A stretch of 64,000 bases of DNA from Diadema antillarum. Lineage: Eukaryota. The position numbers and the translations under genes are program-made. The notes beneath the pieces were generated by a model, which saw only the letters and a program-made list of their open reading frames with translations, was not told the origin of the DNA and made no database searches. Shown in pieces: positions 1 through 64,000 of this stretch (positions are counted from its first letter, which is position 1; each line of letters starts with the position of its first letter). The stretch spans positions 868,001 to 932,000 of the forward strand of contig NW_027270920.1 in the NCBI RefSeq assembly GCF_040938485.1. Reading direction: 5' to 3'.

Positions 1-548
1 GAGATAGAAGGAGAGTTGGCAAGAGAGAGGTTAAGACTGCGCAGATAAGATTGTGGGCTTCCATGCACTTTTGAAGTTCAAAAACCCAGCCTTGCAGTAC
101 TACCTTTTAGCATGACACATTATCATCGCTTTTAAGTCTTTCTGAGGAGACTAAAAGCTGGGCTGGCTTGGAGGCCCGCTCAACATTCCGCACAATATGC
201 CCAGCAAGTAGTGTTAGAGATGATCAAATATAAACACAGGTATAGATTTGGAAGAATGTGAAGGAAAGCTTCATATAATCTAACCAGACTATAATATATA
301 AGGAGATACAACAACCCAAGACATCAAGGTTACTGTTGTAGCTACAATAATTTTGCTGTACTGTTGGTGTGAATTAACTACCATATGATCTCATTTACCT
401 ACACGTAGCAATATGATTTTGAAGTCAAACTTTTAGAAGTAATCAATTGAAACTTTGTTGTGATATCTATTCATCTGCAGATGTTTTGTTACAGAGTAGC
501 AAAGAAAAAAAAAACATTTTTAATGTTTTGATATGCTTCTCTGAGCAG

Positions 549-3500
549 GAGATGCATGATCGAAGGCAGGCCCAGGAGTCCACTATAAAGGAGCTACGTA
601 GCAAGCTGAACATGATAGAAGAGGTACCTTACTGTTTGTAAGTCATTCATAGCATGCCACATTCCCAGCCAGAGCAAAGGGGCCATCATGGGGGTGAATC
701 AGACATATTGTGGATGATGTAACAGTGAACACAGATCTCACTCACTCTCACTTACTCAGTGCCGTAAGCATTACAGTCGTTGGGGGGACATGAGGAAGAT
801 ACAGCAGTTATTCTCCAGATAGGCCCAATTGATTACATTGCAACAAAGGAAAAGCATAACGTTGCTGGGGCGACAAGATCTCGTATCTACAAAATGTCAA
901 ATGTTCAGGAGAGCAAAAAAACATGGCAGCCAAAACGCTGTAACAGATGAGATAACCTTTCATTGACATGCCTTGGTGGCTTCATTTCTTGGTAAGACAT
1001 CTAGGATTTGGACAAGACATCACTTGACTGAATATCTGATCATTAATCCAAAAAGTCATTTTCACCAAAATGTGAGATCCAAGGTCTTGTCACCCCAGTG
1101 ACGACAAGGCTTGTCATAGAGAAAAATAGTGTTATGCGATGCTTTATTTTGACACTTGCATACACTGAAATAAGGGAGAATTTCTTACCAACCTGTAATA
1201 CTCAAGAAGTTATGTTTCATGAATTTTGGTTTCTAGATAGATGACTCATCTGACAAAGTGTGTTAAGATATTTGAAAGCCCTGATATTTTTATTGCCAAG
1301 GGCTCCTTTTTGTATAAGTATTTCACTGCTACCGTTCTTGGCAGGATTTCCAACGAGCCCAGAGAGAGCTTCAGTCCACACGGCGTCACACTGACCAGCT
1401 GGAGACAGAGCAGACTGACCGGGAGCAGACCGTTGGCCAGCTAAGGACCAGAGTGGCTGTACTGGAACAAGAGGTCCGGGACAAGCAAGCCCTGGCCGAC
1501 AAGTCCTCCCAGCTACTGGATGCTGCTACTGAAAACAAAGTAAGCTTTGACTTAAAGTAGGTACAAACAAGGCATTGGCGTGAAGACTAGGTAGCAGTCT
1601 GGTGACAACTCAAGGTTTTGTGTCTCTTATATGTCTCCTGGAGACGAGCCTGGTCTCGGGGAAGTCACAAAAAGATTGAACATGTTCTCCGCAATGTGTC
1701 CTTTTGTTGCGGGCGTGTTGTGGAGACTAATTTTGTCTGAGATGTCTCCATGGCCTTGCGGAGACCTATGGCTACCTACTGGCATTGATGTGGAGACATT
1801 GTGAAGACGTCTTCATAACTGATAAGACGTCTCAAGAGATGTTGCGACAATGTTCCCCCGACTTCTGGGTGAATAAGTTGTCACCTTGTTTGGAATAATT
1901 TGGAATGGTGGTCGTGGCAGTCGCGGTGACGTTTTCCGCCAGTGAGATAGGCCCCTAACCCGTGACATACCTACAGTCTCAAAGACCATTCTCATTCATC
2001 TTGATATATTCAGTCTTGTGATTTCATTTTTTGTGCAATATTCATTCCAGTTTCTTAACATGGATTAGACAAAGTAACTATGAATACGCTTTCTAAGTTT
2101 GTTGGAAATCTATTCCTTTGATAATTTCATTTCACAGTATATCTTGTAGTCATATATCAGCTTGTTTCATACTTTTTCTACATAATGAAAGCAGGAATGC
2201 AACAATTGCAGTTCAGTGAAAAATTATACTCAGAGTTGCCAACTCATATTCTATAGCAATATTTAGTATGCATTGTTTTCTGTCAAAATTAAAAAAAGAT
2301 AATCTTAACCCGTTGAAGTTATTAACCTGTTGATTGTTTGTTTGTGTTTGTTTTTATTTTTGTTTTTCTATCTGCACAAGTTAGCAGCCCTGTGATATAC
2401 ATCAATATTTTGACCATAGTTTGACAATTGGTACTCTGTTAGCCCCAACAGCCAGTAATTTAAGACATTATTCAGCATTGCTGCCAGATGTAAATATCTT
2501 GCAAATTTGAATTTGTTTATTTTGCTGCTCCACTTCTCTCCATTAAATAGGCTCAGCTTGAGGAGAGTCTGCACCACAAGAAAACCTTGATCCTAAAGCT
2601 GGAAGGCTCCCTCAAGTCAGCCTCGCAGGAAGTCCTCAAGGTTGGGCTGCCCTCTCTGTCTGAGATTTCTGCTCTCTCTTTTTCTACTTTAAAGCTACAA
2701 ACTTCCTGGCATGAGACTTTCGCGAATTGGAGCCCATGGTTTTTTTGAAGGCATGAAACTCTCATGAATTTGCTACTGACATTCAGTACATTGTGTAGAC
2801 AAAACGTTTTGGTGCTTTTACCTTTCACAAATTTTGGCTCCTTTGTGAAATTCACAAAAGTTTCATGCACATGAAAATTTCCGGTTTTGCAGTAACTCTA
2901 CTATTTAACCCTTTCTGTGTCAGAGACCTTAGACAGTGTGTGCAACACTATGGTTTGCTGTTCCCTTTGACACTGAAAGTGCACAAAGGGTTAAGCAATT
3001 TTAGCCATTTGTCTGCCGACCTTATGCCCAGATAATAATTACCCAAGAGGCACTTTGTTTTCCTGTCATTCGTCCGCATTCCTATCCATTTAGCCATTGA
3101 GATATTGATCCATCTATTTGTTTGTTTGTTTTTTTTTTCACTTGTAAGAGATAACTTGAAAAAGTAACAGTTGGAATTTTATCCATTTGATGAAAGACTG
3201 AAGTACAAGTGTACATCAAGGCAGTTTGCGACAATACAGTGTTGGCCAAACTTTTGTACAGGTCAAAGGTCAAAGCCAATTTAACTTCTCTACTCACTCT
3301 GAAATTTCACTCCTGATGTGGAATTTGGCTTATTTCTTGTGGAAGCTTCTTTGATTTAAGAATATATACGCAGTAACCATTCGTATTGACCATGAATTTT
3401 CTCAGACTCGGAAACTAATCCTGCACAGCCACCCCAGCTAATCAAGACATACGGGGTATCGGCAATTATCACTGATGTGTTAAATTCCAGCTAAGCATGT

Positions 3501-6500
3501 AACTCCACTGCTCAAATGGATCCGCTTTACTAATTTCAAAATTACTGATGTACAAAATGCCATAGCCACTTGTGATCAGGATTACATCATCACACCTTGT
3601 CACTAATTGTTCCATTCTCTTTTTGTTTTTATGATTTGTATTGTTGTTGCTTTTTTTTCATCCTTATCCAGGGCAATGAAATCATCAGAAAATTACAGGG
3701 AGAGCTGAAAGCCGCTATGGCCAAGGTAAGACTCCTGTTGTAGCAAAGTCTTCGAGACTAGCAGTTTCTTTAATTTGTTATTTCAAAATTTTGTTATAGC
3801 GGAACAATAAAGTATATAAAGATATATAAAACAATAATCAAGAGACTAAAATATCTAATTAGTTGTAACAATAGAGTTTTTGTATAACAGTGTTCATAGA
3901 AACAGAGGACACTGTCCCTACTAATAGTATTTTTTTTTGCCCCGTGTATGTGTACTGACACAGAGCAGTTGTTTTGAATTCATGCAGCTACCATGCATTC
4001 ACATATACATGTGACTTGTCATCTGTCAGGTGAAGACTTTTGGAGTGGAAGCAGACAGAATTGCATCACCAGTGATTGTTTTGTGTGTGTGACAGATACT
4101 CCAACCCAAAGCATCACTTAAACTGAAGATTCTCCCACGTTGAAGCTTAAGGCCAAAACATAGTTCTTGTATGCCAGCAGAACTGTCGATTATTGCTTTG
4201 AAATGTTCATGTACAATGTAGGGATTAGAAATGTGCGAAATAACACTGTAATGACACAATTTAAGTTGAGTAATGAGGAAAATGTGAAATATTAGTCGAA
4301 AAGGTTCTCCGGAAGTCGATAATCTCAGAGCTTACCCCATCATGGTTGCTACATGACAGAGATCATACTGTACTTTGCTTTGTTTTGTCTGCTGTTTGTT
4401 TCCAGATGAAGCTGAAGAACACTGTCACCAGTAAACAGGAGAAGCTCCTAGAGGAGAGGAGTCAGACGTTACACCGAACGGAGGAGGAGAGGGATGGTCT
4501 GAAGAAGAAAGCCGAGTCGCTGGAAACTGAGGTGAACATCCAGCTGTGATGCCAGCATGAACATAAATTCGGGGCAGCTGCAGATATTAGAATAATGTTT
4601 ACATAATAGGAAATGTGTTCAGAAATCTTGTTTCACAGCTACAATGTTTGCAAACTGATGGAATGTTAAATAGAGAAAATTGGGTACCAAGGTGCGTGGA
4701 AAATGTATCATTGGTATTTATAGATGAAGTCTGTTACAAGTATAATCACCTTTCTGGAAGCAATAGACCAATATGTACTCGGATTCCTGTGATTGAAGTG
4801 GTAGTAAGAATGTTATTTGTGACTTCGACTCTTGAAAAATTAGATAAGAGCTGATTTATGTGGAACAAGTAGACTAAAGATAGGAGATCAGCTCTCCGCA
4901 GAAAAGCTGTATATATGAATGAATGGAAAACATTACCATAGCAGGATGTGTTAAACAGTCACAAACCCAGCAAGAAGCACGTTGAATAGTTGTTGGTAAT
5001 ACAGTATGAACGTGAGAAATAGCACCAGCTTAAATGTGCAACAGGTTTGTTTACATAAATCAGTACCATGACACATTCATTGTGCATTCCATACAATGTG
5101 TATGATCTGATGTGACAGATGAATTCTGTATTCTTTTTTTTTTTCTCACAGAATGAGAGATTGAAAGAATCTATTGAGAGGATGACGTCTAAACTTGAAG
5201 AGAGCAAACAGTTGCTGAAAACAAATGAAAATGGTAAGATCTGCAAAATATTGTGTACATGTCTTTTCTGTCAGACAGACAGTTTATTTCCATTCTTTAA
5301 AAACATTTTTGTCGGTTAGGTTGTAACTTTTTATTTCAGATTCAATTCTTTGCTTGTTTCTTTTAAAAAGTGAATGAAATTTTGAATCTCCAGCAATAAG
5401 CCGTTTATTATTATATTCTTTCCCAACATCAGTTCCTTAGTAAAAGAAGAAGACGATAACTCTGATTCTCATTTATAGTCAATCCTACTTGTTCCTCACA
5501 CAGCTCCCATTCATAAACATGTCAAAGCATGAGTCTGTATCACAAACGCAGCCATATACAGTCAAGTCCACATCAATCGACGGCATTTGTCAAATAATTG
5601 GCTGTGTCCATAAAGATAAAAAGTCCTAATTTACATGCATAGTCTCATGTGTGTTATTCCTCTATATGCAGAAGTAAAAAACTGCCTATTCAAGTTGATG
5701 CATTTTCCTCATTTGAGTCATGATCGACTTATGTGGAGTTGACTGCATTAATATTTATGGCTGCTGTGCACTGTTATGGTGTATAATGTACAGAAGGAAT
5801 CGATATGATGAATAAAACTCATTTTAATGCCTATTACAGCTCTCATGATGTAGGTGTATAAAGATACCATTTACTCTCCGCTATCTCGTTCATTTTCCAG
5901 TCATAACCTGGTTGAATAAGCAAGTGAACGAGGCCCAGTTGTCTCAACGCCATGGCACAGTGGACCCATCCAGACCGCCGCCTATCACCTCCTACAAACC
6001 AGTGGCAGGAGTGAGTGGCAATTCAAGACATTTTCACCATTTTGTGTGTATCTACAAGGTTCTAGACCTCTGCACTTTTACTTAGATTTGCCTCTTTCCA
6101 GTTTGCTGATGTAGGATGTGAAATCTGTGCTTCTTTATCATAGCTTTGGAAATGTTCTTGAAATAAAGTTGACCAAATTACAAACAGGAGAAATAATGTC
6201 ACTGAGACTATATGTTCGGTGTTTACTTGAAATATCAAACTACCTCTGAATGTTATCCCAATACTGCCCTACTCGTAACCACGGTAACCAAACATTGTTA
6301 ATGCACACTGTGCGCGACACTGCATTCAGGGGACCATTTCATGAAGGAACTTGTCGGATAAAGTATCTGACAAGTCTCTTCTATCCGACCAGTTTTGAGA
6401 AATTCTTTAGTCTGATTGGCTGATTTCTCTGAACTTGTCGGATATAATTGACTTGTCTGACATTTTATCCGACAAGTTCCTTCATGAAATGCCCCCCTGT

Positions 6501-9500
6501 ATGTGAGGAAGAAATATGAAGGACAGGTTCCATGCTGTGTAATGCAATATGTGCCCACTGAGTGTTCAGTCTACAAATCATCCAGTGTCAGATTGGTTTG
6601 GAGATGTCCCATGAATAAGAGTTGTTTACTCCAAAAAGACTTCCATCAAGTAAACAAGTAAAACCAAGATTACCTTGACAGTGGGGTCATTCATCGGTAC
6701 AATACAATCTGCTCAGATCAATTTAGCATTGACAATGATTACTTTGTGTTTAGATGTACAATATATCGTATTCCGTCAGAGAAAGTTCATTTAGACGATA
6801 CAGTCCAGACAATCATGTCATGCTCATCAATAATACAGTCAACCTTGCCTAAGTTTAATCTATTTAGACCGAAGCGATAGCTTTGACTTAGAGAAAATTT
6901 GACATATGAGGGATTAGCATCATAGAATATAAAGAGAAGAGGACTTGAAAAGACCTTTGACTTATTCAAGGTTGACTTAAGCCAGGTTGACTGTGTTTCA
7001 TGGAACCATTGTCCTAGCTGGATTATGATAACATGTTTAGATTTCATACAAAGTGCTCAAATGGATGTACATACAGTGCACTCCTGAACAAGGTTATAAT
7101 GAAATTCCAGTGACAACAAATTAAAAATTCAGACCACATTATCTGCTCCTTGTTTTTTATTGTATATTGGTTCGATTATAACATAATTTCGATACAACGA
7201 AAGAATACTGCCGGTCCCCAGGATTTTGTTGTAACGGGAGTCCACTGTACAATGTATATCAGAAATCTTTGTAGTAAAATCCTTGTAAATCTTTGTAATA
7301 CCTGTAATCACATTGTTTTCAAATATTTGTTTCATTACACTGAATAGACCCTCCACCATGCAGTCGGGGCTCCAACAACCAGCTATGGCATGATGCCACG
7401 CCCGGCTTTCACTTCAACACCTGCCACAAACTCCAGTGTACCCCTCAACACCCCTCAGTCTGGTCTCAGCGCCCTCACAAGAACGTCTGAAGCAAGGTGA
7501 GAAACCTAGGCAAGTTGATATGCATGCATTCACAACTAACTAGAATGTCGCCAATTTGTGTGCCATTTCGGTCTCTTGTTCAACACATCAACTAGGCAAT
7601 CTTTGCCTGTGTTTCGGTTCATAGGGGTGTATGACACTGTACCATCTTCTGTTTCAGCAGCGTTATTTTTACTTGAGTTGCCTCTGTTTTCAAATTTACT
7701 CAATCTTATACTCAATGTCTTCAAGAGACAAAATTCGATAAGAAAAATTAAATATGGATGCCCTTGCAGTAGAGGGTGTTCGTTGGCATGAGTAGAAATT
7801 ATAGAAAGGTCCATGAAAAATTGCCAGTCTATTATGAATTACTCTGAGTCTATTTGAAAGTCTCCATTGCAAGTCCCTTGCACATGAACACCTGTAGTTG
7901 CCATTTTTATGCCTCCGCAACGAAGTGGCCGGAGGCATTATGTTTTCGGGTCGTCCGTCCGTCCGTCCGTCCGTCCGTCCCGTTTTGTTTTTGTCGATAT
8001 CTCAAGAACCGTGTGGTGGTTTTACATCAAACTTGGTATGAGGGTATATCCTTGGGGGATAATACTTTGTGTGGATTTTAGGGTCACAGGGTCAAAGGTC
8101 AAAGGTCACAGGTTATTTTGTGAAAAAAAAATTGAAATTTCATGTTTTTCTCCATATCTCGCAAATGGTTCAAGGTATCTTCATGGAACTTAGTATATAT
8201 GCTTGTACTGATGGGCAGTGATTATCTAGGGAAGTTGGGGTCGTGGGTCAAAGGTCAGGGGGTCAAAGGTCAAGGTCAACTCCTCAAAATATCACTACTT
8301 TCCTTAGAATGCAATATGCCTGAAGGTTTTTTTTTTTAAAACTTGATGTATGGCATGTATTACCCAATATATATTTTTGGGGAAGTTTCTTGCCAAAAGG
8401 TCAAAGGTCAAAGGTCAAAGGTCAAGTGAAAGTGCTAAATTGCACTTTTTCCTCCATATCTCGAAAGTAACTCCAGGTATCATCATGAAACTGACATATT
8501 TATGCATGTTCAACCTAACAGTGATTCTCTTTGGAACTGTGAGGTCAAAGGTCAAAGGCCAGGTTTAGATAATGCTATTTTCCCATTTGATACTGAAATT
8601 ATACTTTTCCTCAATACCTTGAAAATTACTCAATGCATAAACTTATAAAAGGGTCAAAAGTCAAGTAAAAATCATCAGTTCCCCAAATACCTGCACTCTG
8701 ACATTTTAATCATTGTTCCAATTGAACCTAGTTCTAGGAAAGTGAACATTCAGCACATTTGTGTCAAACCTGTCCTTTTAATATTTTGCCAGTTGTGTGA
8801 AACTGTCATCACACATTGTCAAGACATTGTACTATAGACCTATTAGGAGAACCATGCATTATGGCGGAGGCATATCAGTAGCCGTAGCGATATGTCTAGT
8901 TTTGAATGTATCGATTATTGGCAAGTGCTATATTCTATTTGTCAGAGTCTTCAAAGTCATCAAAGTTTAGCCAATTACGGTTACCTAATTTAGGGCATGT
9001 GTTATCAAAAACATACACTCAGGGAGTCTATTAATTGCTATCAGAACTTTTCTTACTTAGCAGCTAAATTATCAGTCATTTGATTGCAGGCAGTACAAGG
9101 CTGTTGATGGGTACTACGGCAGAATTTTAATGACATTAGTTGCAAAAGGACCTTTGCTGCAAACCCTTTTTTGGTCTCTCCCCTATTCCCCTTGTAGCCC
9201 CGCCTTGGACCCGAAGTACCTTCAGAAGCAAGATCCACCTGTGGTAGCTGCCCCGGCCCCTCCTTTACCCAGCCACCATCAGCTGTTGGCAGGTGTGCAG
9301 AGACCCAAAGCCCCCACCCAGCACCCCTCTCAGACATACCCCCTCTCTCAGACACACCCTCCACCCTCAGCCCCTGGGGGGCAGGTTAAGCTAAGGCCAA
9401 CCATGGGGCAGCAGGGAGGGGCCGGTGGACCAAGGGGCAGTCAGGGGCAGCCACCGCTGATGAGTGCTTACTTCCCACGCTCCATGCAGACCGCTACCTG

Positions 9501-9501
9501 A
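549..9501 (+). CDS. SASS6: Spindle assembly abnormal protein 6 homolog (SAS-6), 5'-partial, multi-exon
   Basis: Nine phase-compatible coding exons with canonical AG/GT sites: 549-623, 1345-1539, 2551-2640, 3672-3725, 4406-4531, 5152-5233, 5901-6010, 7348-7496, 9198-9501 (TGA). Spliced translation gives EMHDRRQAQESTIKELRSKLNMIEE...RVAVLEQEVRDK...[33 protein letters not shown]...KLEESKQLLKTNENVITWLNKQVNE...PALDPKYLQK...SAYFP. This matches recalled SAS-6 coiled-coil and C-terminal motifs (ANEIIKKLQGDLK, KLKLKNTVT.QQEKLL, KLEESKQLLKNNE.LITWLNK, SAYFP). The head-domain exons lie upstream of the window. Confidence 0.92.
6327..6499. mobile_element. MITE with ~35-bp terminal inverted repeats (Harbinger-like termini) in a SASS6 intron
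   Basis: Left GGGGACCATTTCATGAAGGAACTTGTCGGATAAA matches the reverse complement of right TTTATCCGACAAGTTCCTTCATGAAATGCCCCC. Superfamily assignment is inference. Confidence 0.7.
7072..7249. mobile_element. Tc1/mariner (pogo/Tigger-like) MITE
   Basis: TACAGTG...CACTGTA termini with internal GTTATAA/ACAACG motifs. Related copies lie near 11110-11280, 14890-15320 and downstream of class B TLRs. Confidence 0.6.
7904..8900. mobile_element. Helentron-associated (HINE/DINE-like) element in the last SASS6 intron
   Basis: Subterminal inverted repeat TATGCCTCCGC (7908) versus GCGGAGGCATA (8864-8874), a (CGTC)n microsatellite at 7950-7980, internal GGTCAAAGGTCA repeats and T-rich flanks. Confidence 0.6.
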
Positions 9502-12355
9502 GAGGTTCACACTTCCATCATTATACATGAACCTTGTTATAAAGGGTTGATTTTAACAAAACCCCTTTAAAAACAAGATGATTTTGTATGCCCCAACTCT
9601 TACCCAGTTCAGGACAAGGTGATTTTGCTTTCACACATGTTTCCCATAGACACCTGCCCTAGTATACTCTGGACTACAGTCTTTACCAGGTTACCCTGAT
9701 ATCACGAAAGGCCCGATAAAAGAGGGTAATTGTCATGATTTTAGGTCCTTGTTGTACTGAGGTTTCCCTGTATTGCACTTTGATCTTTCAGGATAAAAGT
9801 GATATTATTTTGAGTGTAGCTTTACACCAGTGGTGTCATCACAGCTGCATAGAGGTTTCAGTGTCATTAGCCTCTCAAGTCTTCCACAGTGCTTGTGGTA
9901 TCCTGTGTATGTTTGTAAACACCTAGTGTTACATGGGTGTCATTATCCCTCTCATAAGGTTTGCACATCATGACGGACACAAATTGTTCCCACCGAAACT
10001 CTGGTCCTTTATGTACAGCAAAGGTAACATGTGTTATCACAGCTACCCAAGGGTTCAATGTGCCACTAACCACTTGAAACGTAGCAGAAATCCTTTGTTC
10101 ATAAATGCATGGGTAAATTAGGAATTTTTGTTTTTTAGCTTTTAGTGAAGCAAATTTCTGCTCGGGTGACTATAACCCAAGCACAGTTTACTGTATCTCT
10201 AAATATGAATGCTGTCATATTCTCAGAAGTTTGCAGTCAAGTGCAAAACTTGCAACATCCACACCATAAACACTTTGACAATAATGCAAAATATCTTTTT
10301 ATATGCTTTAATCTTGTAAAAGCGTAATGTCAGGTGAAAAAGTGATGAATTTGTACACGGTATATTCAAGCAAAGTGAATTCTACCCAGTTGTGGGGAAG
10401 TAAATTGTATGAACAGAATTAAAAGAAAAATGAAATTGTGAAATCTATTTTACAAGTGAGGAATGGATTCCTTTTACTAGTGACTGTTGAATAGCTTGGA
10501 AGTTTTTATGTGCAGTATTTAGTGCTTGTGGGATATTCTCCCATATTGTTTAATCTACTCAAGGGGGCTCCAAGAGAGGGCATTTGACTGTCAAGAGTAA
10601 TATGTGGTTGCATCTTTGGGCGATTTTGTATCCAGTTTTTCATTCACCACCAAATGCATTATTGCGACCATTTCATCGTTGAGGGGTTTTGCAACCACTG
10701 ATGGGGCTGCAAATTTTGCAGCTATCATCAATACTTTTTGTGATTTTCTAAAGTCTGATGATGCCATGCTAATACTAAAGAGTAATATCACACATCTTAC
10801 TTGGCATAATGTGACGTTGAACAAGGAATTGACTCTCTCACATAGAACCTCAAGTCACATGACTCATCATGTGACTCCGGGATAGTAAGCTAAAAAATGA
10901 AACAGCCATTGAAACAATCTAAAAAACAAAAATTCAGGTACTAAGGAATACTGTATAATTTGTACTTGAAAGAATACATTTATGCACTTGTGTTAATGAG
11001 TAGAAGGCCGAGTGATCTTGAAAACTGAAGAGGTCTTTTTAACCTTCTGAGATACACGTTATTGTTTGCCTATGTGAGGTATTTTGCTATTACAGTGCAC
11101 TCCCATGTAATGGACATGGTTATAACAAAATTCTGGTCACAAAGAAAAAATTCAGGCCGCAACATTATCCGCTCTCTGTTTTTTTATTGCTTTATTGTTT
11201 GGTTTTAACGAAATTTTGATACAATGAAAGAAAACTGCCGGTCCCGAGCATTTTGTTGTAAAACAGGAGTTCTCTGTAGTACTCACAGGCAAACATAAAG
11301 CAGAGCAATTGTTCCTTTGAAACCATATAAGAGAGATTGTCTTTAGACCGTATTCTAACTGTACTTGTGAGAATCATACTCATACGAAAGGAGTAATTGT
11401 AAAGCCTGAAATTTCTTTTACTCTCTCGTAATCATGTGGTAATGATAAAACTCATCTTTTGAGATGGATATTTACTGTGTGGTGTTTGTAAATAGTGTCA
11501 CTGTTTCTTTTAAAAAAGCAACTTTTATTGTATAATTTGAATGTATCCATGTAAAATTTGCATATTTTGTATATTTTAAATAAAGTTTTGATTGTAATAG
11601 CATATAAACATGATCCTTTGGTCTTGAAATGTGTCATTAAACAGTCTTTGAAGATACACTTCTGTCTAAAGAAGGAACAACAGGAGCCCTTGTGTAAACA
11701 GTGAATTCTAAGCAACTTGTCAACCCTCATTTTTTCTCATTTCACAGTATGGCTCATTTGATTTGTGTATTTGTGAAGTCATCTTGTAGAGTAGTTAAAT
11801 AGTTCCCTGATATGATTTATTGACGAGAATGATTTTGTCACAAGAAGGAGAAAGTAAGGAAATGAAATGAACAGTCAAATGAATGCAGAAAAAGATATAC
11901 CACTTGATAGTGCTTGTTGAGTTATTGTAATATTCAAAACATACTTGTAAAATGGCAATATGGATCGCTCAAAGCTGACAAGACCAGTCTTTAACTTTGC
12001 CAAAGTGCCAAAAGTTCTGCAATTATTTTTCACTCAGTGTAAGTATAGATACGAATGGCTGCTTGCCTGCACTCACCTGCATTGCCTTTATATATTTACA
12101 AAAGAAATGCAATTGTTTGTGCATGTGTGTGTGTGTGTGTAGTCACCAATACATAAAAACAAATTATGCACATTACTTGGACAGAAGTAAATTAATTTTC
12201 CATCCTTTGCAATTTTACGACAGTCTAAAACAGACTTGCAAAGTTACTGCTGGGAGGATAATTCTTACTAATGGCCTATGTAATGTGTATTATTTGTATA
12301 CCATTTACATTGTCTGCAGTGCTGCTGTTGTATTCATGGTTGATTTCATGCATCC

Positions 12356-12453
12356 AATAAATACTGTTCTCAAGTGCTCTTTTTTTTTTACAACAAACAG
12401 ACAAAAAAGGTCAAAAGCCACAATTCCAATGTGAAGATCAAAACCATTTTATT
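12356..12453. terminator. Candidate paired polyadenylation signals for convergent SASS6 (+) and PPWD1 (-)
   Basis: AATAAA on + at 12356-12361 is followed by a T-rich tract. AATAAA on - at 12453-12448 is followed on that strand by TTTTTTGTCTGTTTGTTGT. No transcript evidence. Confidence 0.35.
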
Positions 12454-14311
12454 TGAGGTCATATTCTCTCTTTCGAAGCCAAAGATCATGTAGCGACATA
12501 ATTATAATGATATCATACAAGTACGACAGATGTAAAAAAAGCCTATTTTCTCACATTGAAAGGCTGCTGCCCTCTCTTGTTGGCCATTATGCACTCTCTC
12601 AATCTCATCTAAAGATGGCATTTGAGATGAGGAAAGCACATGTCATGCTTTGGACATGAATACAGACAGAACAAATGAAAATTATGGTATTCTTGAAATT
12701 CCAGTGAGTTTACCAGTATGCTTAAAGCATATTCCTATCACTTTAACCTGCTCAGGACCAGTCCTGAGTTAAGATGAAGAGAGGGAATATTCCCCAGGGG
12801 CTTGTTGTATAAAACATTTAACCTGGGAAAAACTCTGGTAATAACTGAAAACTCAGGTTAGTATGATGCTGCCATTGACTTTAAGTTTAACAAAGGAAAA
12901 AATTCTGCAAAAAATCAACACAAGTTTTTCTCAGTTACAAAAGTTTCATACAACAAGCCCAAAGTGTGAGTCACTTTCTACTCTGAATTATATGGAGTAC
13001 ATTGTAAGAAAAGACTCTCATTTCAGTTCTGAAACAAGGATTCTTCCGGAGATGCACCACAATGTTTTGCAAATGAGGGCTAAAACACCTCTAACAAAAA
13101 CGAGGACAGTCAAAAACTAAAGGGCTCTGGCTACAAGTTTAAAAGACCCTGTACCATGGGACTTCAAGGAGCGAGAAGACTGGCCTGGTTCAGATATATT
13201 AGAGAATCCCTGCAATGAATTGTGCACAGCTTTATCACTGATCTCTATATAAGTATGCACAAAGCTGTAGAATCTTGACCGGAGTCGACCGTTAGCGATG
13301 AGTGTACACTTTTTAGATGCACATAATTATTAATTGATCGGTGCTATACAGTACATGGTTTTCATATGTACCCTGTGGGCAGCGAATGAATTTGAGCACT
13401 CTTGAATTCCCATGCTACAAAGTCTTTAAGATAATGATTATCTCAGTGCAATACCACACCATGGTAAAATTGGTCATTATCAGTTTGAACGAACTTAAAA
13501 ATTGATTTGGAATTGCATTCTATGAAGACAATGAAGAAAAAGGAGAGACTTTGTTTCATTTTTATATCATGACGTCAACTGATATTTCAGTTCATCCATT
13601 CAGCACAGCACAAATTCTCACAACTGGAAATATTACAGTACCTGGTACCCTTGACAAGGTCTCTTCAAACTCTAAATGTAGGTAAATGTACCACAGCATA
13701 GATTGGGTTTGTCAGCATAAGTATGGACACTGGCTGCATTTATGACTATTAAAAAGTTCATTCCTTTACCCAATATGGAAAACAAGTGTCATGAAAATAT
13801 TAGAGAGAAATGGCATAGACAAACATTGTAGTGAAGTTACCATTAAAGGCTTAAATATACATGTACAGCACTGTAGGTTAGCATAGTTGTCCAGTCAATA
13901 ATTTCATGGCATTTGGAATGGAAATATCATTCATATTTCCAGCAAATGAATAACATTTCTTCTCCTCTGTGTGTGTGTGTGTTCTTATAAACGGCTCCAA
14001 TTGGGAATATTGTAGTGTGTCACTCTAGGCAACAGGGGATAATACTAAACTGAATTCAAATGTTTTTTGTGGTTTTCAATTAAAATTTGTCCATTTATCA
14101 CAATAAATAAAAATAATTTGTCTAGAAACAATGAAATATGCCCAGTTACATTGAGCAAACTATCATATCCCCAAATGAAGCATACTAGGAGAATGTGTGT
14201 GAGTATGTGTGTATGTGTGTCCTTGTTGACTGCATCCTCTGAGGTACGAATTGAGACCACACCCATGCGGGAGGGACTGTTGGTATCACAGAGCCTTGGT
14301 GTCCATCCCCA

Positions 14312-26964: not shown

Positions 26965-27185
26965 TACTGTAAAACGAGGAATGCTTGCATGCATTTTAAT
27001 TCCGCGAATTTTGCGAGCGACAACAGTCGCGAAATTAAAATGCGCGAAAGTTCTTGATCACATACATGTAGTATGCATTGAAAACAAATGATGCCAGCGG
27101 CAATTCGCGAAAATTCACAAAAATTGGAGCCGTTGGCTCCAATTCGTGAAATTTTCACGCCGCGAATATATCACGTTTTACAGCA
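26965..27185. mobile_element. TA-flanked MITE (TACTGTAAAACG...CGTTTTACAG) upstream of class B TLR
   Basis: Terminal inverted repeat and internal TTCGCGAA repeats. Paralogous copies at 41841-42057 and 59561-59777; family members near 2690-2895, 16487-16680 and 48030-48280. Confidence 0.7.
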
Positions 27186-28121
27186 TGCAATCTACTTAGC
27201 CAAGCAAAATACTTCGTAAAAGTTGTGCTTATTCTTGGTAACGAAGAAACTGGCCCAGACTCCAAACCATGATGGTGTAACATGAGGAGTAAGAGAACAG
27301 GAATCGTGCGACTGCCCTGTTTTTCTTTCATTCTTTGTTTTGTGCCACACAGTGAATCCTTAATGCTTAATTTCTTCTCTCACAGTTTTCTTTGGCAGTC
27401 AAACCAGAAAGGAGAGAAATGGGTACGGAAGTCTTGTGTTATTCTCATTTCTTTTCTTTCTTGCTTGCATTGTAGTTACCCGGTATATATGCTTGTCATG
27501 ACATCAGCGAAAAAGTCAGAATTTCATGATTTGAGTAACATTTGCATAAATCATAAGTTTAGTGCTGAAAGTGGGAAAAGGAAAGAAAGTAAGAGATTAA
27601 CCGGGAAGTTGTCATGGCCATTGTTAAGGCTGCATGGAGGAGAAAAAACAAACAAACAAATGCATGTGGATGCGCTTCTCATATTCCCATCTGGATTTCT
27701 TTTTTCTTAACTTCTTCCTCAGAAAGGAAAGGGAAGGATATCACAGAAAAAAAAAAGTAGTTTACTTCAAAGAAGCGATGCTGAGAGTAAGAATGGCTGT
27801 ATGTTTCTGGACAGTCTGCAGTTGAGTCTTGTTGCTTCAAATGAATGTCTAGACTTCGATCAGATAACTATCTCCTGCCTTCTGTGTCATCCAGAGTGCT
27901 TTTAATGGCTGTCATGTACTAATTTTGCTTTGGGACACTGCTGCAACAATCTGCATTATGGAATTAGTCACATGACACCTATGAGATACACGTGCCTTGC
28001 AACTCACAGTGAGTCTTGGAAATGCATACTCTCTGGAAACTTGTAACAACAGCACAGACAATTTATTGTCACCTGCTCTGGCTGTGAAAGACACCTACTG
28101 CAACTTTGACTTTTGTTTTCG

Positions 28122-30926
28122 ATGGCCGTAGCCATGGCAACCAAGCTGGATACTGCTACTTCAACCGTTACAGCAATTGTGTGCTTACTATTGTGTGTTC
28201 AGGCCACCACGCCAACACCCTCTGGCCATTTCCATGTACAAAGTCAGCAGCGATGTAGATTCAAAGAAACCAGTGTGGGTGTCAAGGTATCCTGTACACA
28301 TCTCCATCTGACGTCCATACCTTGGAATTTGCCAAACAACACCATCTCGCTTGACTTATCATTCAACAACATCACGCTGCAGCGGAATGATTCCTTTACT
28401 AGCTTGCCAATGCTGGAAATTCTCAATTTGCAATGGAATAATATAGCAATTATTAGAAAAGAAATCTTCTGGCCACTGGCAAGTTTAAGGACTCTTATCT
28501 TGGATGAGAATGCTATAGAGTATCTCGAGGCTGCAACATTTCTTTACAACCCTCTCTAACAAACGTACCATTGGCTTTAAACTGTCTCACAGAAATTCCC
28601 ACTAGTGCTTTATCAGCCCTGTCTTCATTACCAGTGGTAAATTTAGCAACCAATTCTGTGAGATCTCTAAGCTTTAATGGATTTGAAAAATGGAAACACA
28701 TCTCCGAACTTTCCTTGAAATGTAAACAATATAACTGAAATAAACCCAACTGATTTCCTTCCTCTGCAAAACACCACAGTAGGTATTCTTGATCTGAGGG
28801 CAAACCAAATAGAGAGCTTACCTTACCACGCATTCTTCTACTTGAAGAATGTCAATGCAATCAATCTTGGAGGGAATAACATCTTCTCTTTTGGCATCTG
28901 GCCTTTCCTGGGCATGAAAGAAATAAGTACCCTCTATGTTGAGGGTTCATTGATTCATGAGCTCCCCCCAATGAATACTTCTGCAAATCTCTCATTGCCA
29001 TACCCAAACATTCCTAACCTTTCCCTACGGTATAATTTCTTACAATCTATCCCAAGTGGTGCCTTGTGGGGCTTTGACAAACTGAAGAGGCTTAACCTCC
29101 ATGGAAATAAGATTTCTGATATTACAAATGACTCTTTCTGTTGCCTACTATCTCTAGCAGACCTTGATATGTCCCAAAATGCATTGTCCTTCATTCCACA
29201 TGGTGCATTCTCTTGTTTGTCTAACCTCCAGCAGCTTAATGTGACAGGAAATGTTCTGAAGGTGGTTTCTCCACAGTCGTTTGCTGGCATGAACTCAATA
29301 AGGACTTTATTGCTTGCCAAAAATTTCATTGAGGAAGTATTAGGAGCAGCATGGACCATCCCTACCCTTCAAACACTTGATCTTTCACATAATCTCCTGG
29401 ACACTCTCAAGAGCAGACGATTCACTGGTCTGTCAAACCTTCAAGTGCTAAATATCTCATTTAATCTTCTCACCATGTTCACTCTGCAGTCCGTTTATGG
29501 ACTATCAAACCTGCAGAAGCTGTATGCCACAAATGAGAAACATTCATATTTGAATGGCATGCTTAAGGCTTTGCCAAAGCTGCAATACTTGGATGTGTCA
29601 AACAACCCGATCTCCTGGATGTCCATTGATCAATTCACTCACAATGCTGTCCTTGAAGAGCTGCGAATGGAACGAGGACAGTTGCTGGGCAGAGACTTAT
29701 TTGACAACAGTCAAAACATGTCTATTTTCAGAGGCCTTGCTTCCCTGGGCAAGCTCCGTTTGAAAGGGAACTTTTTGCATCAATTAGATCTTCGAACATT
29801 CTCAAACCTTTCCAATCTTTACTACCTGGATATGAGTGAGTCACGTATCACTGTTCTTGTCCCTCGAATATTCAAAGATTTACACTCTCTAAAGTTCCTG
29901 TATCTGAATGACAACAAGCTACTAGCACTTAATGGAGATGTGTTTCAGGGACTTGGAAGCTTAACAGTACTTCTTATCCAGAATAATTCACTCAGCAAAA
30001 TTGAGAAACAGACTTTTGCACCTACTCCAGAGCTACGAGCACTGTATTTGCCTGGGAATCATATCAACACCATACTTCCTGGAACCTTCTTTCCGACCAC
30101 AGATCATTCTCTGTCTATTGACATCTCCAGGAATCCCATCTCCTGCACCTGTGAGCTACAGTGGTTCAGGAACTGGCTTCACACAGCCAACATCAGAATT
30201 GAACATCCTGATCGGACACTGTGCTCCAGCGCCTCACTGCAGGTGCTCAAAAACAAGCCTCTACTGTCCTTTGATCCAGGTGACTTCTGTGGTGTGGACA
30301 CCGCTCTCATCACTGGACTATCCCTGACAGGAGCGGCTGTCTTTCTTCTCACTGTCCTCGCTTACATCAATCGCTGGTGGCTGAACTACAAATTCTTTCT
30401 GCTGAAGCTAGCCTTGTTTGGCTACAAGGAGGTTGAGGAAGATGTGGCAGAGGAGGACTACCGCTACCAGCTCAACGTCATGTTCCACGACGATGATGAG
30501 GGGTTTGTGAATGACATCCTGAGACCAGCCTTGATGCAGAGGATGCCTCATCTGCAGCACATCATCTACGGGGACGATGACCTCAACGTAGGGATGTTCT
30601 ATGTCGACGCCCTCTATCATGCTATTGAGAGCAGCTACAAGTCAGTCCTTTTGATAAGCAATCAGTCTGTGGGTGATGTCTGGTTTATGACCAAGCTCCG
30701 TATGGCGCTGGAGCACTTGAATGAGACCAGACTGGACAAAATCATTCTTGTGTTTCTGGAGGACATTGAGGACGACAACCTGCCCTATCTTGTCAGGCTC
30801 TTTCTGAGTAGGAACAGACCCTACATGTTGTGGACTGAGGATGAAGATGGACAGGAACTGTTCTGGGCCACTTTAGAGAAGAACATGAGGTCTAATAGGG
30901 TTCTCAACAATATCATTCCTGTTTGA
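28122..30926 (+). pseudogene. Toll-like receptor copy 2 (class B), intronless, frameshifted as assembled
   Basis: Same length (2805 nt) as intact class B copies, but a -1 near 28555 (TAA at 28557-28559) and a +1 at 28721-28722 break the frame. The downstream 694-aa ORF 28842-30926 is nearly identical to copies 4 and 6. Confidence 0.85.
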
Positions 30927-30990
30927 GATTGAATGGTGTAAACAAACAGCACATGTTGGGCCAAAGTTTGTGGGTAACATGCTTGTAAGT

Positions 30991-31180
30991 TACAGTGGAC
31001 TCCAGTTATAATGAAGTCCTGGGGACCTGCATCTTTCTTTCGTTATTATCTAAATTTTGTTATAACCCAACAAATACACAATAAAAATACATAGAGAGCA
31101 TAATGTTGGAGCTGAATTTTTTCTTCGTTGTAACCAGAATTGTCATTATATTGTGTTCATTACAACGGGAGTGCCTCGTA
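30991..31180. mobile_element. Tc1/mariner (Tigger-like) MITE in the class B TLR 3' flank
   Basis: TACAGTGGACTCCAGTTATAATGAAGTCCTGGGGACC...CAACGGGAGTG, same family as 7072-7249. Copies at ~45862-46054 and ~63585-63777. Confidence 0.6.
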
Positions 31181-33184
31181 TCAATCCAGCCGAATAGCCT
31201 TCAGTTTTCCTTGATTTACGTCCTTGTTCAGACTTCAAATCCAAATCACCAATATTTGGTGATTATTTGTACCTACACGTGTATAGTGAGTGTGCTTATA
31301 AACTCAAAACAGCAGGTAAAGAGGAACAAAGAAACTATGTGCTTGATCCTATTTCACTATTTGAAAAAGAGACTGTAGACTTTGTCATAATATAATTGCA
31401 TGTTGTATTCTCTGCTTTCAGAATATTTGAGTCCAACATTTTTAGATAAAATAATTTCCTGGCACATAACAATGTCATCTTGCCAATTTGTTCTAATGTG
31501 TGAACACTATTCTTCAGAAGATATCTAAAATCTAGTTCGATTGCTGAAGAAAAAAATAATATGCATCTTCTTAACCATTTCCATATAGTTAGCTGGCTTC
31601 TATTACAAAAACTTGGCAACTGAAAGTCTTCCTAAAAGCAACTTGACTGCACACACTAGTCATACTTGCTTGATATCAAATGTCTGATTTATTATGATAG
31701 TGTGAGCATCTCAAATGCATTGAAGACATAATCTTGTGAATTATCAGAACAATTGATTGTATATATTGGCTGTAGAATCTTCATGAATTTGACCTAAATT
31801 GTTAGAACTTCTATGTGTCTAACTAAGGAACAGATTGTTCATTGCTACCGATGTATAAAAATACTTAATGCAATTCATGTTGATATTTATTCACAAAGAT
31901 GTAAAGTACAGGTCTGATATTCAATTCAATACTTTAGTCAGAAATTCACAAATTTGACATACTCTTTTTGACTTCAGTCAAAGACTGAGGCAAAATTGGT
32001 AAATTCTAATCACTGATTATGTAAATATTTGACTGAAAGAACTTCATTCAAGTGAAATACTAAGTTTAAATCTGAAGTTTTCATGTTTTTCATTTCGGTT
32101 ACATATTTGCTTTATATAAGCATGAAGGAAGGGCCCTTATGTTAATCATTAGAAGAAAAAAAAACACGAAACAAACCCTGACTAAATTATGCTGTGGGTT
32201 AAGTAAGGCTTCCTGTATCACCTTCACTACCATCATTGGCCAGTGTAACATTGGTGTGGGGCAGATGAACGTATTCATTTTTTAAAAGAGAACAGTAATC
32301 AAGAGTTGATCAGGAGATAAAGACACAAGAAGCATTACTGAGGTTCTTATGTCGCATCACGAGGTTAGGATGTGACAATTGTATGTGGGGTAGGAAAGGT
32401 AGCACAATATTTACTTTGACACTGCAAAACCTATAAGTGAGCATTACACAAAAATCTAATGCAAAGTGAGCAAGCAAGGCACCCTTTGGGTAAATGTGAC
32501 ATAAGGATTCTAAAGAATATTTTCCGAAACAGGAAGTAAAAGTCTGATAGTTGACGACAAAATATGATGTACATAACACAATCTACTTAGCCAAGCAAAA
32601 TATTTTGTAAAAGTTTGGCTTATTCTTAGAATAGTAATGAATGAACTGGCCCAGACTAGAAACCATGATGGTGTGATATGAGGAGTAAGAGAGCAGAAAT
32701 CATGTGCCATGTTCTTCCTCCATTCTTTGTTTTGAGCTGCAGAGTGATTCACACATACACTGTAATCTCCTCTCTCACAGTTTGCTTTGGCAGTCGAAAT
32801 AGAAAGGAGAGAAATGGGTACGGAAGTCTGGTGTTATTCTTATTTCCTGCTTTTTTGCTTACATTGCAGTCAGTTAGTATTAAAGTTCATGCACAAATCT
32901 GGCATGATATTAATGTTTTGGTGAAATTTGAATTAAAAAAAAACTACACATGAAATGTCATATGACTCTCCAGAGAAAGCTTCCTTACAGGGACACTGTC
33001 TTAGTGACTTTTAAAAGAATACATGGTTTTTAACCAACTGTGTATTTGTGCATTGCATTCCAATTTTCTTCAATCCAAAGTACCTGCTTCATACTTTATT
33101 TTTTTTTGTAATGACCTCAAAGAGTTTACTGTCTGTATTCATCTTATACTGCTCATGAGTCCCTAATTCCTCTGGAACCATTGA

Positions 33185-34005
33185 TGAAAACAAGTTCACA
33201 AAATGAAGGTCTAATATCTCCTGAATATTACTAGAACAGTAGTGAAGTTTGAGGAAAATCGTACAATCCATTCAAAAGATACATCCTGGTATCCTTAAAG
33301 TGTCTGTGCACTCACTGCTGTATGAGAAGACTACTCCTGTTTGTGATGTCACATGTATAGAAGGATGTATGTTCCTCACTCAGACAATTTACTTGGATAT
33401 CTCCCTCAAGGGCCATTGCGGACATGGTTCGTTTGGGGCATACATATGGAGAGGCAATTGCATGCGTATGCCCGTTTCCATACGTATGCCCCAAACGAGT
33501 TGTGTCCGCAGCGGCCTTCCATATACATTGCCTCTCCCTCGCTTCTTCTACCACCCCGACTTTGCCACTGTCACTATCAGTGTCATTGTCACTGTCATCA
33601 CTCAATTCACTCTTGACGTCAAACTCAAAGTCTTTCCGTGCAATATCAGGTAAAAATCAGATGTTTTAATGTCTCAGCCGAGAAAGCAGATGCGACTAAA
33701 GACGGGCCAGATATTGCATCCGCTCACCATGAAATAAGTGCTCTATGAATGGCAGCCTCGATGTCCCGCTGCACTCGTAAAGGGTTTTGTTCATTTCGTG
33801 ATGTCATATTTTAGGGCTCGAAAAAGACGGCTGTTCCGGAGCAAAAAACGGTGAAGTAAATCAGTCAGTTTTAACTCGCGATTTCTCAGTGGCTCAAATA
33901 TCTTTTGATAAGTCACATTAAAAATCTGTTTCAGGAGACATTTCCTCTGCTTTGACACCTTCTTTTATATGATTTTCTTGATTTTAATGTCTCATTCACC
34001 ATACT
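33185..34005. mobile_element. Composite Kolobok-like relic at the junction between repeat units 1 and 2
   Basis: The left part (33185-33360) resembles the left arm of the 18646 MITE. A 22-bp inverted repeat lies at 33429-33498. The right part ends in a TTAA-AG terminus at 34005/34006 and encodes on - an acidic DFEFDVKSELSDDSDNDTDSD...TTRLGHTY segment. Confidence 0.6.
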
Positions 34006-34136
34006 TTAAGTACGAGGACAGGGAAGAAGAAGAAAATAGGATTATGAAAAACACTTCTGCATATATAAGCAAATGGCAGAGCTTTCAACTTTCTTTGTTA
34101 AGCACGGGATAGCACATACACAAATCAATTACCAAA

Positions 34137-34396
34137 GGGGGGGGGGGGGGGCGCGCGCTGTGGCATAGTGGATAAGACTCTCTACTCCCAATCGGAGGAC
34201 CAAAGTTTGATTCCCGCCAGTGCTTATGCCCTTGGACAAAATGTTTTACCCACAATGTCCCTCTTGACCCAGGTGTATAAATGGGTACCTGGCAACGCTG
34301 GGGTAATAATAATGGCAGGGCCCTCTGGTAGAGCAGTGGCAGCACTGAAGAGGCTACCCTGGATAAATAAGACCTTGTTATTACTATTATCATTAT
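34137..34396 (+). mobile_element. tRNA-derived SINE (co-duplicated copy)
   Basis: Same element and same flanking position as 19257-19511. Confidence 0.7.
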
Positions 34397-35553
34397 AACT
34401 ACAGAGGGAATTACAATGACCTAGATGGATGTCAACCAAGTCAAAATTATAGTAGTCTGGTTGATATACAAATGATGCACAGGTCTGAATGCACCAAAAG
34501 GAATTGTGTGCATGCCCGTAGGGTGACTATGGAATCGTTAATCACCCACAAGACTAAGCCGAGTGGGTATAGACTAGATTCCATGGTTACCGCAGGCACA
34601 CTATCAACTCCCCCCTCAAAAAAAAAAAAAGAGAAGAAAGAAAAGAAAGTGGATATACTAATGTTTGTACTGTAGTATCAAGCACACATGTCTCTAAATC
34701 TTGCCAAGCACTGAATATTTCTGCTAGAGGTTTCACCTACATGTACATTTTTCTCATGACCCTGAACCTATTCAACTTAAAAGAGAAAAAAAAATAACCT
34801 CTTCTTTCTTTCATTCAAGATATTCAAATTCCTTGATGTTTCTGTCTGTGTTAGCTATCGTCCAAATTAGGATTCATATGACAGACTGTGAGGTGAACTG
34901 ATTGTTTGATTCCCTAACCACAAATGGTCACGAAAAGAAATATGCTGGGGTAATTTTGAAAGTGAAACATGGTGCTGAAAGTGGGAAAAGGAAAAAGAAA
35001 AAAAATATGATGCCAGGGAAGCTATCAAGGCCACTGTGGGGGGGGGGGGGGGGGGGGGGAGTGCTTCTCATTCCCACCTGGAAATATTTTCTTTTTTTTT
35101 AAGTTAAACTTGTTACTCAGGAAGGAAAGGGAAGAGTCTCACAAAATAAAGGCAGTCTGCTTCAAAGTAGGGACGCTGAGAGTAAGAATGGCTGTAATGT
35201 TACTGGACAGTCTGCAGTTAAGTCTCGTTGCCTCAAATAAATGTCTACAGACTTTGATTGGACAAACATCTTGTGCCTTTAGTATCATCCAGTGTGATTT
35301 TATAGAACATCACTGCTTTTAATAGCTGCCAAACATTAATTTTGTTTTGGGATCCTGCTGAAGTAGTCTGCTTCAATGGAAAAGTCACACGACAGCTGGA
35401 AGACACACGTCATGCCTTTCAGCTCACAGTGATTCTCAGAAAGGAATGCTTACTGGAAACTCGTAACAACAGCACAGACAATTTATTGTCACCAACTCTG
35501 ACAGGGAAAGACACCTACAGGAACTTCACCCTTTATTTTGGAAGCTTGTGGCC

Positions 35554-46881: not shown

Positions 46882-48880
46882 AGGGGAATACTAAAGAAAT
46901 AGAATTATATATGAAGTGAAAGAGTGGGATACATAGAACAATTTGTCGTTTACATCGTTTAAAATGGCCTTTTTGACGTGGAGTTAGAGGATTTTGAAAA
47001 TTTACACCTGTCACCCCCCTGAAATCTAGGTCACAGCGTAAATTTCGAGGCTTTGCCTATGACGTCATGGGATGAAAGGAATCGCGCAAGGTCTCGAGTG
47101 TCGCAGGCCCCCGCGCGCATAATGTATACATTGTATCATACAAGTTGTTGTAGATAGTATTTGCATACAAAGTTTAAAAGTTTGTTTTTCGATAATGCAC
47201 GACATCGTTCGTTAAGGCCATGCAGTGATGATCAGGATGATTTCTTGGTGGAATTTGAATGTGGGAGCGATGATGAACTGAGTGATACAGTACACACTAG
47301 TGATGATAACGATGATGAAACTAGTGATGATGACCCTGGTGAAGTTGGAGAGATAGATGTTGCTGACGAGCCGCACGGCGGGGCGCAGGAGGGAGACGCT
47401 ATGGGCGAGCTAGTGGGGAAGGCCCAGGGCGGTCCGGTTGAAGCGGATGGACTTTAATAGTGGAGATTGGCAGTTCGAGCCCTTGCCACACGGCAGGCCA
47501 GGGGACAATGTTGGTGACGCAGGACCAATGCTAGGTAGACTTCAAAATTTAGATGGGTAAGAGTTTTTTTTAATTCTGAACTGAAAATGAACCGAGCTTA
47601 GTGCTGACTTGATCTTGTACTTCAGAGCAGCAGTAGGCCTAACTGAACACAGCCCAGTCGCTGTAAGTAGCGCAGCGTCTGGTCGGGCTACGTATTATCA
47701 ATCACATCACACTCACTCCTAACTATACACAGCCCAGTCGCTGTACGTAGGTACGTCGCGACAGGTATTCGCACAGCGTACTTACAGCGTCTGGTCGGGC
47801 TAACTCACTCCGTACTCCCGTTCACAGCTCATCAGCATTCTATCTAGCAAGAGCTAGGTACTGCACGATCCATTCATTACTTCACCGAGTCCATCAAAGT
47901 TTTATCACTATCGATGAAAATCGCAGTGCTCTGTATCGTTTATTTTATCACCAGATAGGCCAGCCGGCCTAGTCAAGACTTCGACTTAGCCGATGCCCGC
48001 GCATTGATTGCGTGGTATCTAGCATTAGCGATCCACGTATGCCGAATGTTTCGCGAGTTTTTTTTTATTATTTTCGCCAATTTCGCGAACCTGGTGCTTT
48101 TTGCGAATTTAAAAACACGAGAAAATATTAACTCTCTTTCCGTATATATTTCCCCCTTCCGTGGTGTACTCCACAACCACGAATTTAAGCACTCGCGAAA
48201 TTATTGGCAAGTCCCAATTCGCGAAAAAATAGACTCGCTAAATACATGTGTATGGCGTACACAGCTGTAGTACTACCGAGGAACTGCCGATATAATACAT
48301 TGTACGTACCAAAGAGGTACGAAGCTCAGGCTTCTCGCCCGCTCTTTGATACACGAAGGCTACTGCACTGCGACATACGCGGCCGGTGATGGGCGCATGC
48401 ATGTGACTGATTGACTACGAAGCACCATCGTACAGGCACTAGGCCTGACAGCTTCTGTATTCGTGGCCTAAATAACACGTAACAGACTCTATTTAAACGA
48501 GGAAATGTGTGATTTCACAGGAGACTTGAAGTAGAAAACAATTTTATTTCATTTTTTGTGACATTCTGATAAAAAATGTCTTGGGATTTCGGGGTATGAG
48601 CCTCGACATCACGCTCTCATCGAGAGCATACATAGGTAAGCTTAGGCTGTTGTGTGATACTTCCGGGTTTGCCTTTCATCCCATGACGTCATGGACACGC
48701 CCCCAAAATAACCACGGATCTTCCGATTGAGCATGATTCAGGATACAATTTTTCTAAGCAGCCGTTCTCCAAAACGCAATTTTCTAAATGGATGAATTAA
48801 AGGCTGGTGTGTTTAACATGCTCTATGCTTGAAATGGGGGAATAATCCAACAAAATATGCATTTCCTTTAGTATTCTGCT
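46882..48880. mobile_element. Non-autonomous Kolobok-type DNA transposon, 1999 bp, TTAA-flanked
   Basis: TTAA AGGGGAATACTAAAG...CTTTAGTATTCTGCT TTAA. Perfect 20-bp subterminal inverted repeat TGACGTCATGGGATGAAAGG (47060-47079 / 48672-48691). Acidic ORF 47161-47457 followed by a WQFEP...RLQNLD segment. Absent from the paralogous spacer near 32073. Confidence 0.8.
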
Positions 48881-48884
48881 TTAA

Positions 48885-49650
48885 CCCTAAAAAGACTGGG
48901 CTATTTTGGTAGCTCGAAAGACTGGGGGGGGGGCCTAAAGGGCCCCCCCTTAAGATCTCGGCCGTGGATCGCGCGATTGCCGCGGAAATTTGCACAATGG
49001 TAGTGTGCGATGTAATCTACAAGATCGTATATTTAAATTTTCCAAAATGGTCTTCTTTTATTTTATTTTGATTAATTAAGCTAATTTATGCGAGAAATCA
49101 GACTTTTTGATCTAAATCAATAAATAAAGCTCCAAAAGTGCTCATTTTTGGTCTAAATATTCTTTGTGGCATTCTTAGCAAATGTACTTGAAAAAAGATT
49201 CGGTATCAAAATTGATTTCTTATTTATTTTATTGTTTTATGAATTTCTTATGTATTTCTTTGTTTTTTCGACCTTTTGTTTTTGTTGTTTTTTCCAGCAA
49301 AATTTGTGGCAGACCCTTTTTGAAGCATAATTCTACTAAAACAAATTAATTTTAGCCATTGAGAGTAAAAATAAACATATTTATATAAACAATGTGAAAA
49401 AACTCAATTTGTATTGACTTTGTACACAAAATCACATTTTTGAGCCATTTTTGGTCTCGCGAGCATGTACAAAAAGTTATGTAACTTCAGAACCGTACCC
49501 CCGGGCATCACAAATTTGGTGTCAAAATGTGCGGGAAACTCGAAAGAAAAAAGTCATAGAGCATCGCGGTGAGAGCATTGGGTGTTGCAGAGTAATCGCG
49601 CGAAATGTCGAGGGGGGGGGCCTTTTAGGCCCCCCCCAGTCTTTTTAGGG
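48885..49650. mobile_element. piggyBac-type MITE, 766 bp, TTAA-flanked
   Basis: Perfect 16-bp TIR CCCTAAAAAGACTGGG at both ends, with TTAA at 48881-48884 and 49651-49654. Absent from the paralogous spacer. Confidence 0.9.
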
Positions 49651-50764
49651 TTAAGTTTTCACATTTTTCATTTCGGTTACATAATTAGCTTTATACGCAC
49701 AAAGGAAGGGCCCTTACATTAATCATTAGAAGAAAGAAATGAAACAAACCCTGATTAAATTACACTGTGATTTCAATGAGGCTTCCTGTATGACCTTCAC
49801 TACCATCACTGGCCAGTGTAACATTGGTGTGGGGCAGATGAACGTATTCATTTTTTTCAAACAGAACAGTAATCAAGAGTTGATCAGGAGATAAAGAGAC
49901 AAGAAGCATTACTGAGGTTCTTATGTCGCATCAAGAGGTTAGGAAGTGACAATTGTATGTGGGGTAGGAAAGGTAGCACAATATCTACTTTGACACTGCA
50001 AAACCTATAGATGAGCATTATTACACAAAAATCTAAAGCAAAGTGAGCAAGCAAGTAAAGGCACCCTTTTGGCAAATGTGACATGGATTCTAAGGAATAT
50101 TTTCCTTAACATAAAGTATAAGTCTGATAGTTGACAATAGAATATGATGTACATACACAATCTACTTGGCCAAGCAAAATACTTCGTAAAAGTTTGGCTT
50201 ATTCTGAGAAAAGTAATGAATGAACTGGCCCAGACTAGAAACCATAATGGTGAGATATGAGGAGTAGGAGAGCAGGAATTATGTGTCCTGTTTTTCTTCC
50301 ATTCTTTGTTTTGAGCTACAGAGTGATTCACATACACTGTAATCTCCTCTCTCACAGTTTCCTTTGGCAGTCGAAATAGAAAGGAGAGAAATGGGTACGG
50401 AAGTCTTGTGTTATTCTTATTTCCTGCTTTTTTGCTTACATTGCAGTCATTTAGTATCAAAGTTCATGCACAAATCTGGCATGATATTAATGTTTTGGCG
50501 AAATTTGAATTAAAAAAAAAAAATCTACACATGAAATATCATATGACTCTCCAGAGAAAGCTTCCTTATAGGGACACTGTCTTAGTGACTTTTAAAAGAA
50601 TACATGGTTTTTAACCAACTGTGTATTTGTGCATTGCATTCCAATTTTCTTAAATCCAAAGTATCTGCTTCATACTTTATTTTTTGTAATGACCTCAAGG
50701 AGTTTACTGTCTGTATTCATCTTATATTGCTCATAATGAGTCCCTAATTCCTCTAGAACCATTG

Positions 50765-51586
50765 AAGAAAACAAGTTCACAAAATGAAGGTCTACTATCT
50801 CCTGAATATTACTAGAACAGTAGTGAAGTTTGAGGAAAATCGTACAATCCATTCAAAAGATACATCCTGGTATCCTTAAAGTGTCTATGCACTCACTGCT
50901 GTATGAGAAGACTACTCCTGTTTGTGATGTCACATGTATAGAAGGATGTATGTTCGTCACTCAGACAATTTACTTGGATATCTCCCTCAAGGGCCATTGC
51001 GGACATGGTTCGTTTGGGGCATACGTATGGAGAGGCAGTTGCATGCGTATGCCCGTTTCCATATGTATGCCCCAAACGAGTTGTGTCCGCAGCGGCCTTC
51101 CATATACGTTGCCTCTCCCTCGCTTCTTCTACCACCCCGACTTTGCCACTGTCACTATCAGTGTCATTGTCACTGTCATCACTCAATTCACTCTTGACGT
51201 CAAACTCAAAGTCTTTCCGTGCAATATCAGGTAAAAATCAGATGTTTTCATGTCTCAGCCGAGAAAGCAGATGCGACTAAAGACGGGCCAGATATTGCAT
51301 CCGCTCACCATGAAATAAGTGCTCTATGAATGGCAGCCTCGATGTCCCACTGCACTCGTAAAGGGTTTTGTTCATTTCGTGATGTCATATTTTAGGGCTC
51401 GAAAAAGACGGCTGTTCCGGAGCAAAAAACGGTGAAGTAAATCAGTCAGTTTTAACTCGCGATTTCTCAGTGGCTCAAATATCTTTTGATAAGTCACATT
51501 AAAAATCTGTTTCAGGAGACATTTCCTCTGCTTTGACACCTTCTTTTATATGATTTTCTTGATTTTAATGTCTCATTCACCATACT
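50765..51586. mobile_element. Composite Kolobok-like relic at the junction between repeat units 2 and 3
   Basis: Near-identical copy of 33185-34005, ending at TTAA 51587-51590. Confidence 0.6.
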
Positions 51587-51718
51587 TTAAGTACGAGGAC
51601 AGGGAAGAAGAAGAAAATAGGATTATGAAAAACACACTTCTGCATATATAAGCAAATGGCAGAGCTTTCAACTTTCTTTGTTAAGCACGGGATAGCACAT
51701 ACACAAATCAATTACCAA

Positions 51719-51976
51719 AGGGGGGGGGGGGCGCACGCTGTGGCATAGTGGATAAGACTCTCTACTCCCAATCGGAGGACCAAAGTTTGATTCCCGCCAG
51801 TGCTTATGCCCTTGGACAAAATGTTTTACCCACAATGTCCCTCTTGACCCAGGTGCATAAATGGGTACCTGGCAACGCTAGGGTAATAATAATGGCAGGG
51901 CCCTCTGGTAGAGCAGTGGCAGCACTGAAGAGGCTACCCTGGATAAATAAGACCTTGTTATTACTATTATCATTAT
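51719..51976 (+). mobile_element. tRNA-derived SINE (co-duplicated copy)
   Basis: Nearly identical to 34137-34396 at the paralogous position. Confidence 0.7.
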
Positions 51977-52617
51977 AACTACAGAGGGAATTACAATGAC
52001 CTAGATGGATGTCAACCAAGTCAAAATTATAGTAGTCTGGTTGATATACAAATGATGCACAGGTCTGAATGCATCAAAAGGAATTGTGTGCATGCCCGTA
52101 GGGTGACTATGGAATCGTTAATCACCCACAAGACTAAGCCGAGTGGGTATAGACTAGATTCCATGGTTACCGCAGGCACACTATCAACTCCCCCCTCAAA
52201 AAAAAAAAAGAGAGAAGAAAGAAAAGAAAGTGGATATACTAATGTTTGTACTGTAGTATCAAGCACACATGTCTCTAAATCTTGCCAAGCACTGAATATT
52301 TCTGCTAGAGGTTTCACCTACATGTACATTTTTCTCATGACCCTGAACCTATTCAACTTAAAAGAGAAAAAAAATAACCTCTTCTTTCTTTCATTCAAGA
52401 TATTCAAATTCCTTGATGTTTCTGTCTGTGTTAGCTATCGTCCAAATTAGGATTCATATGACAGACTGTGAGGTGAACTGATTGTTTGATTCCCTAACCA
52501 CAAATGGTCACGAAAAGAAATATGCTGGGGTAATTTTGAAAGTGAAACATGGTGCTGAAAGTGGGAAAAGGAAAAAGAAAAAAAATATGATGCCAGGGAA
52601 GCTATCAAGGCCACTGT

Positions 52618-52648
<31 letters not shown>

Positions 52649-53142
52649 GTGCTTCTCATTCCCACCTGGAAATATTTTCTTTTTTTTTTAAGTTAAACTT
52701 GTTACTCAGGAAGGAAAGGGAAGAGTCTCACAAAATAAAGGCAGTCTGCTTCAAAGTAGGGACGCTGAGAGTAAGAATGGCTGTAATGTTACTGGACAGT
52801 CTGCAGTTAAGTCTCGTTGCCTCAAATAAATGTCTATAGACTTTGATCGGACAAACATCTTGTGCCCTTAGTATCATCCAGTGTGATTTTACAGAACATC
52901 ACTGCTTTTAATAGCTGCCAAACATTAATTTTGTTTTGGGATCCTGCTGAAGTAGTCTGCTTCAATGGAAAAGTCACACGACAGCTGGAAGACACACGTC
53001 ATGCCTTTCAGCTCACAGTGATTCTCAGAAATTAATGCTTACTGGAAACTCGTAACAACACCACAGACAATTTATTGTCACCAACTCTGACAGTGAAAGA
53101 CACCTACAGGAACTTCACCCTTTGTTTTGGAAGCTTGTGGCC

Positions 53143-55932
53143 ATGGCAAACAAGCTGGATAATGCTGGTTCAACCGTTACAGCAATTGTGTGCTTACTGT
53201 TGTGTGTTCAGGCCACCACGCCTGCATCCTTTGACAATTTCCACACAAGTCAGCAGCAATGCAGATTCAAAGAAACCAGTGTGGGTGTCAAGGTATCCTG
53301 TACACATCTCCATCTGACGGACGTCCCTCGGAATTTGCCAAACAACACCATCACACTTGATTTATCACACAACAACATCACATTGCAGCAGAACGATTCT
53401 TTTAAAGGCCTGGCAATGCTAGAAACTCTCAATCTGGAATGTAATGATATAGCAACTGTTAGACAAGAAATCTTTTGGCCTCTGGGAAATTTAAGGACAC
53501 TTATCTTGCGTGAGAATGCTATTGAGTATCTAGAGCCAGCAACATTTCTCTACAATCCTCTTCTAACAAATGTGCCATTGCCTTTTAACTGTCTCACAGA
53601 AATTCCCACTGGTGCTTTATCAACCCTGTCTTCATTACCAGTGGTAAATTTAGCAAGTAATTCTGTGAGATCTCTAAGCTTTAATGGATTTGAAAAATGG
53701 AAACACATACCCAAAAATTCCTTGAATGTAAACAAAATAACTGAAATAAATCCAACTGATTTTCTTCCTCTGCAAAACAGCACAGTAGGAATTCTTGATT
53801 TGAGGGCAAACCAAATAGAGAGCTTACCTAACCAAGCATTCTTCTACTTGAAGAATGTCAACGCAATCAATCTTGGAGGGAATAGCATCTTCTCTTTCGG
53901 CGTCTGGCCTTTCTTGGGCATGAAAGAAATAAGTACCCTCTATGTTGACGGCTCATTGATTCATGAGCTCCCCCCAATGAATACTTCTGCAAATCTCTCA
54001 TTGCAATACCCAAACATTCCTAACCTTTCCCTACGGTATAATTTCTTACAATCTATCCCAAGTGGTGCTTTGTGGGGCTTTGACAAACTGAAGAAGCTTA
54101 ATCTCTTTGCAAACAAGATTTCTGATATCAAAAATGACTCTTTCTGTTGCCTGCAATCCCTAACAGACCTTGATCTTTCCCAAAACAAATTGTCCTTCAT
54201 TCCACATGGAGCATTCTCTTGCTTGTCTAACCTTCAGCAACTTAATGTGACAGGAAATGTACTGAAGGTGGTTTCTCCTCAGTCTTTTGATGGCATGCAA
54301 TCAATAAGGACTATACTGCTTGCAAAAAATTTCATTGATGAAGTTCTAGAAGCAGCATGGACCATCCCCACCCTCCAAACACTTGATCTCTCATACAACC
54401 TCCTGGACACTGTCAAGAAAAGAAGATTGGTTGGTCTGTCAAACCTTCAAACATTGAACATCTCATTTAATCTTCTCACCATATTCACTCTGCAGTCCGT
54501 TTATGGACTATCAAACCTGCAGAAGCTGTATGCCACAAACGAAAAAAGTTCATATTTGAATGGCATGTTTAAGGCTTTGCCGAAGCTGCAATTCTTGGAT
54601 GTGTCAAACAGTAAGATCTCCTGGAAGTCCATTGATCAATTCAGCAACAACGCTGACCTTGAGGAGCTGCGAATGGAACAGGGACAGCTATATGGTACAG
54701 GTTTGTTTGATAACAGTCAAAACATCTCTCTTTTTATAGGTCTGGATTCCCTGGGTAAGCTCCGTTTGAAGGGGAATTTTTTCCATCAATTAGATCTTCG
54801 TACATTCTCAAACCTTTCCAAACTTTACTACCTGGATATGAGTGAGTCACGTATCACTGTTCTGGTCCCTCAAATATTTAAAGATTTGCAATCTCTCAAG
54901 TTCCTGTATCTGAATGACAACATGCTACTAGCACTGAATGGGAATGTGTTTAAGGGACTTGGAAGCTTAACAGTACTTCTAATCCAGAACAATTCACTCA
55001 GCAAAATTGAAAAGCAGACCTTTGCACCTACTCCAGAGCTACGAGCACTGTATTTGCCTGGGAATCATATCAACACCATACTTCCTGGAACCTTCTTTCC
55101 GACCACAGATCATTCTCTGTCTATTGACATCTCCAGGAATCCCATCTCCTGCACCTGTGAGCTACAGTGGTTCAGGAATTGGCTTCACACAGCCAACATC
55201 AGAATTGAACATCCTGATCGGACACTGTGCTCTAGTGCCTCATTGCAGGCACTCAAAAACAAGCCTCTACTGTCCTTTGATCCAGGTGACTACTGTGGTG
55301 TGGACATCGGTCTCATCAGTGGATTATCCCTGACAGGAGCAGCTGTATTTCTTCTCACTGTCCTCGCTTACATCAATCGCTGGTGGCTGAACTACAAATT
55401 CTTTCTGCTGAAGCTAGCCTTGTTTGGCTACAAGGAGGTTGAGGAAGATGTGGCTGAGGAGGACTACCGCTACCAGCTCAACGTCATGTTCCACGACGAT
55501 GATGAGGGGTTTGTGAATGACATCCTCAGACCAGAATTGATGCAGAGGATGCCCCATCTGCAGCACATCATCTATGGGGACGATGACCTCAACGTAGGGA
55601 TGTTCTATGTCGACGCCCTCTATCATGCTATTGAGAGCAGTTACAAGTCGGTCCTGTTGATAAGCAATCAGTCTGTGGGTGATGCCTGGTTTATGACCAA
55701 GCTCCGTATGACACTGGAGCACTTGAATGAGACCAGACTGGACAAAATCATACTTGTGTTTCTGGAGGACATTGAGGACGACAACCTGCCCTATCTTGTC
55801 AGGCTCTTTCTGAGTAGGAACCGACCCTACATGTTGTGGACTGAGGATGAAGATGGGCAGGAACTGTTCTGGGCCACTTTAGAGAAGAACATGAGGTCTA
55901 ATAGGGTTCTCAACAATATCATTCCTGTTTGA
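53143..55932 (+). CDS. Toll-like receptor copy 5 (class A N-terminus, chimeric), intact, 929 aa
   Basis: Uninterrupted ORF from GCCATGG at 53143. N-terminus as copy 3, divergent central LRRs, class B-type LRRCT, then TM and TIR. Confidence 0.96.
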   Translation: MANKLDNAGSTVTAIVCLLLCVQATTPASFDNFHTSQQQCRFKETSVGVKVSCTHLHLTDVPRNLPNNTITLDLSHNNITLQQNDSFKGLAMLETLNLECNDIATVRQEIFWPLGNLRTLILRENAIEYLEPATFLYNPLLTNVPLPFNCLTEIPTGALSTLSSLPVVNLASNSVRSLSFNGFEKWKHIPKNSLNVNKITEINPTDFLPLQNSTVGILDLRANQIESLPNQAFFYLKNVNAINLGGNSIFSFGVWPFLGMKEISTLYVDGSLIHELPPMNTSANLSLQYPNIPNLSLRYNFLQSIPSGALWGFDKLKKLNLFANKISDIKNDSFCCLQSLTDLDLSQNKLSFIPHGAFSCLSNLQQLNVTGNVLKVVSPQSFDGMQSIRTILLAKNFIDEVLEAAWTIPTLQTLDLSYNLLDTVKKRRLVGLSNLQTLNISFNLLTIFTLQSVYGLSNLQKLYATNEKSSYLNGMFKALPKLQFLDVSNSKISWKSIDQFSNNADLEELRMEQGQLYGTGLFDNSQNISLFIGLDSLGKLRLKGNFFHQLDLRTFSNLSKLYYLDMSESRITVLVPQIFKDLQSLKFLYLNDNMLLALNGNVFKGLGSLTVLLIQNNSLSKIEKQTFAPTPELRALYLPGNHINTILPGTFFPTTDHSLSIDISRNPISCTCELQWFRNWLHTANIRIEHPDRTLCSSASLQALKNKPLLSFDPGDYCGVDIGLISGLSLTGAAVFLLTVLAYINRWWLNYKFFLLKLALFGYKEVEEDVAEEDYRYQLNVMFHDDDEGFVNDILRPELMQRMPHLQHIIYGDDDLNVGMFYVDALYHAIESSYKSVLLISNQSVGDAWFMTKLRMTLEHLNETRLDKIILVFLEDIEDDNLPYLVRLFLSRNRPYMLWTEDEDGQELFWATLEKNMRSNRVLNNIIPV

Positions 55933-56648
55933 GATTGAATGATGCAGAAAACAGTATATAATGGCCCAAAGCTGAAGTGTTTCTGGAATTACACCCTTTT
56001 TTTCAGCCCTCAAATCCAGCTTGCCAATATTTGGTACGTTTGTTCCTTAAAGCTATGGCTATACATGTAAACTCTGAACAGCATGTCAAAAGAATGAAGG
56101 TACACACACATGCTACTTTCTTACTGTTTCAAAACACACCATCAAATTGGTCATAAAGCAACCTATAAAAATTTACTCTCCGCTCTGAGATCATTTGAGA
56201 ATGATAAGAACATGTCCTTGTACATTACAATGACAAATTTGTTCTGATGTGTGTCTACTCTGATACTCTTCAACAGAAATTTAAAATCTATTTGAGTAGA
56301 AATCAATAATTGTTAAGAACATGTGGCTGTTATAGCAGAATTAACTATTTAAAGGCACTGTACATTACATACGTGTGACATCTGACAAATTTGTTCTGTA
56401 CATGTCTACTCTGTAAGATTTTACTCTTCAGTAGAAATTGCTCCTTTAATAAATTCTAGTTCTGTATGCTGAAAATTTCTTTTCTACTTAGAAATCAATG
56501 CATTGGTTCTATACTGTTAGAAAAAGAACTGTTTTCATATGACTGTTATAGCTACACAGTTTGTTTCAATGGCACTACAGAAACTTCACAATTGAAAGTC
56601 GACGCTCTATGTTCCTACATAGAATGTCAAGACATTGTCAAGATAGAC

Positions 56649-58649
56649 AAACCATGGGTGTCGAGAACACCGAGAGACCTACTATACAAAAAGAGTTGTC
56701 AACTCAACAAAGGTAATTTAGATGAGGTAGCACATGATCAAAGACAAATCAAAGAGAAAGTTCAGTTATGTAGAGATGTTTTAAAGGGATGATTGAGAAA
56801 AGAATTTGCAGATGATTTGAAGGCTGGCTGGCAAAATGTGCAAATTTGGCAGACTACAAATAAATATAGTTTCTGAACATGATGTCAGGTTGATCTGCCA
56901 AAAGGTTAAAGCTCAAAAGGCTCCCAGTAACAAGAGGGTAAGTTCTCAAGTTCTGCAGAGATCAGGTGACAAATGTGTTTACACATTTACTGCAGAAGTG
57001 TCTTGACACCGGGCTACTTCCCAAATCATACAAAGGGTGCATTTGTTATTCCTGTACTAAAGGCGAAATATATGAATTACATGATTCTAGACCAATGATT
57101 TTAGACCAATTGCACTTATGCAAGTTCTGTAATGAAGTGTTTTGAGAAGATTTTGCTGAATTTCTGGTTGTAAGAAACAGAGACCCATTTTAAATAGACA
57201 CACAAATGAATGCAGTTTGCTTTACAGGGGTAGGGGGTCTGTGGAAGAAGCCATTTTTTGTACTTAATAGAAATGCCTTCTTGCATGAAGACTTACCTGG
57301 GACATAGATAAGATCAACTTTTGAAATTTTTCTAATGTCTTTAATACAACAGTTATACATTTGTTAACTCAGTAAACATGGGTGTCAATCTTTGCATCAC
57401 ATTGTTAATTCATAACGTCATGCAGCAACCAAACCACAGAGAGTCAAGGTTGGTCAAACAACCTCTAATGCTTGAACTGTTAGAATTGGTGTGTCACAGA
57501 AAAGTGTTTTGTCATCTGTTTTATTTCATTCACATATCAGTGAATTTACTGCCAAAAGAGACAAGTGTCTGACCATAAAATATGCTGATGATTAATACAG
57601 TAGTCTCAGGGTATCTGAATTCAAGCAATGTGGACAGAACTTTACGTCTAAAAATAGATTGATTTGGTCAAAGGTGTGTCCTTGTTGAACAGGCCTTCAA
57701 GTATAAGTAGGCCTACCTGAGCACAAAACTTGCCAATAATTTAGACAGGACTTCCAATGCACTGCTGATTCAGAATAATGCCAATCCAAGACAACTTTCC
57801 ATAAGGCAATTGAGTAAATCGAGGCTTGACAAAACACTGGCAGTTCTGTACAACAAGTTCATAATTTAATCTATCTATACCGTATACAATTTAATATGGT
57901 TTTATGTTAATCTTACACAAAAAGACAGGGTGAGAATTAATGGGCCACAAAAGTGTGGTGCCTGCAAAAAATTTTGGCAAAAAAATGAAAGAAAACAAAA
58001 GATAAAAAAAACATGAAATACATAAGACATTCACAAAACAAAGAACAAAAGAAATTGAATTTGATTGTGCCATTTTTTTGTACGACAATTGTTTGACGTG
58101 TCTTGAGGGATTGTGACACAAAAATTTAGCAATCCTTCAGTCTTTCTAACGGAGTTACAGGCGAAAACATGATTTCCAGCATAAATTTGCATAATTAATT
58201 TACTAAACATAGAAAATCAATATTTTTCTATTGTATGAAGTTGACATCTGGCTTTATGTTCGGGCAAAATTTTGCAGCAATCGCGCCATCGGCGGCCGAG
58301 ATCTGAAGTGGGGTCTCAAATAGCCCACTAGCAGTTAGAACAGGGTCAATCGGCCACAAAAGTGTGCGCAAAAGATAGTTGGTTTGGAATTGCCTATGGT
58401 CTAGGCTTAATATGTTGAGAGAATGATGGTCAAAATAAATGAAATAATGACTGATTCCACACACCCTCTGTGCCATTATTATTAGTTTGAACATGTCAGG
58501 ATTCTGTCTCTGTCTTCCTTGCATGCTCATTTTAGACTAGATCTTTTGTCCCGGATTCAATCCATACATATAATGACAGAGTAATTAGGTATGGTTTATG
58601 TGCATTTTTCATTGCATTTATATTGTATTTCCATTATGTCTTCCGGCAG
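56649..58649 (+). mobile_element. Decayed LINE RT relic (co-duplicated copy)
   Basis: Paralog of 24052-26070. ORF 56466-56792 ends in the KPWVSRTPRDLLYKK...DQRQIKEKVQLC linker-like segment. Confidence 0.7.

Positions 58650-64000: not shown

What the first reader, a model, noticed from the sequence alone, without database searches (positions are those of the whole stretch)
33185..34110. The duplication breakpoint is a transposon end joined to a TTAA five bases from the PPWD1 splice acceptor
Seen: sequence from TTAA 34006-34009 onward (and 51587 onward) is a copy of the PPWD1 intron starting at TTAA 18550-18553 (TTAAG..GAGGACAGGGAAGAA.AAGAAAA...GCAAATGGCAGAGCTTTCAACTTTC). Left of that TTAA the original has the PPWD1 acceptor and exon. 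The copies instead have a TTAA-AG transposon terminus with Kolobok-like features. Established: Kolobok elements insert at TTAA and begin with purines, and DNA transposon ends can generate tandem duplications by aberrant one-ended or reversed-end transposition (shown for maize Ac/Ds). Inference: the first 14.8-kb duplication was transposase-mediated and stopped just short of the exon, leaving PPWD1 splicing intact. The third unit then arose by unequal crossover, since both junctions are near-identical.
Basis: partly seen in the sequence, partly recalled or inferred. Interest (0 to 1): 0.75.

Follow-up and report, generated by a model that had tools for sequence, protein, structure and literature searches.

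The report
Transposon end at a duplication junction
The boundary between repeated 15-kb blocks of immune-receptor (TLR) genes inside a PPWD1 intron really is the exact end of a cut-and-paste transposon joined to its TTAA target, but the evidence suggests the transposon remodelled an older duplication rather than making it.

Summary
33409-34005 and 50990-51586 are the last 597 bp of a high-copy, roughly 850-bp nonautonomous TIR element, here called TE-A. In 28 of 28 other genomic copies TE-A ends at the same base and is followed by TTAA. The DNA after the TTAA is a copy of the PPWD1 intron from TTAA 18550, five bases from a verified PPWD1 exon. TTAA duplications and AG...CT ends fit Kolobok, not piggyBac, but no transposase was found.

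- The relic has no left end.
- It starts at the foot of a strong hairpin.
- It is joined to the unit tail through microhomologies and a 146-bp inverted patch copied from a MITE 0.9 kb beyond the array.
- The last unit ends in unique ancestral sequence without TE-A, and no partner end lies within -20 to +60 kb.
- The relic, patch and tails date the junction to about half the age of the divergence between unit heads.
- The array is bracketed by two co-oriented MITEs of one family (chance about 1 in 600).

Best reading, about 0.5: an older repeat-mediated duplication that included the exon, then TE-A insertion and a repair-associated deletion, then unequal exchange. The single-step transposase model keeps about 0.2.

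The parts
18049..18359 (.). MITE-C, left copy. A long-TIR MITE in the next PPWD1 intron, just outside the proximal edge of the array.
   Evidence: co-oriented homology to the copy at 66295-66591 in extended coordinates (TIRs 85.5% over 62 bp and 81.5% over 65 bp); at least 3,373 candidate copies; random window pairs share a repeat in 1 of 628.
18461..18544 (-). PPWD1 exon, the start of the cyclophilin domain. The acceptor AG is at 18546-18545.
   Evidence: aligns to human PPWD1 residues 487-509 (2a2n, 5yzg chain 2); the downstream exons at 17228-17380, 15675-15923 and 14315-14470 are best matched by PPWD1.
18550..18553 (.). Native TTAA at the start of unit 1, five bases (ATCAG) from the exon. 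No transposon is present here.
18550..34005 (+). Unit 1: head, TLR a1 (broken ORF), TLR b1 (broken ORF), tail, junction.
18646..19201 (.). MITE-B insertion private to the unit 1 head. It has TTAA duplications at 18642-18645 and 19198-19201 and begins AGGACAAGTCCACC.
   Evidence: It is absent at the equivalent sites 34102 and 51685.
33224..33369 (-). 146-bp inverted patch of MITE-B sequence, templated from the copy 0.9 kb beyond the array end. It replaces 358 bp of unique tail sequence. The second copy is at 50805-50950.
   Evidence: the best genome-wide match, 88-89%, is extended coordinates 67145-67291 on the opposite strand; all other family members are at most 81%. AATAT microhomology at the left joint; the replaced 358 bp is single copy.
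33370..33408 (+). Segment C: the last 39 bp of the ancestral unit tail, equal to 66213-66250 in extended coordinates. The second copy is at 50951-50989.
   Evidence: In unit 3 it runs on into unique distal flank (ACAGTC...).
33409..34005 (+). TE-A relic: the right-hand 597 bp of a Kolobok-like nonautonomous element, ending at its true terminus. AGG microhomology marks its left joint.
33411..33516 (.). Internal inverted repeat (hairpin) of TE-A. The relic begins at its foot.
   Evidence: -36.5 kcal/mol as single-stranded DNA, z = -7.2; other family variants also break around it.
34006..34009 (.). TTAA joining the TE-A terminus to the head of unit 2.
   Evidence: X1 record 8, a 127-nt contig, bridges it with no differences.
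34006..51586 (+). Unit 2: head, TLR a2 (35548-38343), TLR b2 (42984-45797), a 2.8-kb private insert (46870-49652), tail, junction.
50990..51586 (+). Second copy of the TE-A relic. It has the same four breakpoints and is 99.6% identical to the first over the last 476 bp.
51587..51590 (.). TTAA joining the TE-A terminus to the head of unit 3.
51587..64000 (+). Unit 3: TLR a3 (53122-55932) and TLR b3 (60707-63520). It runs about 2,250 bp past the window and ends without TE-A.

Best explanation
The junction is a remodelled one. Shown: a nonautonomous TTAA-targeting element with AG...CT ends (TE-A, Kolobok-like) was joined by a transposase-type reaction to the TTAA at the head of a downstream unit copy. 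Its left 262 bp are missing up to the foot of its internal hairpin. That broken side is stitched to the unit tail by microhomology joints of 5, 1 and 3 bp, through a 146-bp inverted patch copied from a MITE 0.9 kb beyond the array and a 39-bp tail segment. Both present junctions are copies of this single joint. Inferred: the 15-kb block had already been duplicated, probably by unequal recombination between the two co-oriented MITE-C copies that still bracket the array. That would have copied the 84-bp PPWD1 exon into the intron. TE-A then inserted, or tried to insert, five bases from the copied exon's acceptor. A double-strand break at or near its left end was resected up to the hairpin and repaired by end joining or template switching. 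This deleted about 0.8 kb: 45 bp of flank, the hybrid MITE-C, the exon copy and the left part of TE-A. Insertion and deletion may have been one aberrant event or two separate events. Unequal exchange and gene conversion later produced three units.
For: The terminus-TTAA joint is seen in 28 of 28 other copies and full copies have TIRs and TTAA on both sides. The local inverted template for the patch is shown. The replaced 358 bp and the distal flank are single copy, so the unit 3 tail is ancestral. The hairpin sits exactly at the truncation point. No other TE-A copy or TIR lies from -20 kb to +124 kb. Dating: heads of U1 and U2 differ by 13.6% (non-CpG 12.8%, n = 1076). The TE-A relic differs from its family consensus by 4.6-5.0% (non-CpG 2.6-2.8%), that is 5-10% as a pairwise figure. 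Patch against template is 9.0%, and the tails of U2 and U3 differ by 6.6%. The MITE-C bracket is, and its empirical chance is 1 of 628 window pairs. J1 and J2 are 98-99.8% identical over 3.2 kb and share 22 of 22 private TE-A changes. Contigs from other samples carry the joints.
Against: Nothing remains of the postulated first junction: no hybrid MITE-C and no exon copy, either in the array or elsewhere in the assembly. The older duplication therefore rests on dating and on the bracket. The two MITE-C copies belong to different subfamilies and today share only about 62-65-bp TIRs at 81-86%. The clock assumes equal neutral rates and no exchange with a divergent haplotype, yet identity along the units is strongly mosaic. 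On all sites the dating difference is only about 2 sigma. An exon copy would have had to persist in the intron for some time. The bracket was noticed after the fact.
Confidence: 0.5

Rival explanations
1. One aberrant transposition made the founding duplication. The right end of TE-A integrated at TTAA 18550 on a sister chromatid or unreplicated site. The unit was re-replicated or joined across chromatids. The broken side was closed by end joining, as in the maize Ac/fAc tandem duplications with composite insertions.
For: The joint between the TE terminus and the native TTAA is exact. The other side is a microhomology joint, as in maize composite insertions, which show 3-9 bp of microhomology (PMC4270019). 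There are no exon remnants left of the relic. The last unit lacks TE-A, as sister-chromatid models predict. This model needs one event rather than three.
Against: There is no partner terminus or donor element at the distal edge or within -20 to +60 kb. The distal boundary...CAAGG|ACAGTC, has no TTAA or footprint. The TE-A relic, patch and tails are about half as diverged as the unit heads; at non-CpG sites 27 changes are expected and 11 observed. The MITE-C bracket would be a coincidence of about 0.2-1%. Haplotig pairs of TE-A loci differ by only about 0-1.3%, which is too little to explain the extra head divergence through an exchange between homologues.
Confidence: 0.2
2. TE-A once sat as a full element at TTAA 18550 beside the real exon. 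A broken fork or DNA end at the unit tail switched templates into it by microhomology and re-copied the unit (FoSTeS/MMBIR-like). The full copy beside the exon was later excised precisely.
For: The junction is a serial template-switch type with an inverted local patch and microhomologies of 1-5 bp. The relic is continuous with the TTAA and the head, as if copied from a resident insertion.
Against: It needs an insertion five bases from an essential acceptor to persist and then leave without a footprint. Precise excision is established for piggyBac (PMC7351741, abstract as listed), not for Kolobok. It has the same clock problem as the single-step model. The bracket remains unexplained.
Confidence: 0.07
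3. Non-allelic recombination between two TE-A copies that flanked the unit made the duplication.
For: A TE-A sequence sits at each internal junction.
Against: No TE-A lies at either outer edge: 18550 has the bare TTAA and the unit 3 tail runs into unique sequence. The junction copy is a one-ended relic joined by microhomology, not a hybrid full element.
Confidence: 0.02

Closest known systems
Kolobok superfamily nonautonomous elements, such as the Xenopus T2-MITEs (PMC6004289; PMC9587614)
   Same: TTAA target-site duplications, termini 5'-RR...YY-3' (here AG...CT), short TIRs, high copy number, and deletion derivatives of 750-1,550 bp.
   Different: No transposase could be linked to TE-A, so superfamily membership rests on end features only. 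The TIR sequence is unlike the published Xenopus TIRs.
Maize Ac/fAc alternative transposition: tandem direct duplications and composite insertions (PMC3744419; PMC4270019)
   Same: A transposon terminus joined to a target site at a tandem-duplication junction, with the other side closed by microhomology end joining.
   Different: Here there is a single one-ended relic. No paired termini or donor lie at the distal edge, there is no second target-site copy, and the junction looks younger than the duplication.
Repeat-mediated tandem duplication (NAHR and Alu-Alu-type rearrangements; own knowledge)
   Same: Co-oriented members of one repeat family lie just outside both edges of the array.
   Different: The diagnostic hybrid repeat at the internal junction is absent. 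It has to be assumed deleted.
Complex repair junctions with templated insertions (FoSTeS/MMBIR, abortive gap repair after transposon excision; named in the discussion of PMC4270019, otherwise own knowledge)
   Same: Several breakpoints lie within 800 bp, with microhomologies of 1-5 bp, an inverted patch copied from about 1 kb away, and a truncation at a hairpin.
   Different: One of the four joints is not a repair joint. It is a canonical terminus-TTAA integration joint.

Membership tests
Kolobok superfamily (TE-A) | TTAA target-site duplication | tested here: met
   28 of 28 right ends are followed by TTAA. Most full copies have TTAA on both sides.
Kolobok superfamily (TE-A) | Termini 5'-RR...YY-3' (AG in the Xenopus elements) | tested here: met
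   The TIR is AGTATGGTGAACGAG ... CTCGTTCACCATACT. The criterion comes from PMC9587614 and PMC6004289.
Kolobok superfamily (TE-A) | Kolobok-type DDE transposase in an autonomous relative | tested here: inconclusive
   150 scored copies have open frames of at most 180 aa. A 4-kb variant holds no coding sequence.
piggyBac superfamily (TE-A) | TIRs beginning CCC or CAC (CCCTT, CCCTC, CCCAT, CACTA) | tested here: not met
   TE-A begins AGTATGG. The criterion comes from PMC10813416.
piggyBac superfamily (TE-A) | Link to a PF13843 transposase | tested here: inconclusive
   The genome holds many PF13843 ORFs. The fetched 613-aa locus and the 620-aa family share no DNA or peptide similarity with TE-A. 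Other families were not fetched.
Alternative-transposition tandem duplication (Ac/Ds type) | Transposon terminus joined to a target site at the duplication junction | tested here: met
Alternative-transposition tandem duplication (Ac/Ds type) | Second terminus or donor element at the distal edge of the duplication | tested here: not met
   The unit 3 tail runs into single-copy flank without TE-A, TTAA or footprint. No TE-A or TIR lies from -20 kb to +124 kb.
Alternative-transposition tandem duplication (Ac/Ds type) | Junction and duplication of the same age | tested here: not met
   Non-CpG divergence of the heads is 12.8%, against 5.2-5.7% pairwise-equivalent for TE-A. The clock assumptions apply.
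Repeat-mediated (NAHR-type) tandem duplication | Co-oriented homologous repeats flanking the array | tested here: met
   MITE-C lies at 18049-18359 and at 66295-66591 in extended coordinates. The chance is 1 of 628.
Repeat-mediated (NAHR-type) tandem duplication | Hybrid repeat at the internal junction | tested here: not met
   There is no MITE-C sequence at 33000-34100 or 50700-51600. Deletion has to be assumed, so the array is not filed as a proven member.
Microhomology and template-switch repair junction | Microhomology at breakpoints and templated insertions from nearby sequence | tested here: met
   Microhomologies AATAT, A and AGG. The patch is best matched by the MITE-B copy 0.9 kb beyond the array, in inverted orientation.

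The most novel reading that the evidence does not exclude
A Kolobok-type transposase created a 15-kb tandem duplication of a TLR gene pair in one step. It integrated one end at a TTAA five bases from a PPWD1 exon, and the other side was closed by hairpin-limited resection and template-switch repair. This would be an animal counterpart of the maize Ac/fAc duplications, made by a single one-ended element.
Probability: 0.2. Interest if true: 0.65.

Novelty: new member of a known kind. Interest (0 to 1): 0.32.

Why it matters
This is a clean, base-resolved example of how several MITE families shape an expanding immune-gene (TLR) cluster nested in a housekeeping gene. It also shows that a transposon end at a duplication boundary does not prove the transposon made the duplication. 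Dating the relic against its family, reading the last unit's outer edge and checking the outer flanks changed the reading here. If the exon-copy intermediate existed, the insertion and deletion would illustrate how a harmful by-product of a duplication can be removed.

Tried and rejected
- A second allele was sought in the assembly. The exon and head occur only at the three array sites, although many TE-A loci are present twice as haplotigs.
- An autonomous TE-A was sought. The protein search with the exon-1-like peptide gave open frames of at most 180 aa, and four longer candidates held no transposase.
- A piggyBac link was tested with PF13843 loci. There was no DNA or peptide similarity.
- Recombination between flanking TE-A copies was rejected, because both outer edges lack TE-A.
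- Recombination between the two MITE-B copies was considered and rejected. It would place a hybrid MITE-B at the junction and remove the first 96 bp of the head, which is not what is seen.
- A crude motif scan for upstream PPWD1 WD-repeat exons in the 58 kb right of the array found nothing usable. That the array lies in an intron therefore rests on gene orientation and the acceptor.
- The PPWD1 exons were searched one by one.
- The Sola3 literature check gave no usable end criteria.

Full report
**Observation.**
A self-comparison shows that 18549-18645 matches 34005-34101 at 88.8% and 51586-51684 at 88.0%. Collinear blocks follow. The three units are:
- U1, 18550-34005;
- U2, 34006-51586, which carries a private 2.8-kb insert;
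- U3, from 51587, which extends about 2,250 bp beyond the window.

Each unit holds two intronless LRR+TIR (TLR-like) genes on the + strand. They are intact, at 931-937 aa, in U2 and U3, and broken in U1. Earlier notes s1-208862, s1-208861 and s1-208682 pointed to this.

Left of TTAA 18550-18553 come ATCAG and then a minus-strand exon at 18461-18544. The exon aligns to human PPWD1 residues 487-509. The downstream exons are best matched by PPWD1 residues 508-550 and 599-646.

**The transposon end.**
The stretch 33530-34005 belongs to a family with at least 316 candidate copies. All 28 other fetched copies, about 17 independent loci, end at the same base (...CACCATACT). TTAA follows, and then unrelated flanks. 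Full copies are about 750-1,550 bp, most commonly about 850 bp. They carry the 15-bp TIR AGTATGGTGAACGAG, and most have TTAA on both sides.

The window copies correspond to positions 263-849 of a full 849-bp copy and lack the left TIR. TTAA duplications with AG...CT ends meet the published Kolobok end criteria (PMC9587614, PMC6004289). They do not fit the CCC or CAC starts of piggyBac TIRs (PMC10813416). No transposase could be tied to the family. The label 'Kolobok-like' therefore rests on end features alone.

**Anatomy of the junction.**
The end of U3, fetched from beyond the window, is the key. Its tail runs ...CTCCCTCAAGG and then straight into single-copy flank (ACAGTC...). There is no TE-A there. 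In U1 and U2 the same tail is rearranged at four points.
1. At 33219/33224 the tail switches, at an AATAT microhomology, into a 146-bp piece of MITE-B in inverted orientation.
   - Its best match in the whole genome, at 88-89%, is the MITE-B copy at 67145-67291 in extended coordinates, 0.9 kb beyond the array. All other scored family members are at most 81%.
   - The patch replaces 358 bp of unique tail sequence.
2. At 33369/33370 the sequence returns to the last 39 bp of the tail (segment C).
3. At 33408/33409, at an AGG microhomology, it enters TE-A at position 263. That is the foot of a 106-nt hairpin (-36.5 kcal/mol, z = -7.2).
4. At 34005/34006 the TE-A terminus meets the TTAA of the next head.

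So the right joint is a canonical integration joint. The left side is a repair or template-switch joint.

The second junction has the same four breakpoints. The two relics share all 22 of the first relic's differences from the family consensus. The junction regions are 98-99.8% identical over about 3.2 kb. The mosaic identity along the units shows that such exchange has been frequent.

**The junction is real.**
Contigs from public runs bridge the joints.
- X2 record 19, a 369-nt contig from a different sample and study, bridges joints 1-3.
- X12 record 11, a 201-nt contig from a differently labelled organism, bridges joints 2-3.
- X1 record 8, a 127-nt contig with no differences, bridges joint 4.
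- The U3-type tail also appears in X1 and X3.

**Did the transposon make the duplication?**
Four results count against it.

- **No partner or donor.** There is no other TE-A sequence or TIR from 20 kb left to 60 kb right of the window. The distal boundary has no TTAA or footprint. The Ac/fAc models need paired termini at the distal edge (PMC4270019).
- **A one-ended, truncated relic.** It is cut at a hairpin and joined through templated patches. That is the mark of break repair.
- **Dating.**
  - A majority consensus of the right 476 bp was built inside a script from 17 independent copies. This is a nonautonomous DNA transposon, not a virus, and no sequence was printed.
  - The relic differs from that consensus by 4.6-5.0% (non-CpG 2.6-2.8%). 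Doubled, to compare with two diverging copies, that is 9-10% (non-CpG 5.2-5.7%).
  - The patch differs from its template by 9.0%. The tails of U2 and U3 differ by 6.6%.
  - The heads of U1 and U2 differ by 13.6% (non-CpG 12.8%, n = 1076).
  - At non-CpG sites about 27 changes are expected in the relic if it were as old as the head split. Eleven are seen.
  - The head split therefore looks about twice as old as the junction. Caveats: this assumes a local clock, all-site figures differ by only about 2 sigma, and an exchange with a divergent haplotype could inflate head divergence. Haplotig pairs here differ by only about 0-1.3%.
- **The MITE-C bracket.**
  - The array is bracketed by co-oriented copies of one long-TIR MITE family. 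One lies at 18049-18359, just beyond the exon. The other lies at 66295-66591 in extended coordinates, 45 bp beyond segment C.
  - Among 628 control pairs of 500-bp windows 10-20 kb apart in the flanks, one shared a repeat at E < 1e-8.

**Best reading.**
An older unequal recombination between the two MITE-C copies duplicated the block together with the 84-bp exon. TE-A later integrated at the TTAA five bases from the copied exon's acceptor. A break at its left side was resected to the hairpin and repaired with template switches. That deleted about 0.8 kb, including the hybrid MITE and the exon copy. Unequal exchange then added a unit.

The terminus-TTAA joint, the repair joints, the ancestral U3 tail and the single origin of both junctions are shown. 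The first duplication's mechanism, the exon copy and the deletion are inferred, and no remnant of them survives. I put this reading at about 0.5. The single-step transposase model is at about 0.2, template switching into a since-excised resident TE-A at about 0.07, and recombination between TE-A copies at about 0.02. The remainder is unassigned.

**Comparison and novelty.**
The element looks like a Kolobok MITE. The junction resembles the repair side of maize composite insertions and FoSTeS/MMBIR-type joints. The bracket resembles repeat-mediated duplications, but the hybrid repeat that defines those is absent, so membership is not claimed. Each ingredient is a known kind, and the case is a well-resolved new instance.

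Noticed in passing
window 18646-19201: A MITE-B copy, beginning AGGACAAGTCCACC and flanked by TTAA, sits in the head of unit 1 only. It therefore inserted after the heads diverged. Its ends resemble the Xenopus Kolobok T2-type TIRs (AGGAC...). The family has at least 1,338 candidate copies.
   Followed up: partly
window 22165-23535 and 28842-30926: The two TLR genes of unit 1 have shortened open frames of 456 and 694 aa, against 931-937 aa in units 2 and 3. The exon-proximal unit looks like a decaying copy.
   Followed up: partly
window 28591-30590, 43463-45461 and 61186-63184: The b-type TLR genes are 99-100% identical in all three units, while neighbouring DNA is 90-97% identical. This is a mosaic typical of gene conversion.
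   Followed up: partly
window 46870-49652: A 2.8-kb stretch is present only in unit 2, as an insertion there or a deletion in the others. Its nature was not examined.
   Followed up: no
window 33990-34045 and 51571-51626, minus strand: On the PPWD1 strand, the copied polypyrimidine tract of the head is followed by TTAA and then the AG that begins TE-A. Each junction therefore offers a possible decoy 3' splice site. No RNA data were laid.
   Followed up: no
window 16719-16947: Two adjacent 112-bp copies are 99% identical, inside a PPWD1 intron.
   Followed up: no
G000, many contigs (for example L047-L057): A piggyBac family has at least 30 copies with an intact 620-aa open frame, 99-100% identical over more than 4 kb in the fetched copies. 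This suggests a recently active TTAA transposase unrelated to TE-A.
   Followed up: partly
loci L003-L030 versus window 18340-18645: Many TE-A loci occur two to four times with identical flanks, as haplotigs or recent duplications. The PPWD1 exon and array head occur only once, so the second haplotype of this locus is missing or collapsed.
   Followed up: partly
window 34150-34400: A tRNA-derived SINE in the unit head has extremely high depth in all four runs laid.
   Followed up: no
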